Positions 1-64,000 of a stretch of DNA of 64,000 nt are shown here, one piece after another (the stretch's first letter is position 1; the number at the start of each line of letters is the position of its first letter). A program made the translations under genes and the position numbers. The notes under the pieces were generated by a model. That model was not told the origin of the DNA and ran no database searches. It worked only from the letters and a program-made list of their open reading frames with translations. Source of the stretch: Caulobacterales bacterium (GTDB lineage Bacteria; Pseudomonadota; Alphaproteobacteria; Caulobacterales; Caulobacteraceae); contig JBIOEF010000002.1 of the NCBI GenBank assembly GCA_044445785.1, positions 13,831 through 77,830 on the forward strand, in the 5' to 3' direction.

Positions 1-83
1 TTAGGTCAAATTCCGCATGTCTTAGGGGCGAGCAGGCCGACCGGCTTGATCCCTCACCTGCTTGCAACGAAGGAGATCAAGCA

Positions 84-248
84 ATGTCGAAGTTCGTTTC
101 TCGTCTCATGAAGGACGAATCTGGCGCGACGGCCATTGAGTACGGCCTGATCGTGGCCCTTATCGCTGTGGTGATCATCAGCGCCGTGACCACTCTGGGC
201 GGCAACCTGAACAAGTCCCTCAGCACCGCCGGCAGCGCCATCCACTAA
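84..248 (+). CDS. pilA: Flp/Tad type IVc pilin 1 (54 aa; not in ORF track)
   Basis: Hand translation MSKFVSRLMKDESG^ATAIEYGLIVALIAVVIISAVTTLGGNLNKSLSTAGSAIH; Flp motif GATAIEY; AAGGAG RBS. Confidence 0.95.
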   Translation: MSKFVSRLMKDESGATAIEYGLIVALIAVVIISAVTTLGGNLNKSLSTAGSAIH

Positions 249-277
249 GCGCAGCGGCGTAACGCCAAAAGGTTCAG

Positions 278-308
278 GGGCCGCGGCGCAAGCCGCGGCC
301 CTTTCCTT
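278..308 (+). terminator. Intrinsic terminator after pilin 1
   Basis: GGGCCGCGGC-GCAA-GCCGCGGCCC stem with GNRA loop followed by TTTCCTT. Confidence 0.8.
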
Positions 309-348
309 ATTGGGCGCGGGCGTGGTTGCCGCGCATTGACTGCGTCCC

Positions 349-363
349 TTCAGGCTCCCTTAA
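349..363 (+). promoter_or_regulatory. CtrA-type box upstream of pilin 2
   Basis: TTCA-N7-TTAA (consensus TTAA-N7-TTAA); pilA is a known CtrA target in Caulobacter. Confidence 0.6.
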
Positions 364-452
364 AGTCCTAAGGCGTAGGCTGGCCTCTTCCAAGCGGAGG
401 GGCAGGATCGCCAACGGCGCCTCACCGGTCGAAATGGCCAGAGGAGCCACCC

Positions 453-617
453 ATGCACACCTTCATTTCCAGCTTCGCGCGCGACGAGTCCGGCGCCACG
501 GCCATCGAGTACGGCCTGATCGTGGCTCTTATCGCGGTGGTGATCATCAGCGCCGTGACCACTCTGGGCGGCAATCTGAACAAGACCCTCAGCACAGCGG
601 GCAGCGCCATCCACTAG
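453..617 (+). CDS. pilA: Flp pilin 2 (54 aa; not in ORF track)
   Basis: MHTFISSFARDESG^ATAIEYGLIVALIAVVIISAVTTLGGNLNKTLSTAGSAIH; GAGGAG RBS. Confidence 0.95.
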   Translation: MHTFISSFARDESGATAIEYGLIVALIAVVIISAVTTLGGNLNKTLSTAGSAIH

Positions 618-641
618 ACGCAGAATCCGATACGCAACTGA

Positions 642-677
642 GACTGGGCCGCGGTTCGGGTCGCGGCCCAGTCCTTT
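642..677 (+). terminator. Hairpin/terminator after pilin 2
   Basis: GACTGGGCCGCGG...TCGCGGCCCAGTC stem followed by CTTT. Confidence 0.7.
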
Positions 678-695
678 GCGATGCTGAAATGAGTC

Positions 696-733
696 TTAAT
701 TCTCGCTCACCTTCTCGCTTCAGCATCCTTTAA
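696..733 (+). promoter_or_regulatory. Two tandem CtrA-type boxes upstream of pilin 3
   Basis: TTAA-N7-TCAC (696-710) and TTCA-N7-TTAA (719-733); adjacent GANTC at 691-695. Confidence 0.6.
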
Positions 734-823
734 AACCCCTGCGTCATATTGCCCTCGTCAAGCGAGGGTGGGCAGAGCGCGGGTGGCGCCTCGTCAAGTC
801 CCAGATCGCAGAGGAGCCAAGCC

Positions 824-988
824 ATGCAGAAGTTCATCACGCGTTTCATGTCCAACCAGTCCGGCGCGACCGCCATCGAATACGGCCTGATCGTCGCCCT
901 CATCGCAGTCGTCATCATCGGCGCCGTTACGACGCTGGGCGGCAACCTCAACACCAGCCTTTCGACCGCCGGCAGCGCGATCCACTAG
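824..988 (+). CDS. pilA: Flp pilin 3 (54 aa)
   Basis: MQKFITRFMSNQSG^ATAIEYGLIVALIAVVIIGAVTTLGGNLNTSLSTAGSAIH; GAGGAG RBS. Confidence 0.95.
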   Translation: MQKFITRFMSNQSGATAIEYGLIVALIAVVIIGAVTTLGGNLNTSLSTAGSAIH

Positions 989-1093
989 CCGGTCTGGACC
1001 CAACACCTTCAAGTGGCCCGGTGAGAAACCTTTGGTTCACCTCACCGGGCCATTTTGCGTTTCGCATTCCGCCAGTTCCTCTCAAGAACCCGC

Positions 1094-1621
1094 ATGACGC
1101 CCGAGCTCGCCAAGACGTCCGTCCTTCTGGTCTACGCGGCGCTGGTGATCATCGCCGCGCTGAAGGACCTGTCGACCTTCACCATTCCCAACTGGATTTC
1201 CGCGGCGCTGGCGATCGCCTTCGTGCCGGCCGCGCTGATCATCGGTCTGACGCACGGCGCCAGCGGACTGAGCCTGGCCATGTCCATCGGCCTGAACCTG
1301 GCCCTGGGACTGGGCGTCCTGGTCCTGGCGGCGGGCATGTTCGCGCTGGGCTGGGTTGGCGGAGGCGACGCCAAGCTGATGGCGGCCTCTGCGCTTTGGA
1401 TCGGTCTGCCGGGTCTGGCGCCCTTCGCCCTCTACACGGGCCTCGCCGGCGGCGCCCTGGCCCTGGGACTGCTGGCGCTGCGCTCGGCGTGGCTGCGGCC
1501 GCTGGCGGCGGCGGGGCCGGCGTGGACGCGACGCTTGGCGACGCCTGGAGAGGCTGCGCCCTACGGGGTGGCGATCGCCTTCGGCGCCCTGGCCGCCTTC
1601 GCCGCCCATCCGATGATCTGA
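1094..1621 (+). CDS. cpaA: Prepilin peptidase (A24) CpaA/TadV
   Basis: D..TFTIPNW and GGGDAKL aspartic peptidase motifs, PYGVAI, multi-TM; position after pilins. Confidence 0.93.
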   Translation: MTPELAKTSVLLVYAALVIIAALKDLSTFTIPNWISAALAIAFVPAALIIGLTHGASGLSLAMSIGLNLALGLGVLVLAAGMFALGWVGGGDAKLMAASALWIGLPGLAPFALYTGLAGGALALGLLALRSAWLRPLAAAGPAWTRRLATPGEAAPYGVAIAFGALAAFAAHPMI

Positions 1622-1648
1622 ACGGGCGATGACCTGAACGGTCCCGCC

Positions 1649-1664
1649 TTAGGCCGCCGTTAAC
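1649..1664 (+). promoter_or_regulatory. CtrA-type box upstream of cpaB
   Basis: TTAG-N7-TTAAC. Confidence 0.6.
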
Positions 1665-1794
1665 TATGGGTCGCCCAATCTGACCGCGCGCCAGAAGGTC
1701 GCGTAGCCGATTCACCTCAAGGACCGTCCCTACGGTGACGAAGCCGCGGTCCTGATCAGAGTTCAACCCGCCGCCTGGGAGGCGCGGACCCATT

Positions 1795-2676
1795 ATGAAT
1801 CCCGCCCGCATCGCCATCATCCTGGTTGCCGGCATCGCCGCCGTCGCCCTCGCCCTTCTGGTTCGCAACATGGCCGCCAAACCCAAGATCGCGCCGATGG
1901 CGCAGGTTTCGAGTCAGGCCACCCAGATGATTCGCGTCTTGACCGCCAAGCAGGATCTCACCGTCGGCGACCGGCTGACCACCGACAATATGGCCTGGCA
2001 GTCGTGGCCGGCCGCGACGCTCAACCCGGCCTACGTCACCGACGGCATGGCCGCCGCGCCGAAGCCCGCCGCCTCGGGGCCGGTCAATCTCAATCTGGCT
2101 GGCAAGACCGTCACCGACATCGCCACCGGCGGCGGACCGAAGATGCAGTCGATGGTAGGCGGCATCGTCAAGGAAACCATCTACGCGGGCGAGCCGATCA
2201 CGGCCAAGAAGATCGTTCGCGGCGGCGATTCCGGCTACATGGCCGTCCGCCTGCCGCCTGGCACGCGGGCGATGAGCCTGCCGATCAACGTCGACAACGC
2301 CGCCGGCGGCTTCATCCAGCCAGGCGACCGGGTCGACGTGCTCTCGACCCACCAGGACACTGCGAAAGGCGGAACCGGCGGCCTGATCGCCGAGACCGTG
2401 CTCTCCAACATCAAGGTGCTCGCCGTCGACCAGCACACCGACACCCCCAAGAGCGGCACGACCATGATCGGCGCGACCATCACCTTGGAAGTGCCTGCGT
2501 CGAGCGCGGGAGCCCTGGCGAAAGCCAAGGCCCTCGGCGGCATGATGATCGCGCTCAGGTCCTACGCGGATATCGGCGGGGGATCCGGCGGCCCTTCCAG
2601 CGCCAGCACCGGCGCCGGTCATACCGTGCGCGTGTTCAAAGGCGACGCGCCCGTCGAATTGGTGACCTCGCGATGA
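1795..2676 (+). CDS. cpaB: Flp pilus assembly protein CpaB/RcpC
   Basis: N-terminal TM, SAF-like region, AGGFIQPGDRVDV motif; gene order. Confidence 0.93.
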   Translation: MNPARIAIILVAGIAAVALALLVRNMAAKPKIAPMAQVSSQATQMIRVLTAKQDLTVGDRLTTDNMAWQSWPAATLNPAYVTDGMAAAPKPAASGPVNLNLAGKTVTDIATGGGPKMQSMVGGIVKETIYAGEPITAKKIVRGGDSGYMAVRLPPGTRAMSLPINVDNAAGGFIQPGDRVDVLSTHQDTAKGGTGGLIAETVLSNIKVLAVDQHTDTPKSGTTMIGATITLEVPASSAGALAKAKALGGMMIALRSYADIGGGSGGPSSASTGAGHTVRVFKGDAPVELVTSR

Positions 2677-4238
2677 GCCCAAGAGCCACGTTCCTGAAAC
2701 TGCTGGCCGGCCTGATCGCCGGCGCCTGCCTCATCCTGCCGCCGGTGGCCAGCCACGCGGCCGGCGACGGCGCTTCGGTGATCAGGGTCGACCTGGCGGC
2801 GGGCGCCACGGCCCAGTCGCTGGCCCTGCCGGAGGGGCGTTCGGCGGTGATCGAGCTGCCGGTCGACGCGCGCGACGTGCTGGTCAGCAACCCGACGGTG
2901 GCCGAGGCGGTGCTGCGCACGCCGAGGCGCATCTATGTCATCGGGCAGAAGACCGGCGTCACTGACGCCGTGTTCTTCGACGGCGCCGGCCGGCGCATCC
3001 TTACCCTCAGCATCCGCGTCGACCAGAACACCTCGGCGCTCTCCGACACGATCAATCGGGTCATTCCCGGCTCCCACGTCAAGGCGGAGTCGATCAACGA
3101 CAGCGTCATCCTGTCCGGGGTGGTGATGAGTGAATCGGACTCGGACAAGGCGGTCCAGATCGCCAGGGCGACGGTGGTCAGCCCGGACAAGGTGCTGAAC
3201 ATGCTGGGCATCGCCGGCAAGGACCAGGTGATGCTGAAGGTGCGCATCGTCGAAATGGACCGCCAGGTCATCAAGCAGCTGGGCGTAAACTGGCAGGCGG
3301 TGGTCGGCCAGGCCGGCTCGCCTCAATTCATCCTCGGCACCGCCGCTACCTTCGGCATCAACGGCGCGCTGCTCGGCGGCCTCACGGGCGGCGCCAGCCA
3401 GGACACCACCACCCAGCCGATATCTCATACCGTCAGCGCAAACCCCCTGCTGAACGGCTTGCCGATCGTCTGTCGCGTGGCATGCACCAACGGCGGTCAG
3501 GGCGTGATCTCGACGCTTCAGCCCACCGCGGGATCCACCGGCCTGAACAAGGGCTCTGGCAACCTCCAGGCCTTCGAACGCGTTGGCCTGGTGCGCACCC
3601 TGGCCGAACCGAACCTGACCGCCGTCTCCGGCGAATCGGCCAAGTTCCTGGTCGGCGGCGAATTTCCCGTGCCCACCTCTGAAGACCAGACCGGGAGGGT
3701 CTCGGTGGAGTTCAAGCCTTTCGGCGTCGGACTGGGCTTCACCCCGATCGTGCTCTCCGGCGGGCGGATTTCGCTGAAGCTGTCCACCGAGGTCTCCGAG
3801 CTCAGCAACCAGGGCGCCTTCGACCTCAGCACCGGCGCGGGCGGCCCGACGCTGGTCATTCCATCGCTGACCGTGCGGCGCGCGGAAACGACGGTAGAAC
3901 TCCCCTCTGGCGGGGCGATGATGATCGCCGGCCTGCTCAAGGATGAGTCCGCGCAGGACCTCGACTCCCTGCCCGGCGTCAAGGATCTGCCGATCCTGGG
4001 CGCGCTCTTCCGCTCTCGGGACTATCAGGCCGGCCAGACGGAGCTGGTGATCATTGTCACCCCCTATCTGGTCACCACGGCCAACCCGCAGGATCTGCAG
4101 ACGCCCATGGACGGCCTGAAGATCGCCAACGACCTCGACACCATTTTCCTGGGTCGGCTGAACAAGACCTACAAGCACGCGCCGCCAGCGACGCCGGGAA
4201 GAACCTATCAAGGTCCTTATGGCTATGTGGTCGAGTAA
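2673..4238 (+). CDS. cpaC: Pilus secretin CpaC/RcpA
   Basis: Signal peptide from ATG 2673 (ATGA overlap with cpaB); LAEPNLTAVSGESAKFLVGGEFP and LPILGALFRS...TELVIIVTP secretin motifs. Confidence 0.95.
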   Translation: MSPRATFLKLLAGLIAGACLILPPVASHAAGDGASVIRVDLAAGATAQSLALPEGRSAVIELPVDARDVLVSNPTVAEAVLRTPRRIYVIGQKTGVTDAVFFDGAGRRILTLSIRVDQNTSALSDTINRVIPGSHVKAESINDSVILSGVVMSESDSDKAVQIARATVVSPDKVLNMLGIAGKDQVMLKVRIVEMDRQVIKQLGVNWQAVVGQAGSPQFILGTAATFGINGALLGGLTGGASQDTTTQPISHTVSANPLLNGLPIVCRVACTNGGQGVISTLQPTAGSTGLNKGSGNLQAFERVGLVRTLAEPNLTAVSGESAKFLVGGEFPVPTSEDQTGRVSVEFKPFGVGLGFTPIVLSGGRISLKLSTEVSELSNQGAFDLSTGAGGPTLVIPSLTVRRAETTVELPSGGAMMIAGLLKDESAQDLDSLPGVKDLPILGALFRSRDYQAGQTELVIIVTPYLVTTANPQDLQTPMDGLKIANDLDTIFLGRLNKTYKHAPPATPGRTYQGPYGYVVE

Positions 4239-4260
4239 CGTGACCTGGGAGCGTTTGATC

Positions 4261-4935
4261 ATGCGCGCAGCAACTGCGCCCCTCCTCATTGGCCTGCTGG
4301 CGCTAGGCGCCTGCGCCGGGACTGGGGGGACAGGCAAACCCGATCCGATCCTGCCGACGGAGCGCTTCTCCATCGACGTGCGCTCCGCGCCCGAGGAGCT
4401 GAAGCTGGCGTCCCATACGACGGGTCTGACGAGCACCCAGGCCGACGCGCTTGAGACGTTCGCCCATGACTGGATGGACGCCGAGGGCGGGGACATCACC
4501 ATCAAGGCGCCCGAGCACGGCGATGATCCGGCCGGCGCCTACCGCACCGCGACCGGCGCGCGCGACGTGCTGATGGCCCAAGGGGCCGCGGCCCAGAAGG
4601 TTCGCATCGTCGGCTACGAGGCCGGCGGCGATCCCCACGCCCCGATCATCGTCGCCTTCCTGCGCTACCACGCCCAGGGGCCCGACTGCGGCCATGAGTG
4701 GGGCAATCTAGCCTCGACGGCCGACAACAACGGGTACGCCGAATTCGGCTGCTCGGTCACCGCCAACATGGCGGCCCAGATCGCCAACCCGGCCGACCTG
4801 CTGGGCCCGAGGGACAGCCCTCCCCCTGACGCCGGGCGCCGGCAGACGATCCTCGATCACTACCGCAAGGGCGACATCAGCTCTTCGACGAAGGACCCGC
4901 AGGCCGACGGCACCTTCTCCAAGGTGGGGCAGTGA
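4261..4935 (+). CDS. cpaD: Pilus lipoprotein CpaD
   Basis: Lipobox LGAC; FGCSVTANMAAQIANPADL motif. Confidence 0.9.
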   Translation: MRAATAPLLIGLLALGACAGTGGTGKPDPILPTERFSIDVRSAPEELKLASHTTGLTSTQADALETFAHDWMDAEGGDITIKAPEHGDDPAGAYRTATGARDVLMAQGAAAQKVRIVGYEAGGDPHAPIIVAFLRYHAQGPDCGHEWGNLASTADNNGYAEFGCSVTANMAAQIANPADLLGPRDSPPPDAGRRQTILDHYRKGDISSSTKDPQADGTFSKVGQ

Positions 4936-4939
4936 TCCT

Positions 4940-6637
4940 ATGACCCCCAAGAACGCCGACAGCCCCGATCCCTTCGATCTTGAGTTCGACGCCGACGACG
5001 AGTTCGCCTCCTCGGCCTCGCCCGCCGTCGCCGCGTCCGAGTCGGCGGAGACGCCGCCCGCGGCGGAACCCGATCTGACCGCGCTGCTCGCGGCGGCCGC
5101 CAAGCCGCCCGCGCCTGCGGCCGAATCCTCCGACCCCTGGGCCGATCTCGCCGCCGAAACGGCGGTGGGCGCCGAGCCGTCAGACAAACCAGCCGCCGAT
5201 CCGTGGGCCGACCTCGCCGGCGACAAGCCCGCCGAGAAGAGCGCCTCTGCGGACCCCTGGGCCGAGACGTCCATCGGCCACGCGCCCGAGACCGGACCTT
5301 CTCCCGACCCCTTCGCGGGGCTGCCGACGGCGGGAGCAGTCGCCGCAACACCGGACTTCGACGATGCGCCTTCGGCCGCCCCGCCGGCGTCAAATCCGAT
5401 CGCCGAGATGCTGGCCAGCGCCGAGGCGGCGCTGGGCGAGCACACCGTGCCCAGGATCACCATCCACGCCTTCTGCACGCGGCCCGAAATGACCGAGCTG
5501 GTCCAGCGCGCCTCCACCGATCGTCGGATGGAGCGGGCCAAGACCATCGTTCACGAAGGCGGTCTCTCGGCGGCGGTGGACTTCTACCAGAACCAGCCGA
5601 CGCCATCCCTGGTGATCGTCGAGAGCCTCGACGCCGCCTCCGAGCTATTGAGCCTGCTGGCCCGCCTGGCCGAGGTGTGCGACCCGGGCACCAAGGTGAT
5701 CGTGATCGGCGCCGCCAACGATATCAGCCTCTATCGCGAACTGATGCGCCGCGGGGTCAGCGAGTATCTGGTGCCGCCGCTCAGCCCCCTGCAGCTGATC
5801 GCCGCCGTCACCGCCCTCTACGCCGACCCGGCGCAGCCGTTCATCGGCCGCCAGATCGCCTTCTGCGGCGCCAAGGGCGGCGCCGGCGCCTCGACCATCG
5901 CCCACAATATCGCTCACCTGATCTCCGAGCGGATGGGCGCCAATACCGTGCTGGTCGATCTGGACCTCGCCTTCGGCACCGCCGGTCTGGATTTCAACCA
6001 GGACCCGCTGCACGGCATCGGCGACGCGCTCTCCCAGCCTGACCGCCTGGATTCGGTCCTGATGGAGCGGATGATGGCCCGCTGCGGCGATCACCTGTCG
6101 CTGTTCGCGGCGCCCGCCAACCTGGAGCAGGACTTCGATATCCCCTCGGAAACCTTCGAGGACGTCACCCAGAAGATCCGCGCCTCGACGCCCTACGTCG
6201 TGCTCGACCTGCCGCACGCCTGGACCGCCTGGAAGCGCCGCATGCTGATCACCTCGGACGACCTGGTGATCGTGGCCGAGCCGGACCTGGCTTCGCTGCG
6301 CAACGCCAAGAACATCATCGACCTGGTCAAATCGGCCCGTCCCAACGACGCCAGCCCGCGGGTGGTGCTGAACAAGGTGGGCGTGCCTGGCCGTCCGGAG
6401 ATTCCGGTGAAGGATTTCGGCGACGCCCTGGGCGTGGCGCCGGCGATGGTCATCACCTTCGACGCCAAGCTGTTCGGCGCGGCGACCAACAACGGCCAGA
6501 TGATCGGCGAGGTCGGACCCAAGTCGAAGCAGGCCGAAAGCCTGGACCTGCTGGCGCAGATGATCAGCCGTCGGGAAACGAGCATTGAGCCGCCAGCCAA
6601 GACCTCGTCTCTGCTCGGCTTCCTGATGAGAAAGTAG
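4940..6637 (+). CDS. cpaE: CpaE/TadZ (acidic disordered N-terminus, receiver-like domain, MinD/ParA-like ATPase)
   Basis: GAKGGAGASTIA deviant Walker A, DLDLAFG; gene order. Confidence 0.93.
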   Translation: MTPKNADSPDPFDLEFDADDEFASSASPAVAASESAETPPAAEPDLTALLAAAAKPPAPAAESSDPWADLAAETAVGAEPSDKPAADPWADLAGDKPAEKSASADPWAETSIGHAPETGPSPDPFAGLPTAGAVAATPDFDDAPSAAPPASNPIAEMLASAEAALGEHTVPRITIHAFCTRPEMTELVQRASTDRRMERAKTIVHEGGLSAAVDFYQNQPTPSLVIVESLDAASELLSLLARLAEVCDPGTKVIVIGAANDISLYRELMRRGVSEYLVPPLSPLQLIAAVTALYADPAQPFIGRQIAFCGAKGGAGASTIAHNIAHLISERMGANTVLVDLDLAFGTAGLDFNQDPLHGIGDALSQPDRLDSVLMERMMARCGDHLSLFAAPANLEQDFDIPSETFEDVTQKIRASTPYVVLDLPHAWTAWKRRMLITSDDLVIVAEPDLASLRNAKNIIDLVKSARPNDASPRVVLNKVGVPGRPEIPVKDFGDALGVAPAMVITFDAKLFGAATNNGQMIGEVGPKSKQAESLDLLAQMISRRETSIEPPAKTSSLLGFLMRK

Positions 6638-6646
6638 CGTCCCAGC

Positions 6647-8170
6647 GTGTTCGGAAAGCGCGCGTCAGATCAGCCCGCGGCGCCTCAGCGCCAAGCGCCG
6701 CCGCCGGCCGAGGTCGGCGCGCCGGCCATCGCCACGCGTCCGCAGCAGCTCGAACCAGCGGCGGCGCCCGCGCCGGCGGGTCCGCCGGCTGGCGGCGCGC
6801 CAAGGCAAGGGGGAGCATCGCCCGGCCCCAAGCCGACGCCGGGCCTGGAGCAGCTGCACGCCGCCCAGGGCATCCCCGCCGAGATCGTCCGTGAACAGAG
6901 CGACTACTACCACGCCACCAAGACGCTGATCTTCAACGCGCTGCTCAACACCATCGACCTGGCCCAGCTCGCCCAGCTGGACGCGGCGACGGCGGCCGAA
7001 GAGATCCGCGACATCGTCGCCGAACTGGTGGCGATCAAGAACGTCTCGATGTCGGTGGCCGAGACCGACCACCTGGTCCAGGACGTGATCAACGACGTCC
7101 TCGGCTACGGGCCGCTGGAGCCGCTGCTTTCGCGCGACGAGATCGCCGACATCATGTGCAACGGCGCCAACCGGGTGTTCATCGAAGTCGGCGGCAAGGT
7201 CCAGCTGACCAACGTGCGCTTCCGCGACAACGCCCAGCTGATGAACATCTGCCAGCGGATCGTCAGCCAGGTCGGCCGGCGGGTCGACGAAGCCTCGCCC
7301 ATCTGCGACGCGCGCCTGCCCGACGGCAGCCGGGTCAATGTCATCTCCTATCCGCTGTCGCTGGATGGACCCACCCTCACCATCCGGAAATTCCGCAAAG
7401 ACAAGCTGACCATGAAGAACCTGGTCGACTATGCGTCGATCAGTCCGGAAGGCGCGCGGGTGCTTGGCGTCATCGGCGCTTGCCGATGCAACATCATCAT
7501 CTCCGGCGGCACCGGCTCGGGCAAAACCACCTTGCTCAATACGCTCACCGCCTTCATCGACCCCACCGAGCGGGTGATCACCTGCGAGGACGCCGCCGAG
7601 CTGCAGCTGCAGCAGCCGCACGTGGTGCGCCTGGAAACGCGGCCGCCGAACCTGGAGGGCAGCGGCTCCATCACCATGCGCGATCTGGTGAAGAACTGCC
7701 TCAGAATGCGTCCCGAGCGGATCATCGTCGGCGAGGTGCGCGGACCCGAAGCCTTCGACCTGCTGCAGGCCATGAACACCGGCCACGATGGCTCCATGGG
7801 CACCCTGCACGCCAACTCGCCGCGCGAAGCCATCAGCCGCGTGGAATCGATGATCACCATGGGCGGCTATGGCCTGCCTTCGAAGACCATCCGCGAGATG
7901 ATCGTGGGTTCGGTGGACGTGATCATCCAGGCCGCGCGCCTGCGCGACGGTTCACGGCGGATCACCCACATCACCGAGGTGGTCGGGCTGGAGGGCGACG
8001 TCATCGTCACCCAGGACCTGTTCGTCTACGAGATCACCGGCGAGGACCAGAACGGCAACGTCCTGGGCCGCCACCGCTCGACCGGCATCGCCCGCCCGCG
8101 CTTCTGGGACCGCGCCCGCTACTACGGCCTGGAGCGCGAGCTGGCCGAAGCGCTCGACGCGGCGGAGTAG
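6647..8170 (+). CDS. cpaF: Pilus ATPase CpaF/TadA
   Basis: [40 protein letters not shown]. Confidence 0.97.
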
Positions 8171-8176
8171 ACGCCG

Positions 8177-9172
8177 ATGGATCAGTCCACGCTGCTGATC
8201 GTCATCGCCGGGGCCCTCGTCTTTGTGGTCATCGTCGGCGTCGGCTTCGCCTTTGCTGGGGGCAATCCCAACCAGGACCGGGCGGTCAAGCGCGCCCAGG
8301 CGATCACCGGCGCCGGGGCGCGGGACGTGCGCCGCGCCCGCGTGGCGCAGAACGCCAATTCGCCTGACGCCCGCCGCAAGCAGATCGTCAAGAGCCTGAA
8401 GGATCAGGAGCGGCAGCAGAAGAGGGCGCGGCTGACGCTGACCAACAAGCTGAGCCAGGCGGGTCTCAGCATCACCGTGACCCAATTCTGGATGATCGGC
8501 GGCGGGTTCGGCCTCACCGTCGCGGCGGTGATGTTCTTCATGCGCATCAGCCCCCTGGTGTCGCTGGGGCTGGGCGGCGCGTGCGCCCTCGGACTGCCGC
8601 TCTGGGTCCTGGGGTTCCTGGCCAAGCGGCGGATGAACAAGTTCACCGCCGTCTTCTCCGACGCCATGGACATCATCGTCCGCGGCATCAAGTCGGGCCT
8701 GCCGGTGCATGACTGCCTGAAGATCATCGGCCGCGAGACCCCCGAGCCGTCGGGCGGCGAATTCCGCCGCCTGGTGGAGAACATCGGCATGGGGATGACG
8801 CTGGATCAGGCGCTCGACAAACTCTACGAGCGGATGCCGACCTCGGAGGTGCGGTTCTTCTCCATCGTCATGAACATCCAGCAGAAGACCGGCGGCAACC
8901 TCGCCGAGGCGCTGGGCAACCTTTCGGCGGTGCTGCGCTCGCGAAAGCTGATGCGCGAGAAGATCAAGGCGCTTTCGTCGGAGGCCACCGCCTCGGCCTT
9001 CATCATCGGGTCGATGCCGCCGGCCGTGATCATGCTGATCATGGTGACCACGCCCTCCTACATGGCCCCGATGTTCAGCGACAATCGCGGCAAGCTGATG
9101 CTGCTGGGCGGGGGCATGTGGATGGCGATCGGCATCTGGGTCATGCGGCGCATGATCAACTTTAAGTTCTGA
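8177..9172 (+). CDS. tadB: TadB inner membrane platform protein
   Basis: T2SS-F-like domain, QQKTGGNLAEAL motif. Confidence 0.92.
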   Translation: MDQSTLLIVIAGALVFVVIVGVGFAFAGGNPNQDRAVKRAQAITGAGARDVRRARVAQNANSPDARRKQIVKSLKDQERQQKRARLTLTNKLSQAGLSITVTQFWMIGGGFGLTVAAVMFFMRISPLVSLGLGGACALGLPLWVLGFLAKRRMNKFTAVFSDAMDIIVRGIKSGLPVHDCLKIIGRETPEPSGGEFRRLVENIGMGMTLDQALDKLYERMPTSEVRFFSIVMNIQQKTGGNLAEALGNLSAVLRSRKLMREKIKALSSEATASAFIIGSMPPAVIMLIMVTTPSYMAPMFSDNRGKLMLLGGGMWMAIGIWVMRRMINFKF

Positions 9173-9185
9173 GGGCTGGCCTGAA

Positions 9186-10169
9186 ATGGACTGGGTCGAG
9201 ATCCTCACCAATCCGGACAACATCCTCTCGGCGGTGACCGCCATCGTGGTCTTCTTCACGGTGGTGACCCTGGCCAGCCCGGCGTTCCAGCGCTCCAGCC
9301 TGGAGAACCGGCTCAAATCGGTGGCCAATCGGCGCGAGGAGCTGCGGCGCAAGTCGCGCGAGGCGCTGGCCGGCAAGGGCGCGACCTCGATCCGGCGGAC
9401 CGACGAAGGCCTCTACAAGCGGGTCGTGGACCAGCTGCAGCTCTCTCGGCTGCTCGAGGACACCAACATCACCGACAAGCTGGCGCAGGCGGGCTTTCGT
9501 GGGCCAAGCGCCGTCACGCGGTTCTACTTCTTCCGCATGATCATGCCCTTCGCGCTGGCGGCCTTCGCCGGCTTCTACCTGTTCCTGATCAACGGCTTTG
9601 GCCTGCCGCTGATGACGCGCCTGGCGGGCTGCGTGGCGGCGCTGGTGGCCGGCTACTATGCGCCGAACCTCTACATCAGCAACATCGCCACCAAGCGGCG
9701 CGAGTCGATCGTGGCGGTGTTCCCCGACGCTCTCGACCTGCTGCTGATCTGCGTGGAATCCGGCATGTCGATCGAGGCGGCGATCCAAAAGGTCAGCCAG
9801 GAGGTCGGCGGCAGCTCCATCGAGCTGGCGGAGGAACTGACCCTGCTCACCGCCGAGCTGTCCTACCTCCCAGAGCGGCGGATGGCCTACGAGGGCCTGG
9901 CCAAGCGCACCAACCATCCAGGCGTCAAGGCGGTGGTGACGGCGATGATCCAGGCCGAGCGCTACGGAACGCCGCTGGGCACGGCGCTGCGGGTGATGGC
10001 CAAGGAAAACCGCGAGCTTCGTCTGGCGGCCGCCGAGAAGAAGGCCGCGGCGCTTCCCGCTCAGCTCACCGTGCCGATGATCCTGTTCTTCCTGCCCGTG
10101 CTCTTCGTGGTCATCCTGGGCCCGGCGATCCTGAAGGTGCAGGACGTGATGGCGCACCAGGCGAAGTAG
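9186..10169 (+). CDS. tadC: TadC inner membrane platform protein
   Basis: FPDALDLLLICVESG, QAERYGTPL, LTVPMILFFLP motifs. Confidence 0.93.
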   Translation: MDWVEILTNPDNILSAVTAIVVFFTVVTLASPAFQRSSLENRLKSVANRREELRRKSREALAGKGATSIRRTDEGLYKRVVDQLQLSRLLEDTNITDKLAQAGFRGPSAVTRFYFFRMIMPFALAAFAGFYLFLINGFGLPLMTRLAGCVAALVAGYYAPNLYISNIATKRRESIVAVFPDALDLLLICVESGMSIEAAIQKVSQEVGGSSIELAEELTLLTAELSYLPERRMAYEGLAKRTNHPGVKAVVTAMIQAERYGTPLGTALRVMAKENRELRLAAAEKKAAALPAQLTVPMILFFLPVLFVVILGPAILKVQDVMAHQAK

Positions 10170-10189
10170 CCGATAGCCAGGCGATCAGC

Positions 10190-10573
10190 CTAGCAGGCGT
10201 AGTAGAAGCGGCGGACCACGTAGCGGCCGATGTAGGGATCCCACACCCGGCGATGGCCGACGCAGGTGTCGTAGCCGCCGTCGTAGTAGCCGCCGTAGTA
10301 GGGACGGTCGGCCAGCGCGGCGCCCAGCGCCAGGCCGGCGATGCCGGCGCCGATCGCCCAGCCGCCGTCGTCACCGTCGCCGTGACGCCAGCCGCCGCCG
10401 CGCCAGCCGCCGCGGAAGCCGCCGCCTTGGAAGCCTCCGCCGCCATGCCAGCTTCCGCCACCCCCGCCATGCCACGAACCGCCGTGCGGCGCCGCCTGGA
10501 CGGGCGCCGCCGTCGTCGCCAGCGAGCCGCCGAGGTTCAGAGCCATCAATCCTGCGGTGATCAATTTGCGCAT
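10190..10573 (-). CDS. Secreted Gly-rich small protein (127 aa)
   Basis: Signal peptide MRKLITAGLMAL, G/W/H-rich tract, hydrophobic GIAGLALGAAL, C-terminal Cys pair; GGAGG RBS. Confidence 0.8.
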   Translation of the reverse strand: MRKLITAGLMALNLGGSLATTAAPVQAAPHGGSWHGGGGGSWHGGGGFQGGGFRGGWRGGGWRHGDGDDGGWAIGAGIAGLALGAALADRPYYGGYYDGGYDTCVGHRRVWDPYIGRYVVRRFYYAC

Positions 10574-10698
10574 CCGGGACCTCCTACGCGTTCCCACGTC
10601 TGGGCTAGAGAACGCTCCCGCGCGCCATCGGCGCCGCGGAAGTTTCCCCGCCAGGATGCGGTCCGCAGCCTGAACCCAGGCTGAACAAAGCGTTAAAC

Positions 10699-11694
10699 TC
10701 AGCCGGTGAGGCTCACCACCACCCGGCCGCGCACCTTGCCATCGAGGATCGCCGCGCCCAGGCCCGGAACGTCGTCCAGCGTGGCGTCCACGCGCATGGC
10801 GGCCAGCTTCGCCAGGTCGAGATCCTTGGCCAGCCGCCGCCAGGCCTCCTCGCGGCGGGGCTTTGGGCACATCACCGAGTCGACGCCGCAAAGGGTCACC
10901 CCGCGCAGGATGAAGGGCGCGACGCTGCCGGGCAGGTCCATGCCCTGGGCCAGGCCACAGGCGGCCACGGCGCCGCCGTAGCGGATCTGGGCCAGCACAT
11001 TGGCCAGGGTGTGGCTGCCCACCGAATCCACCGCGCCGGCCCAGCGCTCGCGCGCGATCGGCCGGCCGGGCTCGGAAAGCTCCGCGCGGTCGATCACCTC
11101 TGCCGCACCCAGGCCCGCCAGGTAGTCGCCCTCGCTCGCCTTGCGCCCGCTGGAGGCGATCACCCGGTAGCCGAGCTTGGAGAGGAGCGCGATGGCGACG
11201 CTGCCGACGCCGCCCGCCGCGCCGGTGACCAGCACATCGCCCTTGTCCGGCGTCACGCCCTCGCGCTCCAGGGCCATGACGCAGAGCATGGCCGTATAGC
11301 CGGCGGTGCCGATGGCCATGGCTTCGGCGGCGGAGATGGCGCCCGGCAGCTTGACCAGCCACTCGCCCTTCACCCGCGCCTTTTCAGCGTAACCGCCGTG
11401 ATGGGTCTCGCCGACGCCCCAGCCGTTCAGCACCACCTTGTCGCCGGCCTTGAAGTCGGGGTTGGATGAAGCTTCCACCACGCCGGCGAAGTCGATGCCA
11501 GGCGTCAGCGGCCAGACCCGCACCACCGGCGAGCGGCCGGTCAGCGCCAGCCCGTCCTTGAAGTTCACCGTCGAATATTCGACGCGAACGGTGACGTCGC
11601 CCTCCATCAGGTCGGCGTCGGTCAGATCGACGAAGCGCGTCTCCTGGCCAGAGTCGGTCTTGAAGAGGCGGATGGCGCGGAAGCTGTCGGTCAT
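10699..11694 (-). CDS. acuI: MDR-family oxidoreductase, YhdH/AcuI (acryloyl-CoA reductase-like)
   Basis: YSTVNFKDGLA, PGIDFAG, GTAGYTAMLC, PFILRGV. Confidence 0.88.
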   Translation of the reverse strand: MTDSFRAIRLFKTDSGQETRFVDLTDADLMEGDVTVRVEYSTVNFKDGLALTGRSPVVRVWPLTPGIDFAGVVEASSNPDFKAGDKVVLNGWGVGETHHGGYAEKARVKGEWLVKLPGAISAAEAMAIGTAGYTAMLCVMALEREGVTPDKGDVLVTGAAGGVGSVAIALLSKLGYRVIASSGRKASEGDYLAGLGAAEVIDRAELSEPGRPIARERWAGAVDSVGSHTLANVLAQIRYGGAVAACGLAQGMDLPGSVAPFILRGVTLCGVDSVMCPKPRREEAWRRLAKDLDLAKLAAMRVDATLDDVPGLGAAILDGKVRGRVVVSLTG

Positions 11695-11745
11695 GGCGGA
11701 TCCTTGCGATGGGTGAGGGCCTATAGCGTCACCGGCCGCCCTGCG

Positions 11746-12561
11746 TCACCCCAGGCCGAAGCGTTCGCCGCGCTTGCCCTTCACCGCCAAGTCGACGGTG
11801 GCCAGGCGTTTCTCGCCCGGCACGCGCATCTCCAGCCCCGGCATCTGCATCATCGCCACGTAGTCGCCCAGGCTGTCCTCCAGCGCGCGGGTGAAGCCCT
11901 GGGCGTCCTGCGCCTTGTTCATCTGGATCTTGGCCATGCGCAGGGCCTCGGCGCTGTTCTCGGCCACCCGCCGCGCCCAGGCCAGGGTCTCGCGCTCCAG
12001 GTCCGCGCCCGGCAGCACGCGGTTGACCAGGCCGAACTTCGCCGCCTCCTCGGCGCTGATGAAGCGGCTCTCGAACACCAGCTCCTTGGCGCGGCGCACG
12101 CCGATGTCCCAGGGGATCGACATATATTCGACGAACCCGGCCAGGAACTCGGCGTCCTCGGCGGCGAAGACCACGTCCATGGCCGCCGCCAGCATCCAGC
12201 CGGCGTAGATGCAGTAGCCCTCGACCATGGCGATTGTCGGTTTGCCGAAATTGCGCCACTTCAGGAGCAGGTCGAGGTTGTACTTCTTGAACTGATCGTA
12301 GGTCTGGATGCCGGGCTTGGCGCCCAGGGCCTTGCGGTAGGCGACCGCCTCGGCCGAGCCCAGGTCATGGCCGGTGGAAAAAGTCCCGCCCGATCCCCGC
12401 ACCACCAGCACCCGCACTGCTTCGTCTGCGCCCGCCAGGTCGAAGGCGGCGTCGATCTCGTCCAGCATGCGGTAGCCCTGGGCGTTGCGCACCTGCGGGC
12501 GATTGAGCGTGATCGTGGCGATGGAGCCGTCGACGCCGTAGAGGATCTCTTGGAACGCCAT
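11746..12561 (-). CDS. Enoyl-CoA hydratase/isomerase family protein
   Basis: ITLNRP..RNA, FSTGHDL, KPTIAMVEG crotonase motifs. Confidence 0.9.
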   Translation of the reverse strand: MAFQEILYGVDGSIATITLNRPQVRNAQGYRMLDEIDAAFDLAGADEAVRVLVVRGSGGTFSTGHDLGSAEAVAYRKALGAKPGIQTYDQFKKYNLDLLLKWRNFGKPTIAMVEGYCIYAGWMLAAAMDVVFAAEDAEFLAGFVEYMSIPWDIGVRRAKELVFESRFISAEEAAKFGLVNRVLPGADLERETLAWARRVAENSAEALRMAKIQMNKAQDAQGFTRALEDSLGDYVAMMQMPGLEMRVPGEKRLATVDLAVKGKRGERFGLG

Positions 12562-12580
12562 CGCCGAACGCCGCGCGCGG

Positions 12581-13105
12581 CTAGTTCAGGGTGACGTGCT
12601 TGGCGCCGCCGCGGGTCTCCACGCGATGCATCACCGCCACCTTCTGCCCGCCGGCGACCGGGGTCGCCAGCGTGATCACGTACCACGAGCCGTCCGGCAG
12701 GCCCGAGAAGCTGAAGTGGCTGGCCGCGTCGCAGGTGACCTTGCGGGCGTATCTGGCGTAGTCGCCGGCCGGCGCCTGCGCGGCGTGGGCGCGCACGTCG
12801 TCGGCGGTGACCGCCGCCTTGCTGTCCGAGCCGTAGAGGATGATCATCCGCCGCCGGCTCCAGGGCGTCATCGGCGTCAGCACCACATCGCCGCCCTGGC
12901 AGGTGAACTTGCCGCCGCCGGCCGTGTAGCCCAGCTGCCCGTCGATGGAATCGCCGCCGCTCGCCTGCGACCAGGCGAAGTCCTGATCGTTGAAGGCTTC
13001 CGATCCGCCGGTGGGCGTGGTGGCCACGGTGGGGCCCGAGGGACCGTTGGTGTTGCAGCTGACCAGACCGGCCGCTGCGAGGAGGAGAAGAAGGGTGCGC
13101 TTCAT
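12581..13105 (-). CDS. Hypothetical lipoprotein
   Basis: MKRTLLLLLAAAGLVSC lipobox; beta-sandwich-like F.F.GLPDGSWYV. Confidence 0.75.
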   Translation of the reverse strand: MKRTLLLLLAAAGLVSCNTNGPSGPTVATTPTGGSEAFNDQDFAWSQASGGDSIDGQLGYTAGGGKFTCQGGDVVLTPMTPWSRRRMIILYGSDSKAAVTADDVRAHAAQAPAGDYARYARKVTCDAASHFSFSGLPDGSWYVITLATPVAGGQKVAVMHRVETRGGAKHVTLN

Positions 13106-13266
13106 AACCGCCTGTCCATGCCGGAAAGCGCGATCAGGCAAGGGTCAAGAGCCTGGCGAAGTCAACCCTCGATTTCCCCTTGGCGCCGGCGAGGCTTAAC
13201 GGCGATAAGCTGATCCCCAAGGCCGGCGAACGGCCGTTTGGATCAGTGCCCCAGGGAGATGATTTC

Positions 13267-14349
13267 ATGAAAGCCGCAGTCCTGCGCGAGGTGGGCAAGC
13301 CCCTTCAGATCGAAGACGTCCAGATCAACAAGCCCGGCCCGCACGAGGTGCTGATCCGCACCGCCGCCGCCGGCTGTTGCCACTCGGACCTGCACTTCAT
13401 GGAAGGCTCCTATCCCTATCCGCTGCCGGCGGTGCTCGGCCACGAGAGCGCCGGCGTCGTCGAGCAGGTCGGCAACGAGGTGCGCACGGTGAAGGTGGGC
13501 GACCACGTGATCACCTGCCTCTCGGCCTATTGCGGACACTGCGACCAGTGCCTCACCGGCCACATGTCGCTCTGCCAGAGCCCGGACGTGCGCCGCGAGC
13601 AGAGCGAAGAGCCCCGGATCACCCAGAACGGCGCGCCGATGCAGCAGTTCCTGAACCTGTCGTCCTTCGCCGAGCAGATGCTGATCCACGAGCACGCGTG
13701 CGTGGCCATCCGGCCGGACATGCCGCTGGACCGCGCCGCCCTGATCGGCTGCGGGGTGATGACCGGCGTCGGCGCGGTGATCCACACCTCCAACGTCCGC
13801 CCGGGCGAGACGGTCGCGGTGATCGGCTGCGGCGGGGTGGGCCTGGCGGCGATCAACGGCGCGGCCATCGCCGGCGCCGGCCGCATCATCGCCATCGACA
13901 TGTCGCCGGCCAAGGACAACATGGCCCGCAACTTCGGCGCCACCGACTTCATCAACGCCGCCGACACCGATCCGGTGAAGGCGGTGATGGATCTGACCAA
14001 GGGCGGCGTGCATCACAGCTTCGAGGCCATCGGTCTTGGCAAGACCGCCGAGCAGGCCTTCAACATGCTGCGCCGCGGCGGCACCGCCAACGTCATCGGC
14101 ATGATCCCCATCGGCCAGACGGTGACCCTGATGGGCGCGGCGTTCCTGGGCGAAAAGCGCATCCAGGGATCGCTGATGGGCTCCAACCGCTTCCCGGTGG
14201 ACATGCCGCGGCTGGTGGACTTCTACATGTCCGGCAAGCTCAAGCTCGACGATATGATCTCCAACCGGATCAAGCTGGAAGAGGTCAACACCGCCTTCAC
14301 TGAGATGAAGACCGGCCAGGTCGCCAGATCGGTGATCGTGTTCAACTGA
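13267..14349 (+). CDS. Zn-dependent alcohol dehydrogenase (class III-like), copy 1
   Basis: CHSDLH, GHESAG, structural Zn CxxCxxC...C, GCGGVG. Confidence 0.95.
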   Translation: MKAAVLREVGKPLQIEDVQINKPGPHEVLIRTAAAGCCHSDLHFMEGSYPYPLPAVLGHESAGVVEQVGNEVRTVKVGDHVITCLSAYCGHCDQCLTGHMSLCQSPDVRREQSEEPRITQNGAPMQQFLNLSSFAEQMLIHEHACVAIRPDMPLDRAALIGCGVMTGVGAVIHTSNVRPGETVAVIGCGGVGLAAINGAAIAGAGRIIAIDMSPAKDNMARNFGATDFINAADTDPVKAVMDLTKGGVHHSFEAIGLGKTAEQAFNMLRRGGTANVIGMIPIGQTVTLMGAAFLGEKRIQGSLMGSNRFPVDMPRLVDFYMSGKLKLDDMISNRIKLEEVNTAFTEMKTGQVARSVIVFN

Positions 14350-14380
14350 CGTCCTGAAAAGCAAAGCGGAGGAGGCGACC

Positions 14381-15469
14381 ATGAAGGCGGCCGTGCTGCG
14401 CGAAGTGGGCAAGCCCCTTGCGATCGAGAACGTCCAGATCGGCAAGCCCGGCCCGCATGAGGTGCTGATCCGCACCGCGGCGGCCGGCGTCTGCCACTCG
14501 GACCTGCACTTCATCGAGGGCAGCTATACGTTCCCGATGCCGGCGGTGCTTGGCCACGAGAGCGCGGGCGTGGTCGAGCAGGTCGGCGAGGAAGTACGCA
14601 CCATCAAGGTGGGCGACCACGTGATCACCTGCCTGTCAGTCTTCTGCGGCCACTGCGAGGATTGCCTCACCGGCCACATGTCGCTCTGCCGCAGTCCGGA
14701 AGTGCGGCCGGGTCCGGGCGTCGGGCCGCCGCGGATCTCCGACGCCGCCGGCCCGATCAACCAGTTCGCCAGCCTCTCGTCCTTCGCCGAGCAGATGCTG
14801 ATCCACGAACACGCCTGCGTGGCGATCCGCAAGGACATGCCGCTGGACCGCGCGGCGCTGATCGGCTGCGGGGTCACCACCGGCGTCGGCGCGGTGATCC
14901 ACACCTCCAAGGTGCGGCCCGGCGAAACCGTGGCGGTGATCGGCTGCGGCGGGGTGGGGCTGGCGGCGATCAACGGGGCGGCTATCGCCGGCGCCGGCCG
15001 GATCATCGCCATCGACACCCAGGGCTCCAAGGACAACATGGTCCGCCAGTTCGGCGCCACCGACTTCATCGACGCCAGTCAGGGTGATCCGGTGGCCCAG
15101 GTGATGGAGCTGACCAAGGGCGGCGTCCACCACAGCTTCGAGGCCATTGGCCTGGCCAAGACCGCCGAGCAGGCGTTCAACATGCTGCGCCGCGGCGGCA
15201 CGGCCAACATCATCGGCATGATCCCGGTGGGCCAGAGCATCAGCCTGATGGGCGCGGCGTTCCTGGGCGAGAAGCGGATCCAGGGCTCGTCGATGGGCTC
15301 CAACCGCTTCCCGGTCGACATGCCCCGGTTCGTCGACTTCTACCTCTCCGGCAAGCTCAAGCTCGACGAGATGATCTCCCGCCGCATCCGACTGGAAGAC
15401 GTCAACGAGGCCTTCGCCGAAATGAAAACCGGCCAGATCGCCAGATCGGTGATCGTGTTCGACGCCTAG
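14381..15469 (+). CDS. Zn-dependent alcohol dehydrogenase, copy 2 (tandem paralog)
   Basis: Same motifs; highly similar to 13267-14349. Confidence 0.95.
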   Translation: MKAAVLREVGKPLAIENVQIGKPGPHEVLIRTAAAGVCHSDLHFIEGSYTFPMPAVLGHESAGVVEQVGEEVRTIKVGDHVITCLSVFCGHCEDCLTGHMSLCRSPEVRPGPGVGPPRISDAAGPINQFASLSSFAEQMLIHEHACVAIRKDMPLDRAALIGCGVTTGVGAVIHTSKVRPGETVAVIGCGGVGLAAINGAAIAGAGRIIAIDTQGSKDNMVRQFGATDFIDASQGDPVAQVMELTKGGVHHSFEAIGLAKTAEQAFNMLRRGGTANIIGMIPVGQSISLMGAAFLGEKRIQGSSMGSNRFPVDMPRFVDFYLSGKLKLDEMISRRIRLEDVNEAFAEMKTGQIARSVIVFDA

Positions 15470-15481
15470 GAAGCTAACCCG

Positions 15482-15508
15482 CTCATCCCCGCGAAAGCGG
15501 GAACCCAG
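15482..15508. repeat. REP-like short palindromic intergenic element
   Basis: CTCATCCCCGCGAAAGCGGGAACCCAG hairpin; absent from the duplicated copy of this region at 18846. Confidence 0.65.
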
Positions 15509-15628
15509 TGCATCTTGCGCCATCGAAGTGAGCGGCTTCAGAGTCGCTCAAAACGGACCTCCCGATCGTCCGCTTGGGGTGGGAGGAGGGAATGTCTGTG
15601 GCTCCAGCGGCAAGCCGGTGGCGCTCAG

Positions 15629-17077
15629 TCATCCCGCGGCAGCCATCCTCGCCACGGCTTGCTCCCTTGCCGCCAAACGCAACAGCTTGCCCATGCTGTT
15701 GCGCGGCAGAGCCGGGACGTAGTGCACATGGCCTTGGGGGAAACCCGACAGCTCCAAGCGAAGCGCCGCAGACAGCTCGCGTGAATCGATCGGTATCCGT
15801 GATTCAATGATCACATGAATCTCTTCTTCGCCCCGCTCGTTCTGCATCGAGAGCAGGCAGACTCCCCTGACCCCCAGCGCCTCGCGCAGGCGATCCTCGA
15901 CCGGGGCCGGTGAGATCTTCAACCCGTTCATATTGATGACGTCGGTGAACCGGCCGTGCAGCGCCATGCGGCCATCCGCCCGGATGACGCCCAAATCGCC
16001 GGGGTAGAAGAACCCGTCCTTGAAGAAGGCCCTGGTCGCTTCCTCATCGTGCAGATAGCTGGTCGGACCGCCCTTCGTACTGACCCTTACGCGGCCGAGC
16101 TCGCCCCTCGGAAGGGGCTGATCGAAGTCATCGACGATCTCGACCGCGACGCCCGGGACCAGCAGATGCCAGCGGTGGTCGTCCGGCGTGTCCAGCGGTG
16201 TGTAGCCGAACGTCGAGGTCTCGGTGGCGCCCAGGCCGTTATAGAGCTGGGGGGTGATGCGAGCCTTGGCGGCGTCGATCTGGGTCTGGGTCAGGGTTCC
16301 GCCGGTGACGTTGAGGCGCATCGCTGGATTGCGCGGGAACGACCCCTCGGGCGCTGCGAGGATGGCGTCCAACATGGCGGGCGTGAGCAGCGCGTGGGTG
16401 ATTCCGGGATACAGCAACGCCAGATGACGCACGGAACGTTGATCGATGACCGCCGTGGCGCCGACCCACCAGACCGCGACCGCCGACTTGTACCCCCCTC
16501 CCGTCCAGCCGCCCATGCCGAACAGATTGACCACCGAGTCTCGTGTGACGCCGCTGTCGTGCACGCGACGGCGCGTGAACTCGGGTTCGAAGGAAGGGTC
16601 GATCAGCACATTCTTGTAGACGCCGGTTGTGCCCGAGGTCTGCAGAATGTGACCGCCGGGTTGACAGGGCGCCGCCGCGTCCAGATCGAGCGGCGCCTCG
16701 CCCTCGGGGTCCATCTTGAGCAGGCGCAAGCCCTTGGTCGCGCAAAGCTGTTCAAGGCCCTCCCAATTCTCCCCGACCGTGGTGACGACGAAGCGCAGGC
16801 CCGGCAGCCCAAGCTGACCGATGGCCTCCACGGATTGGGCGGCGATCGTGGTCAGTCCCAGACTGCGCAGCGCCGCACTGATCACCCAGAAGTCCACCAG
16901 ATGATGACTGGCGACCACGGCCACGCCCGGGCCGACACAGTCGCGCCTGGCGAAGAAACCCCGCGCAACAGCGATGAACTCGGCGAACGAGCGATAGGAA
17001 CAGGGTTGGCCGTTGACGACGATTGCGGTCCTGTCCGGCGTCTTGCGCGCCCAATCGAAGATTAGTTCGGCGATCAT
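15629..17077 (-). CDS. Class I adenylate-forming enzyme (AMP-binding ligase)
   Basis: TSGTTG P-loop, GATET, GDLG, GR.TDVI..NGLKISP, LPRNSMGKL; ATGA overlap with HExxH gene. Confidence 0.9.
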   Translation of the reverse strand: MIAELIFDWARKTPDRTAIVVNGQPCSYRSFAEFIAVARGFFARRDCVGPGVAVVASHHLVDFWVISAALRSLGLTTIAAQSVEAIGQLGLPGLRFVVTTVGENWEGLEQLCATKGLRLLKMDPEGEAPLDLDAAAPCQPGGHILQTSGTTGVYKNVLIDPSFEPEFTRRRVHDSGVTRDSVVNLFGMGGWTGGGYKSAVAVWWVGATAVIDQRSVRHLALLYPGITHALLTPAMLDAILAAPEGSFPRNPAMRLNVTGGTLTQTQIDAAKARITPQLYNGLGATETSTFGYTPLDTPDDHRWHLLVPGVAVEIVDDFDQPLPRGELGRVRVSTKGGPTSYLHDEEATRAFFKDGFFYPGDLGVIRADGRMALHGRFTDVINMNGLKISPAPVEDRLREALGVRGVCLLSMQNERGEEEIHVIIESRIPIDSRELSAALRLELSGFPQGHVHYVPALPRNSMGKLLRLAAREQAVARMAAAG

Positions 17078-18111
17078 CGCCCGCCAAACCCCCGCTGCCG
17101 CCAAGCCATCCGCTGGCCTCGCGCGTGCATGTACCGCTGAACTTGCGCGAACGCGGCGGCGCCGGCCGGGGTGAACCTCGCATGGGCCAGGACTGTCGCC
17201 AGTCCATCGTCGAACGCCTCCTGGCTGTGGCGCAGCTGATTGTGAGCCTGCGGGACTTCCTCAGGGCGCAATCGTCCTGAGCCGATCAGGGCTTCCAGAA
17301 CATAGATCATGCGCGCCAGCACAAAGGTGGCGTGGGCGACCCCCTCCATGGGGCGCGGCTCGCGGCGCAGGGGGGACGCGTGGCGTTCGTCGTCGTCGTT
17401 GTCGACCAACCGGCCGCCTCGCGCCAGGCCGAATAGGTAAGTGTGGGCGGTCTCGTGAGCCAAGGAAACGGCGGTCGTCAGTCGGTCGCAAAGCCGGTCC
17501 GCGTTGAGGATTTGAGCGCCCCACAGCGAAAACGTCGACGCCCCGCCGACCAGCAACCCGTCCGTTCCTCTCGCCACGCTGATCAGAACCAGTTCCCTGA
17601 TCAGGGCGCGAAACTCAGCGAGCACCTCGGGCGCGCCGTCCCGCAGGAGCTCCATGGCCGCGGTCACGAGTTCCGCAGCCTCGGCGAAAGCCTCGCCCTC
17701 GACCGGATTGATCTCCGCCAGGATGTCGCAGCCGACCAGTCGTCGGTAGCGAGCCGATTGGCCCGTCCCGAGTTGCCGATCATCCAGGTTCACAACCCGT
17801 AGCGGACCAGCCTTGGACGAGGTGTCGAGCAACTCGGTCAACAAGCTCTGGCCGTCGGCCAAGCGCTCTTCGAACAGGGCCAGCACCAGATCGACGTATA
17901 CCCCGAACACCCCGGGGCGAACCGGACCGGCCTCTATCTCCGCCAGCAAGGTCAGCCGTCGCTGTGGCGAAATCGCGAACCGGTCATCAAGTCTGTCGAA
18001 GATGGTCCGAAGGCTGTCCGCCAGACCGGCGCGCACGATCTTGTCCAGTCGCGCCGCTCGGACAGGGTCCGGCGCGAAACCATCCAGGCAGGGCTCGAAT
18101 ACGTCCGACAT
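17074..18111 (-). CDS. HExxH-motif peptide-modifying enzyme (alphaKG-HExxH beta-hydroxylase-like)
   Basis: LAHETAH followed by SPLRREPRPMEGVAHA, matching the HExxH + PxRxxxRPxxGxxHA pattern of this family. Confidence 0.8.
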   Translation of the reverse strand: MSDVFEPCLDGFAPDPVRAARLDKIVRAGLADSLRTIFDRLDDRFAISPQRRLTLLAEIEAGPVRPGVFGVYVDLVLALFEERLADGQSLLTELLDTSSKAGPLRVVNLDDRQLGTGQSARYRRLVGCDILAEINPVEGEAFAEAAELVTAAMELLRDGAPEVLAEFRALIRELVLISVARGTDGLLVGGASTFSLWGAQILNADRLCDRLTTAVSLAHETAHTYLFGLARGGRLVDNDDDERHASPLRREPRPMEGVAHATFVLARMIYVLEALIGSGRLRPEEVPQAHNQLRHSQEAFDDGLATVLAHARFTPAGAAAFAQVQRYMHARGQRMAWRQRGFGGR

Positions 18112-18182
18112 GGCGAGGTTCGTCGGCCTTTTTTCGAGCCATCGCCCCCCGGTCCGACGGACCGAACGGCCTGCTTGCGCGA

Positions 18183-18479
18183 TCAGCCGATCGGCTTGAT
18201 CTCTGAGATGGCGACCATAGCGGTCGGCATGCTAACGGCGGCGTTCGCTTTGATCTCGGAATTGAGGACCATCACGCGGGGAATGCGCACGGCGCTGGCC
18301 TCGGCGCCGATCCGCCGTTCGCGGATCGGTCGACCCTTGGCGGGCTTGGGCTTGGTCTTGGTTTCGGAGCTGGGGCCGGCTTTCACGCTCGGCACGCGTG
18401 CAACGCCGGTCTCGGTCTGGAAGCCGATCAACGGCTGGCCGATCAGGCGCTCGCGAAAAGGCGTCTTCGAAACGATCAT
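18183..18479 (-). CDS. 98-aa candidate RiPP precursor / small protein
   Basis: GGAGG RBS; same strand directly upstream of HExxH gene; internal repeats. Confidence 0.6.
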   Translation of the reverse strand: MIVSKTPFRERLIGQPLIGFQTETGVARVPSVKAGPSSETKTKPKPAKGRPIRERRIGAEASAVRIPRVMVLNSEIKANAAVSMPTAMVAISEIKPIG

Positions 18480-18620
18480 TTCACCCTCCACTTCGGCGGC
18501 GACGCTAGGAGTGGGTCATCCACCGGTCAAACGCATTCGCCAAAGAAGGGAATGACCTCTGTCAGAGCAAGTCAGCAGGCAACTTCTGGAGCGGGAGGAC
18601 CGCGCCAACCGACGGCGGTC

Positions 18621-18846
18621 ATTGGGCGCGGCGTTCCTGGGCGAAAAAGCATATCCAGAGTTCGTCGATGGGCTCCAAGGCTTCTCCCGGTCGACATGCC
18701 CCGGGTTCGTCGATTTCTACCTCTCCGGCAAGCTCAAGCTCGACGAGATGATCAGCCGCCGCATCCGACTGGAAGACGTCAACGAGGCCTTCGCCGAAAT
18801 GAAAACCGGCCGGATCGCCAGATCGGTGATCGTGTTCGACGCCTAG
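18621..18846 (+). pseudogene. Duplicated, decayed 3' fragment of ADH copy 2
   Basis: Near-identical to 15248-15469 with small insertions in the 5' part; no 5' portion of the gene. Confidence 0.9.
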
Positions 18847-19095
18847 GCGCGGGGCGGTGTCAGAGTCGCTCGAAGCAGATTCTGAGAGAGTCCTCTATGG
18901 GGGAAAGCAGACATTGAGGCGTTTTCGTCGGTGACCACCTCGATCGGATAGGTGGATACCGGACCCGCTTGAACTCACCCGAGCCGTCGCGGTCTGGTTG
19001 CGGACTTTGTTCCTAGCGAAGTACTTCAATTCCCCGCCGTCTCGGCGGTTGGCAACGAGATCATGCGCAGATCCCCGGTTCACGAGGCGCGTGCT

Positions 19096-19584
19096 ATGCA
19101 GGACCCCATGTCGACTCCTGGCGAGAAAGGTCGGGATGCCGACACCCCTGACAAGGTCCGTGTCGTCGCGCGGCTGAGTTCCGAATATGTGCTCCGAGCG
19201 CTGCGATTGTTGGGCGACCTCCAGGGCGGAGATATTCTGGCCGGGATTATCTCTCAGGCAATCGTCGCGGCGAACACGGCGCATCTTGACCTCGGTGCAG
19301 GCCGTTCCAACTACGCCGGTGTTGACGACACGCCCCCCGATGAACTCCGCAAGCCGATCAGCGTCCTAGCCCTCTCCGGCTCGCTCGGCCTGCCCTTCGA
19401 GACGACGCGTCGGTATGTGAACAAACTACTGAAATCGGGGCGTTGCAAACGCGTGAAGGGAGGTCTGATCGTTCCCGCCAGCATGCTCAACGATTCCGCC
19501 TGGATCGCGGCTGGCCAGGCTAACTTGATCAATGTTCGGCGCCTCATGCGCAATCTGAGGAGCGCGGGCGTCGCGGCCGAATGA
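19096..19584 (+). CDS. Hypothetical protein with HTH-like segment
   Basis: KPISVLALSGSLGLPFETTRRYVNKLL resembles a helix-turn-helix; start uncertain. Confidence 0.7.
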   Translation: MQDPMSTPGEKGRDADTPDKVRVVARLSSEYVLRALRLLGDLQGGDILAGIISQAIVAANTAHLDLGAGRSNYAGVDDTPPDELRKPISVLALSGSLGLPFETTRRYVNKLLKSGRCKRVKGGLIVPASMLNDSAWIAAGQANLINVRRLMRNLRSAGVAAE

Positions 19585-19972
19585 CATCGGTCGCGGGGCA
19601 GACTTCAGCCTCAGATGTAGAGAATGGCCACCAGGATCGCGGCGACGAAACCCAGGGCGCCGACCACAAGCGCCAAGCCGCGCCATCGCGCGAGGCGACG
19701 GTAGGCGTTGCGCTTTGGCACTTCGCGAAGCATTTGCTCAGATTCCCCTGCGAAGTGCGGGCCGCATACGGGACCGATATCGCTTGCGCTCTTATGAACG
19801 GAAGCGCCTGAGCCGACCTTGGCTACCCAATTTGGGTAACTGAGCGTTTCGAGCGCTGGGTTTGATCTAGATACCTTCGCGACGGCGCCGCCGATGTGCG
19901 TTGCGAGCCGGAGATGTGCTCAACGCACGTTGAGGCGACAACTTGGTCGCCGTGGGGAGCGCCTTTCGTTGG

Positions 19973-20027
19973 AACGTCCGCCTTGGGTCGCAAGCGGCCG
20001 TTGGCAGACAGCCGGAAAGCGGACTTC
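19973..20027 (-). repeat. GTCCGC palindromic repeat unit (reverse orientation)
   Basis: Reverse complement gaagtccgctttccggc-tgtctgccaac-ggccgcttgcgacccaaggcggacgtt matches the units at 58210, 59663 and 63427. Confidence 0.8.
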
Positions 20028-20059
20028 AGAGCCAAGCTCCGGATCGTGACCGGACGTCG

Positions 20060-22261
20060 CTACCCTGCGGCCAGCTTGGGCTCCGTCGGTGCGATCACCT
20101 GGGCGATTCCGACCAGCAAGGCGGCCGGAGAGATGGGTTTGGCGACGACGTCATTCATTCCGGCGGCCAGATAGATTGCTCGCTGGTGGGCCATGGCATT
20201 GGCCGTGAGGCCGATTATCGGGACATTTGCGGCCTCGCCACGCAACGCGCGGATGGCCCTCGTGGCCTCGATGCCATCCATGTTCGGCATCTGTATATCC
20301 ATGAGGATCAGATCATGGCCGCCGCGCTTGGCTGCAGCCAGTCCGGCGAGGCCGTCTTCCGCCTCCTCGACGTCAGCGCCCAGGCGGGACAACATTGTGC
20401 GGGCGACAAGACGATTGGTGCCGTTGTCGTCCACCAGCAGGATTCGGATGCCGCCCAACAGGACCTCCTCCGCCTCGCCGGCCATCGCGGCGCTGGCCCT
20501 CGTCGCTTCGAACTCGAACCAGAAGGTCGAACCTTCGTTTTCGACGCTGGAGAAGCCGATGTCGCCCCCCATCATGTTGGCCAGGGCCCGGGCGATCGAG
20601 AGCCCTAGGCCCGTGCCCCCGAAGCGCCGGGTGGCGTCGCTCTCGGCTTGTCGAAACCGTTCGAAGAGGTGGGCCTGAGTCTGAGGGGACATGCCGATTC
20701 CCGTGTCCTCGACTTCGATGCGAACATGGCCGCGCCCCTCAGTGGTGGTGACTTCCCGAAGACGCACCGCCACGTGGCCCTTGGCGGTAAACTTCACGGC
20801 GTTTCCGACTAGGTTGAAGATGACCTGTCGCAAGCGCAGCGGGTCAACTTCGAACCAAAGCGGCCCGGCCTGCACATCGCAGGTCAGGTCCAGGCCTTTT
20901 TCGAGCGCCTGGCCACGGAGCAAGGCCGACACCGCCTTCAGAGTCTCGGCCACATCCGTCGGCTCAGGCGTCAGGTTCAATTGGCCGGCTTCGATCTTCG
21001 ACAGGTCTAGGACATCGTTCAGGAGCTGGGTCAGCAAGTAGCCGCTGTCGTTGGCCTGACGCATCAGTTGCCGCCCTTCCGGCGAAATGTTTTCCGCTTC
21101 CAGCAGATGGAGGGTCCCCAGAATTCCGTTCATGGGGGTTCGTATCTCGTGGCTGACGTTCGCCAGGAAGTCGGCCTTAGCGGCGTTGGCGGCCTCGGCC
21201 TCAGCTTTGGCTTCGCGCAGCGCGACCTCGTCCGCCATTTGCGCGGTGATGTCTCGGCCAACGCAGATGATCGCGGTGGCTGCGCCGTTGTCGCGAACGG
21301 TCGCGACGCTGGTCTGAAACCAAAGCCAGCGTCGATCGCGGTGGCGTACGCGCGCGGTTACGACCTCCGTCCGCGTGGGATCGTTGGACAGCCTGGCGAA
21401 CACCTCCGCCATCTCCCTCGCGCTCTTGGGGTGCAGCAATTTGGCAAGGCGAACGCCGATCAGCTCCTCGGGGCGATACCCCAAGGCGGCCAGAGACGCG
21501 GGAGAGACGTACTGGCAAGCGCCAACCAGATCGATCCGCACGATCACGTCGGTGATGGTCTCCGCTAGAATCTCGTAGCTGTTCAGGCTCTGCGTCAGCC
21601 AGCGCTGCTGCGCCTGGGCGGAAGGCGTGCCAAGGGCGCGGCCCAGGTTGAAGATAGTCGCCAGGCCCAGCATCGACCATACCGGAAGCAGCTGGCGCCA
21701 GTCCCGTCCGTCGGCCAGGGCGAGCGTGGTCAGGGCCGCCACCGCGGGCGCCGCGCCCGCTAGGAGGAACATCACCGGGGCCGTGTAGAACAGCATCGCA
21801 AAAATGGAGGCGATAGCCACGATCAGACTGACGCCGCTGGCGAGTCCCTCCGGCAAGCCGGTGGCGCAAAGCACGCCGCCAAGCAGGAGCCACCAAAGAT
21901 TTATCGTCACATAGTTCGCGATGAAGTTGCCGCGCTGCGGCCACCCGACCGCGCTACCTCGGAACTGCTCGCGGGTGGCGAACCACGACCAGGCCTCCAC
22001 CACGAGGCCCCCGACTATCCAGCCGATGCCAGCCGCCTGCGGTACGATGAGCAAGGCCGCCAACCCGCCGAGAACCACCATGACAACTCGGATCGCGACT
22101 ACGGCATGGAGAAGTGCGGCCGCTTCATCCATTCGCTTGGCGAAGGTCGCGCCCGCTCGGCCGCCGCCGGGATCTGGCGCCGAGGCCTGGATCAACCGCC
22201 CCACGGCTGGTCTGATCCACCCCTCACGGCTGCGGCCGAGGCTTGCGCCGTCTCTGCTCAA
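20060..22261 (-). CDS. Membrane-bound hybrid sensor kinase (TM-PAS-HisKA-HATPase-REC)
   Basis: FLANVSHEIRTP, NLVGNAVKFT, GTGLGL, ILMDIQMP; true start may be downstream (MDEAAA). Confidence 0.92.
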   Translation of the reverse strand: MSRDGASLGRSREGWIRPAVGRLIQASAPDPGGGRAGATFAKRMDEAAALLHAVVAIRVVMVVLGGLAALLIVPQAAGIGWIVGGLVVEAWSWFATREQFRGSAVGWPQRGNFIANYVTINLWWLLLGGVLCATGLPEGLASGVSLIVAIASIFAMLFYTAPVMFLLAGAAPAVAALTTLALADGRDWRQLLPVWSMLGLATIFNLGRALGTPSAQAQQRWLTQSLNSYEILAETITDVIVRIDLVGACQYVSPASLAALGYRPEELIGVRLAKLLHPKSAREMAEVFARLSNDPTRTEVVTARVRHRDRRWLWFQTSVATVRDNGAATAIICVGRDITAQMADEVALREAKAEAEAANAAKADFLANVSHEIRTPMNGILGTLHLLEAENISPEGRQLMRQANDSGYLLTQLLNDVLDLSKIEAGQLNLTPEPTDVAETLKAVSALLRGQALEKGLDLTCDVQAGPLWFEVDPLRLRQVIFNLVGNAVKFTAKGHVAVRLREVTTTEGRGHVRIEVEDTGIGMSPQTQAHLFERFRQAESDATRRFGGTGLGLSIARALANMMGGDIGFSSVENEGSTFWFEFEATRASAAMAGEAEEVLLGGIRILLVDDNGTNRLVARTMLSRLGADVEEAEDGLAGLAAAKRGGHDLILMDIQMPNMDGIEATRAIRALRGEAANVPIIGLTANAMAHQRAIYLAAGMNDVVAKPISPAALLVGIAQVIAPTEPKLAAG

Positions 22262-22400
22262 CGAAGCGCTCCGCTCATCGGGCGCAACAAGCGCTCAATT
22301 CCGTAACAGGACGATTAATCGTCTCGCGCGTTCGGCCAGTCCCTTCATCGCGGCTTTGAGCTTGTGGGCGAGCGTCTATGTCGGGTTGGCGGGTCAGGCA

Positions 22401-22433
22401 GAGTCCGCTTTGGGTCGAAAGTGGGTCGAAAGC
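22401..22433 (-). repeat. GTCCGC repeat, partial and internally duplicated
   Basis: gagtccgctttgggtcgaaag-tgggtcgaaagc; reverse complement contains tttcgacccaaagcggac. Confidence 0.75.
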
Positions 22434-22479
22434 CTCCCGAGGGCGCCCGCCCGAAAGCCGGCTGAGCCGAGCAGGAGCG

Positions 22480-24111
22480 CTAGACTCCCCGCCGTCCGGG
22501 CGGCAGGGAGGCGATGATCTGGCGCTCGCCGGCATAGGGATCGTTCACCGCGCGGCTGACGACGTTGAAGATCATCGTCGAGCGAGCGCGGGGGTCGTAC
22601 CTGGGCCAGGAGGCGAGGCCCGCGGCGTTGGGGCTGCCGGTTCGGGCGAAGGCGATCCAGGCGGCGGACATCTGGTCGGCCACCTTCTGCGCCTCGGCCG
22701 CGGAGGCGCCCAGGAGCGAATCCGACTTGCCCACGGTGTCGAACACCATCGGCAGGTCCAGGGAGTGGGGCGAGCGCAGGCGCCCCACCGGCGTCTCGAA
22801 CTCCAGCCGGTACAGATAGGCCGGCGCCGGGCCCAGCGCCGCCTTGCGTTCGGCGAGCGCAATCGACCCCGCGCCCATCCCCCGCTCGGTGGTGATGATG
22901 AAGTAGAGGTCGCTGGCGGAGGCGGCGGGCCGCAGGCGTCGGAAATCGGCGATCACCTTGTCGGCGTCGGCGCCGGCCAGCATCGGGCCGAGCTGGGCCT
23001 TCAGGCCCGGCCAGTCCAGGTCGAAGACGCCTGGCGGGGGGAAGAGCACGGTGGTCTCGGTGGCGTTGTAGCCGACGATCACCGGCACGTCGGCCGATCC
23101 GGCGGGCGCGTCGGGGGTGAAGGGATCGCGCGGCAGGGTCTTGCCGTCGACCACCGGGCCAAAGCCCGCTGGCATCCCCTTGGTCACGTCCTTCAGCGCG
23201 TCCAGCAGGCGGTCGGTCGAGGCGTGCTGCAGGTCGTCCGGATGGCCCGCGCCAATGGACGACATCACCTTGTGGGCGACCTCGGTGGCGGCGTCCGGGG
23301 TCATGCCAGTGAGGCCAGGGCCGCTCTGGATCGCCGCGCGGTGGAAGAGGCCCTTGCCCGCCGGCATGGCCAGCATGGTCGAGACCTTGCCGCCCCCGCC
23401 GCTCTCGCCGAAGATCGTCACCCGGCCCGGATCGCCGCCGAAGGCCGCGATGTTGCCCTGCACCCACTCCAGCGCCGCCACCAGGTCCAGCTGGCCGATG
23501 TTGCCGCTGTCGGCGTATTTCGCCCCGCCGATCTGAGCCAGGTACAGGTAACCGAAGAGGTTCAGGCGATGGTTGAGGGTGACCAGCACCACATCGCCCC
23601 GCTGGCACAGCCGCACCCCGTCGAACACCGCCGCCGAGCCGTTGAACACCGAATAGCCGCCGCCATGGAACCAGACCATGACCGGCCGCTTCTTGCCGTC
23701 GGCGATGCCCGGGGTCCAGACGTTGAGCGCCAGGCAATCCTCGCTCTCGCCGGTCTTCACCGCCCAGCTGGCCCAGGCCGACGTCGGCGGCGGGGCGATC
23801 TGCGGGCACTGGTCGCCGAAATGCTTGGCCTCGCGCACCCCGCCCCAGGGCTTGGGCGGTTCGGGCGGCATGAACCGCGCGCCGCCGCCGGTGGGCGCGC
23901 CATAGGGGATGCCGCGGAAGACGTTGATCCCGTCCTCCACCTCGCCGCGCACCTGACCGTAGGTGGTTTCGGCCACCGGGCCGTCGCCGCCTCCGCCGCC
24001 GATCAGCGGCAGGCCGAACGCCCGGGTCGCCGCCGCGCCCGCCGCCAGGATCGCCGCGCCCTGAATGACCGCCCGCCGGTCCGCCCCGGATGTCCTTGAG
24101 CCTTCCGTCAT
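22480..24111 (-). CDS. Type B carboxylesterase with Tat-like signal
   Basis: DRRAVI twin-Arg, SEDCL.LNVW, HGGGY, GESGG nucleophile motif. Confidence 0.93.
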
Positions 24112-24279
24112 CAGACCGCCTCCCCACTCATTCCGGCGCCACGCCGGGCGCGACCTTAGCGTCTTGGCGTTCCCGCGAAAGGGGAATCGCGGCGGCGACA
24201 TTGCCGACGGAGCCCTTCGGCGCCAGCGTGTAGGCGGGGCCGGGGGCTTGCGCCCGGCGTCGCCTGGAGACGCTTAGGC

Positions 24280-24732
24280 ATGAAGCCGCTGATGCTCGCC
24301 CTATCCGCCATCGCCGTGGCCCTGGCGGCCCTGCCGGCCGCCGGCGCGCCGCGCCATCGCCACCGTCATCCCGCTCAGCCCATCGCCACGCCCGGTCTCA
24401 CCGGAATCTCCGGCAGCTTGAACGGTCCGACCAATTCCAAGGGCCTGCAAAGGGCGGCGCCCGGGAGCCTCAGCGGCGCCCAGAGCGCCGCCTCGGGGGG
24501 CCAAGGCCTGTCGCAGAGCGCCGCAGGCGGGGGCGCGTCCCAGAGCGCCGCGCCCGGAAGCGTGCGCGGGCGGCGCGGAAAACTGCTGGCCACCGGCGGC
24601 AACCACTACGGCGGCTCGCTGAACTTCGGGACGGGCGGCAAAGGCCACAAGTCCGGCCACGCAGGCGGCCACCCCAAGGGGGTCAAGATCAACGGCTCGG
24701 TCAATCCGCACCTAGGCGCGGTTGGCTATTGA
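24280..24732 (+). CDS. Secreted Gly/Ser-rich hypothetical protein
   Basis: Signal peptide; low-complexity QSAA repeats. Confidence 0.6.
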   Translation: MKPLMLALSAIAVALAALPAAGAPRHRHRHPAQPIATPGLTGISGSLNGPTNSKGLQRAAPGSLSGAQSAASGGQGLSQSAAGGGASQSAAPGSVRGRRGKLLATGGNHYGGSLNFGTGGKGHKSGHAGGHPKGVKINGSVNPHLGAVGY

Positions 24733-24741
24733 GCCGGTGGC

Positions 24742-25122
24742 TCAGGCCGCCAGGCGACGCCAGACCTGCCGGTCGGCCACCAGGTTGGTGAGCGCGCCGT
24801 CCTTCTGGCGCTGGTAGAGCCAGGCCATCACCTCGAAGCTGATCTCCGCGAACTGGGTCTGCACCTGGTCGGGCGAACAGTCGAACGCGGGCGCCACGAA
24901 GAGGGCCGCATTGATGTTGGGGAACTTGACCCCGATCAGGGCCGCCAGGCGCCGAGCCCGGTCAGGCTCCGAATAGTGCAAAAGCGGCGTCTCGGCGTAG
25001 AGTTCCGCCCCCAACCGGCGGATGAACCCCAGCGACAGGCGCCGGAACCGCTGGGCGGCCGCCGACGGCGCCAGGGCGGCGGGGTCCAGCTGGAAGACGA
25101 CGTCGTTGAGCAGGAAAAGCAT
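24742..25122 (-). CDS. Hypothetical protein
   Basis: Clean 126-aa ORF with host-like codon usage. Confidence 0.7.
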   Translation of the reverse strand: MLFLLNDVVFQLDPAALAPSAAAQRFRRLSLGFIRRLGAELYAETPLLHYSEPDRARRLAALIGVKFPNINAALFVAPAFDCSPDQVQTQFAEISFEVMAWLYQRQKDGALTNLVADRQVWRRLAA

Positions 25123-25194
25123 CTGGACCGCGCTGATTGGGAGACGTCAGCGCAGATAGACCCTCCGGGCTTTCCCGGCCGTTGAAGAAGGGAG

Positions 25195-25527
25195 TTAACG
25201 GGTCTCAACCGGTTCGACGAGGAAGTGGCGGCCCTGGGAGTCGTCGATCTCCACCACCCAGAGGTCCGGGTCGATGCGGACCGCGCGGGCGATATAGGCG
25301 TCCAGATCGGCTTCCTGGAGCGAAGCCACCGGCTGCATCCAGACCCGCTCGCCATCGCCCCGGGTGGCCTCGGCGTAGAGCCTGGCTTCCCCGGCCCGGC
25401 GATTGAGCGCCTTGACCAGCACCGCCCCGCCCTTGGCGTCGCCCTTGCGCCCGATCGTGGCGAAACCGCCGGCCAGCTCGGCCCGTCGGATCAGGGCGTA
25501 GACCCAAAGATCGGTGTTGAGCAGCAC
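25195..25527 (-). CDS. DUF1491 family protein
   Basis: WV.ALIRR, GD..GGAVLVK, DPDLWVVEIDD..GRHF. Confidence 0.85.
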   Translation of the reverse strand: MLLNTDLWVYALIRRAELAGGFATIGRKGDAKGGAVLVKALNRRAGEARLYAEATRGDGERVWMQPVASLQEADLDAYIARAVRIDPDLWVVEIDDSQGRHFLVEPVETR

Positions 25528-25621
25528 GCTGAGAGGGACCTTCCGCCGCAGGGGGCGCTAACCAAGGAGAAAGCAAAACGCCCTAGAGCTTGACCTTGAG
25601 TTGGTCGGGCGCCGGGGCATC

Positions 25622-26533
25622 ATGACGATCTGGGGCAAGCGGGCGCAAGCCCTCGCCGCGGCGGCGGGCGCCGTGCTGATGGCGGCCAGCCCCGCCTGGG
25701 CGGCGACGGCCGCCGCCAATCTCTTCTACCAGCGCTCGGTGATGGCTGCGGCCGACCGCGCCTGCAAGCTCTTCGAACCGCCCGTGTCGTCGGCCCTCAC
25801 CGCGGCCAAGCTGCAGGCGCGGGGGGCCGCGTTGCGGTCCGGCATGGACGCCGCCAGCCTCAAGGCTCTGGAGACCCAGGCCAGCGCCGCGGCGCTGGGC
25901 GCGGGCTGCCGCTCGCCCGACATCACCGTCGCCGCCCAGCAGGTGAAGAAGGCCTTCGACGGCTACGCCCAGCTGAGCAAGATGCGTTATCCGGGCGAGA
26001 CCACCGACTGGGTGGCCGAGCGCACCATCGACGACCGCCGCGCCCATTGGCGGCTTTCACAGCGGGTGCGGATCGGCTGGGACACGATGGTGTTCGGCAT
26101 TGTCGGCAACGGCCAGGCCCGGCCGCTGATGGCGGTGGCCAGCTTCGCCGACGGCGCCGAGCCCTATGCCGCCAGGCTGATCCTGCGCGACGCGTCGAGC
26201 ACTTCGGGCCCCTACCTGGCGCGGAACGAGGCCGATATCCGCGGCCGGATCCCTCTCGACGGACGCCTGCCGCCAAGGTCCGCTTCCGTGGTGTTCACGG
26301 CCGAGGCGATGAGCCCGGCGGGCGGCGATCTGCGCCCGGCGGATCTGGCCACCGGATGGGCGTTCCGCTTCCCGGACCAGGCCCAGGCGGCGCTGGCCGA
26401 GCTCGATCCGCGCGAGGCGGTGGCGGTCGAGTTCCTGTTCGCGGGCGACAGGGAAGACGAGGCGCGCACCGCCTATGTGGAGGTCGGCGACTTCGCCGCC
26501 GGGCGGGCGTTCGAGACCCTGGCTCAGCGCTGA
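25622..26533 (+). CDS. Exported hypothetical protein
   Basis: Signal peptide ending AWA; C-terminal YVEVGDFAAGRAF. Confidence 0.75.
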   Translation: MTIWGKRAQALAAAAGAVLMAASPAWAATAAANLFYQRSVMAAADRACKLFEPPVSSALTAAKLQARGAALRSGMDAASLKALETQASAAALGAGCRSPDITVAAQQVKKAFDGYAQLSKMRYPGETTDWVAERTIDDRRAHWRLSQRVRIGWDTMVFGIVGNGQARPLMAVASFADGAEPYAARLILRDASSTSGPYLARNEADIRGRIPLDGRLPPRSASVVFTAEAMSPAGGDLRPADLATGWAFRFPDQAQAALAELDPREAVAVEFLFAGDREDEARTAYVEVGDFAAGRAFETLAQR

Positions 26534-28248
26534 GGGTTGAAGGCGATCACGTTGTCGCCCAGCGCCGCGCTCTTGCGCTCGGTGGGCGAGTTGGGTTCGG
26601 CGAAGCCGTCCGCGCCCAGCATCACCGGCAGGCGCACCGTCACCACCGTCCCTTCGCCCAGCACGCTCTTGATGCTCATCTCCCCGCCGTGCAGTTCGGC
26701 GAAGGCCCGCACCAGCGAGAGCCCGAGCCCGGTGCCAAGCGCCCGCTGGTCGGCGCCGCCGGCCTGCTCGTAGGGGCGGCCGAGCCGCTCCAGGTCGCCG
26801 GGCGCGATGCCGACGCCGGTGTCGGCGACGATCAGCTCCAGGTCGCCGCCCTGGGCGCGGGCGACCACGTTCACCTGGCCGCCGGAGGGGGTGAACTTCA
26901 GGGCGTTGGAGATCAGGTTCAGCACGATCTGCTTGATCGCCCGCCGATCGCCGTCCACCTCCAGCGGCTCGACCGGCAGGGCGCCGCGCAGGGTGATCCG
27001 GGCGGTGTCGGCCTGCACGCGGGTGAGCCGCAGCGCCGCCGCCACCGACTCGCGGGCGTCGAACGGCTCGCGCGAGAGGGTGAACCGGTCCGCCTCGATC
27101 TTGGAGATGTCCAGCACGTCGTTGATCAGGTCCAGCAGGTGCCCACCGGACTCGTGGATCAGCGCCGCGTACTCGGCGTAGCGCACGCTGATCGGGCCGA
27201 AGAGCTGGGTGCGCATGATGTCGGAGAAGCCGATGATCGCGTTCAGCGGCGTGCGGAGCTCGTGGCTCATGTTGGCCAGGAACCGCGACTTGGCCGCCGC
27301 ATGGCCCTCGGCGTCCTGCCGCGCCTGCTCGAGGAAGGCCTCGTAGGCCCGCTCGTGGCTGGCGTCGCGCACCAGCGCCAGCGCCTCGCCGCCTGGCAGG
27401 GCGCTGAGGTCCACGGCCAGCCAGCGATCGGGCGCCAGGGGAGGGGCGAAGCCGACGCTGGCCGCGCCCGTGCGGCGGGCGAGGGCGACGGCGGCCCTGG
27501 CCGCGTCGCGGTGCGCATCGCAGGCCAGGCTCTCGAAGGGCCGGCCGACATAGCCTTGGGCCGCGCCGTCCTGGGCGCCGGAGAACACCTCCCGCGCCAC
27601 GCCCTCGGCGTCCAGCCGCAGCAAGAGCTCGGGGCTGGCGCCCAGCAACGTCTTCAGCCGTCCGGCCTCGTCCGACTTCAACGCTTCGCGCTCCTCACTG
27701 CGCGCGCGATTCATCAGCAATGCAGCGGCCAGGCCGACGCCCGCGGCGGTGAGGGCGATCAGCGACAGCCACAGGCCGCCGGCGGCTAGGAGCGGGGCCA
27801 GACCGACGGCCGACGCCAAGGCGATGGCGGCGACCATCGCCGCGGTCAGCGCCGCGCTCACCGCGATCAGCCGCCGGTCGTCGAGGGTCGCGGCCGCCGT
27901 AGCTGGCGCCAGGGCCAGGGCGCCCAGCGGTCCGGCGATGCCGCCGGTGAGCCAGAGCGCCGCGCCGATCCCCAGCGGCCAGGCGATCGCCGTCAACGCC
28001 TTGGCGGCCCAGCCGTTCGTCCAGGGCAGGATCAGGCCGACGACGCCCGGCGCGGCGGCGCAGGCCAGCGCGACGGATACGCCCTCATCGCCGCTCGCCG
28101 CCGACCAGACCACCGCGCAGACGCCAAACGCCGCCAGCCAGGCGCCGTGCCAGTTCCTGGCCGCCCGCATCGCCGCTGCGCCTATGGCCGTCTTGGTCGC
28201 CATCACCCCCGCCAACCGCATCCTCGAGGAACGGCTCGAACCCACCAA
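26524..28248 (-). CDS. divJ: DivJ-like cell-cycle histidine kinase
   Basis: N-terminal TMs, KSRFLANMSHELRTPLNAIIGFSDIM (PdhS/DivJ H-box), C-terminal NVIAFNPQR; neighbours DUF1491, kinase, sufE; start uncertain. Confidence 0.8.
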   Translation of the reverse strand: MVGSSRSSRMRLAGVMATKTAIGAAAMRAARNWHGAWLAAFGVCAVVWSAASGDEGVSVALACAAAPGVVGLILPWTNGWAAKALTAIAWPLGIGAALWLTGGIAGPLGALALAPATAAATLDDRRLIAVSAALTAAMVAAIALASAVGLAPLLAAGGLWLSLIALTAAGVGLAAALLMNRARSEEREALKSDEAGRLKTLLGASPELLLRLDAEGVAREVFSGAQDGAAQGYVGRPFESLACDAHRDAARAAVALARRTGAASVGFAPPLAPDRWLAVDLSALPGGEALALVRDASHERAYEAFLEQARQDAEGHAAAKSRFLANMSHELRTPLNAIIGFSDIMRTQLFGPISVRYAEYAALIHESGGHLLDLINDVLDISKIEADRFTLSREPFDARESVAAALRLTRVQADTARITLRGALPVEPLEVDGDRRAIKQIVLNLISNALKFTPSGGQVNVVARAQGGDLELIVADTGVGIAPGDLERLGRPYEQAGGADQRALGTGLGLSLVRAFAELHGGEMSIKSVLGEGTVVTVRLPVMLGADGFAEPNSPTERKSAALGDNVIAFNPQR

Positions 28249-28415
28249 TCTAGACTCTTACCACCTGGCTCGCGAGGCGGCTCAATCCCTAGGCGATCCT
28301 CGATCAAGGCGGGCGATCCTCAGATCAAGCCCGAACGCGGGATGGAAACGGAATCGTAAGCGCAAGGCCGCTAACCTATCGCTCCCAATAAGGAAAATGT
28401 GAGGCCGCAGGGCCC

Positions 28416-29192
28416 ATGGCCGATCCGGCGCCCCTCTTTCCCACCGATCAGCACCCCGGCGAGCGGCGTCAGCCGCACAGGGGACGCCGCCGCTCGGCCC
28501 TCGACGAGCAGAAGCGGTCGTTCCTGCGCATGGTCAGCCACGAGCTGCGCACCCCGCTGAACTCGATCATCGGCTTCTCCGAGATCATCTCCAAGGAGCT
28601 GGCCGGTCCCTTGGGATCGCCCCAGTACAAGGAATACGCCGAGCACGTGCGCCAAAGCGGGCTGAAGCTGTTGCGGCTGGTCAATCAGGTGCTCGAGATC
28701 GCCCGCCTGGAGGGCCACGTCACCGATCTGGATCTCTCGCCCGAGCTGCTGGATCACGCGGTCGACGACACCCTCGATGGCCTGCGCGACGAGCTCACCA
28801 GCCACGCCATCCGCATCAAGGTGGAGGATGAGGGGCATTTGCCCGCCGTGGTCGCCGATCCCAGGGGGCTGCGCACCATCCTCGCCAACCTGATCCAGAA
28901 CGCCATCACCTTCTCGCCCGAGGGCAGCGAAATCCGCATCAGCGCCCGGCGCGTGCTTGGCCGCGTCGAGATCGTCATCGAGGATGACGGCGAGGGGATC
29001 GAGCCGGGCGACATGGCGCGCCTGATCCGTCCCTTCGAGCAGGGCGAAAGCGCGCTCACCAGGTCCACCGAGGGCGCGGGGCTCGGGCTGCCGATCGTCT
29101 CGCTGCTGTGCCAGGCCATGCGCGGCTCCCTGCGCCTGGCCAGCGAGCCTGGGCGAGGTCTTCGGGCCCAGGTCACCCTGCCGGCGGCCTGA
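28416..29192 (+). CDS. Soluble histidine kinase (HisKA-HATPase only)
   Basis: SHELRTPLNSIIGFSE, NLIQNAITFS, GAGLGL. Confidence 0.9.
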   Translation: MADPAPLFPTDQHPGERRQPHRGRRRSALDEQKRSFLRMVSHELRTPLNSIIGFSEIISKELAGPLGSPQYKEYAEHVRQSGLKLLRLVNQVLEIARLEGHVTDLDLSPELLDHAVDDTLDGLRDELTSHAIRIKVEDEGHLPAVVADPRGLRTILANLIQNAITFSPEGSEIRISARRVLGRVEIVIEDDGEGIEPGDMARLIRPFEQGESALTRSTEGAGLGLPIVSLLCQAMRGSLRLASEPGRGLRAQVTLPAA

Positions 29193-29260
29193 ACCCTCGT
29201 TGCGGCGCGGCGGCGCGCGCTCTACATCCGGTGACTCCTGGGGCGGACTAGAGTGAGACC

Positions 29261-29716
29261 TTGAGCATCGCTGCGGCGCTGGATGAACTGGCCGACGAGT
29301 TCGAACTCCTGGGCGACTGGGAAGAGCGCTATCGTCATGTCATCGACCTGGGCCGGGGCCTCCTGCCGCTGCAGTCCGCCGAGCGCTCCGACGCCAACAA
29401 GGTGCGCGGCTGCGCGAGCCAGGTGTGGCTGGTCACCGAGCCGCAGGCCGACGGGACCCTGACGTTCCGCGGCGATTCCGACGCGCACATCGTGCGCGGC
29501 CTGATCGCCATCCTGCTGCGGCTCTACTCAGGGCGCACGCCGGCGGAGATCACGGGGTTCGACGCCAAGGCGGCGTTCGAGCGGCTGGGTCTGACCGGGG
29601 CGCTATCCTCCCAGCGCTCCAACGGTCTCTTCGCCATGACCGAGCGTATCCGCCGCGACGCCCAGGCTATCCTCCCTCGCGAAGCGGGGGAGGCGGCGCG
29701 GCGCGCGGCGCCGTGA
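29261..29716 (+). CDS. sufE: SufE family Fe-S sulfur acceptor
   Basis: WEERYRHVIDLG, VRGCASQVWL, DSDAHIVRGL, LSSQRSNG. Confidence 0.93.
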   Translation: MSIAAALDELADEFELLGDWEERYRHVIDLGRGLLPLQSAERSDANKVRGCASQVWLVTEPQADGTLTFRGDSDAHIVRGLIAILLRLYSGRTPAEITGFDAKAAFERLGLTGALSSQRSNGLFAMTERIRRDAQAILPREAGEAARRAAP

Positions 29717-29728
29717 CGGAGGGGGCGC
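29671..29728. repeat. REP-like palindromic element overlapping sufE 3' end
   Basis: CCTCCCTCGCGAAGCGGGGGAGG hairpin followed by ...GACGGAGGGGGCG. Confidence 0.6.
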
Positions 29729-29732
29729 GGGC

Positions 29733-30221
29733 CTAAGCTGCGCGGATTCCGCTCGACATCTGGGTCTGAGGGGCCAGCACCGCGTCGTAGCCCAGGATCA
29801 GGTCCACATCCCGCCCGTTGCTCGCCAACGGCAGGCGCAGCCACAGCAGCGTCATGTGCCCGGCGCCGCGCCAAGCCAGGCTGTGGTGACCGACCCTTGG
29901 CCGCCGCTCTTCGACCACCTGATCCAGCTCACGGCGCCAGTAATCGGCGGCGGCGCTGTTGTAGACGTCGCGCAGGCGCTTGCCGGTGATCTCCCCGCCG
30001 TAGACGCCGTAGAGCCCGGTGCCGGCCAGGCGGAGGCGGTAGTCGCGCGGCTCGCCAGCCACCTCGACCAGGCTCACCGTCGGCAGCAGGCGTTTGAACC
30101 CGGCGGGATCGAGATCGGCGCGGCAGGGAAGGCGTCCCTGGCGCCGCAGACCCGCCCAATAGGAGAACAGCTCCTCGTGCGCGCGTAACGCGCTGGCCGG
30201 CGCTCCCAATTGCACGTTCAT
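29733..30221 (-). CDS. Standalone PAS-domain protein (PAS_5 type)
   Basis: LFSYW..LR...LP.R.DLDP, YRLRLAGT, LRLPL motifs. Confidence 0.85.
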   Translation of the reverse strand: MNVQLGAPASALRAHEELFSYWAGLRRQGRLPCRADLDPAGFKRLLPTVSLVEVAGEPRDYRLRLAGTGLYGVYGGEITGKRLRDVYNSAAADYWRRELDQVVEERRPRVGHHSLAWRGAGHMTLLWLRLPLASNGRDVDLILGYDAVLAPQTQMSSGIRAA

Positions 30222-30226
30222 ATTCG

Positions 30227-30330
30227 GATTCGTTAACAACCCATTGGAATCACGATGATTCACTATCGCTTAACCCGCGAATCGGGGGAAGCGAAAATCT
30301 CGCCTGCGACAAAGATTCTCAGAAAGAGTC
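30227..30330. promoter_or_regulatory. GANTC cluster plus CtrA-type box
   Basis: Six GANTC sites (30227, 30247, 30257, 30279, 30314, 30326); TTCA-N7-TTAAC at 30259-30274. Confidence 0.6.
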
Positions 30331-30345
30331 AAGCGGACGCGAAGA

Positions 30346-30371
30346 CGCCCGCCGGTCGAGCCAGGCGGGCG
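30346..30371 (-). terminator. Hairpin downstream of mucR
   Basis: CGCCCGCC...GGCGGGCG inverted repeat. Confidence 0.5.
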
Positions 30372-30400
30372 CCTCCGAAATGTCGAGTCGATGGAGTCGG

Positions 30401-30820
30401 TTAGCGCCGCTTGCGGGTCGCCTGGCGGCCGCCCTGGCCCAGACCCATCTGCTTGGCCAGCTCCGAGCGGGCCTTGGCGTAGTTCGGGGCCACCATCGGG
30501 TAGTCCTTGGGCAGGTTCCACTTGGCCCGATAGTCCTCGGGGCTCATGTTGTACTTGGTCCGCAGGTGGCGCTTCAGCGACTTGAACTTGCGGCCGTCCT
30601 CCAGACAGATCAGGAAATCGGGGGTGATCGAGCGGCGGATCGGCACCGCCGGCTCCTTCGGCGCGGCTTCCACGGGCTCGGCGCCGCCAGTGACGTTGGT
30701 CAGCGCCCGGTGCACGCTCTGGATCAGCGCCGGAAGATCGCTGGTGGCGATGGTGTTGTTGCCCACATAAGCCGACACGATATCGGCGGTCATCTCAATG
30801 ACTTCGGATTTTTCATCCAT
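30401..30820 (-). CDS. mucR: MucR/Ros zinc-finger regulator
   Basis: TADIVSAYV, ICLEDGRKFKSLKRHL, YPMVAPNYA..RS.LAK.MGLG. Confidence 0.97.
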   Translation of the reverse strand: MDEKSEVIEMTADIVSAYVGNNTIATSDLPALIQSVHRALTNVTGGAEPVEAAPKEPAVPIRRSITPDFLICLEDGRKFKSLKRHLRTKYNMSPEDYRAKWNLPKDYPMVAPNYAKARSELAKQMGLGQGGRQATRKRR

Positions 30821-31139
30821 GATTTTCCGTCCCGTCCTGCCCCAATAGATGGAAATTGATCTGAGTCCTCAGATCACTCGATGGGTTCTTATAGAAGGCG
30901 AGGCGAAGTCACAAGAGCGCGCGGCAATCCTGTTTTCACATTCCACAGCGAAGATGAGTGAAGTGAAATTCGCGGCTAACATAGCAGACGGTCGACTCAT
31001 CGACCGAATGCGGTTCTATCCGGGCCGACCCGAAACGTGGTTGTCCGGCGCTGTTGCACTGTCGAGCGGCCGATCTCGGCGCGGCCACTGCTTACGGCGT
31101 CGGCAGGAAAATTGACCGGCCCGGCGCCGCCGCACGAGC

Positions 31140-32366
31140 TCAGCGGTCGGTTTCGGAGGCGAAGGCCAGCATGGCCGCGCGCTGCGGCGGCGAAAACGCG
31201 TCGAGGGAGCCCTCGTCCTGCTCGGTGACCGCCTTGAGCAGCGCCGGGGTCATGGCCGAGGAGAGCGCCCAGTTCCAGTAGCGCAGCACCGTCTGCGCCC
31301 GATCGACGGCGATCATGTCGAAGATCGCGATCACCCGCGCCAGTTCGGGCGCCACCTCGCCTGTCTCGTCGGTTTCGGGCCGGCCGAGCGCCTTCCAGAG
31401 GAGGCGCAAGCTGGCGCGCGAGAGGCCCGCCGCTTTGCACAGCACCGCCAGCGGCTCGCCGCCCTTGTCGTTCATGATCTTGGCCCCGGTCATGGGCTTG
31501 AGCCCCGCCAGATAGGCGATCTCCTCGGCGAGCTCGCGGGTGAGACCGGCGGCGGTGGCGTTGATCGCCTCTTCCAGGCTGGCGAAGGGGCTTTTGTCGA
31601 TCGCCGCGCGGTTACGCTGACGCCGCTCGATGAACTGCAGGGCCTTGCGCACCAGATCGTCCTGCCAGCCGCCGTCCGCGGCCATCGGGAAAACGTCGCT
31701 GGTCGCTTCCTGCAGCACTTCGCGCGAGACCGCGAACCGTTGCAGGATCGTGCGCCGCGCGTCCGCTTCGGCCCACCAGAAGAGCACATAGGCGTGGCTG
31801 GGTCGCAGTTCCGGCCGGCGCAGCAGCATCGGCACCAGCTGCGCCTGGTTCTGGGTCATCGCCACCACCGTCTCGATGGCCGCGTGGGAGAAGCGCGCCT
31901 GGTCGTTGCGCAGCAGCGCCTCGACCACCAGCGTCTCGCCGCCCTGCACCAGCGCCTCGGCGATCACCTCCGAGACGCCGCGGCGTTGGGCGATCAGCCG
32001 GCGGTGCGCGCCGGTGGCGTTGAGGATGCAGTCCATCAGGTCCGCATCGTTCAGCGAAGCGCTCTCGGCCAGCAGCGGATAGGCGATGTCGAGCTCGTCG
32101 TGCAGGATCAGCCGCACCAGGCAGTTGGGGATCTCGGTGAGGCTGGCCAGCCGCTGCGCCACGCGGGCGCGCTCCTCGAAATCGGCGTCGCGCAGAATCT
32201 CCACCAGCAGATCGGCGGTCACCGAGCGCTCGAAGGCGTTGACCCGGCTGGAGGGGAGGCTGACCACGTCGGCCAGGCGCTTCAGGAGCGCCAGCCGGGC
32301 GCGGTTCTTCGGCCGCTCCGGCTCGGGCGGCGTCTCCTCGGTTTCGAACGGTGAGGCTTCGCTCAT
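31140..32366 (-). CDS. DUF2336 domain protein
   Basis: Helical-repeat protein with IA.PLL.ES..L.DADL, HR..IAQR, LL.N..A.FS patterns. Confidence 0.8.
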   Translation of the reverse strand: MSEASPFETEETPPEPERPKNRARLALLKRLADVVSLPSSRVNAFERSVTADLLVEILRDADFEERARVAQRLASLTEIPNCLVRLILHDELDIAYPLLAESASLNDADLMDCILNATGAHRRLIAQRRGVSEVIAEALVQGGETLVVEALLRNDQARFSHAAIETVVAMTQNQAQLVPMLLRRPELRPSHAYVLFWWAEADARRTILQRFAVSREVLQEATSDVFPMAADGGWQDDLVRKALQFIERRQRNRAAIDKSPFASLEEAINATAAGLTRELAEEIAYLAGLKPMTGAKIMNDKGGEPLAVLCKAAGLSRASLRLLWKALGRPETDETGEVAPELARVIAIFDMIAVDRAQTVLRYWNWALSSAMTPALLKAVTEQDEGSLDAFSPPQRAAMLAFASETDR

Positions 32367-32469
32367 CGAATCCGGTGCAGTGACTCCAAGCGCCCGATCA
32401 GACCAGAGCGGCGTTAACCGCGCGTTTCTTATCTTCGGCGGCCGCTGGCTCCCTTAGGGGCGGCCGGCG

Positions 32470-33357
32470 TCAGCTGAACTCTGGCGCATGCCAGTGGGGC
32501 CAGATGTTGGGGACGTCGGCGGAGACCTTGTCGGGGAACTTCGGCGCCCGCTTTTCCAGGAATGAGCTCACTCCCTCGCGCACGTCCGCCTGGGCGCCGC
32601 GCAGCTGGATGCCGCGGCTGTCGGCCTGGTGCGCCTCCATCGGATGGCGGGCGCCGGCCATGCGCCAGATCATCTGCCGGGTGATGGCGACGGAGACCGG
32701 CGCGGTGTTGTCGATGATCTCGCGCGCTAGCGCCCGGGCGGCGGGCAGCAGCTCGTCCGGCGCGTGCAGCGAGCGCACCAGTCCCTTCTCCTTGGCCTCG
32801 GCCGCTGGGAAGACGCGGCCGGTGAAGCACCATTCCAGCGCCGTCTGCACGCCCACCAGGTGCGGCAGGAACCACGACGAGCAGGCCTCCGGGTTGAGGC
32901 CCCGCCGGGCGAAGACGAAGCCGTAGCGCGCCTCGGTGGAGGCCAGGCGGATGTCCATGGCCAGCTGCATGGTCGCGCCGACCCCCACCGCCGGCCCATT
33001 CACCGCCGCGATCACCGGCTTGAGGCTATCGAAGATGCGCAGGGTGAGCAGTCCGCCGCCGTCGCGGACCACGTCGCCCACCCGGCCTCGCTCGCGCGCG
33101 CCCTCCTGACGGGTGTTGCGGTTGAAAGTGTCCGGTCCGGCCGAGAGGTCGGCGCCGGCGCAGAAGCCGCGCCCGGCGCCGGTGACGATCACGGCCTTCA
33201 CCGCATCGTCCGCATCGGTGGCGTCGAAGGCGGCGATCATGTCGACCATCATCTGGGTGGTGAAGGCGTTCAGCCGCTCGGGCCGGTTCAGGGTGATGGT
33301 GGCGACGCCATCGTCGACGGCGTAGAGCAGGGTCTCGAAGGTGGGGGTGGTCATCAA
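32470..33357 (-). CDS. Crotonase/enoyl-CoA hydratase family protein
   Basis: ITLNRPERLNA, FCAGADL, KPVIAAVNGPAVGVG. Confidence 0.93.
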   Translation of the reverse strand: MMTTPTFETLLYAVDDGVATITLNRPERLNAFTTQMMVDMIAAFDATDADDAVKAVIVTGAGRGFCAGADLSAGPDTFNRNTRQEGARERGRVGDVVRDGGGLLTLRIFDSLKPVIAAVNGPAVGVGATMQLAMDIRLASTEARYGFVFARRGLNPEACSSWFLPHLVGVQTALEWCFTGRVFPAAEAKEKGLVRSLHAPDELLPAARALAREIIDNTAPVSVAITRQMIWRMAGARHPMEAHQADSRGIQLRGAQADVREGVSSFLEKRAPKFPDKVSADVPNIWPHWHAPEFS

Positions 33358-33479
33358 TGGGCCTCCTGGCGGATTTCACGAGCGCGGGGCTGACGCCGCG
33401 ACAGTCAATCCGCGCCCTTTACGGCCGTCGCCCGCCCGACCATAAGTCTCTGAACAGCGATAAGTCAGTGGAGGCGTCC

Positions 33480-35153
33480 GTGAGCGATCCCATCTTGGCC
33501 GACTACATCGTGGTGGGCGCGGGATCGGCCGGCTGCGTGCTCGCCAACCGCCTGACCGCCGACGGCAAGACCCGCGTGCTCTTGCTGGAAGCCGGCGGCG
33601 ATGACCGGCCGACCAAGAACCTCTCCCAGTTCGTCTCCAACCTGATGATCCACGTGCCGGTGGGCTATTCCTCGACGCTGAAGGACCCGAAGGTGAACTG
33701 GCTCTACCCCACCGAGCCCGATCCGGGCACTGGCGGACGAACCCACGTCTGGCCGCGCGGCAAGGTGCTGGGCGGATCGTCCTCGATCAATGGCCTTCTT
33801 TACGTCCGCGGCCAGCACGCCGACTACGACGGCTGGCGCCAGCTGGGCTGCGAAGGCTGGTCCTGGGACGACGTGCGCGGCTACTTCCTGCGGGCGGAGA
33901 ACCAGGAGCGCGCGGGCCTTGGCGACTGGCACGCCACCGGCGGGCCGCTCAACGTCTCCGATGTCAGCCAGACGCACGAGGTCTCCGACGACGTGGTCGA
34001 GGCCTGCGTTACGGCCGGCATCCCGCGCAACCACGACATCAATGGCGCGAGCCAAGAGGGCGTCACCTACTACCAGCTGACGGTCAAGAACGGCCAGCGC
34101 TGCTCGGCCGCGGTCGCCTATCTGCATCCGGTGATGAACCGGCCGAACCTGCGGGTCGAGACCGGCGCGCTCACCACCAAGGTGGTGTTCCAGGGCAAGC
34201 GCGCGGTGGGGGTCGAGTATCGACAGGACGGCGAGGTCAAGACCGCCAGGGCCGACATCGAGGTGATCCTTTGCGGCGGCACGATCAATTCGCCCCAGCT
34301 GCTGCAGCTCTCGGGCGTCGGTCCCGCGGCGCTGCTGAAGGAACACGGGATCGAGGTGGTGGCCGACCTCGCCGGCGTCGGCGAGAATCTGCAGGACCAC
34401 TACGTCATCACCAACACCTATCGGCTGAAGCCGGGCACCATCTCGGTCAATGAGCTGACCCACGGCGCGCGGTTCCTGGGCGAGACGCTGAAGTACCTTT
34501 TCCAGCGCAAGGGCCTTCTAAGTCTTTCGGCCGCGCACATCGCCGCCTTCTGCAAGTCGCGGCCGGAGCTGGCCACCCCCGACATCCAGTTCCACATCCT
34601 GCCGGCGACGATGGACACCCAGAAGCTCATGGAACAGCAAGTGATGGAACTGGAGCGCGAGCCCGGGCTCACCATCGCTCCGTGCCAGGTCCGGCCCGAG
34701 AGCCGCGGCACGATCCGCATCAGGTCCGCAGATCCAACGGTCTATCCCGCCATCGCCCCCAATTACCTCGCCGACCCCATTGACCAGCAGGTGGCGGTGG
34801 CGGGGCTTAAGTGGGGCCGCAAGATCGCCTCTCAGCCGGCGCTGGCCAAGTGGATCGACCACGAGATGGCGCCCGGCGAGGCGTTCAAGAACGACAAGAT
34901 GCTGCTGGAGTTCGCCCGCATGGCCGGCTCGACCATCTACCACCCCGTGGGCACCTGCCAGATGGGTCATGGCCCGGCCGCCGTGGTCGACCCGCAGCTC
35001 AGGGTTCACGGCGTCCAGGGCCTGCGCGTGGTCGACGCCTCGGTCATGCCGCGCCTCGTCTCGGGCAACACCAACGCTCCCACCATCGTGATCGCCGAGA
35101 AGGCCGCCGACCTCATCCTGGGCAAGGCGCCGTCGGCGGCTCTAGCGGCCTGA
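33480..35153 (+). CDS. GMC oxidoreductase (choline/alcohol dehydrogenase-like)
   Basis: GAGSAG, GKVLGGSSSING, YHPVGTC, GNTNAP; GTG start after GGAGG. Confidence 0.95.
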   Translation: MSDPILADYIVVGAGSAGCVLANRLTADGKTRVLLLEAGGDDRPTKNLSQFVSNLMIHVPVGYSSTLKDPKVNWLYPTEPDPGTGGRTHVWPRGKVLGGSSSINGLLYVRGQHADYDGWRQLGCEGWSWDDVRGYFLRAENQERAGLGDWHATGGPLNVSDVSQTHEVSDDVVEACVTAGIPRNHDINGASQEGVTYYQLTVKNGQRCSAAVAYLHPVMNRPNLRVETGALTTKVVFQGKRAVGVEYRQDGEVKTARADIEVILCGGTINSPQLLQLSGVGPAALLKEHGIEVVADLAGVGENLQDHYVITNTYRLKPGTISVNELTHGARFLGETLKYLFQRKGLLSLSAAHIAAFCKSRPELATPDIQFHILPATMDTQKLMEQQVMELEREPGLTIAPCQVRPESRGTIRIRSADPTVYPAIAPNYLADPIDQQVAVAGLKWGRKIASQPALAKWIDHEMAPGEAFKNDKMLLEFARMAGSTIYHPVGTCQMGHGPAAVVDPQLRVHGVQGLRVVDASVMPRLVSGNTNAPTIVIAEKAADLILGKAPSAALAA

Positions 35154-35158
35154 CACCC

Positions 35159-36700
35159 ATGCATCCCTCGGAACACGCCAAGACCCACCCGAACAAGCCG
35201 GCCTACATCATGGCCAGCTCCGGCGAGACCGTGACCTTCGCCGAGCTGGAGGCGCGGTCCAACCAGGGCGCGCATCTGCTCCGGAGCCTGGGCGTCCAGG
35301 CCGGCGATTCGGTCGCCATCTTCATGGAGAACACCGCCCGCTACTACGAGGTGCTGTGGGCGGCCCAACGCGCCGGCGTGCGCTTCACCTGCATCTCCTC
35401 CAAGCTCACCGTCGGCGAGGCGGCCTATATCGTCGGCGACTGCGAGGCCAAGGTGCTGGTCGCCTCCGCCTCGCTGGCGGGCGTCGCACGGGAGATCGCG
35501 GCGCTGGCGCCGGGCGTGAAGGTCTATGTCACCGACGCCGACGCCCCGCCCTTCGAGCGCTGGGAGACCGCGCGCGCCGCCTTTCAGGAGACCCCGATCG
35601 CCGACGAAGTCGCCGGCGGCGCCATGCTCTATTCGTCCGGCACCACCGGCCGGCCCAAGGGGGTCAAGCGGGCGATGGATCTCACCGCGCCGATCGGCGG
35701 GCCCAATCCGCTGGCGATGCTGGGGATGGGGCTCTACGGCTGGACTCCAGACAGCGTCTACCTATCGCCAGCGCCGCTCTATCACGCCGCCCCGCTCGGC
35801 TGGTCGATGGCCATGCAGGCGCTGGGCGGGACGGTGGTGGTGATGGAGCGGTTCGACGCCGAGGACGCTCTGCGCTTCATCGAAAAGTACAAGGTCACCA
35901 CCGCCCAATGGGTGCCCACCCACTTCGTGCGGATGCTCAAGCTCCCCGCCGAGGCGCGCGAGAAGTACGACGTCTCCTCGCTGAAGAGCGTCTTCCACGC
36001 CGCCGCGCCCTGCCCGGTGCCGGTGAAGGAAGCGATGATGGCCTGGTGGGGCCCGATCATCCACGAGTACTACGCCGGCACCGAGGGCAACGGCTTCTGC
36101 ATCATCGGGCCCGAGGAATGGCTGGCCAAGAAGGGTTCGGTGGGCAAGGCGCTCAATTCCCAGGTGATGATCTGCGGCGAGGAGGGCGAGGTGCTGGGCA
36201 CGCGCCAGGAGGGCCTGGTCTATTTCGCCGGAGGCGGCCAGTTCGAGTACCACAACGACCCGGCCAAGACCGCCGAGAGCCGCCACGCCCAGGGCTGGAC
36301 GACGCTGGGCGACGTGGGCTGGCTGGACGAGGACGGCTACCTCTACCTCACCGACCGCAAGAGCTTCATGATCATCTCCGGCGGGGTGAACATCTATCCG
36401 CAGGAGATCGAGAACCTCCTGATCGGCCATCCGAAGGTCGCCGACGTGGCCGTGGTCGGCGCGCCGCACGAGGAGATGGGCGAAGAGGTAGTGGCGGTGA
36501 TCCAGCCGGCGGATTGGTCTGAGGCCGGCGACGAACTGGCGGCCGAGCTTTCCGCCTACGCCCGGGCCAACCTCAGCCACGTCAAGACGCCGCGCCGGAT
36601 CGACTTCATGGCCGAACTGCCGCGCCATCCCACCGGCAAACTCTACAAGCGCCTGATCCGCGACGCCTACTGGGCCAAGGAAGGCGCCAAGATCGGCTGA
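35159..36700 (+). CDS. Acyl-CoA synthetase
   Basis: YSSGTTGRPKG, YAGTEG, GDVG, LPRHPTGKL. Confidence 0.95.
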   Translation: MHPSEHAKTHPNKPAYIMASSGETVTFAELEARSNQGAHLLRSLGVQAGDSVAIFMENTARYYEVLWAAQRAGVRFTCISSKLTVGEAAYIVGDCEAKVLVASASLAGVAREIAALAPGVKVYVTDADAPPFERWETARAAFQETPIADEVAGGAMLYSSGTTGRPKGVKRAMDLTAPIGGPNPLAMLGMGLYGWTPDSVYLSPAPLYHAAPLGWSMAMQALGGTVVVMERFDAEDALRFIEKYKVTTAQWVPTHFVRMLKLPAEAREKYDVSSLKSVFHAAAPCPVPVKEAMMAWWGPIIHEYYAGTEGNGFCIIGPEEWLAKKGSVGKALNSQVMICGEEGEVLGTRQEGLVYFAGGGQFEYHNDPAKTAESRHAQGWTTLGDVGWLDEDGYLYLTDRKSFMIISGGVNIYPQEIENLLIGHPKVADVAVVGAPHEEMGEEVVAVIQPADWSEAGDELAAELSAYARANLSHVKTPRRIDFMAELPRHPTGKLYKRLIRDAYWAKEGAKIG

Positions 36701-36716
36701 GCCGCGGCGCAGCGGC

Positions 36717-37958
36717 TCACACCCGCTCGGGAATCCGCACCATCAGCTGGCGGTAGGCGCGCAGGAAGCAGGACTTCAGCCGCACCGGCTCGCCGATGAC
36801 CTCGATCGTCGGGAAGCGCTTCATGATCTCTTCCCAGACGATGCCCAGCTGCATCTCCGCCAGGCGCATGCCGACGCACCGGTGGATGCCGAAGCCGAAG
36901 GAGACGTGGTGGCGGGGCCGCTCGCGGTCGACGATGAAGGCGTCGGGACTGTCGATCACCGTGTCGTCGCGGTTGCCCGAGACGTACCACATGACCACCT
37001 TCTCGCCCTTCCTGATCGTCTTGCCGCCGAACTCGATGTCCTCCTTGGCAGTGCGGCGCATGTGCGCGACCGGCGTCTGCCAGCGGACGATCTCGGGCAC
37101 CATCGAGCCGATCAGCTCGGGCTTGGCGCGCACCCGCTGGTAGACGTCCGGGTTTTGCGTCAGCGCCATCAGCCCGCCGGAGATCGAGTTGCGGGTGGTG
37201 TCGTTGCCGCCGACGATCAGGAGCAGGATGTTGCCCAGGAACTCCATCAGCTGCATGTCCCGCGTCGCCTCGCCGTGGGCCAGCATCGAGATCAGGTCGT
37301 TGGCCGGCGCCGCCTTGGCCCGCGTGTCCCACAGGGTCTGGAAGTAGGCCGCGCAGCCCATCAGCTCGGCCCGCGCCTCGTCCATGGTCATCACGTCGCT
37401 CATGTCGGTGGTGGCCAGGTCCGACCAGTAGGTGAGCTTGCGGCGCTCTTCGAACGGGAAGTCGAACAGGGTCGCCAGCATCTGGGTGGTCAGCTCGATC
37501 GAGACCCGGTCCACCCAGTCGAACGGCTCGCCGATCGGCAACTCGTCGAGGATCTTGGCCGCCCGCGCGCGGATCAGCGGCTCCATGTTGGCCAGGTTCG
37601 CGTGCGAGACGATCGGGGTGATCACCTTGCGCTGGGCGTCGTGCTTGGGCGGATCCATGGCGATGAACATCGGCAGCACGAAATCGTCCTGCTGGTCCTG
37701 GATCGAGATCGAGCCCTCGGAGGAGAAGACGCTGTGGTTGGTCTCCACCGCGACGATGTCGTCGAAGCGCGTCACCGACCAGTAGGGGCCGAACTGGCTC
37801 TCGGCGGTGTAGTGGACCGGCGCCTCGCGGCGCAGGCGCTCGAAGAACGGCCAGATGGTGTTGTTCTGGAAGCGGTCCTCGAGGCTGACGTCGATCTTGT
37901 CGAGCGGCGTCGAATAGGCTTCGGCGCGCGCGGCGTCGAAAATGGCGTCATCGGGCAT
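36717..37958 (-). CDS. Cytochrome P450 (CYP153-like)
   Basis: MFIAMDPPKHD.QR, LLIVGGNDTTRNS, FGFGIHRCVG heme motif. Confidence 0.93.
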   Translation of the reverse strand: MPDDAIFDAARAEAYSTPLDKIDVSLEDRFQNNTIWPFFERLRREAPVHYTAESQFGPYWSVTRFDDIVAVETNHSVFSSEGSISIQDQQDDFVLPMFIAMDPPKHDAQRKVITPIVSHANLANMEPLIRARAAKILDELPIGEPFDWVDRVSIELTTQMLATLFDFPFEERRKLTYWSDLATTDMSDVMTMDEARAELMGCAAYFQTLWDTRAKAAPANDLISMLAHGEATRDMQLMEFLGNILLLIVGGNDTTRNSISGGLMALTQNPDVYQRVRAKPELIGSMVPEIVRWQTPVAHMRRTAKEDIEFGGKTIRKGEKVVMWYVSGNRDDTVIDSPDAFIVDRERPRHHVSFGFGIHRCVGMRLAEMQLGIVWEEIMKRFPTIEVIGEPVRLKSCFLRAYRQLMVRIPERV

Positions 37959-38114
37959 CGGGCGGCCCTCCCTCTATGCAGGTGCGAAGGTGACACCGGC
38001 GTCACCCTTTGGAAAGACACGTTTGGATCAGATTGGGCGCGCGGCGACGCCTTGCCTTGCCCCTCCATTCGTTGTCAGACGGACGACCGACGGTATCGGC
38101 GAGGAGGCGAGACG

Positions 38115-38564
38115 ATGGAAGCGGTTGAGATCAGGGATCTGCCGGGGCTGGTGGGCAAGGAGGTCGGGGTTTCCGACTGGCTTGAGATCACCCAGGAGCG
38201 GGTCAATCTGTTCGCCGACGCCACCGGCGACCACCAGTGGATCCACGTGGACGTTGAACGCGCCACCCGCGAAATCGGCGGGCCCATCGCCCATGGCTAC
38301 CTGACGCTCTCGCTGATCCCGTTCCTCTCGGCCGGGATGATGCCGGTGAAGGGCGTGACGCGGGGCATCAACTATGGCTCCGACAAGGTCCGCTTCACCA
38401 GCATGGTGCGGGTGGGAAAGCGCGTGCGCCTGCGCCAGACGCTGATCGGCGTGGAGCCGAAGTCCGGGGGCACCCAGATCAAGAACCAGTGCACCATCGA
38501 GATCGAGGGCGAAGAGCGCCCGGCCTGCGTCGCCGAGACGATCTCGGTGATCTACGGGGCTTAG
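38115..38564 (+). CDS. MaoC family dehydratase
   Basis: FADATGDHQWIHVD, IAHGYLTLS, INYG..KVRF. Confidence 0.93.
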   Translation: MEAVEIRDLPGLVGKEVGVSDWLEITQERVNLFADATGDHQWIHVDVERATREIGGPIAHGYLTLSLIPFLSAGMMPVKGVTRGINYGSDKVRFTSMVRVGKRVRLRQTLIGVEPKSGGTQIKNQCTIEIEGEERPACVAETISVIYGA

Positions 38565-39397
38565 CGGCTGTAGGCCGCGTCCTCGGCAGTGATCAGGCCG
38601 GGGACGACCGGCGGCGCGGGTTTGACCGCCGCCTGGACCGTGGGCGGAACCGGATTGGGATTGTCCAGCAGCGCCAGTGTCTCGCGGATGAACTTGGCGT
38701 GCAGCACCACCCCGATGGCCAGGTTCTGGCTGTTCAGCTCAACTTGGCGGGTCAGCATGCCGGCGATGAACTGCGCCGGCGCGTCGCCCTCAGCGCCAGG
38801 CCGGCGACGCGCATTGTCGGCCATGTAGACCGGGCCGCCGGAATTGCCGGGGAAGACGTTGAAATCGAGCAGGAAAGCCGGGAACGCGGCGGCCGGGCTC
38901 AATGGGAACGAAGCCACCCGCCCCGAGCGCAGGATCGGAAAGCCCGCGGTGTTGGCCGAAAGACCCTCCGGATAGCCCAGCGCCAGCATCTCGTCGCCTG
39001 GCCCCAGGTCGTATTTCTTGAACGTGTCGTCGGTGGCCAGCCAGTCCTCGGGAATCGCCGCCTTGGCGAACTCCGGCGGCGCGTCGATGGAGATCACCGC
39101 CACGTCGCGCTCGGGATTGTGGGTCCAGAGCTCCTTGGCGCCGTCGCGAATCTTCAGCGGCTCCGGGTTGAAACGCCAGCTGCCGTCGGCGTTCTCCACC
39201 CGAAAGCCGATCGTGGCGATGGGGCCGGGCATCTTGTCGAAGACGTGGTTGGCGGTGACCAGCACCACCCGCGGCTTGCCGTCCGGGGTGGGATCGGAAA
39301 TCAGGAAGCCGGTGCCGACCGTCCGCGTGCCATCGCCCAGCGGCTGGTCCACCTGCACAGTCGCCTGGATCAGATCGATGGACAGGTCTATGGCCAC
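38561..39397 (-). CDS. Trypsin-like serine protease
   Basis: GTGFLI, TANHV, DVAV, PGNSGGPV catalytic triad motifs. Confidence 0.9.
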   Translation of the reverse strand: MAIDLSIDLIQATVQVDQPLGDGTRTVGTGFLISDPTPDGKPRVVLVTANHVFDKMPGPIATIGFRVENADGSWRFNPEPLKIRDGAKELWTHNPERDVAVISIDAPPEFAKAAIPEDWLATDDTFKKYDLGPGDEMLALGYPEGLSANTAGFPILRSGRVASFPLSPAAAFPAFLLDFNVFPGNSGGPVYMADNARRRPGAEGDAPAQFIAGMLTRQVELNSQNLAIGVVLHAKFIRETLALLDNPNPVPPTVQAAVKPAPPVVPGLITAEDAAYSR

Positions 39398-39526
39398 CGA
39401 CGCCCCCCTAAGCTGAAACCGACTCGAATTCCCAATTGATGCGCCGCTCATTTGACCAAATCCTTTACGGCGCACAAGCTGCGTCCATGCCGCATGCGCA
39501 CAACGGCCTGACGATCGGCGCGGCCT

Positions 39527-40339
39527 GTGTCGGCTGAGGCGCCCCGCCGGCTGGCCCTGGTCACCGGGGCGTCAGCCGGACTGGGCGCGGCGTTCGCCAG
39601 GGCCTATGCGGCGCGGGGCCTGGACGTGGCGCTGGTGGCGAGGCGCGCCGACCGTCTGGAGGCCCTGGCCGAGGAGCTGAGGCGCGCGCACGCCATCGAA
39701 GCCGTCGTCATCGCCGCCGACCTGGCCGCGTGGGAGGCGCACGCGCCGGTGCTGCAGGCGCTGGCCGACCGCGGCCGGGCGGTCGACGTGCTGGTCAACA
39801 ACGCCGGCTTCGGCATCGCCAAGAGCTTCGCCGCCGTCCCCTGGGAGCGGCAGCGTGACTTCCTGATGACCATGGCGGTCAGCGTCTGCGGCCTGGCCCA
39901 CGGCGTGATCCCAGGCATGGTGGAGCGTGGCGCTGGCTCGATCATCAACGTCGCCTCGCTGGCGGCCTTCTCGCCGGGCGTCGCCGGCAACTCACTCTAT
40001 CCGGGCGTGAAGAGCCTGGTGCTGAAGTTCAGCCAGGCGCTGGACGCCGAATACCGCGCCAAGGGCCTGAAGGTCACCGCCATCTGCCCAGGCTTCACCA
40101 AGACCGAGTTCGCCGCCGCCGCCGGCGTCCAGGAGATCATGGACCGCGAGCCGCGCCTGCTCTCGCAGTCGGCCGAGGCGGTGGTGGAGAGCGCGATCGC
40201 CGCCAACGCGCTGGGCAAGGTGGTGGTGATCCCCGGCTGGCACAACAAGCTCGCCGCCGGCCTGATGCGCACCCTGCCCGAACCTCTGGTCAGGGCGATC
40301 ATCGCCGCAGGCTCTGCGAAATATCATCTGGAAGAGTGA
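39527..40339 (+). CDS. SDR family oxidoreductase
   Basis: TGASAGLG, NNAG, YPGVK. Confidence 0.93.
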   Translation: MSAEAPRRLALVTGASAGLGAAFARAYAARGLDVALVARRADRLEALAEELRRAHAIEAVVIAADLAAWEAHAPVLQALADRGRAVDVLVNNAGFGIAKSFAAVPWERQRDFLMTMAVSVCGLAHGVIPGMVERGAGSIINVASLAAFSPGVAGNSLYPGVKSLVLKFSQALDAEYRAKGLKVTAICPGFTKTEFAAAAGVQEIMDREPRLLSQSAEAVVESAIAANALGKVVVIPGWHNKLAAGLMRTLPEPLVRAIIAAGSAKYHLEE

Positions 40340-40355
40340 GATGGGGGAGGGGTCG

Positions 40356-41948
40356 ATGAACTCGCACTTCGACATCGTGGTGATCGGTTCGGGCGCCGGC
40401 GGCGCGACGCTCGCCCAGCGCCTGGCGCCCACCGGCAAGTCGATCCTGATCCTCGAGCGGGGCGAGCACCTGCCGCGCGAGGCGGAGAACTGGAGCCCCA
40501 AGGCCGTCTTCATCCAGCACCGCTATCGCACCCAGGAGCACTGGTACGACCGCCACGGCCATCCCTTCACCCCCAACACCCACTATTGGGTGGGCGGCAA
40601 CACCACCTTCTACGGCGCGGCCCTGATGCGGCTGCGCAAGAACGACTTCGAAGAGATGCAGCACGCTGGCGGCGTCTCGCCCGCCTGGCCGATCCGACTG
40701 GAGGACCTGGCGCCCTACTATGACGAGGCCGAGAAGCTCTGGTGCGTGCACGGCTCGCGGGGCGACGATCCCACCGAGAACGGCGATGAGCCGCCCTACG
40801 CCTATCCCGCGATCCAACATGACCCCGGCATCGCGCTCCTGAAGACCCACTGGGAGAACCAGGGCTGGAAGCCATTCACCTTGCCGCTCGGCGTCCGCCT
40901 CGACCAGGCCCATCCGGTGACCTCGCAATGCATCCGCTGCAAGACCTGCGGCGGCTATCCGTGTCTCCTCAAAGCCAAGGCCGACGCGCGCACGGTGGCC
41001 ATCGAGCCCTTGCTGGACGCGCCCAACGTCACCCTGCTCACCGGCCGCAAGGTGGTGAAGCTTCAGACCGATCCCTCCGGCCGAACGGTCACCGACGTCG
41101 TCTGCGTCGCCGAGCACGGCGAGGAGCGCTGGAGCGGCGATATCGTGGTGGTGGCGGCCGGCGCGGCCAACACCGCTGCCCTGCTGCTGGCCTCGGCGGG
41201 ACCCGGCCACGAGAGCGGCCTCGCCAACAGCTCCGACCAGGTCGGGCGCAACTACATGTTCCACACCCTGACGGCGATGGTCTCGATGACCGCCGAGCAC
41301 GTGCCGGTGACCTTCCCCAAAACCCTGGCGGTGAACGACTTCTACTGGAAGGATCCGCGCGGCGGGTTCGACCTCCCCATGGGCCACATCCAGCTCCTGG
41401 AATACATGTCCGGCCAGACCCTGGAGGGCGAGGTTTCCGACTGGCTGCCGCCGGCTCTGGTGCCGGACAGTCTGGCCGGCGCGCTGGCCGAGCGATTGCT
41501 CTCGATGCTGGTGATCTCCGAGGATCTGCCGGCGTCCGACAACCGCGTGCGGCTGCGATCCGACGGGAGCATCCAGCTCGACTATCAGCACAACAACCTG
41601 GAGGGACACGAGCGGCTGGTGAAGACCCTGCGCTCGTCGCTGGAGGGCTTCGTCGACAAGGCCCACCCGCTCTCCCAGCACCACTTCCAGTTCGACAGCC
41701 TCTTGCCGCTCTACGGCACCGCCCATCAGCTGGGGACGGTCCGGTTTGGCGCCGATCCGAAGAGCTCGGTGCTGGATCCGAACTGCAAGGCGCACGATCT
41801 GGACAACCTTTACGTCACCGACACTTCGTTCTTCGTCAGCTCGGCGGCGGTGAACCCGACGCTCACCACGGTCGCCAACGCCATGCGCGTCGGCGACCAC
41901 CTGATCGAGCGGCTGGGCGCCAAGGTCGCTACGGCGAACGCCTCCTAG
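40356..41948 (+). CDS. GMC family oxidoreductase
   Basis: GSGAGG, VGGNTTFYG, CIRCKTC, HQLGT, VNPTLT. Confidence 0.92.
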   Translation: MNSHFDIVVIGSGAGGATLAQRLAPTGKSILILERGEHLPREAENWSPKAVFIQHRYRTQEHWYDRHGHPFTPNTHYWVGGNTTFYGAALMRLRKNDFEEMQHAGGVSPAWPIRLEDLAPYYDEAEKLWCVHGSRGDDPTENGDEPPYAYPAIQHDPGIALLKTHWENQGWKPFTLPLGVRLDQAHPVTSQCIRCKTCGGYPCLLKAKADARTVAIEPLLDAPNVTLLTGRKVVKLQTDPSGRTVTDVVCVAEHGEERWSGDIVVVAAGAANTAALLLASAGPGHESGLANSSDQVGRNYMFHTLTAMVSMTAEHVPVTFPKTLAVNDFYWKDPRGGFDLPMGHIQLLEYMSGQTLEGEVSDWLPPALVPDSLAGALAERLLSMLVISEDLPASDNRVRLRSDGSIQLDYQHNNLEGHERLVKTLRSSLEGFVDKAHPLSQHHFQFDSLLPLYGTAHQLGTVRFGADPKSSVLDPNCKAHDLDNLYVTDTSFFVSSAAVNPTLTTVANAMRVGDHLIERLGAKVATANAS

Positions 41949-41958
41949 GGGAACGAGC

Positions 41959-43272
41959 ATGGCTCTTCGGTCTATTCTGGTCCTGGCTCTCTTCCTTCTC
42001 GCTGCCTGCGGGCCGTCCCCGAACTTGCCGGCCAAGGCTGGGTTCGGTCCTACGCCCACCTTGCCCGCCCCGCAGAAGGGGCTGATCCCGACGGTGAAGT
42101 TCGCCAAGCCGGTGGGCTGGCCGGCCGGCCGCACGCCTATCGCCGCGGCCGGGCTCAAGGTCCAGGCGTTCGCCCTTGGCCTCACCCATCCACGCTGGCT
42201 CTATGTGCTGCCGAACGGCGACGTGCTGGTCGCCGAGACCAACGGACCGCCCAGCCCGCCGGCCAAGGGGCTGCGCGGATTCGCCGAGAAGATCGTCGTC
42301 GGCATGGTCGGCGCGGACGTCCCCAGCCCCAACCGGATCATCCTGCTGCACGGCCTGAAGCCGGATGGGTCGGCGCAGAGCCGCAGCGTCTTCCTCCAGG
42401 GCCTCACCTCGCCCTTCGGCATGGCCCTGATCGGCGATGATCTCTACGTCGCCGACACCGACGCGGTGCTGCGCTTCCCCTATAAAGCCGGCGAGACCCA
42501 GATCGCGGAGCCGGGCGTCAAGGTCGCCGACCTGCCGGCTTTTCCCATCGACCATCACTGGACCAAGAACATCATCGCCAGCCCGGACGGGTCGAAGCTC
42601 TATGTGACCGTCGGCTCCAACAGCAACGTCGGCGAGAATGGGATCGCCGCGGAAAAGGGGCGGGCGAGGATCCTGGAGCTGGATCCTAAGACGGGTGAGA
42701 CGCGCGTCTTCGCCACGGGCCTGCGCAACCCCAACGGCCTCGACTGGCGGGGCGGCGTGCTCTGGACGGTGGTCAACGAGCGCGACGAGCTGGGCGACAA
42801 CCTGCCGCCCGACTATCTGACGGCGGTGAAGGACGGCGCCTTCTACGGCTGGCCTTACAGCTACTGGGGCGGGCACGTGGACACGCGGGTGAAGCCCCCG
42901 CGGCCGGACCTGGTCGCCAAGGCCGTGGCGCCGGACTATGCGCTGGGCTCGCACGTGGCGCCGCTGGGCCTCACGTTCTATCGCGGCTCGGCGCTGCCGC
43001 CTCACTACCGCGACGGCGCCTTCGTCGGCGAACACGGCTCGTGGAACCGCTCGGTGCTGGGCGGCTACAAGGTGGTCTTCATTCCCTTCAGCGGCGCCAA
43101 GCCGGCCGGCCCGCCCGAGGATGCGCTCACCGGCTTTCTCGACGACAAGGGCCAGGCCATGGGCCGGCCGGTGGGCGTGGTGGAGGACAAGACCGGCGCC
43201 CTCCTGGTCGCCGACGACGTTGGCGATGCGGTCTGGCGGGTGACGGCGGCGGGCCCTAATCAGGCGCAATGA
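41959..43272 (+). CDS. Sorbosone/PQQ-dependent sugar dehydrogenase family lipoprotein
   Basis: LAAC lipobox, HPRWLYVLPNGDVLVAE, GLRNPNG, HGSWNR. Confidence 0.9.
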   Translation: MALRSILVLALFLLAACGPSPNLPAKAGFGPTPTLPAPQKGLIPTVKFAKPVGWPAGRTPIAAAGLKVQAFALGLTHPRWLYVLPNGDVLVAETNGPPSPPAKGLRGFAEKIVVGMVGADVPSPNRIILLHGLKPDGSAQSRSVFLQGLTSPFGMALIGDDLYVADTDAVLRFPYKAGETQIAEPGVKVADLPAFPIDHHWTKNIIASPDGSKLYVTVGSNSNVGENGIAAEKGRARILELDPKTGETRVFATGLRNPNGLDWRGGVLWTVVNERDELGDNLPPDYLTAVKDGAFYGWPYSYWGGHVDTRVKPPRPDLVAKAVAPDYALGSHVAPLGLTFYRGSALPPHYRDGAFVGEHGSWNRSVLGGYKVVFIPFSGAKPAGPPEDALTGFLDDKGQAMGRPVGVVEDKTGALLVADDVGDAVWRVTAAGPNQAQ

Positions 43273-45353
43273 CCAAGCCGATTCCGCCCAGCCCGCGCAA
43301 GGACCCGAAGCGCATCACCCAGCTCGGCCGCGTGCGCGTCGACGACTACGCCTGGATGAAGGACGACAACTGGCAGGCGGTCCTGCACGACCCTTCCAAG
43401 GTGAAGGCCGAGGTGCGCGAGCATCTCGTCGCCGAGAACGCCTACACCGCCGCCGTTCTGGCGGGGACGGAAGGCCTGCAGAAGCAGCTCTTCGAAGAGA
43501 TGAAGGGCCGGATCAAGGAGGACGACGCCTCGGTTCCTTCGCCCGACGGCCGGTTCGAATACTTCAGCCGCTACGAGCTGGGCGCCCAGCATCCGCGGCA
43601 TCTGCGCCGGCCTCGCGCCGCGGCCGAGGGCGAGGCGGTGCTGCTGGACGAGGAGGCGCGCTCCAAGGGCCACGCCTACTATCAGGTCGGCGCCGCGTCG
43701 CACTCGCCCGACCATGCGCTCTACGCCTGGGCCGAAGACACCCAGGGCTCGGAATACTACCGCATCCACGTCAAGGACCTGGCGAGCGGCGAGACGCTGG
43801 CGGACGTCATCGACAACGCCTACGGCGACTTTGCCTTCTCGCCAGACTCGGCCTGGCTCTTCTGGATCTGGCGCGACGAGAACGCCCGTCCCTCCAAGGT
43901 CTTCCGCCGGCCTGCGCGGGGCGGCGAGGACGCGCTCATCTATGAGGAGCCGGACGAGGGCATGTTCCTGGGCGTCGGGACCACCGCCGACGACAGCCAC
44001 ATCCTGATCCGGGCCCAGAACCAGGAAACCAGCGAGGCCTGGCTGATCCCCGCCGGCGACCCAACCGCCCAGCCGGTGGTCGCCGAGGCGAGGCGCGAGG
44101 GCGTACGATACGGCCTGGACCGCTGGGGCGGGCGGTGGATCGTCCGCACCAATGCCGACGGCGCGGTGGACTTCAAGCTGGCGACGTCCGAGGCGCCGAT
44201 CCCTGGGCGCGAGAGCTGGCGCGACCTCATCGCCTACAAGCCCGGGTGCCTGATCGCCGGCGTCGCCGCCTACAAGGACCACCTGGTGCGGCTGGAGCGC
44301 GAGAACGCCTGCGACCGCCTGGTGGTGCGCGCCGCCGACGGCGCCGAGCACGCCATCGAATTCGATGAAGCCGCCTACGCCCTCTCGCTGGAGCGCGGCT
44401 ATGAGTACGACACGGCGGTGACCCGCTTCGTCTACCAGTCGCCGACGACGCCGCGCCAATGGTTCGACTACGACATGGCCAGCCGCGCGCGCACTCTGCG
44501 CAAGACCCAGGAGATCCCCTCCGGCCACGATCCGGCGCGCTATGAGACCCGCCGCCTCTACGCCCGCGCGAGCGACGGCGAGGACGTGCCGATCACCGTC
44601 CTGATGCTCAAGGGAACCCCGCTCGACGGGTCGGCGCCGCTGCTGGTCTACGGCTACGGCGCCTATGGCCACCCGCAGGAGCCGAGCTTCTCGATCCGCT
44701 CGCTGAGCCTCGTCGACCGGGGCTGGATCTGGGCCATGGCCCACATCCGCGGCGGCTCCGACAAGGGCTGGGGCTGGTTCCTGGACGGCAAGAAGTTCAA
44801 CAAGAAGAACACCTTCACCGACTTCATCGCCTGCGCAGAGCATCTGGCTTCGCAAGGCTACGGCCAGAGCGGCCGCATCGCGGCCTATGGCGGATCGGCC
44901 GGCGGCATGCTGATGGGCGCGATCGCCAACCTGCGCCCCGACCTCTGGGGCGCGATCATCGCCGCCGTGCCGTTCGTCGATGTGCTGAGCACCATCAGCG
45001 ACGACACCCTGCCGCTGACCCCGCCCGAGTGGCCCGAGTGGGGTAATCCGCTCACGGACGAAAAGGCTTACGACTACATCGCCAGCTACAGCCCCTACGA
45101 CAACGTGGCGGCGAGGCCGTATCCGCCGATCCTCGCCACCGGCGGCCTCTCGGACCCGCGGGTGACCTGGTGGGAGCCGGAAAAGTGGATCGCGCGCCTG
45201 CGCGAGCTCAGCACCAGCGCCTCGCCCATGTTGCTGAAGATCAACATGGAGGCCGGCCACGGCGGCGCCTCCGGCCGCTTCGATTTCCTCAAGGAGATCG
45301 CCCTCGACTACGCTTTCGCCATCTGGGCCATCGAAGGGGAGGGGCGGCGTTGA
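43269..45353 (+). CDS. ptrB: Oligopeptidase B (S9A)
   Basis: YGYGAYG, GGSAGG, DPRV, EAGHGGASGR. Confidence 0.93.
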   Translation: MTKPIPPSPRKDPKRITQLGRVRVDDYAWMKDDNWQAVLHDPSKVKAEVREHLVAENAYTAAVLAGTEGLQKQLFEEMKGRIKEDDASVPSPDGRFEYFSRYELGAQHPRHLRRPRAAAEGEAVLLDEEARSKGHAYYQVGAASHSPDHALYAWAEDTQGSEYYRIHVKDLASGETLADVIDNAYGDFAFSPDSAWLFWIWRDENARPSKVFRRPARGGEDALIYEEPDEGMFLGVGTTADDSHILIRAQNQETSEAWLIPAGDPTAQPVVAEARREGVRYGLDRWGGRWIVRTNADGAVDFKLATSEAPIPGRESWRDLIAYKPGCLIAGVAAYKDHLVRLERENACDRLVVRAADGAEHAIEFDEAAYALSLERGYEYDTAVTRFVYQSPTTPRQWFDYDMASRARTLRKTQEIPSGHDPARYETRRLYARASDGEDVPITVLMLKGTPLDGSAPLLVYGYGAYGHPQEPSFSIRSLSLVDRGWIWAMAHIRGGSDKGWGWFLDGKKFNKKNTFTDFIACAEHLASQGYGQSGRIAAYGGSAGGMLMGAIANLRPDLWGAIIAAVPFVDVLSTISDDTLPLTPPEWPEWGNPLTDEKAYDYIASYSPYDNVAARPYPPILATGGLSDPRVTWWEPEKWIARLRELSTSASPMLLKINMEAGHGGASGRFDFLKEIALDYAFAIWAIEGEGRR

Positions 45354-45895
45354 TCGTCCGAGGGGCGCTGGCGGCCGACGCGGGCGCCGTGGCCGCCATC
45401 TACGGCCACCACGTGCTGCACGGCCTTGGCACCTTCGAGGAAGCGCCGCCGTCGGACGCGGAGTCCGGCCGTCGCATCGCCGCCGTGACCGAGCGCGGCC
45501 TGCCCTATCTCGTGGCCGAGGAAGACCGCCGGGTGGTCGGCTTCGCCTACGCCGCCCCGTTCCGGCCGCGCGCGGCCTATCGCTACACGGTTGAGGACAG
45601 CGTCTATATCGATCCGGGCTTCATCGGCCGCGGCGTCGGCAAGGCGCTGGTGGCGCAGGTGATCGAGCGGTGCGAGGCGCTGGGCCTGCGCCAGATGGTG
45701 GCGGTGATTGGCGATTCCGCCAACGCCGGCTCCATCGGCCTGCACCGCTCGTTGGGCTTTGTCGACGCCGGCGTCGGCTGCGCGTTCGGCTTCAAGTTCG
45801 GCCGCTGGGTCGACGTGGTCTGGATGCGGCGCACGCTCAACGACGGCGACGGCTCGATCCCCTCGGCGCCCGGCCTGGACCTGACCGGCGGCTAG
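45350..45895 (+). CDS. GNAT acetyltransferase (PAT/YncA-like)
   Basis: TFEE.PP, AYRYTVEDSVY, GRGVG, S..LH..LGF, KFGRW.D; TTG start. Confidence 0.9.
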   Translation: MIVRGALAADAGAVAAIYGHHVLHGLGTFEEAPPSDAESGRRIAAVTERGLPYLVAEEDRRVVGFAYAAPFRPRAAYRYTVEDSVYIDPGFIGRGVGKALVAQVIERCEALGLRQMVAVIGDSANAGSIGLHRSLGFVDAGVGCAFGFKFGRWVDVVWMRRTLNDGDGSIPSAPGLDLTGG

Positions 45896-48102
45896 GTCGC
45901 CGCCGTTGGCCGCCGGGCCAGCAACTGGCCCAGTTTGCGCGCGAGGTCGGCCTTGGCGTAGGGCTTGGAGATCAGGTTGACGCCCTCGTCCAGCCGTCCG
46001 TGATGGACGATGGCGTTCTCGGTGTAGCCCGAGGTGAAGAGGATCGGCAGGCCGGGGCGCAGCGCCCGCACTCGCTCGGCGAACTCGCGGGTCCGCAAGG
46101 GGCCAGGCATGACCACGTCGGTGAACACCAGGTCGATCCGTCCGCCATCCTCGATCAGCCTCAGCGCGGTCTCGGCGTCGGGCGCCTCCAGCCAGCGGTA
46201 GCCAAGCTCGGCCAGGGTGGCGAGCGCCGCCGCGCGCACGGCGGTCTCGTCCTCCACCACCAGGATCACCCGGCTGTGGCCGTCGAGGGCGCCCGCGTCG
46301 TCGTCCTCGGCCTGCGCCGCCACCGCCTGGCGCGAGCGCGGCAGATAGATCTTCACCGTCGTACCGTGCCCGACCTCGCTGTAGATCTGGATGTGTCCGC
46401 TGGACTGCTTGACGAAGCCGTAGACCATCGAGAGCCCCAAACCCGTCCCCTTGCCCGCGGCCTTGGTGGTGAAGAAGGGCTCGAACACCTTGGTCTTCGT
46501 CTCTTCGCTCATCCCCTCGCCGGTGTCCGAGATCGCCAGCAGCACATATTGACCGGCGGTTACGTCGCGGGCCTGGCGCGCGTACTCGTCGTCGAGGACG
46601 GCGTTGGTGATCTCCACGGTGAGGCGCCCGCCCTCGGGCATCGCGTCCCTGGCGTTGAGCGCTAGGTTCAAGATCGCGCTCTCCACCTGGGCCGGGTCGG
46701 CGATGGTGTTCCAGAGGCCGCCGGCGACCACCGTCTCCACCTCGATCGCCTCGCCCAGCGTGCGGCGCAAGAGGTCGGCCATGTCGCTCACCACCCGCGA
46801 GAGGTTGATCACCTGCGGCTCCAGGGGCTGGCGGCGGGCGAAGGCCAGCAGCTGGCGGGTGAGCTGGGCCGCGCGGTCGGCGCCGTGGATCGCGTTCTTC
46901 AGCCGCGCCGAGGCCCGCTCGTCGCTGGCGACGGCGTCCTCCAGCAGCTCCAGATTGCCGCGGATCACCTGCAGCAGGTTGTTGAAGTCGTGGGCGACCC
47001 CGCCGGTGAGCTGGCCTACAGCCTCCATCCGCTGCGAATCCCGCAGCCGCTCGTCGGAGCGCACCCGATCGGTGATGTCGCGCACCGAGCCGATGATGCG
47101 GTCAGTGACGCCCTCGGCGTTCTTCACCGGGGCGATGATCGATTCCCACGTTCGCGGCCCGTCCGGCAGGCCCGGGATCACGTCGCGGGTGGTGATCGGC
47201 CGGTCGGCCGCGCGGACCCGGCGATAGTGCGAGATCAGCCGCTCGCCTGCCACTCCAGGCAGCAGCTCGGTGAGCGCACGGCCCCGCACGCGCTCGGCGG
47301 AGGTTCGCAGGGCTTTCTCGAACGCCGGGTTGATGTCGGCCAGCACGAAGCGGTCGTCCGGCTCGATGTTGAGCACGAAGAAGTAGTCGGGGGCGTTGGT
47401 GAAGAGGGCCCGGGAGAGGGCGTCGCTGGCTTCCCGCGCCACCTGTGCGCGCTGCGCTTGGTCCATGGCTCTGGTCAGCCGGCGATTGGCGCCGGCCAGC
47501 AGCGAGGCGCCGGCGGTGAGCCCGGTCAGCGCCACCAGGCTCAGCACCATGGCGATCGCCAGCGTCAGCCGTTCCTGCTGGTCCGCTTCGGCCGTGCGGC
47601 GCTGCAGCAGCGTCCCTTCGAAGCCGCGGATGGCGATCACCCGACTGCGGATGTCCTCCATGGTCGCGCGCCCCTGGTCGCCCAGCACCATCACCCGCGC
47701 GGTCTGGAAGTCTCCCTGGCGCGCCACCGCGACGATCCGGCTGATGATCGCCTGGCGCCGGTCGATCGCCTGGTTGAGACCCTTCACCCGCGCCGTCTGG
47801 TCCAGATCGTCGGCGACCAGTCGCGTCAGTTCGGCTTCCGCCTGGGGGATCGCTTCGGTGGCGCGGACGTTGGGCGCCAGGTATCGCGGGTCCTCGGTGA
47901 TCAGGAAGCCGCGCTCGCCGGTCTCGGAGTCCTGCACCGAGGAGAAGAGGCTCTGAGTGGATTCGATCACCGCGTGGGTGTGGGCGACCCAGGCCCTGGC
48001 CCGGGCGAGCGACGTCAGGTGGGTGAAGGCGAGGTAGAGGCTCAGCCCAGCAACGATCAGGGCCAGGGCGATCGAGGCGGCGATGACTCGCTTGAAACCC
48101 AA
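45892..48102 (-). CDS. Hybrid sensor kinase (CHASE3-PAS-HisKA-HATPase-REC)
   Basis: DSETGERGFLIT (CHASE3), GGVAHDFNNLL, GTGLGL, FTDVVMPG. Confidence 0.94.
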   Translation of the reverse strand: MGFKRVIAASIALALIVAGLSLYLAFTHLTSLARARAWVAHTHAVIESTQSLFSSVQDSETGERGFLITEDPRYLAPNVRATEAIPQAEAELTRLVADDLDQTARVKGLNQAIDRRQAIISRIVAVARQGDFQTARVMVLGDQGRATMEDIRSRVIAIRGFEGTLLQRRTAEADQQERLTLAIAMVLSLVALTGLTAGASLLAGANRRLTRAMDQAQRAQVAREASDALSRALFTNAPDYFFVLNIEPDDRFVLADINPAFEKALRTSAERVRGRALTELLPGVAGERLISHYRRVRAADRPITTRDVIPGLPDGPRTWESIIAPVKNAEGVTDRIIGSVRDITDRVRSDERLRDSQRMEAVGQLTGGVAHDFNNLLQVIRGNLELLEDAVASDERASARLKNAIHGADRAAQLTRQLLAFARRQPLEPQVINLSRVVSDMADLLRRTLGEAIEVETVVAGGLWNTIADPAQVESAILNLALNARDAMPEGGRLTVEITNAVLDDEYARQARDVTAGQYVLLAISDTGEGMSEETKTKVFEPFFTTKAAGKGTGLGLSMVYGFVKQSSGHIQIYSEVGHGTTVKIYLPRSRQAVAAQAEDDDAGALDGHSRVILVVEDETAVRAAALATLAELGYRWLEAPDAETALRLIEDGGRIDLVFTDVVMPGPLRTREFAERVRALRPGLPILFTSGYTENAIVHHGRLDEGVNLISKPYAKADLARKLGQLLARRPTAAT

Positions 48103-48214
48103 TGCGCGGTCCTCCGAGGGGCCCTTTGCAGGGGCCGCTGGCTGCCGTTCCTGGACGTTTACCGAATTTTTCGCGCCGCGCCTCCACCAGAGTTACGTGT
48201 ACTGAGCTGACGCC

Positions 48215-48421
48215 ATGGACATCCGCGCTCAAGTCGATCTGGCTATCGACGAAGACCGAAAGGCGCCGTGCCTCTGGGTCCCGGCCGAGCATTGGGCCGC
48301 GCTTGGCGAGCAGTTGGGCCGCGTTCCCAATCGCATCGGCGTGATCGTCTACCGCGGCAAGACCATCCGCGAAGGCCCGCCCTACTCAGACGTCACAACG
48401 CGTCCCGACTCAGAATGCTGA
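48215..48421 (+). CDS. Small hypothetical protein
   Basis: 68-aa ORF filling the gap, plausible codon usage. Confidence 0.5.
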   Translation: MDIRAQVDLAIDEDRKAPCLWVPAEHWAALGEQLGRVPNRIGVIVYRGKTIREGPPYSDVTTRPDSEC

Positions 48422-48452
48422 TCGCGCGGCGAGGGCTCGGGAGAGCCGGCCG

Positions 48453-48860
48453 CTATCCGGGCATCCGTGCGAAATGCTGCAGTTCCCCACCCAGGTGCAC
48501 CCAGGGCTGAGCGCTCGCGCAGAAGATTTCCATCGATGGTTTGAACTGGGAGGTGTCGTCCATCGGACCGGTGGTGAGCAGCACCGCGCCCGGCATCGCC
48601 TCTGGGCGGGACATCATGGTGGATCCGCATTCGGGGCAGAAACTGCGATGCGCCGCCATGCCGCTCCCGGCTTTGACAGTGACTGTCTTCGGCGAGCCCT
48701 GCACGCTGAGGCTGGCCTCAGGAATCGCGACGACCGCCGAGAAGGCCGAACCGGTCGCCCGCTGGCAGTCCTTGCAATGGCAGACGCCCATGAACATGGG
48801 TTCAGCCTCAGCGCTGTAGCGGATGTTCCCACACAGGCAGGCGCCAGTGAATTTTGGCAT
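48453..48860 (-). CDS. GFA (CENP-V) family protein
   Basis: GACLCG, CHCKDCQR, FCPECG; GGAGA RBS. Confidence 0.92.
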   Translation of the reverse strand: MPKFTGACLCGNIRYSAEAEPMFMGVCHCKDCQRATGSAFSAVVAIPEASLSVQGSPKTVTVKAGSGMAAHRSFCPECGSTMMSRPEAMPGAVLLTTGPMDDTSQFKPSMEIFCASAQPWVHLGGELQHFARMPG

Positions 48861-49009
48861 TCGTCTCTCCATGTTCGCGACACTCGCCGACCCTCGGCTG
48901 GGGCCGGCTTCGGCGGGCTGACTTGGCCACCAGACGCAGACATTGGCAAGGCTAGGCGCGACGGGCGGCGCAGTGATGGAGCAATCCCACGCCGCATCGG
49001 TCAAGTAGT

Positions 49010-49084
49010 GTCAGGTCCTGGCCAACTCAGACGACCATCGGCATTGGCCACTGGCGCTCCACGCGCCAGATCTGGGTGCAGTTG
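49010..49084 (-). repeat. Direct duplicate of deacetylase 3' end and downstream bases
   Basis: Matches 50364-50440 with few mismatches/indels. Confidence 0.88.
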
Positions 49085-49091
49085 GGACTGC

Positions 49092-50252
49092 TTAGGGCTG
49101 GTCCGCCCAACCACGACCGTCGCCGGTCTCCCACGCGCCGGATACGGCCGTTCCGTCTCGAGTGAGCACGAGGCGCTTGGCCCAGAACGGCAACACGGCT
49201 CGACCGCTCGCATCGAAAGGCTCGGCGCCTCGCCAGACAATCACCGACTTGCCGTTTTGCATCACTTGCGCCGCGATCGTCACCGTCACGGGCGAGACCT
49301 TTTCCACAATCAGCGCAAGGTCGAGCGCGCCCAGTTCGTCCTCGCTTTCCACCTCAAGGGAGATCGGCGCCGGGACTCCCTTGTAGTAGGTGATGTCAGC
49401 GAGCGAAGTTGGGAACCAACCTGGCTGGGCCACGACCTCATAGTCGTGGTCGCTCGCGCGAAAGCACCAAGCCGCATCCGCACGAACGGGGATTCCCGCA
49501 AAACGGGGCTCGGTCTTCATCCGGCACCATAGGGTCATGTGCGGGCTCAGCCCGTCAATCCAAGGCGCAGGCGACAAGAACTGCATCAACTCGGACCCCG
49601 CCTCGAAACGACCCCCAAAGAACGAGAGGTCGCCGGTGAGCTTCGCGGTCAGCCGATGGCTGGCTCGGCCGGTCACCAGAGTCCCCTTGGCGACCGCGCC
49701 TGAAGACAGCGATAGCGACGAGGGGTCTATTCCGATCGCGCCGATGGCGAAGGGCTCGTTGCGGGCGGGCGGCAGAGGCGTCGGTTCCGCGGCGTTGGCC
49801 GCCCTGATCCGCTCGCTCGCGGCGTCAGCGGTAAGGTTCGCGAGCCACGCGGCGCGCTCCTCCGCCGATCGGGACGCGGCGAACATTCGGGCTTCCTGGT
49901 CGGTGAGCGTAATGATCGCGTAGCCTCGGTCCTTCATGCAGAAGCGCTGAAAACGCGCGCGAACCGCTCGATTCTCCTCCGAGCCGGCCCAAGCGGCGAT
50001 CATTGCTCCCGTCAGCCCCAGGGAGTTGGCTGAGGCGCCTCTGTAGAGTGGGTTTATCGGTTCGGCGCCCCCGATCGGCGGCGGCAAGCCGGTCCAGGAA
50101 TCGCCCGGCCAGGTCTTCGCCAGATCGTCGCAGGCTTGAATGTCGGCCTGGTAGCCTGCCGCGGTTTGCCCAATCTTGACCGGGGCAGTGGGCGAGGCCT
50201 GCGCGGCGTTCGCCGCGGCCGCGACGACAAACGCGAGCACTGCCAGCTTCAT
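49092..50252 (-). CDS. Secreted hypothetical protein (386 aa)
   Basis: Signal peptide MKLAVLAFVVAAAANAAQA; GGGGAG RBS; D..AC...CMKDRGY motif. Confidence 0.75.
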   Translation of the reverse strand: MKLAVLAFVVAAAANAAQASPTAPVKIGQTAAGYQADIQACDDLAKTWPGDSWTGLPPPIGGAEPINPLYRGASANSLGLTGAMIAAWAGSEENRAVRARFQRFCMKDRGYAIITLTDQEARMFAASRSAEERAAWLANLTADAASERIRAANAAEPTPLPPARNEPFAIGAIGIDPSSLSLSSGAVAKGTLVTGRASHRLTAKLTGDLSFFGGRFEAGSELMQFLSPAPWIDGLSPHMTLWCRMKTEPRFAGIPVRADAAWCFRASDHDYEVVAQPGWFPTSLADITYYKGVPAPISLEVESEDELGALDLALIVEKVSPVTVTIAAQVMQNGKSVIVWRGAEPFDASGRAVLPFWAKRLVLTRDGTAVSGAWETGDGRGWADQP

Positions 50253-50381
50253 GCGCATCTCCCCCTTGGAAGGTTCGCAGGACCTTGGCGGTTCGCCCAC
50301 ACGCCAAGCGGCTGAGATGGAAACCGAGGTTCCGGGGAACGAGGGCCCATCAGGCCAGATGGCGTCACGGTCCTGGCCAAC

Positions 50382-51011
50382 TCAGACGACCATCGGCATC
50401 GGCCACTGGCGCTCGCCGCGCCAGATCGGGGTGCAGTCGGCCGGGAAGGCCTGGGTGAATTCGGCGCCGAGGTCCTTGGCCTCATCGAGGAACTCCGCCA
50501 GTCGGCGCATGGCCCCGGTCGGCAGATCGTGGACCACGACGACCGGCCAGGCGAGGCGGCGGGTGTCGGCGAGCGCGGTCTTTGGCCACCCTTCGATATC
50601 TTCCCAGTCGCGGGGCACGCTGTTCCACAGAACGCAGCTGTAACGGTCGGCGATCAGGCGATCGCTGGCGGCGGGGGACATCATCTGCGGGCCGATGACG
50701 CCGCCGCCGGCGGCGGGGCGGAAGAGCCTGTCAGCGTCGGTCAGATCGCCCAGCAGCGCTTGGGTGCGATCGATCTCCTGGACTGCCTCCGCGGGCGGCA
50801 GGCTCCCCAGCTGCCGGTGGGACCAGGTGTGGTTGCCGATGCGGTGGCCGCGGGCGAGGACGTCGTCGGCGATCGTCCGCGCGCCGGGCTTGGCCAACAT
50901 CCGGCCCAGCATGAAGAACGTCGCCTTGACCTCAGCGGCGTCCAGCACGTCGAGCACCTGCGGAGTGGCGACCAGGTCCGGGCCGTTGTCGAAGGTCAGG
51001 GAGAGGTTCAC
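50382..51011 (-). CDS. Polysaccharide deacetylase (NodB/CE4)
   Basis: LTFDNGP, ATFF, GNHTWSH, FRP, VHD. Confidence 0.9.
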   Translation of the reverse strand: MNLSLTFDNGPDLVATPQVLDVLDAAEVKATFFMLGRMLAKPGARTIADDVLARGHRIGNHTWSHRQLGSLPPAEAVQEIDRTQALLGDLTDADRLFRPAAGGGVIGPQMMSPAASDRLIADRYSCVLWNSVPRDWEDIEGWPKTALADTRRLAWPVVVVHDLPTGAMRRLAEFLDEAKDLGAEFTQAFPADCTPIWRGERQWPMPMVV

Positions 51012-51021
51012 CGAACGTCCC

Positions 51022-51546
51022 TCAGTGGGCGCGCAGCGGGTTGTTGGGCGTGATGTCGCCAGCCAGGAATCTCTGCAGCTCCTCGTGCGCCCTGGCGAAG
51101 TTCGCGGCCTCAGGGTCCACGGTGTCGGAGTCGACGGTGAACTCCAGGTTCAGTCCGTCCGGATCGGTGGCGTAGAGCGATCGACAGTATCCGTGGTCGA
51201 TCAGCCTGGGGGCGCGGCCGGCCGCTGCGAGCCGGTCCTGAAGGGCTTTCTGGTTGTCGGCGGTGGTCTTGAAGGCGACGTGGACGAACGGCGAGGCGTT
51301 CTTCTGGCGGAAGGCCTCGGTGTCGGCCGGGTCCTTGAATTGGAAGAAGGCGAGCGCGGATCCGTCGCCCAGGCCGAAGAAGCAGTGGCAGTAGCTCTTG
51401 AGCGAACCCATCATCTCCGCCTGCTCGACGTAGGTGGCCGCCAGGGGGAGGCCGATGACGGTCTCGTAGAACGCACGCGTGCGCTCGAGATCCCGCACGA
51501 CGTAGGCTGTGTGATGCAGCCGGGATGGAAGTTGGAGGTCGCTCAC
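51022..51546 (-). CDS. VOC/glyoxalase family protein
   Basis: LHHTAY, HVAF, SLY.TDPDGLNLE. Confidence 0.9.
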   Translation of the reverse strand: MSDLQLPSRLHHTAYVVRDLERTRAFYETVIGLPLAATYVEQAEMMGSLKSYCHCFFGLGDGSALAFFQFKDPADTEAFRQKNASPFVHVAFKTTADNQKALQDRLAAAGRAPRLIDHGYCRSLYATDPDGLNLEFTVDSDTVDPEAANFARAHEELQRFLAGDITPNNPLRAH

Positions 51547-51722
51547 CGAGGTCTCCCGCGCGATTGATCGCCAGGAACGGTACAGGAATCGGCGCGTCTA
51601 GCCAGACCCTTGGACGTTCGCTCAGTCGCGGGCGGACCAGCCTCGATCTGATGGGCGGCCGGGCCCGGCGGCTTCATTTCAGACGCACGTCGCATCCGTT
51701 GGCGGCCGGTCCAGGTCCCCGG

Positions 51723-51983
51723 TCAAGGTTTTCTTCCGCCGTTGCCCTCGACGTAATGTGGTGAGGCTTCGAGACCTTCAAAGAAGTACTCGATGGGGAC
51801 GCCAAGAACCGCAGCGACGGCCCAAAGACGTGCTGCGGAGATTCTGTTCTGTCCGCATTCGTACTTCTGGACCTGCTGGAAGCCGACGCCTACGGCGTCG
51901 CCCACGTCCTTTTGAGTGAGGCCCACAAGCCTCCGCCGCTGGCGAATGCGGCTCCCGACATGCGTGTCCATATCCAGGTCCAT
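51723..51983 (-). CDS. XRE-family HTH regulator
   Basis: HVGSRIR.RR...GLTQ, FQQVQKYE.G.NRISA. Confidence 0.92.
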   Translation of the reverse strand: MDLDMDTHVGSRIRQRRRLVGLTQKDVGDAVGVGFQQVQKYECGQNRISAARLWAVAAVLGVPIEYFFEGLEASPHYVEGNGGRKP

Positions 51984-52034
51984 GCGTGCGATACCCGCCG
52001 CCCGAACCCCGCGCGAAAGAAAGAGCCAACTGCC

Positions 52035-52049
52035 TTAACAAGGCGTGAA
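52035..52049. promoter_or_regulatory. CtrA-type box upstream of XRE gene
   Basis: TTAA-N7-TGAA (TTCA-N7-TTAA on minus strand), overlapping GANTC 52047-52051. Confidence 0.55.
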
Positions 52050-52122
52050 TCCCAAGGCTAAGGGCCGCTGTGGCCGTTGACGAGAGGGGTGCGGCCGCGG
52101 GCTCGCGACAACGGGCGTTGGC

Positions 52123-52961
52123 TGTGCTGTCAGTCCAACGGCAACCTGTCTCCGTCGAGGCGCAGTGAGCCCAAACCCAGCCGAGGCTACCCCATGACTG
52201 TCCGCCACTCCGCCACTCCGCCAATGCGGCGGAGCGTCTCTCCTTGTAGATTTCGCGGCTGACTAAGTGGCGCTCCTGGCTGAAATGGTTGTGGACCGAG
52301 GCGTGAACCGAGACGAATTTCTGCAGGGTCTTCATCCTGCGGAGCCGGTTCATGGCCCGCTCTCTTCGTCGGAAGGGCAGGTGGCTGTTCTCGGCCCGAT
52401 TGTTCTTCCAGCGGCGCACCGGCGCCTGCCGGCTCTTGGCGTTCAGCGCCTTCAGCGCCGCGCCGTAAGAGGCCAGGCTATCGGTGACGATCGCCTGGGT
52501 TCTGCCATGCCGCTTCATGGCTTTCTTGATGAACTTCAACGCCGCGGCCTTGTCGCGCGCTGTGGTGACGTAGGACTCCAGCACTTCGCCCTCGTGGTCG
52601 ACAGCGCGCCAGAGGTAACGCTTCTGGCCGTTCACCTTGACCACCATCTCGTCCAGATGCCAGCGCCAGTGGGTGTGTTGGCGCATCGCCTGAACCCGCT
52701 TCTTGCGGAGCTGGCCGGCGAACATCGGACCGAACCTGTTCCACCAGTGCCGCACCGTCTCGTGACAAATGTCGATGCCGCGCTCGAACAGCAGGTCCTC
52801 GACGTTGCGCAGCGACAGCGGGTATCTCACGTACATGAGCACTACGAGCCTGATCACCTCGGGCGAGGAGTCAAACCAGCGGAAGGGGTCGTCGGACTTG
52901 GCCATGGCGGGCACTTATCGGGCCCCGGTTAGCGCGCCAAGAAATTTGCGCTGACATCACC
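52123..52961 (-). mobile_element. IS6-family insertion sequence (about 839 bp)
   Basis: Imperfect terminal IRs tgtgctgtcagtccaa / reverse complement ggtgatgtcagcgcaa; IS6 DDE transposase inside; no flanking TSD seen. Confidence 0.88.
52187..52905 (-). pseudogene. IS6 transposase with C-terminal frameshift (reads through to 51778)
   Basis: YPLSLRNVEDLL.ERG, WHLDE, NNRAENSH; extra 8-bp unit tccgccac at 52201-52223 shifts frame before the in-element stop at 52187. Confidence 0.8.
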
Positions 52962-52974
52962 GGAGCCGCTAAAC

Positions 52975-53280
52975 GTGATGCTTCCGCGTTTCATTGTTGC
53001 TGCCGTAATCGGTGCGGCCATGTTTGCGACTTCGGCCCGAGGCGACGATGCCGCCCAAAACGCCGAAGCAGCGGCTCAACTTGGTTCAAAGTACTGTAGT
53101 TTTCCCCACTCCGCGCCCGTCAAGTGGTCCGCCAAGCTCACCGAGACAGGTGACTGGGTGGCTTGGCCGGGCGACGCGAATGGGCCGTACTGTTCCAAGC
53201 CAATCGCATTCATCCGCGATGGGCACGTGTTCTGCGACATCGCCAAGTGCGTGGACGTGAAGCGGCCGAATTCAAAGTGA
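52975..53280 (+). CDS. Small secreted Cys-containing hypothetical protein
   Basis: Signal peptide, four Cys. Confidence 0.55.
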   Translation: MMLPRFIVAAVIGAAMFATSARGDDAAQNAEAAAQLGSKYCSFPHSAPVKWSAKLTETGDWVAWPGDANGPYCSKPIAFIRDGHVFCDIAKCVDVKRPNSK

Positions 53281-53422
53281 GACACTACCCGCCCAGGAAG
53301 GCCGACAAGCACAGCCTCAGTCTGCTGGGCCGCTATGGCGACGCGGGCGCGATCACGCCGGAGCGCGAGCTGGTCGACGGCGAGGTCCTGGACGGGGCGA
53401 TGCTGAGGCGCTGAGGGCACGT

Positions 53423-53476
53423 GCGTCTGCTTTTGGGAGCAGGGGGTCGCGTGTTCGAATCACGCCGCCCCGACCA
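53423..53476 (+). pseudogene. 3' fragment of tRNA-Pro(TGG), att-like remnant
   Basis: Anticodon arm tctgc-ttttggga-gcagg (one extra T), T arm GTTCGAATC, ends CCGACCA; no recognisable D arm. Confidence 0.8.
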
Positions 53477-53516
53477 TGGTCGAGATTACCGATGGCAAGC
53501 GGAGCGTCGCCCCCAA

Positions 53517-55082
53517 CTATTGCAACGTTTTCGGATCGAGGATTGCCCGACGGATCGATCGATAGTCGTCGCGGGGCACATCTACGTAGCCTTCGCCCTC
53601 GATCTCAAATAGCCCTTCGGGCGCCCCAGCCGTATTGATCAGTTCGACGTAACATCCATAGTCAATCTTGTAGACATCGTACCGTTTGCCCGGTTCGTCG
53701 CGAGAAGAAACGTTCTTCTTGAGAATATGAAGCAAGCGCGAGTCGAATAATTTCTCAATCCCTTCGTCTCGCACATTACTGGGGAACAGGAAGGCTCTAG
53801 CTCTTCGCTTTCCGATCACCCCATCCACTATGTGGTCGAGCAACGCACCTAACTCTGGGCTGCTTCGGATCGCTGCCGCCTTGTCTTGGTTATACCAGTC
53901 TCGCGCCGCCGCGCGAACGTGGCTCATTGCGATTCGTTGGCCATATCCTTTGGTGGCAATCTTCGCGGCTAGATTCAATGCGTCGCGCGGTACCCCCTCG
54001 ACTGCTCGCACGAACTCTTCAAACACTGGGTATTGGGTAAAAGCAGTGTGAATGAAGGAGTCAGCGTCTGCGAAGACAGGCGGATTACCCTCAGCACTCG
54101 TGTAGTGCCGAAATATCAACGCCTTGATAAAAGCAGTCGCTTTATCCTGGCTATTGTCGAAGACAAGGAAATCATCGAGATTCAAGTCCGCCGACAAATC
54201 CGCACCCAACTCCAAGCCTATATATTCTCCCCTTTCCTTCAAGATGACAAACTGAGATCTATGTTCTATTGCAGCAATCTTAACGGTGATCTCGTTGATC
54301 GGCAGTAATATTCTTCGCAGAAGGTCCGCTAGATAAGGTTGAAGTTCAAGGGGTAGTTCGCTCCACTCATCGATCAGGAGCCAGATTCGAGGTGTGTCCA
54401 GCACGGCTATTAAGTCGCCTAAGGTGGCCGCAATATTTCCGAAGGTTAGATGTACCAGTTCCACGCCAGAGCGAAGTATGCGTCGCGAGGTTTCTGTCGT
54501 TCGCTCTCGTTCGTGACGAGCCTCAATATCTACAGACACCGGCTTTCCCGTGCTGATCTTCCCCGAGAGGCCTGCGCTCTCCTTGGCCGACCCGGTGTCC
54601 GTCTGTTCAACTTCCGCAGTTCCCGCGATGCGGATCGTACTTAGCGCTTCTTGTAGACGGTCCAGGCGCCGTGTCAGCTCGCCTGGGTTGGGATGTTGGT
54701 CGATGCGTTCGAGCGTGAGGCCGTACAGTTCGTCATACAGGCCCCCGAGCACATCTACCACCAACGTCGACGCCCGCTCGGACATCGCCCTGCCACCGTC
54801 TGAGTATATGGACCCATTGGAGCCGATAGATCTGAGATCCAGGTAAATAGCGCGCTCTCCGCGACCCTCGACAATCTCAGCGAGGTATTTCAGAGCGTGT
54901 GTCTTACCTGTTCCTCTACGCCCGTAGATGACTTGATTGTTGGTCGTGGAAAGCAAGTCGAAAAGAGGGGCTGAGTCGACAAAGGTCGCTACCAAAGTGG
55001 CATCGGACGATTTCTCCGCGCGTTTATTGAAGGCGATCAGCGCTTTATGAATGCGCTCAAGCACTTCCGAGTCTTCAGCCAT
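53517..55082 (-). CDS. Standalone P-loop ATPase (ORC/CDC6-like or STAND-like)
   Basis: Walker A GRRGTGKT, Walker B WLLIDE, GVPRDAL sensor; visibly lower GC than core genes. Confidence 0.8.
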   Translation of the reverse strand: MAEDSEVLERIHKALIAFNKRAEKSSDATLVATFVDSAPLFDLLSTTNNQVIYGRRGTGKTHALKYLAEIVEGRGERAIYLDLRSIGSNGSIYSDGGRAMSERASTLVVDVLGGLYDELYGLTLERIDQHPNPGELTRRLDRLQEALSTIRIAGTAEVEQTDTGSAKESAGLSGKISTGKPVSVDIEARHERERTTETSRRILRSGVELVHLTFGNIAATLGDLIAVLDTPRIWLLIDEWSELPLELQPYLADLLRRILLPINEITVKIAAIEHRSQFVILKERGEYIGLELGADLSADLNLDDFLVFDNSQDKATAFIKALIFRHYTSAEGNPPVFADADSFIHTAFTQYPVFEEFVRAVEGVPRDALNLAAKIATKGYGQRIAMSHVRAAARDWYNQDKAAAIRSSPELGALLDHIVDGVIGKRRARAFLFPSNVRDEGIEKLFDSRLLHILKKNVSSRDEPGKRYDVYKIDYGCYVELINTAGAPEGLFEIEGEGYVDVPRDDYRSIRRAILDPKTLQ

Positions 55083-55228
55083 TCCTTCGCCCTTGATGCG
55101 CGCACGCCGCAATCTAGACCGATCTTAGGTTGAAGCAATGCTCGAACGCTAAGGGCCGGGTGAAGCACCTGTGTAATACGTAAGTAGTGGATTTATAGGG
55201 GCGTTAAATTTGCTTGGGAGCATAAGCC

Positions 55229-55256
55229 AATGACTGCGTTCGACCCATTGCTGACC
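55229..55256 (+). repeat. Degenerate GTCCGC repeat unit R1
   Basis: aatgactgcgttcgacccattgctgacc versus consensus atgtccgctttcgacccaaagcggac. Confidence 0.55.
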
Positions 55257-55630
55257 CTCAAGAAGGGTGGCAGGTCTGCGGATCAGGTCGTCCTCGCAGC
55301 GTCATTCCATGGAACACCCTGACTGGCGGCGCGACGCCTTCCATGAGCTCCAAGAAAAGATCGCTCGACTTAGAGCCGCTTATCGGCTCGGCGATAGGGT
55401 ACGTTACTGCTGCCGCCAGTGACTTCAGTGTAGGGCGTCTGGTTGTCTCCATTGGCGGTTCGTCGGGCTCCTCCGCACCGGTCGCTGTTCGAAACAACTC
55501 GTGGGGCGGCGGAGCAGTGTCCCCCCGGCTCGCCCGAGCGACTCCACTACCGAATTTTCACTCAGAATGGCAGACGGGGTGTCAAGCCAGCGTCAGGCAG
55601 CGCAAATCCGGTATTTTGCCGGTGCTCGGA

Positions 55631-55677
55631 ACGTCCGCTTTTCGGCACGGTACCGAGGTCCGCTATCGACCCAAAGC
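55631..55677 (+). repeat. GTCCGC repeat unit R2, left part (completed by 57062-57069)
   Basis: gtccgcttttcggc-spacer-gtccgctatcgacccaaagc | IS | ggacattc. Confidence 0.9.
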
Positions 55678-55765
55678 AGATGGGGTGGATGGCTCCCGTT
55701 CCCGGCGTCTGAGCGCCAAAGTGTGGGTTGCTGTCGAGCAAACCACGAGCAGGGAGCCATCCGTC

Positions 55766-56800
55766 ATGCAGATTACCACCGTCGGCCTGGATCTGGCCAA
55801 GAGCGTCTTTCAAGTTCACGCGATCAACGGCGCCGGTGAGGTTGTCGTGCGCCGAGCGCTGAGGCGCGCGCAGGTGTTGCCGTTCTTCGGCAAGCTTGCG
55901 CCGTGTCTGATCGGGATCGAGGCCTGCGGAACGAGCCATCACTGGGCGCGGGAGCTGGTCCGTCTTGGGCACGAGGTGCGGTTGATGCCGCCGGCCTACG
56001 TCAAGCCGTACGTGAAGCGGGGCAAGACCGACGCCGGCGACGCGGAGGCGATCTGCGAGGCGGTGAGGCGCCCGACCATGCGCTTCGTTCCGATCAAGTC
56101 GGTTGAGCAGCAGGCGGCGCTCTCGCTGCATCGGACGCGTGACCTGCTCGTGCGTCAGCGCACGCAGCTGGTGAACATGATCCGCGACCTGCTTGCAGAG
56201 TTCGGCGTCGATCTTCCACGCGGGATCGGCCATGCCCTGGCCTTCGCCCGGCGAGCGGTCGCCGGCGAGGCGCAGGCGCTTCCCGACCTGGCGGCCAGGG
56301 TGATCGGCAGTCTCGCCGAACAGGCGCTCGAAGGTCAGGCTCGCATCCGCCGGCTTGAACGCGAGCTTCTGGCCTGGCATCGCTCCAGCGATCTGGCCAG
56401 ACGCATCGCCACCGTGCCGGGGGTCGGACTGCTGGGCGCCACGGCCTTGGCGGCGGCGGTCACCGATCCCACCCAGTTCCGCTCCGGCCGCCAGTTCGCC
56501 GCCTGGTTGGGCCTCACCCCGCTGCAGAACTCCAGCGGCGGCAAGGAGCGGCTGGGGCGGATCTCCAAGATGGGCGACCGGTATCTGCGCCGGCTCCTGA
56601 TCGTCGGCATGACTTCGCTCGTGCGCCAGTCCAGACACAACCCCGGCGCCACCGCGCCCTATGTGGCCGACCTGCTCGCCCGCAAGCCGGCCCGCCTGGC
56701 CACGGTCGCCATGGCCAACAAGGCCGCCCGGGCGATCTGGGCGATCATGGTGCGCGGCGGCGTCTATCGGACGCCCGCTCCAGCCATGGCGACGGCCTAA
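55766..56800 (+). CDS. IS110-family DEDD recombinase/transposase
   Basis: GLDLAKSVFQVH, IEAC, KTDAGDAEAI, GLTP...SSGGK. Confidence 0.96.
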   Translation: MQITTVGLDLAKSVFQVHAINGAGEVVVRRALRRAQVLPFFGKLAPCLIGIEACGTSHHWARELVRLGHEVRLMPPAYVKPYVKRGKTDAGDAEAICEAVRRPTMRFVPIKSVEQQAALSLHRTRDLLVRQRTQLVNMIRDLLAEFGVDLPRGIGHALAFARRAVAGEAQALPDLAARVIGSLAEQALEGQARIRRLERELLAWHRSSDLARRIATVPGVGLLGATALAAAVTDPTQFRSGRQFAAWLGLTPLQNSSGGKERLGRISKMGDRYLRRLLIVGMTSLVRQSRHNPGATAPYVADLLARKPARLATVAMANKAARAIWAIMVRGGVYRTPAPAMATA

Positions 56801-57044
56801 GCCTCGGTCAGCGCCGCCAGCAGAAGCGCTCAGAGGTTGCGAGGACGATGTGACGTGATGGCGAAACGGTCAGACCGAGACGAGGACAACCCGACTAATG
56901 TCCAGGGCGACTTGAGCCCGCAAAGCAGAATGGGACCTCGTTCGCGCAAACCATCAAGGCCAGCGGTCAATGACCGCGCAAACAGGTCGAACACAAGACT
57001 GCACCCAACCACCACGCCAAACCTTCACATCACCCCTTGCAACG
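56801..57044 (+). ncRNA. Putative bridge/seek RNA region of the IS1111-type element
   Basis: Long 3' non-coding end; aatgtcc (56897-56903) is the reverse complement of the right target flank and caaagc (56921-56926) equals the left target flank, both in an internal loop; boundaries approximate. Confidence 0.75.
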
Positions 57045-57161
57045 CGGGAGCCATCCACACAGGACATTCGGGGGTCCGCGTCCGGACGCTAACGACGAGG
57101 ACCTGGCAGACGCGCGCCACGCGAGTGTGTAGCGTCGTCAACCCAATGGGCGGGGTCGGTC

Positions 57162-58136
57162 ATGCAGAAGTCAGCCATCGTCGCGATCATGGGGGCCCTG
57201 TTGTCGTCGCTCGCCGTGGCTCAGCCAAATCCGGCGCCGAAGGTTCCGCCAGCGATACCTTCCGTCGTTGTCGGTGATCCCGGGCCGACCGGGGTCAGGA
57301 TCGACAAGGACGGGGTGTTCGCGAACTTCTTCCCGGCCAAGGCTCGGGGCAGGCGACCGGCGATCCTGTTGCTGGGCGGATCGGAGGGCGGCCTCAGCCC
57401 GGGCGGCGAAGGTCCGATCAAGGCGCTCACCGCGGAAGGATTCGACGTCCTGTACCTTTGTTATTTCGGCTGTCCCGGCACGCCGCATCAGCTGGTGGCG
57501 GTGCCATTGGAGACCTTCGACCGAGCGCTTGCGTTCCTTCGGCGCCAGACGGGCGTTGATCCGAACCGGATCGGGGTTGTCGGTGGTTCGAAGGGCGGCG
57601 AAGCGGCCTTGCTCGTCGCGACGCGCCAACCGAGACTGAAAGCGGTGGTCGTCGGGATGCCTTCCAGCGTGGCTTGGCCCGGTGTCACAAATTCACTGAC
57701 GATGCAGCCGAGTTGGACCTCGGGCGGCGCGCCCGTGCCCTTCCTGCCCTACGCCTTTGCCTCCTATGCGAAGGCCGGCATCTTCGGCCTCTACAACGAC
57801 GCCTTGCCTACCCTGGCGCAACATCCAGAGGCCGCCATTCCAGTCGAGCAAGTCGCCGGCCCCATCATGCTGGTCTGCGGCGAAGCAGACACCCTTTGGC
57901 CGTCATGCACGATGGCGGATCAGATATCGCGTCGGCTGACGTCCAGGGGTAGGCCGGCGCCGACAGTCTTGCGCTACGCCGATGCGGGCCACCAAGTATT
58001 CGGGCCTCCAGTGCAGAACACGAACTCGAACGACTGGCTCGCGAGCCTAGGCGGAACCGTCAACGGGAACGCGACGGCGCGGGCTGACGGCTGGCCAAAG
58101 GTTGTAGCCTTCCTAAAGATCAAGCTTAGACCCTAG
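57162..58136 (+). CDS. Secreted alpha/beta hydrolase (BAAT/acyl-CoA thioesterase C-terminal-like)
   Basis: Signal peptide, LGGSEGG, GGSKGGE, D.LWPS, Y..AGH. Confidence 0.88.
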   Translation: MQKSAIVAIMGALLSSLAVAQPNPAPKVPPAIPSVVVGDPGPTGVRIDKDGVFANFFPAKARGRRPAILLLGGSEGGLSPGGEGPIKALTAEGFDVLYLCYFGCPGTPHQLVAVPLETFDRALAFLRRQTGVDPNRIGVVGGSKGGEAALLVATRQPRLKAVVVGMPSSVAWPGVTNSLTMQPSWTSGGAPVPFLPYAFASYAKAGIFGLYNDALPTLAQHPEAAIPVEQVAGPIMLVCGEADTLWPSCTMADQISRRLTSRGRPAPTVLRYADAGHQVFGPPVQNTNSNDWLASLGGTVNGNATARADGWPKVVAFLKIKLRP

Positions 58137-58195
58137 TCTTCAGCATGGCGGGGCCGGCCCTTCGCCGACAACGAGATGCGTGCGCTCACCACCCA

Positions 58196-58846
58196 TCACT
58201 GACAATGGGAAGGTCCGCTTCCGGGCAACTCACCTGAGTCCGCTTTCGACCCAAAGCGGACATTCAGCAGTTCCGTTCGTGGCGTGCGAGGGTAGGGAGG
58301 CATGCTCGCATGCTCGCGGTAGAGCGCGGCGTCCATCGAGTAGACCACCGCTTCGAACTCGCCACCTTCATCACTGAGCCGCGGCGCATGATTGAATCTC
58401 ATTCCGATCCGACGCATCACGGCGATGCTCCGCATGTTTGGGGCGTCAGCGACCGAGATGACGCGCGCAGTTCCAAGGCTTTCGAAGGCATAAGCAAGCC
58501 ACGCGGACGCGGCCTCCGTGGCGTAGCCATTCCCCCAATAAGCACTGCCAAAGCGCCAGCCAATCTCGAGGTCGTGCGGAAACCAAGCCTCAATGGACAG
58601 ACCGCACATCCCCAAGAATGTGCCGTCACCTCGTCGCTCGACTGCAATCTTGCCGAAACGCCGCGTTGCGAAACACCGGTTCGCGCCGTCAGCTTGCTCG
58701 TCGGACACGGTGCGCGACAGGGCAATACCGCCCAAGAATTCGACAACGGCCGGGTCGGCGTTGATTTCAGCGTAGACGGGAAGGTCCTGCGTGCGGAACG
58801 GTCGCAGGATCAGCCGCTCGGTTTCCAGAACTAATCCCCGGTCCAT
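58196..58846 (-). CDS. RimJ/RimL-type GNAT acetyltransferase
   Basis: LETERLILRP, EIGWR...YWGNGYATEA, N.RS..VM.RIGM; tail reads through repeat R3. Confidence 0.88.
   Translation of the reverse strand: MDRGLVLETERLILRPFRTQDLPVYAEINADPAVVEFLGGIALSRTVSDEQADGANRCFATRRFGKIAVERRGDGTFLGMCGLSIEAWFPHDLEIGWRFGSAYWGNGYATEAASAWLAYAFESLGTARVISVADAPNMRSIAVMRRIGMRFNHAPRLSDEGGEFEAVVYSMDAALYREHASMPPYPRTPRTELLNVRFGSKADSGELPGSGPSHCQ
58210..58265 (+). repeat. GTCCGC repeat unit R3
   Basis: aaggtccgcttccgggc-aactcacct-gagtccgctttcgacccaaagcggacattc. Confidence 0.92.
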
Positions 58847-58938
58847 GTGTCTAACATGCTCGACATCGAGGAGCGTCAGCCTAGGCGTCAATTGCCCGCC
58901 GTACCAGTGTTCAAACAAGACACTTTAGCCGCCCTCAC

Positions 58939-59097
58939 GAGTCCGATATGGGGCGCAAAGCTGCCGATCCGCTACGTGCGCCAAAGGGCAGCTTTGGCCA
59001 AAAGCGCCCAACTATCTTGGGTACCAAGCGTCAGATTTTGACCACTAGCAACCGCCGAAACATCCGCGTTAGGTCCGCTTTCGGCCCGTTGCAGACC
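58939..59097 (+). repeat. Cluster of degenerate GTCCGC units R4
   Basis: gagtccgatatggggcgcaaagctgcc (58939) and aggtccgctttcggcccgttgcagacc (59071). Confidence 0.6.
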
Positions 59098-59148
59098 ACG
59101 CGTCTTCGCGGCACTCTCGGCGCGAGCTTCGCGAACGTAGGGCTCCAG

Positions 59149-59634
59149 ATGCTGAGGAAACGATCGCTCTCCAAAGCATGGGTCGTCGCTAGCCTGTTGC
59201 TCGCGGCGTCCGGAGCTAGCCAGGCGCAGCAGAGCGATCACATGGTCTTGGGGCCGGACCAATTTAAGTTTGATCAGACGCGTTCCGGCGCGGTTCTCTG
59301 CGCGTGGTCGATGTACCTGGAGACTCAGGCGGCAACCAAAGCCTGCGGGCTGACCCGAGGGCCCGCAGACGATGCCATAGACAGAGCAATTCTCGACATC
59401 GACGGCTTCATTATTGCGAACTCCTCGCTTCACCCTACGCGGGCCGCACTGGAGGAGTTCAAGCGACGCACCAATGACGCGTTCATTCGCGACCTTCGCA
59501 GTCGCAGCCTGCGGAAGTTCTGCGAGGGGCCGGACCTGGAAGCATTCCGCGCCGGCTCTCCGGCCGGAATTGCGTCCTCTGTTCGTGCGCTTCTCGCTAA
59601 GCCCCGCGAACCCGTAATGAACCCGTGCCTATAG
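59149..59634 (+). CDS. Secreted hypothetical protein
   Basis: Signal peptide ending ASQA; four Cys. Confidence 0.7.
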   Translation: MLRKRSLSKAWVVASLLLAASGASQAQQSDHMVLGPDQFKFDQTRSGAVLCAWSMYLETQAATKACGLTRGPADDAIDRAILDIDGFIIANSSLHPTRAALEEFKRRTNDAFIRDLRSRSLRKFCEGPDLEAFRAGSPAGIASSVRALLAKPREPVMNPCL

Positions 59635-59718
59635 TTCCGCTCCTCACCCATCTCTGACATCGGGAAGGTCCGCTTTCGGGCATAGCGCCGATGTCCGCTT
59701 TCGACCCAAAGCGGACAT
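59634..59718 (+). repeat. GTCCGC repeat unit R5
   Basis: Degenerate unit plus ggaaggtccgctttcgggc-atagcgcc-gatgtccgctttcgacccaaagcggacat. Confidence 0.92.
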
Positions 59719-59750
59719 GGTGACAACGGGATTGTTTCCGCCGGACCGGC

Positions 59751-60584
59751 CTAAAACCACCCCTCGTTCCTGAGCGAGCGGGCGTAGTTACGGCTGACGG
59801 GCGCCTCGACGCCGTTCGGCAGCTTTAACATGGCGCGACCTTCGATGCGGCGTGCGCCGAGCACCGCGCCTTTCGCCACCCACCAGGAGCGATGGGTCTG
59901 CGCGCCCTCGACGCCCTCAAGTTCGGCGACGGCGTCGGTAAGCCGCATCAGGATCAGGTCGGATCCCTGCGACGTGTGTGCGCGCAGGTAGTGGTCTTCA
60001 GCCTCGACGGCATAGATCTCAGCGCCGCGAAGCTTGGCGGGCAGCCTCTCGAGAAATCGCGGCGGGGGCGCATCAGCGAGCGTGCTGGCGTGCGTATGGA
60101 TTGGGCGACGATTTGCGAGCGCGTTGATGAAGGTCATCGCTAGCGAGACGATCAGCACCGGACCGGCAAGCTCCAACAGCGTTCCGTACGGTTCTCGCCA
60201 AGAGAACAGCCAGCGGGTGACCGCATACACCGCCAGGACGCTCGGCGGGGTCATCACCACCGCGGTTACCGCCGCCATCAAAAAAGGGTGGCGCCGGTCC
60301 GGATCAAACAGCGCGGTCACGACAACATCTGTGGCGAAGCCAAGGCCCGTTCCGCCGACGATCAGCAACAGCCAGTAGATCAAGCGCGACGACAGCGACG
60401 CGGTGACCGTGCCGAACGGGCCGATCAGCGCCAGAAACACCGCCGCCCCGCATGCGATAGCGAAACTGCGGAGCAGACTTTCGCGGTCGAACGTCCGTGC
60501 CCCCCGACCCAGGCGGTTAAGCCACGTGGTCGCTGATTCGGTCACTGGCGCTGCGTCAACGGCAAGGGACGACCGTTCACGCAT
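59751..60584 (-). CDS. Membrane-anchored LytTR regulator
   Basis: Four TM segments then EAEDHYLR, LMRL.DA, QTHRSWWV, PVSR; start uncertain. Confidence 0.9.
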   Translation of the reverse strand: MRERSSLAVDAAPVTESATTWLNRLGRGARTFDRESLLRSFAIACGAAVFLALIGPFGTVTASLSSRLIYWLLLIVGGTGLGFATDVVVTALFDPDRRHPFLMAAVTAVVMTPPSVLAVYAVTRWLFSWREPYGTLLELAGPVLIVSLAMTFINALANRRPIHTHASTLADAPPPRFLERLPAKLRGAEIYAVEAEDHYLRAHTSQGSDLILMRLTDAVAELEGVEGAQTHRSWWVAKGAVLGARRIEGRAMLKLPNGVEAPVSRNYARSLRNEGWF

Positions 60585-60684
60585 GCCGGGCGACCCTTCG
60601 TGCATCGAGCCAGGCGCCGCTTTGAGCGGTGAGCTAGGCCGATCCCGGAAGAAGAGGGAGCGCTGATGGAAGTCCTCCCACATC

Positions 60685-61251
60685 GTGAGCCGCCAAATGA
60701 CGCCGCCATCAAAGACCCTGTCAATCGGACCCGACGCCCAGGATCCATTTCATTCCACCGACCGCGAGCGGTTGATCTGGGGACTTCTCCTATCGGGCCT
60801 GCTCGCGGGCGCGTTGGCGCTGGTTCTGATCGTCGGCGGCAGCGCGCACTTGCATTGGCCGAACCTCTCGTTGTTGGCCGGCCAGCCCGCTGTCTTGCTC
60901 ATCCATATCGGCGGGGCGTTGACCGCTTTGATTATCGGCGCCGGCATCACGTGGGGCGCCAAAGGTACCACCATTCACCGCGCGCTGGGCTGGATATGGG
61001 TGGTCGCCATGATGACAACGGCTGGCGCTTCGTTCTTTCTGCACTTCCTCAACCCCGGCGGGTTCAGCCCAATTCATGCGCTCAGCGCCTATGTCGCGAT
61101 CGCCGTGCCGATGGGCGTCGCGTTCGCTCGCAGGCATGACATCCGCGCCCATCGAAGGATGATGACCGGCAACTTCCTGTTTGGCCTGATCGTGGCGGGC
61201 GCCTTCACCTTCGCCCCGGGCCGACTAATGTGGAAAATATTCTTGGGGTAG
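60685..61251 (+). CDS. DUF2306-like membrane protein
   Basis: KGT..HR.LG..WV, SPIH.LS, HRRMM, FTF.PGR.M. Confidence 0.8.
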   Translation: MSRQMTPPSKTLSIGPDAQDPFHSTDRERLIWGLLLSGLLAGALALVLIVGGSAHLHWPNLSLLAGQPAVLLIHIGGALTALIIGAGITWGAKGTTIHRALGWIWVVAMMTTAGASFFLHFLNPGGFSPIHALSAYVAIAVPMGVAFARRHDIRAHRRMMTGNFLFGLIVAGAFTFAPGRLMWKIFLG

Positions 61252-61268
61252 GGATCACTCCCCGGCGG

Positions 61269-61339
61269 GTCCGCTTTCTGGCGGGGTCCCGAGGTCCGCT
61301 TTCGACCATAGCGGACTCTCAGAGCGTCCGCTTTCGGGC
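61269..61339 (+). repeat. GTCCGC repeat unit R6
   Basis: gtccgctttctggc-spacer-gaggtccgctttcgaccatagcggactc plus an extra gtccgctttcgggc. Confidence 0.9.
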
Positions 61340-61348
61340 ATCCAGATC

Positions 61349-61768
61349 TCAGGTCTTCGCGGGTCTGCCGAGCCTGAGCCACGCCTGCCTATCTTGCTCC
61401 CGAACGAAACACTGAGCGAGCGCCACCAAGGCCCGTCTCGCTTCTCGCTCTTCAATGGTCGCAAAGACCGCCAGGAGCTCGCTGGTGCCCGGGTCCCCGA
61501 GTTGCGCCCTGATGATAGGCTGGATGCGTTCGGGCCCGTCCTCGCCGACGAGAGCCGCGACGCTGGTCTCCAGTCTGGCGGCGGTCTTCACGAGCATTGA
61601 AGCTGAGAGCCTGTTGGCCCCGCGCTCATACTTCTGCAGCTGCTGAAAACAGACCCCAAGCGCCGCGGCGAGGGCCTTCTGGCTGACCTCTAGCTCAAGG
61701 CGTCGGCCGCGGATGCGGTCGCCAATCTCAACGTCGAGACCAGCGTTGTCTCTCGCCACCCGTCCCAC
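61349..61768 (-). CDS. XRE-family HTH regulator
   Basis: IGDRIR.RR....SQ..LA, FQQLQKYERGANRLSA; start uncertain. Confidence 0.88.
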   Translation of the reverse strand: MGRVARDNAGLDVEIGDRIRGRRLELEVSQKALAAALGVCFQQLQKYERGANRLSASMLVKTAARLETSVAALVGEDGPERIQPIIRAQLGDPGTSELLAVFATIEEREARRALVALAQCFVREQDRQAWLRLGRPAKT

Positions 61769-61774
61769 CTCTGC

Positions 61775-62002
61775 CTAGGGTTTGTGGCAAACGTCCGTCG
61801 CTTTGATGCAAGTGTTTCCACAAGGCTTGCCCTTCGTGCAATGTTTGGGCGACGCGGAAGCGGTCGGCGATGCTGGCGCCGCGGCCGGCGGCGGACACTT
61901 GATGAACTTCCCGGTCTTTGGGTCCTTGCAGGCCTTCGCGTCGGCCGCGCCGGCGGCAAGTGCGATGGCAAGCGTCGCGACGATCAAGAGTGTCCGGTGC
62001 AT
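61775..62002 (-). CDS. Secreted Cys-rich miniprotein (modules A+B, 75 aa)
   Basis: MHRTLL signal peptide; CKDPKTGKFIKC and CTKGKPCGNTCIKATDVCH; GGGAGA RBS. Confidence 0.8.
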   Translation of the reverse strand: MHRTLLIVATLAIALAAGAADAKACKDPKTGKFIKCPPPAAAPASPTASASPKHCTKGKPCGNTCIKATDVCHKP

Positions 62003-62127
62003 TGGTTTCTCCCTGTCTACGGTCCACGCTGGACCCACTCTGGGAGGAGGGCAAGCGACAGGCCCGGCGGCCGTGTAGTTTGGGCGCGCTTGCGCCGTGA
62101 GATTCGTGGTCGGGTCCGGGTGGCCCG

Positions 62128-62322
62128 TCAGTCCGGCGACCACGCGCTCAGTCGCCACGCTTCGCCGACCTCGCGTCCTTCAAGATCGATCCAGCCGCGA
62201 TCCGCGCGCCATGAGACTGCTTTGAACATCGCGCCCTTCGGCTCGGAGCGCTCGAAATAGCCGCGGTAGACACGGCCGTCTCTTGGCGCGGCCTCAAGCG
62301 TACGAGGTGCGAGGGCGGTCAT
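62128..62322 (-). CDS. Small hypothetical protein (64 aa)
   Basis: LEAAPRDG start and Trp-rich end, reminiscent of small phage-type proteins. Confidence 0.5.
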   Translation of the reverse strand: MTALAPRTLEAAPRDGRVYRGYFERSEPKGAMFKAVSWRADRGWIDLEGREVGEAWRLSAWSPD

Positions 62323-62382
62323 ACGGCCACGCTATATCCGGCGCCCACTTGGAGTCGAGCTGGCGCCGGGCTGGGTCGCCGC

Positions 62383-62667
62383 CTAGTAGGCGCTGTGGCT
62401 CGTGACTGGCGTTTCGCACTCGACGAACTTGCCTGTCTTTGGGTCGCGGCAACGTCTTGGCGGGGCCTTACACATGTCCGCTGCTACGAACTTCCCATTG
62501 GCGTCGTGGCAATTGTCCTTGGCGTCTAACGTGTAGGGGCCGACGCTTGTGGAGCTGGCGGAATTGGTGGGAGCGGTGTTCCAGCCGTTCCCGGTCTCCC
62601 CCGCGAAGCTGGCAGATGCGAAAGCTAGGGCCGCAGTGGCGGTTAGGATCATAAGCGTGCGGTGCAT
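62383..62667 (-). CDS. Secreted Cys-rich miniprotein (modules C+A, 94 aa)
   Basis: MHRTLM signal peptide; GPYTLDAKDNCHDANGKFV...C and CRDPKTGKFVEC. Confidence 0.8.
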   Translation of the reverse strand: MHRTLMILTATAALAFASASFAGETGNGWNTAPTNSASSTSVGPYTLDAKDNCHDANGKFVAADMCKAPPRRCRDPKTGKFVECETPVTSHSAY

Positions 62668-62741
62668 GACGTTTTCTCCCTTCCGGCAAACTGGCGGGGA
62701 TGGCCGGCGGCGACAAGGGCTGGACGGTTGCCTAGGACGGC

Positions 62742-62996
62742 CTAATAAGCCTTGCTGCCCTGGCTATGCTCGATGGCGATGGCGTTGTCGGGGCGCGGCG
62801 TGGGCTTGTGGCAGACCTTGTTCTTCGCGATGCAAGTGTGTCCGCACAGCTTTCCGTGCTTGCAGACAGGCGCGATCCCGCGAACCGGCGAGGTGTCGGC
62901 CGTAGGTTTCAAGGGACCATGTACGGCCACAGCGTTAGCCGCACCGGCGGCGAGCGCGAAAGCGAGGGCGGCGACAATCATAAGCGTGCGGTGCAT
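62742..62996 (-). CDS. Secreted Cys-rich miniprotein (module B, 84 aa)
   Basis: MHRTLM signal peptide; CKHGKLCGHTCIAKNKVCH; AGGAGA RBS. Confidence 0.8.
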   Translation of the reverse strand: MHRTLMIVAALAFALAAGAANAVAVHGPLKPTADTSPVRGIAPVCKHGKLCGHTCIAKNKVCHKPTPRPDNAIAIEHSQGSKAY

Positions 62997-63066
62997 GGCG
63001 TGTTCTCCTATCCGGCACACTGGCGAGGATGATCGGCGGCTACAAGGGCTGGGTGGTCGCCTAGCC

Positions 63067-63357
63067 CTACCTCGGCCCCTTCCCAGGGATGTATTGGCGC
63101 TCGTCCGGTGTCGCCACGTGGCAGACCTTGTTCTTGGCGATGCACGCGTGGCCACAGGGAACCCCGTGCTTGCAGTGCGGCGGCGTCACGCATTGGCTGT
63201 GACCCACGAACTGGCCGTTCGCGGCGTGGCACATGCCGTTGGCGTCAAGCTTGAATGGACCGGCCGGGACATTCATCGAGGCGCTCGTGCCGAAACTGGC
63301 GCCGGAGAGAGAAGCGAATGCGAGAGCCGCTACGGCGGCGATGACCAGGCTGCGCAT
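63067..63357 (-). CDS. Secreted Cys-rich miniprotein (modules C+B, 96 aa)
   Basis: MRSLVI signal peptide; GPFKLDANGMCHAANGQFV...C and CKHGVPCGHACIAKNKVCH; GGAGG RBS. Confidence 0.8.
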   Translation of the reverse strand: MRSLVIAAVAALAFASLSGASFGTSASMNVPAGPFKLDANGMCHAANGQFVGHSQCVTPPHCKHGVPCGHACIAKNKVCHVATPDERQYIPGKGPR

Positions 63358-63426
63358 GGGTTTCCTCCCGCTTTGTCCGTAGTCTACGCTGGCAGGCCCG
63401 AAACGAAAGTGTCTCAGCAGACCGCC

Positions 63427-63480
63427 GAAGTCTGCTTTCCGGCATGGCACTGATGTCCGCTTTCGACCCAGAGCGGACAT
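63427..63480 (+). repeat. GTCCGC repeat unit R7
   Basis: gaagtctgctttccggc-atggcact-gatgtccgctttcgacccagagcggacat. Confidence 0.92.
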
Positions 63481-63717
63481 CGAGCGCCAGTGCTCTGCCA
63501 CGCCGCAGACCCGTGAAATCGGCTATCGCCTTTCAATCATCACCGCCGCCGTCCTAACATTCGCGTTGGCCGTCGCCAGCGCTTTGGCGCTCCGGCGAAT
63601 GATCGGATCAGTGGTCCGGTTGGCGAGATCGGGGCGGTTCGAATCATCAAACGCATGACCGATTTGGCCCTGCAATCGCGGCCACGAACTCGCCCGTCTC
63701 CGCTTGGCAGCGCCGAG

Positions 63718-64000
63718 CTATCCGACGGGAGACTGATCGTGGAGCGACGCGGTCCGCCCAAGGCCCAAGCAATCTCGCTCTCGCCGCCGGCTCGCGTCGG
63801 GGAACGATCTGAAGGCTGAGCCTTCGATCAGATCTTTACCCGAGCTCGGCGCACTGGGTTCGTGATTGCCGCTGACGTTGGTCGTCCCGTGCTCTCGCGC
63901 GCTGGCCTCGTCCCAACGGAATTCCGTCTCGTCCACCCAGATCCGGTGAAGGATCGTCGCCAAGCGCCTCGCCATCGCGACGACGGCCTTGGCCCTGCCT
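63718..64000 (-). mobile_element. C-terminal part of a second IS110-family transposase (truncated by window edge)
   Basis: KAVVAMARRLATILHRIWVDETEFRW is typical of IS110 C-termini. Confidence 0.75.

What the first reader, a model, noticed from the sequence alone, without database searches (positions are those of the whole stretch)
55229..63480. Integron-like array of unrelated gene modules delimited by co-oriented GTCCGC palindromic repeats
Seen: seven repeat sites (55229, 55631/57062, 58210, 58939-59097, 59634, 61269, 63427) on the same strand. The five best-preserved ones (R2, R3, R5, R6, R7) share a bipartite design: a half-site GTCCGCTTTCNGGC, a variable spacer of about 10 nt, then a hairpin GTCCGCTTT-CGACCC-AAAGCGGAC; R1 and R4 are degenerate. 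Between them lie unrelated modules in either orientation: hydrolase; GNAT; secreted protein; LytTR plus DUF2306; XRE plus miniproteins. I did not find the repeat between the core genes at 1-15 kb or 23-48 kb. Knowledge: integron attC sites have RYYYAAC...GTTRRRY ends and same-strand cassettes, and classical REPs carry a GTAG foot; neither fits. Inference: the repeats are recombination sites or scars of a cassette capture system whose recombinase acts in trans, since none lies in this window.
Basis: partly seen in the sequence, partly recalled or inferred. Interest (0 to 1): 0.85.

Follow-up and report, generated by a model that had tools for sequence, protein, structure and literature searches.

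The report
Non-integron gene-cassette array, Alphaproteobacteria
The repeated palindrome marks the joints of a row of gene modules that are swapped between related bacteria at these joints, likely by a small recombinase missing from this genome assembly, which would be an integron-like gene-collecting system in a bacterial class reported to lack integrons.

Summary
The repeat is real and marks joints between exchangeable modules. Its core is a 24-bp site: two 9-bp inverted arms around an asymmetric 6-bp spacer, often preceded 25 bp upstream by a half-site. This genome has 53 copies (0 in a reversed control); 119 of 401 family genomes carry it. In 14 genomes neighbouring sites point the same way 214 times out of 221. 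Shared DNA between genomes ends at a site in both 11 times of 73 (null 0.1); two loci hold 1 versus 3 and 1 versus 7 modules between the same core genes; the window's secreted-protein module is site-bounded in another genome with other neighbours. It fails the attC, REP and pdif tests. A 208-residue tyrosine recombinase is flanked by variants of the site and is the likely enzyme, but it is not in this assembly and is intact in only 1 of the 7 most site-rich genomes. An IS110 splits R2. One arm pair matches a site beside phage P2 fun(Z), a probable published precedent. This scan noted similar arrays with this recombinase family on other DNA before. No activity was tested.

The parts
55232..55255 (+). 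R1: degenerate 24-bp core site, first of the array
   Evidence: PWM 27.3 bits
55256..55632 (.). 0.38-kb interval without a convincing gene
   Evidence: no ORF passes the codon model
55633..55680 (+). R2: half-site, 10-nt linker and core site, cut in the right arm by the IS110
55681..57062 (+). IS110-family element (transposase 55766-56800), inserted in the right arm of R2 between two GA copies
   Evidence: Pfam PF01548, PF02371; relatives inserted at the same base of the site in G414 (1) and G203 (2)
57063..57068 (+). displaced end of the R2 right arm
   Evidence: sequence
57162..58136 (+). module: secreted alpha/beta hydrolase (BAAT_C)
   Evidence: relatives at 70-72% nt have no site nearby (3 of 3)
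58180..58261 (+). R3: CCACCC-type unit (58180-58203), half-site (58213-58227), perfect core (58238-58261)
58196..58846 (-). module: GNAT acetyltransferase; its frame runs into R3
   Evidence: 99% identical copies with other flanks in metagenome contigs
58941..58990 (+). R4a: very degenerate pair of site-like units
   Evidence: by eye only; below the PWM threshold
59073..59096 (+). R4b: degenerate core site
   Evidence: PWM 21.7 bits
59149..59634 (+). module: secreted protein of no Pfam family
   Evidence: homolog in G001 (71% nt) is bracketed by site variants at the same positions, other neighbours
59635..59716 (+). R5: CCACCC-type unit (59635-59658), half-site (59668-59682), perfect core (59693-59716)
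59751..61251 (.). module: LytTR membrane regulator (-) and DUF2306 protein (+), divergent
   Evidence: relatives at 65-80% nt have no site (0 of 10 and 0 of 4 loci)
61269..61340 (+). R6: half-site, core with a 5-nt spacer (61294-61316), second half-site (61326-61340)
61349..63357 (-). module: XRE regulator and four or five small secreted proteins
63430..63478 (+). R7: half-site and core site; the array continues beyond the window
   Evidence: PWM 31.6 bits
22403..22426 (-). additional core site; with the previous one it brackets a 690-aa hybrid kinase gene (20060-22132)
   Evidence: PWM 24.9 bits

Best explanation
The repeats mark the joints at which gene modules are gained, lost and exchanged between genomes, and they are likely the crossover sites of a family of small (about 208-residue) tyrosine recombinases whose gene is not in this assembly. 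Shown: site anatomy (9-bp inverted arms, asymmetric 6-bp spacer), clustering, co-orientation, module boundaries at sites, different module numbers between the same core genes, and site variants hugging the recombinase gene in other genomes. Inferred from Cre/loxP- and Xer/dif-type chemistry: each arm binds one protomer, strands are exchanged in the spacer, the asymmetric spacer sets direction, and crossover between directly repeated sites with matching spacers would excise or insert a module, so arrays grow with all sites pointing one way while genes keep their own orientation and promoters. Inferred, weaker: the several spacer classes (core, half-site, CCACCC-type terminal unit) would allow double-crossover replacement of a module as well as circle insertion; the recombinase gene is itself a site-flanked, often decaying module that would act in trans and be lost, leaving arrays behind.
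For:: 53 sites of at least 14 bits in G000, 0 in the reversed genome; neighbours within 5 kb 19 same strand, 1 opposite; core in 119 of 401 family genomes, control pattern 1 hit in all; 363 sites in fetched stretches of 14 genomes, neighbours 214 same and 7 opposite, median spacing 806 bp; with sites masked, 11 of 73 ends of inter-genome matches (at least 200 nt, 80%) lie within 15 nt of a site in both genomes (null mean 0.11, max 2 of 1000); the shared block is on the same side of the site in all, unrelated DNA beyond; 9 distinct junctions. G089 has 4 sites and 3 modules, G062 2 sites and 1 other module between pdxH-like and dnaJ-like genes; at a second locus G062 has 8 sites, G089 2, flanks 86-90% alike up to the sites; the window's secreted-protein module is site-bounded in G001; spacer CGACCC in 296 of 394 sites; arm-arm pairing 8.26 against 8.20 +/- 0.04 shuffled (p 0.07); a site lies within 1.5 kb of 4 of 5 full-length small recombinases but 1 of 55 other PF00589 loci; 10 of 30 small-recombinase genes have a site 35-42 bp after the stop; arm pair within 300 nt of 12 of 29 family and 7 of 27 viral-contig copies, 1 of 40 other recombinases. 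R59, K87, H156, R159, H182, Y191 invariant in 23 sequences; catalytic-domain fold (XerA, Cre); last site of an array has the CCACCC spacer in 13 of 59 arrays, first site in 0 of 59.
Against: No small recombinase in G000; among the 7 genomes with 20 or more sites it is intact only in G397, a remnant in G414, G209, G162 and not found in G000, G089, G203; G062 (99% complete, 12 sites, many perfect) shows only two PF00589 matches, its Xer pair. Genome-level association is weak: 33 of 84 against 86 of 317 (odds ratio 1.7, kin not independent). Outside the family 0 of 8 recombinase copies had an arm pair of 14 bits. 62 of 73 match ends are not at a site in both genomes. The 99% identical GNAT copies break about 33 nt inside the module on the left and at an element tip 20 nt before R4b on the right, not in a spacer. 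Distant homologs of the hydrolase, LytTR and DUF2306 genes have no sites. The crossover base could not be fixed closer than the 49-bp composite. No circle or excision junction was seen (contigs only). The enzyme lacks a core-binding domain, so how it would hold a full arm is unexplained.
Confidence: 0.62

Rival explanations
1. The sites are true crossover sites but the enzyme is another one: the host XerC/XerD, or an unidentified recombinase acting in trans; the small recombinase would be only a passenger module.
For: The most site-rich genomes mostly lack an intact small recombinase; G062 has only its Xer pair among PF00589 matches yet near-identical sites. The layout equals the arm-6-arm layout of pdif sites (PMC13141974). 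All three large serine recombinases of G000 lie 1.7-7 kb from a site.
Against: Arms are mirror copies and GC-rich, unlike the two different AT-rich XerC and XerD arms in Table 1 of PMC13141974; 282 of 401 genomes had no core match although Xer is near universal. The site sits at a fixed offset from the small recombinase and the same arms flank its E. coli plasmid relative. No core site within 1.5 kb of 9 of 9 serine-recombinase loci; G203 has no PF00239 match.
Confidence: 0.2
2. The repeat is a REP/MITE-like dispersed palindrome, perhaps a terminator, that piles up in accessory DNA; modules turn over by homologous or slipped recombination between copies or by IS elements that target it.
For: Many sites lie 5-160 bp after a stop codon (24 of 40 have a co-directional upstream gene); copy number varies from 0 to 59 among relatives; an IS110 targets it, as IS110 members do with REPs (recalled); the GNAT copies break off-site.
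Against: Strict co-orientation (214 of 221) independent of gene direction (16 genes with, 12 against); invariant asymmetric spacer with freely assorting arms; no GTAG/CGTC foot, 6-nt loop, no CCA tail, no head-to-head dimers (definition from PMC3733652); no Y1/RAYT transposase found in G000; array polarity; link to a recombinase gene.
Confidence: 0.13
3. The repeats are divergent attC sites and the array is a CALIN served by an integron integrase.
For: Same-strand sites 0.3-2.5 kb apart with one or two genes each meet the CALIN spacing rule (PMC4889954). One RYYYAAC..GTTRRRY pair lies just upstream of R4b.
Against: That pair does not enclose a repeat and the other 7 of 8 regions have none; genes lie in both directions; no compensatory arm pairing; none of the five PF00589 matches of G000 lies within 10 kb of a site; the small recombinase hits no intI model.
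Confidence: 0.03

Closest known systems
Integrons and CALINs (IntI, attI, attC; Cury et al. 2016, PMC4889954, passages read; Ghaly et al. 2021, PMC8618304, passages read)
   Same: Rows of unrelated one- or two-gene modules between co-oriented sites; clusters without an enzyme nearby; typical cargo (GNAT, hydrolases, small unknown proteins); IS110 elements that target the site.
   Different: No attC cores, no sign of a folded single-strand substrate, genes in both directions with their own upstream regions, no IntI; many short arrays at several loci; found in Alphaproteobacteria, where that survey found no integron, In0 or CALIN in 243 genomes.
pdif (Xer) modules of Acinetobacter (PMC13141974, passages read)
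   Same: Two binding arms around a 6-bp spacer; exchange needs matching spacers; modules with genes in either direction; several spacer classes.
   Different: Arms are mirror copies of one GC-rich sequence, not XerC and XerD boxes; neighbouring sites are direct, not alternately inverted; chromosomal arrays; candidate enzyme is a 208-aa protein, not XerCD.
Repeat flanking the fun(Z) variable slot of phage P2 (Nilsson, Karlsson and Haggard-Ljungquist 2004, doi 10.1093/molbev/msg223; not held, title and one citing sentence seen, content recalled)
   Same: The site left of fun(Z) in AF063097 has the same arms (arm-only score 30.8 bits, right arm identical to the core's); the two P2 spacers recur beside enterobacterial copies of the small recombinase. 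Probably the same site family.
   Different: Other spacers; one slot with a single cargo, not long direct arrays; the second P2 site (16.4 bits) is no better than the best reversed-control hit (16.3). Whether that paper named an enzyme I could not check.
GTAG/CGTC REP elements (Di Nocera et al. 2013, PMC3733652, passages read)
   Same: Short intergenic palindromes, often just after a stop codon, lineage-variable copy number.
   Different: No unpaired foot or CCA tail, 6-nt fixed spacer, head-to-tail units, confined to accessory arrays, no RAYT found.

Membership tests
Integron / CALIN | Integron integrase (tyrosine recombinase with the IntI insertion) in the genome or beside the array | tested here: not met
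   five PF00589 matches in G000, none within 10 kb of a site, not scored against an IntI model; the candidate enzyme hits no intI model and aligns without the insertion; assembly 89.6% complete
Integron / CALIN | attC cores RYYYAAC ... GTTRRRY enclosing the repeat (consensus recalled) | tested here: not met
   0 of 8 site regions; one pair upstream of R4b does not enclose a repeat
Integron / CALIN | Folded single-strand substrate with compensatory pairing | tested here: inconclusive
   no excess pairing between arms in 394 sites, p 0.07; arms are so conserved that power is limited
Integron / CALIN | Sites on one strand, less than 4 kb apart | tested here: met
   214 of 221 neighbour pairs
Integron / CALIN | Cassette genes mostly in one direction relative to the sites (recalled) | tested here: not met
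   16 with, 12 against in G000
Integron / CALIN | Match to the IntegronFinder attC covariance model | not testable with these tools
   program and model not available; Rfam scan of 48-64 kb found nothing at E <= 1
pdif / Xer modules | Two arms around a 6-bp spacer | tested here: met
   9-bp core arms (weakly conserved to 12), 6-bp spacer
pdif / Xer modules | Distinct XerC and XerD binding arms | tested here: not met
   arms are inverted copies of each other and unlike Table 1 of PMC13141974
pdif / Xer modules | Neighbouring sites alternately inverted | tested here: not met
   7 of 221 pairs opposite
GTAG/CGTC REP | Unpaired GTAG or CGTC foot, 4-5 nt loop (CGTC), CCA tail, head-to-head dimers | tested here: not met
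   consensus against the definitions; the family consensus figures of that paper were not seen
GTAG/CGTC REP | RAYT / Y1 transposase in the genome | tested here: not met
   PF01797 not found in G000 (89.6% complete)
P2 fun(Z)-flanking repeat family | Arm sequence shared | tested here: met
   30.8 bits for the left P2 site
P2 fun(Z)-flanking repeat family | Repeat as defined by the authors (length, orientation, consensus) | not testable with these tools
   paper not held
Tyrosine recombinase (candidate enzyme) | RKHRHY catalytic residues and catalytic fold | tested here: met
Tyrosine recombinase (candidate enzyme) | Core-binding domain of 'simple' recombinases (PMC8138268) | tested here: not met
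   208 aa; Xer models match only from their residue 104-131 on; about 25 low-confidence residues precede the first helix
Tyrosine recombinase (candidate enzyme) | Binds and recombines this site | not testable with these tools
   needs an experiment

The most novel reading that the evidence does not exclude
A third widespread class of gene-cassette system beside integrons and pdif modules: a catalytic-domain-only tyrosine recombinase (over 7,800 sequence clusters), itself a site-flanked mobile module, builds polar arrays of self-expressed genes at double-stranded sites addressed by spacer class, fills the integron gap in Alphaproteobacteria and is the missing enzyme of the phage P2 variable slot.
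Probability: 0.45. Interest if true: 0.9.

Novelty: new variant of a known kind. Interest (0 to 1): 0.74.

Why it matters
A survey of 243 alphaproteobacterial genomes found no integron elements and called the gap 'extremely puzzling' (PMC4889954). Here about 30% of 401 genomes of one alphaproteobacterial family carry a different cassette joint, some with 20-60 copies, and modules 85-99% alike move between species at it. If the small recombinase is the enzyme, a very large unstudied family gains a function, a 24-bp tag marks recently traded adaptive genes in soil and peat bacteria, and a 208-residue recombinase with spacer-coded sites would be a compact engineering tool. The claim can be tested with one plasmid assay.

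Tried and rejected
Rfam: nothing. Exact two-part pattern in genome contigs: too strict, 2 loci from one Phenylobacterium MAG. The R5 composite in plasmids: no match. Core pattern in viral contigs: 6 loci, prophage-size contigs, not pursued. Sequencing runs: no RNA holder listed; no run holds more than 8% of the region; contigs only, so no test for circles; the joints come from repeats or other organisms and were not used. Close relatives of the window's own modules: 78 genus genomes, 351 family genomes for GNAT plus secreted protein (1 hit), 5 site-rich genomes for the XRE module (short paralog hits only), metagenome scan for DUF2306 (10 loci, 51-83% aa, no sites). Serine recombinase as enzyme (lead from earlier notes): no core site within 1.5 kb of 9 of 9 loci, one half-site-like match. 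PADLOC: only weak hits, no defence role claimed. Single-sequence fold failed (pLDDT 39); the alignment fold was used. Hairpin folding: only the core folds consistently, as any palindrome does. Literature: ten searches found no description of this array system or recombinase family; the library lacks most subscription papers, including Nilsson 2004; no supplements were read, and those of PMC8138268 (recombinase subgroups) and PMC3733652 (repeat lists) could bear on novelty. Rows dropped before counts: three matches (one duplicate from overlapping loci, two IS110 pairs); loci R* and V* were left out of the junction and orientation counts.


Full report
Observation. The seven sites are in the sequence, on the + strand, and far above chance. 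The conserved part is a 24-bp core, as at 58238-58261: a 9-bp arm, the 6-bp spacer CGACCC, and the inverted arm; weaker symmetry runs 3 bp further on each side. In 190 of 396 sites a half-site (left arm plus another spacer, mostly CGGGCA-like) starts exactly 25 bp upstream, and in 16 a third unit starts 58 bp upstream; in two genomes of genus g17 the half-site is nearly absent (3 of 59), so the core is the minimal unit. Modules are 61-65% GC against 69% in the core block. A displaced 3' part of tRNA-Pro at 53423-53477 (55 nt, 94.5% to the gene on C165) suggests an island end just left of the array (inference). The host is likely a member of the Caulobacteraceae, inferred from the names of close homologs.

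Distribution. G000 has 53 sites of at least 14 bits on 17 contigs, none in the reversed genome; neighbours within 5 kb are on the same strand in 19 of 20 pairs. The core (2 mismatches) occurs in 119 of 401 family genomes, most with 1-8 copies and 7 with 21-59. In the stretches fetched from 14 genomes, chosen because they hold sites, 214 of 221 neighbour pairs are co-oriented, median spacing 806 bp, mostly one gene per interval. Gene direction does not follow site direction (16 with, 12 against in G000). Arrays are polar: the last site has the spacer CCACCC in 13 of 59 arrays (7 of 8 in g17), the first in 0 of 59, inner sites in 4 of 126.

Turnover at the sites. With all sites masked, 43 matches of at least 200 nt and 80% link different genomes; 11 of their 73 scorable ends lie within 15 nt of a site in both genomes, against 0.11 expected when site positions are shifted (max 2 in 1000). 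In each case the shared block is on the same side of a like-oriented site and the 300 nt beyond are unrelated; they reduce to 9 distinct junctions. One 0.8-kb module runs from site to site in G414 and G162 with different neighbours on both sides. Between the same core genes G089 has four sites and three modules where G062 has two sites and one other module; at a second locus G062 has eight sites and G089 two, the flanks being 86-90% alike up to the sites. For the window itself, the secreted-protein module has a 71% homolog in G001 with a degenerate core at its left and a CCACCC-type unit plus half-site at its right, at the same positions, and no other likeness to the window. Against a tidy picture: 62 of 73 ends are not at a site in both genomes (many look like ends of ordinary paralogs, not checked one by one); distant homologs of the hydrolase, LytTR and DUF2306 genes have no sites, so these are ordinary genes that were captured, or passengers; and the 99% identical GNAT copies in runs X2, X3, X4, X6 (possibly one campaign) and X5 have other flanks, but in X2 and X3 the left break is about 33 nt inside the module, with five letters matching an arm end 18 nt further out, and the right break is at the tip of a 31-35 nt element 20 nt before R4b. 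The switch of homology can be placed only within the 49-bp composite; in four of five pairs with a half-site that share the upstream module, the 10-nt linker differs, which hints at a second crossover at the half-site spacer (few pairs, ungapped comparison).

Kind of site. In 394 sites the spacer is CGACCC in 296 and CCACCC in 36; the inner arm bases vary, and left and right variants pair no better than after shuffling within genomes (8.26 against 8.20 +/- 0.04 of 12 positions, p 0.07). That fits two independent protein-binding arms around a directional spacer, the layout of loxP and dif sites (established knowledge; pdif layout), better than a hairpin under selection. An IS110 subgroup uses the arm as target: of 8 copies with the same left end, 4 (window, G414, G203 twice) sit at the same base of the core's right arm, 3 in an arm-like stretch on the other strand, 1 elsewhere.

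The enzyme. Earlier notes of this scan pointed to a small tyrosine recombinase; I tested this. Of 60 PF00589 loci from ten site-rich genomes, five had a core within 1.5 kb: four of the five full-length members of a 206-208-residue family and one of the other 55. Of 30 family copies, 10 have a core on the opposite strand 35-42 bp after the stop and many a half-site variant about 75-85 bp before the start (the upstream ones read by eye). A spacer-blind arm score finds pairs within 300 nt of 12 of 29 family copies and 7 of 27 viral-contig copies, 0 of 8 copies from other alphaproteobacterial families, and 1 of 40 other recombinases; an E. coli plasmid relative has the same arms with other spacers. 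The protein keeps the six catalytic residues, folds as a lone catalytic domain, and has no named family or solved close relative; it has at least 7,828 clusters and occurs on 347 plasmids. The weak point is co-occurrence: 84 of 401 family genomes have it, the genome-level link to this core is slight (odds ratio 1.7), it was not found in G000, G089, G062 or G203 and is a remnant in G414, G209 and G162. Many copies are broken, which fits a transient, self-mobile enzyme and CALIN-like leftovers (half of CALINs lie in genomes without IntI, PMC4889954), but it leaves XerCD or an unknown enzyme open. No RAYT was found in G000, and no serine recombinase locus carries a core.

Comparison and novelty. 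It works like an integron array or a pdif module chain but fails defining tests of both and of REPs (membership table). The nearest precedent is the repeat beside fun(Z) of phage P2: its left copy has the same arms. The paper on it (Nilsson et al. 2004) is not held; I saw its title and one citing sentence and recall the rest. Papers were seen as passages only; no supplements. Ten searches found no description of long direct arrays of this site or of this recombinase family. This scan has noted like arrays with this recombinase family in other genomes; those are unchecked notes whose site sequences I could not see, two related E. coli notes were later marked in doubt, and they are not counted as support. 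Verdict: real; module exchange at the sites about 0.85; the small recombinase as the enzyme about 0.62; a new variant of recombinase-built cassette systems; interest 0.74.

Noticed in passing
window 61775-63357: Four tandem small secreted proteins (75-96 aa) with related cysteine-rich ends (C-x-x-G-K-x-C-G-x-x-C-I-x-K-x-x-V-C-H) and duplicated upstream regions (98 nt, 84% alike); no Pfam family; short DNA matches to them in G162, G203, G251, G414.
   Followed up: no
window 55681-57062; L162, L199, L202, L112, L113, L188: An IS110 subgroup that inserts at one base of this site's arm; its guide RNA region (57 kb side or leader) should encode the arm, an independent handle on the site. Other IS110 subgroups with related ends do not.
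   Followed up: partly
window 53423-53477: Displaced 3' part of tRNA-Pro (94.5% to the gene on contig C165), a likely island attachment remnant; ARAGORN miscalls it tRNA-Leu.
   Followed up: partly
window 53517-55082: Low-GC (53%) 521-aa ORC/CDC6-like ATPase just left of R1, weak PADLOC hit (mad8, E 9e-6); possible defence gene.
   Followed up: no
window 59019-59050: A 31-35 nt stretch ending in CTAG is shared with unrelated contigs of run X6 and is where the GNAT copies of X2/X3 stop matching; looks like an IS end remnant.
   Followed up: partly
window 63836 to contig C2 78697; window 51778-52914: A second, divergent IS110-like gene right of R7 (not in a site) and an IS6-family transposase left of the array.
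   Followed up: no
L009/L209 (G089:C24:175355-199522): Two long arrays of opposite direction face each other across a 5-kb block of sensor genes, with no recombinase seen between them.
   Followed up: partly
G000:C11:29527, C8:44318, C56:15070: All three large serine recombinases of the genome lie 1.7-7 kb from a site, so the arrays favour integrative islands.
   Followed up: partly
G000:C2:94425-94682 and C7:14526-14781: One small membrane-protein gene occurs twice (83% nt), each time between site-like sequences but with poorly matching ends.
   Followed up: partly
window 49014-49085 and 50369-50440: 72-nt direct repeat (93%) around a 388-aa secreted protein gene, unrelated to the array site.
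   Followed up: no

Follow-up and report, generated by a model that had tools for sequence, protein, structure and literature searches.

An insertion sequence of the IS1111 family, 1,384 bp long, lies at 55678–57061 of the window, by which we mean the whole 64,000-nucleotide stretch of DNA analysed here; the features of the element and of the repeat around it are all on the forward strand. Its boundaries were set by comparison with intact copies of the repeat that it interrupts, and it is the sole full copy in the 3.88-Mb assembly (G000, 89.6% complete). Judged by the relatives of its genes, the window would come from a Caulobacteraceae-like host. An uninterrupted frame (55766–56800) encodes a transposase/recombinase of 344 aa that matches PF01548, PF02371 and NF033542, the last with 334 bits against a cut-off of 140. 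Residues D9, E52, D89 and D92 are present, together with a serine at 257, and we assign their roles by analogy. Two sub-terminal inverted repeats of 14 bp, 100% complementary to each other, lie 7 bp inside the left end (55685–55698) and 3 bp inside the right end (57045–57058), and an internal 11-bp copy (55752–55762) directly precedes the start codon. The 7/3-bp end offsets are also found in homologs. Non-coding DNA extends over 261 bp downstream of the transposase gene (56801–57061) versus 88 bp upstream. Sub-terminal repeats, end offsets, DEDD transposase and 3′ non-coding region together confirm the IS1111-type identity proposed in the preliminary description, and every IS1111 feature in the accessible parts of PMC11187229 that can be judged from sequence is found here. 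Elsewhere in the assembly, a second, related IS1111 element is represented by left ends at two contig ends (G000:C170 and C68) with differing flanks, and a 40-bp left-end stump follows a box-like flank at G000:C49:18145–18184.

The element splits one copy of a three-box repeat. Box A (55633–55641) is a direct copy standing 25 bp before box B, which with its 6-bp spacer CGACCC covers 55658–55672; the left half of box C, AAAGC (55673–55677), forms the left target flank, and the right half with its tail, GGACATT (57062–57068), forms the right one. Deleting 55678–57061 makes box C whole again, so that boxes B and C and the 6-bp spacer between them line up with the copies at 58238–58261 and 59693–59716, just as had been claimed; the empty site is an intact repeat and there is no net target duplication. 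The bases GA at +2/+3 are common to the target and the circle junction, so that an “exact” insertion here means one without net duplication. A 3-bp CAG target duplication was considered and rejected, because the empty site would exceed the intact repeats by one base and the circle junction would measure 9 bp, whereas the donor guide described below covaries with a 10-bp junction.

Upstream of the element, the window holds an IS6-family transposase (51778–52914) and, in a lower-GC stretch, a gene for an ORC-CDC6-like ATPase (53517–55112). A 46-bp segment at 53431–53477 is 97.8% identical to the 3′ part of tRNA-Pro(TGG) on G000:C165 and is likely what remains of an island attachment site, immediately before the repeat array; a tRNA-Leu called by ARAGORN at 53381–53476 overlaps this tRNA-Pro-like segment and is probably spurious. 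Downstream, three short paralogous cysteine-containing small proteins with no Pfam match are encoded at 61775–63501.

A predicted guide RNA and its covariation

The 3′ non-coding region contains a predicted seek/bridge RNA (56868–57010, ends approximate), delimited by its fold and by compensatory changes and composed of a target-loop arm (56880–56941) and a donor arm (about 56944–57002). We infer the RNA ends and the placement of the outer donor stem. RNAalifold, applied to 64 sequences, returned an outer stem, a 3-bp inner stem, an inner hairpin and two donor-arm helices, with two-sided changes in 16 of the 22 predicted pairs. The outer stem (acgagg 56880–56885, cctcgt 56936–56941) and the inner hairpin (gggc/gccc, 56905–56919) had been proposed beforehand at exactly these positions, and both are recovered with compensatory changes; the fold of the single sequence departs from shuffles only modestly (z only −1.75).

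In the target loop, aatgtcc (56897–56903) is the complement of the right flank’s top strand and reads about +2 to +7, while the segment 56922–56929 repeats the left flank and runs on into the opening bases of the element; it reads −5 to +2/+3 and would pair with the bottom strand. In the donor arm, acacaaga (56991–56998) matches the predicted circle junction, and a possible second donor guide at 56951–56956, containing ccatc, is conserved. The earlier placements of these words (caaagc at 56921–56926 and ccatc at 56951–56955 among them) were all accurate. Chance alone produces some of them readily: among 3,000 dinucleotide shuffles of a 244-nt non-coding region, aatgtcc arose in 35, acacaaga in 55, caaagc in 529 and ccatc in 840, both target guides together in 6, and all four guides in 0. 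Since caaagc and ccatc are so frequent in shuffles, they are weak as single matches, and it is covariation that carries the weight.

Covariation was assessed on 231 sequences including the window, drawn from genome contigs (the best 80 of at least 253 loci), from metagenomes (at least 121 loci, retrieved with a right-end pattern) and from the host’s order (29 non-self loci). As the metagenome pattern fixes the right end, donor variation is lowered in that subset. The non-coding region and right end were present in 169 sequences, 106 of which also had the left end; removal of 7 elements with gaps or low identity left 162, which were grouped at 90% identity into 87 clusters with one representative each. 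Over 50 clusters, the left guide (56922–56926) matches flank positions −5 to −1 at 85%, compared with 43% after permutation, a level reached in 0 of 10,000 permutations; the clusters are kin, and this and the following permutation counts overstate their independence. In 103 cells the left guide departs from that of the window; the flank changes with it in 77 of them and retains the window’s base in 11. Position 56921 is not read (a match in 10 of 50 clusters), and positions 56927–56928 agree with bases 1 and 2 at the element’s left end in 48 and 49 of the 50 clusters, the match running on as CAAAGCAGA (56921–56929) over AGA into the element’s end. The claim that caaagc is the left-flank guide therefore stands in so far as it covaries with the flank, but its first C is not read and the match is longer than supposed.

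The right guide in fixed alignment columns gives only 56 of 192 changed cells that follow, a figure distorted by register shifts; the comparison was for this reason repeated so as to tolerate such shifts, in the control as well as in the data. On average, 4.89 of 6 positions then match over 81 clusters versus 3.65 when permuted, with 0 of 5,000 permutations reaching the observed match, which upholds aatgtcc as the right-flank guide. Among the 59 clusters lacking the window’s hexamer, 37 match their own flank at 5/6 or better, versus 19 when the window’s guide is used instead. The right half is poorly matched at the sites of L012, L027 and L028. For the donor guide at 56991–56998, the match to the predicted junction is 94% versus 84% permuted (0 of 10,000), and the junction follows in 32 of 51 changed cells, in agreement with the earlier reading of acacaaga as a circle-junction guide. 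The same reading of ccatc finds no support in covariation: the word is nearly invariant, its match is reached in 666 of 10,000 permutations, and only 4 of 22 changed cells follow. The covarying guide and the conserved donor hairpin indicate that the donor arm is under selection. In a tree of 45 proteins, several distinct branches with good support show joint changes of guide and flank. Whether flanks of homologs always read AAAGC|GGAC had been proposed as a check; they vary, but the guides vary along with them. Taken together, these comparisons support target and donor guides that are readable and real.

The same clusters bear on the junction bases. The first three bases are identical at both junctions in 21 of 50 clusters, and 13 of 50 have AGA on the left and GGA on the right, as in the window; the base written in both guides nearly always stands at the left junction, and the variable target base at the right. 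The guide specifies A at +1, and 14 of 16 spacer-anchored genomic repeat copies in G000 have G there, so that one left-guide mismatch is likely tolerated at insertion. At L037 and L071 the right junction has one extra A, which suggests occasional off-by-one insertion.

A possible −35 element, the conserved TTGCAA at 57037–57042, lies close to the right end, and its TTGCA word is at least 90% conserved in homologs. We infer a weak −10 at 17 bp from TTGCA, which would arise only when the circle joins the two ends. A junction promoter has been described for the IS1111 family (PMC11187229, accessible parts), and a scan of the linear locus returned no promoter or terminator.

The three-box repeat and what the guide addresses

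The repeat consists of box A, 16 bp, box B, a 6-bp spacer and an inverted box C, a layout that we take to resemble the core site of a tyrosine recombinase with an accessory box. Downstream of the element, intact co-oriented copies stand at 58213–58261, where one closes an acyl-CoA thioesterase-like gene unit, and at 59668–59716 and 63430–63478; a further co-oriented copy at 61269–61334 has a fourth box. The array runs past the window to G000:C2:83563, with 11 co-oriented repeats over G000:C2:69056–83563 (14.5 kb) and one or two unrelated small genes between them. A repeat HMM finds 55 matches (E<0.1) on 21 contigs of G000, and similar repeat-bounded units occur on its contigs C7 and C11 and in other genomes. 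Nonetheless, of 301 class genomes 10 contain the exact hairpin, with 29 copies at most, against 1 genome for a control pattern; the three-box form in its exact version was found in 5 of 201 genomes of the family and in none of 18 other genomes from the host’s genus. The repeat is thus abundant in some genomes, as had been inferred, but its exact hairpin is not broadly conserved across the class. Rfam gave two weak matches over 53000–64000 (E 0.64 and 0.76), neither of them anywhere near the gathering score. Neither the repeat motif, nor an insertion sequence targeting it, nor an alphaproteobacterial cassette system was found in the literature searched, outside which most subscription journals lie.

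Several further observations concern the neighbourhoods of these repeats. Two different genes, at 61294–61402 and at G000:C11:34020–34150, end in the same short C-terminal peptide, which is accounted for by about 110–130 bp held in common and running into the repeat. In two distant genomes, the same gene family is found precisely between clusters of repeats (L255:8185–9792, L256:9691–11526, L257:1215–3053). A large serine recombinase module lies no more than a few kb from repeats at three places in G000 (C11, C56, C8) and at one in G498 (L258).

Within G000, AAAGC-R-GACATT has 10 matches versus 0.12 expected by composition, and all 10 exact matches lie inside the repeat with a partner box at canonical spacing; for comparison, a partner box of any kind accompanies 53 of 1,500 positions chosen at random. 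Shorter words are less specific (45 of 84 for a 9-mer). From sequence, the guide specifies a box of about 11 bp and not the whole repeat: the proposal that the RNA is programmed against the repeat holds for the location of its exact matches but not for the extent of what it reads. Where a genome carries the repeat, the box is nearly exclusive to it, and the repeat would thus offer a multi-copy intergenic safe site.

For homolog sites, a single-box PWM replaced the full three-box HMM, which was too specific to G000 and reached 13 bits or more at only 6 of 48 homolog empty sites; the box model, built from 15 copies of one genome, itself misses variants. By this model, box-like guides account for 37 unique empty sites including the window, and a partner box lies no more than 70 bp away at 18 of them (shuffled mean 2.0, maximum 7) but not at the other 19; 9, namely 8 homologs and the window, have it at canonical spacing. 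At sites of other guides, 10 of 39 have a partner box (shuffled mean 2.2, maximum 6). In one genome, G809, a pair of close copies occupies an identical position in the same three-box repeat, one of them with flanks equal to those of a site already counted. Other positions of the repeat are used as well: a distant IS1111 lineage is inserted at the box B|spacer edge (L216, L225, L236), L052_1 and L148_1 address that edge as judged by guide, and the L065 group is inserted within the spacer of a related hairpin. A sister lineage (L041–L043, L047, L062, L067, L075, L234, L281) has a target that matches the end of the window’s IS6-family element at about 52123–52150. By these sequence comparisons, the repeat is a real and repeatedly targeted site.

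A small tyrosine recombinase of 206 aa is encoded within a repeat array of G844 (L356:1426–2043). Homologs of about this length stand just upstream of the insertion sequence at L057 and L029, 2 of the 55 loci with enough upstream DNA, and members also reside on alpha- and gammaproteobacterial plasmids (363 records). Around 21 of these genes, box density within 400 bp is 1.83/kb versus 0.34 in shuffles, and 13 loci have at least one box; beside 11 other tyrosine recombinases the density is 0.35/kb versus 0.51. When the three loci that had been found via the repeat or the element are set aside from the 21, there are 18 boxes in 12.3 kb, at 11 of 18 loci. The enrichment concerns single boxes only, as full hairpins are not enriched beside the recombinase (1 of 15 loci versus 3 of 29). 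The recombinase is found in only 2 of 9 hairpin-positive genomes (p 0.045) and not in G000. It also appears in L383 and L386 beside repeat-like boxes, which in L383 are direct boxes 25 bp apart on both sides. An all-against-all BLASTP of repeat-rich loci from eight genomes returned no common recombinase, and no integron integrase was seen. The co-oriented sites bracket single genes as in an integron-like cassette array, and at L306 one homologous gene aligns only as far as box A.

Mechanism, rival readings and known systems

We consider it very probable, judging from sequence and covariation, that this intact IS1111-family insertion sequence was placed in box C through base-pairing of its predicted 3′ RNA with the box. 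By extension from ISEc11, ISKpn4, ISPa11 and IS621, we envision that the element would excise as a circle with abutted ends and that a junction promoter would drive both transposase and RNA. The target loop would read AAAGC|RGACATT, top-strand complement first and bottom-strand match second, and the donor loop would read the circle junction; strand exchange over the common GA would then insert the element without net duplication. Rather unlikely, in our estimate, is a scheme in which the target loop alone is needed, as a short seekRNA, the protein on the long sub-terminal repeats and the target guides recognise the ends, while the donor arm is superfluous or serves a single step. An 82-nt ISEc11 seekRNA was indeed enough for movement, and circle formation required flanking target (PMC11187229, accessible parts); the left guide here likewise extends into the left junction at +1 and +2 in nearly all clusters. 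A dispensable arm is nevertheless hard to reconcile with a donor guide that follows the junction in 32 of 51 changed cells and with a conserved donor hairpin.

An improbable view is that a short motif of a generic kind is what the guide has been adapted to; its link with the repeat would then be incidental, and insertion here would reflect the motif content of this genome and no lasting pursuit of a conserved site. It would accommodate the 19 of 36 box-like homolog sites that lack a partner box, the scarcity of the exact repeat in most sampled genomes, and the unrelated targets of sister lineages, such as IS6-type ends. However, a box model from one genome misses variants, a partner box accompanies 17 of the 36 homolog sites (8 canonical), or 18 of 37 with the window, where shuffles reach at most 7, and separate lineages aim at other positions of the repeat (L216, L236, L225; the L065 group). 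We also lean against, while regarding as possible, a reading of the repeat as a dispersed palindrome of the REP/BIME or MITE kind, which would make the element another REP-targeting IS1111 like ISPa11. The palindromic core, the clusters of alternating boxes and the patchy copy number fit this well, as does the failure to find a dedicated recombinase in G000 or, with the query of about 206 aa, in the high-copy genomes G450, G490, G498 and G622. It sits less easily with co-oriented copies one to two genes apart (11 in 14.5 kb), with a fixed asymmetric 6-bp spacer and a 25-bp direct accessory box, and with boxes that are enriched beside the small tyrosine recombinase but not beside other tyrosine recombinases. 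The repeat probably serves as docking site in a gene-cassette system that has received little study. The fuller proposal, that it is an integron-like cassette site run by the recombinase of about 206 aa and exploited by a specialised IS1111 radiation with guides at three positions or more, has in our view close to an even chance. If true, it would be a counterpart of the IS1111–attC group on a different cassette system, the guides would map sites across genomes, and, with the repeat as cassette joint, an alphaproteobacterial gene-capture system would become directly testable.

The element itself is ordinary, and its interest lies in the target: no mechanism is new in this copy, since RNA-guided IS1111 elements have already been described, and as bridge RNAs were predicted in 93% of IS1111 elements (PMC11208160, accessible parts), a readable guide was to be expected here. 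What the homologs add is about 40 natural guide variants, each with its target, on a single RNA scaffold; this library reveals the read positions (−5 to +2 and +2 to +7), and the element offers a GA-core recombinase from a high-GC host. Among the matches listed, the most similar named transposase, by eye only, is ISMlo3 (an ISfinder name), with N-terminal and central motifs in common by the same visual judgement (supplement of PMC11187229); no paper naming that element was among the literature matches listed. The inverted-repeat strings were not found in the searched supplements of PMC11187229 and PMC11208160.

As far as the accessible parts of PMC11187229 describe them, ISEc11, ISKpn4, ISPst6 and ISPa11 share with this element the 7/3 offsets of the sub-terminal repeats, the DEDD transposase, the downstream non-coding region, the insertion without net duplication, a repeated intergenic target, and the guide order, since IS1111 seekRNAs carry the top-strand complement before the bottom-strand match. 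Unlike in those elements, the target is a three-box alphaproteobacterial repeat, by its anatomy probably neither attC nor the REP of P. aeruginosa, and natural retargeting over dozens of lineages is accompanied by an evident, covarying donor guide. In IS621, as given in the accessible parts of PMC11208160, separate target and donor loops likewise covary with target and circle junction around a short common core (CT there, GA here); in contrast to IS621, the RNA lies in the right end, the guide order is reversed and the sub-terminal repeats are long. The IS621-type donor loop has two covarying guides, whereas here one covaries (0 of 10,000) and the other does not stand out (666 of 10,000 permutations). 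Like the IS1111–attC group, which parasitises the cassette sites of integrons, the present lineage homes on repeated sites between single-gene units. By its anatomy, presumably, the repeat differs from attC in having conserved 9-bp inverted boxes, a 6-bp spacer and a direct accessory box.
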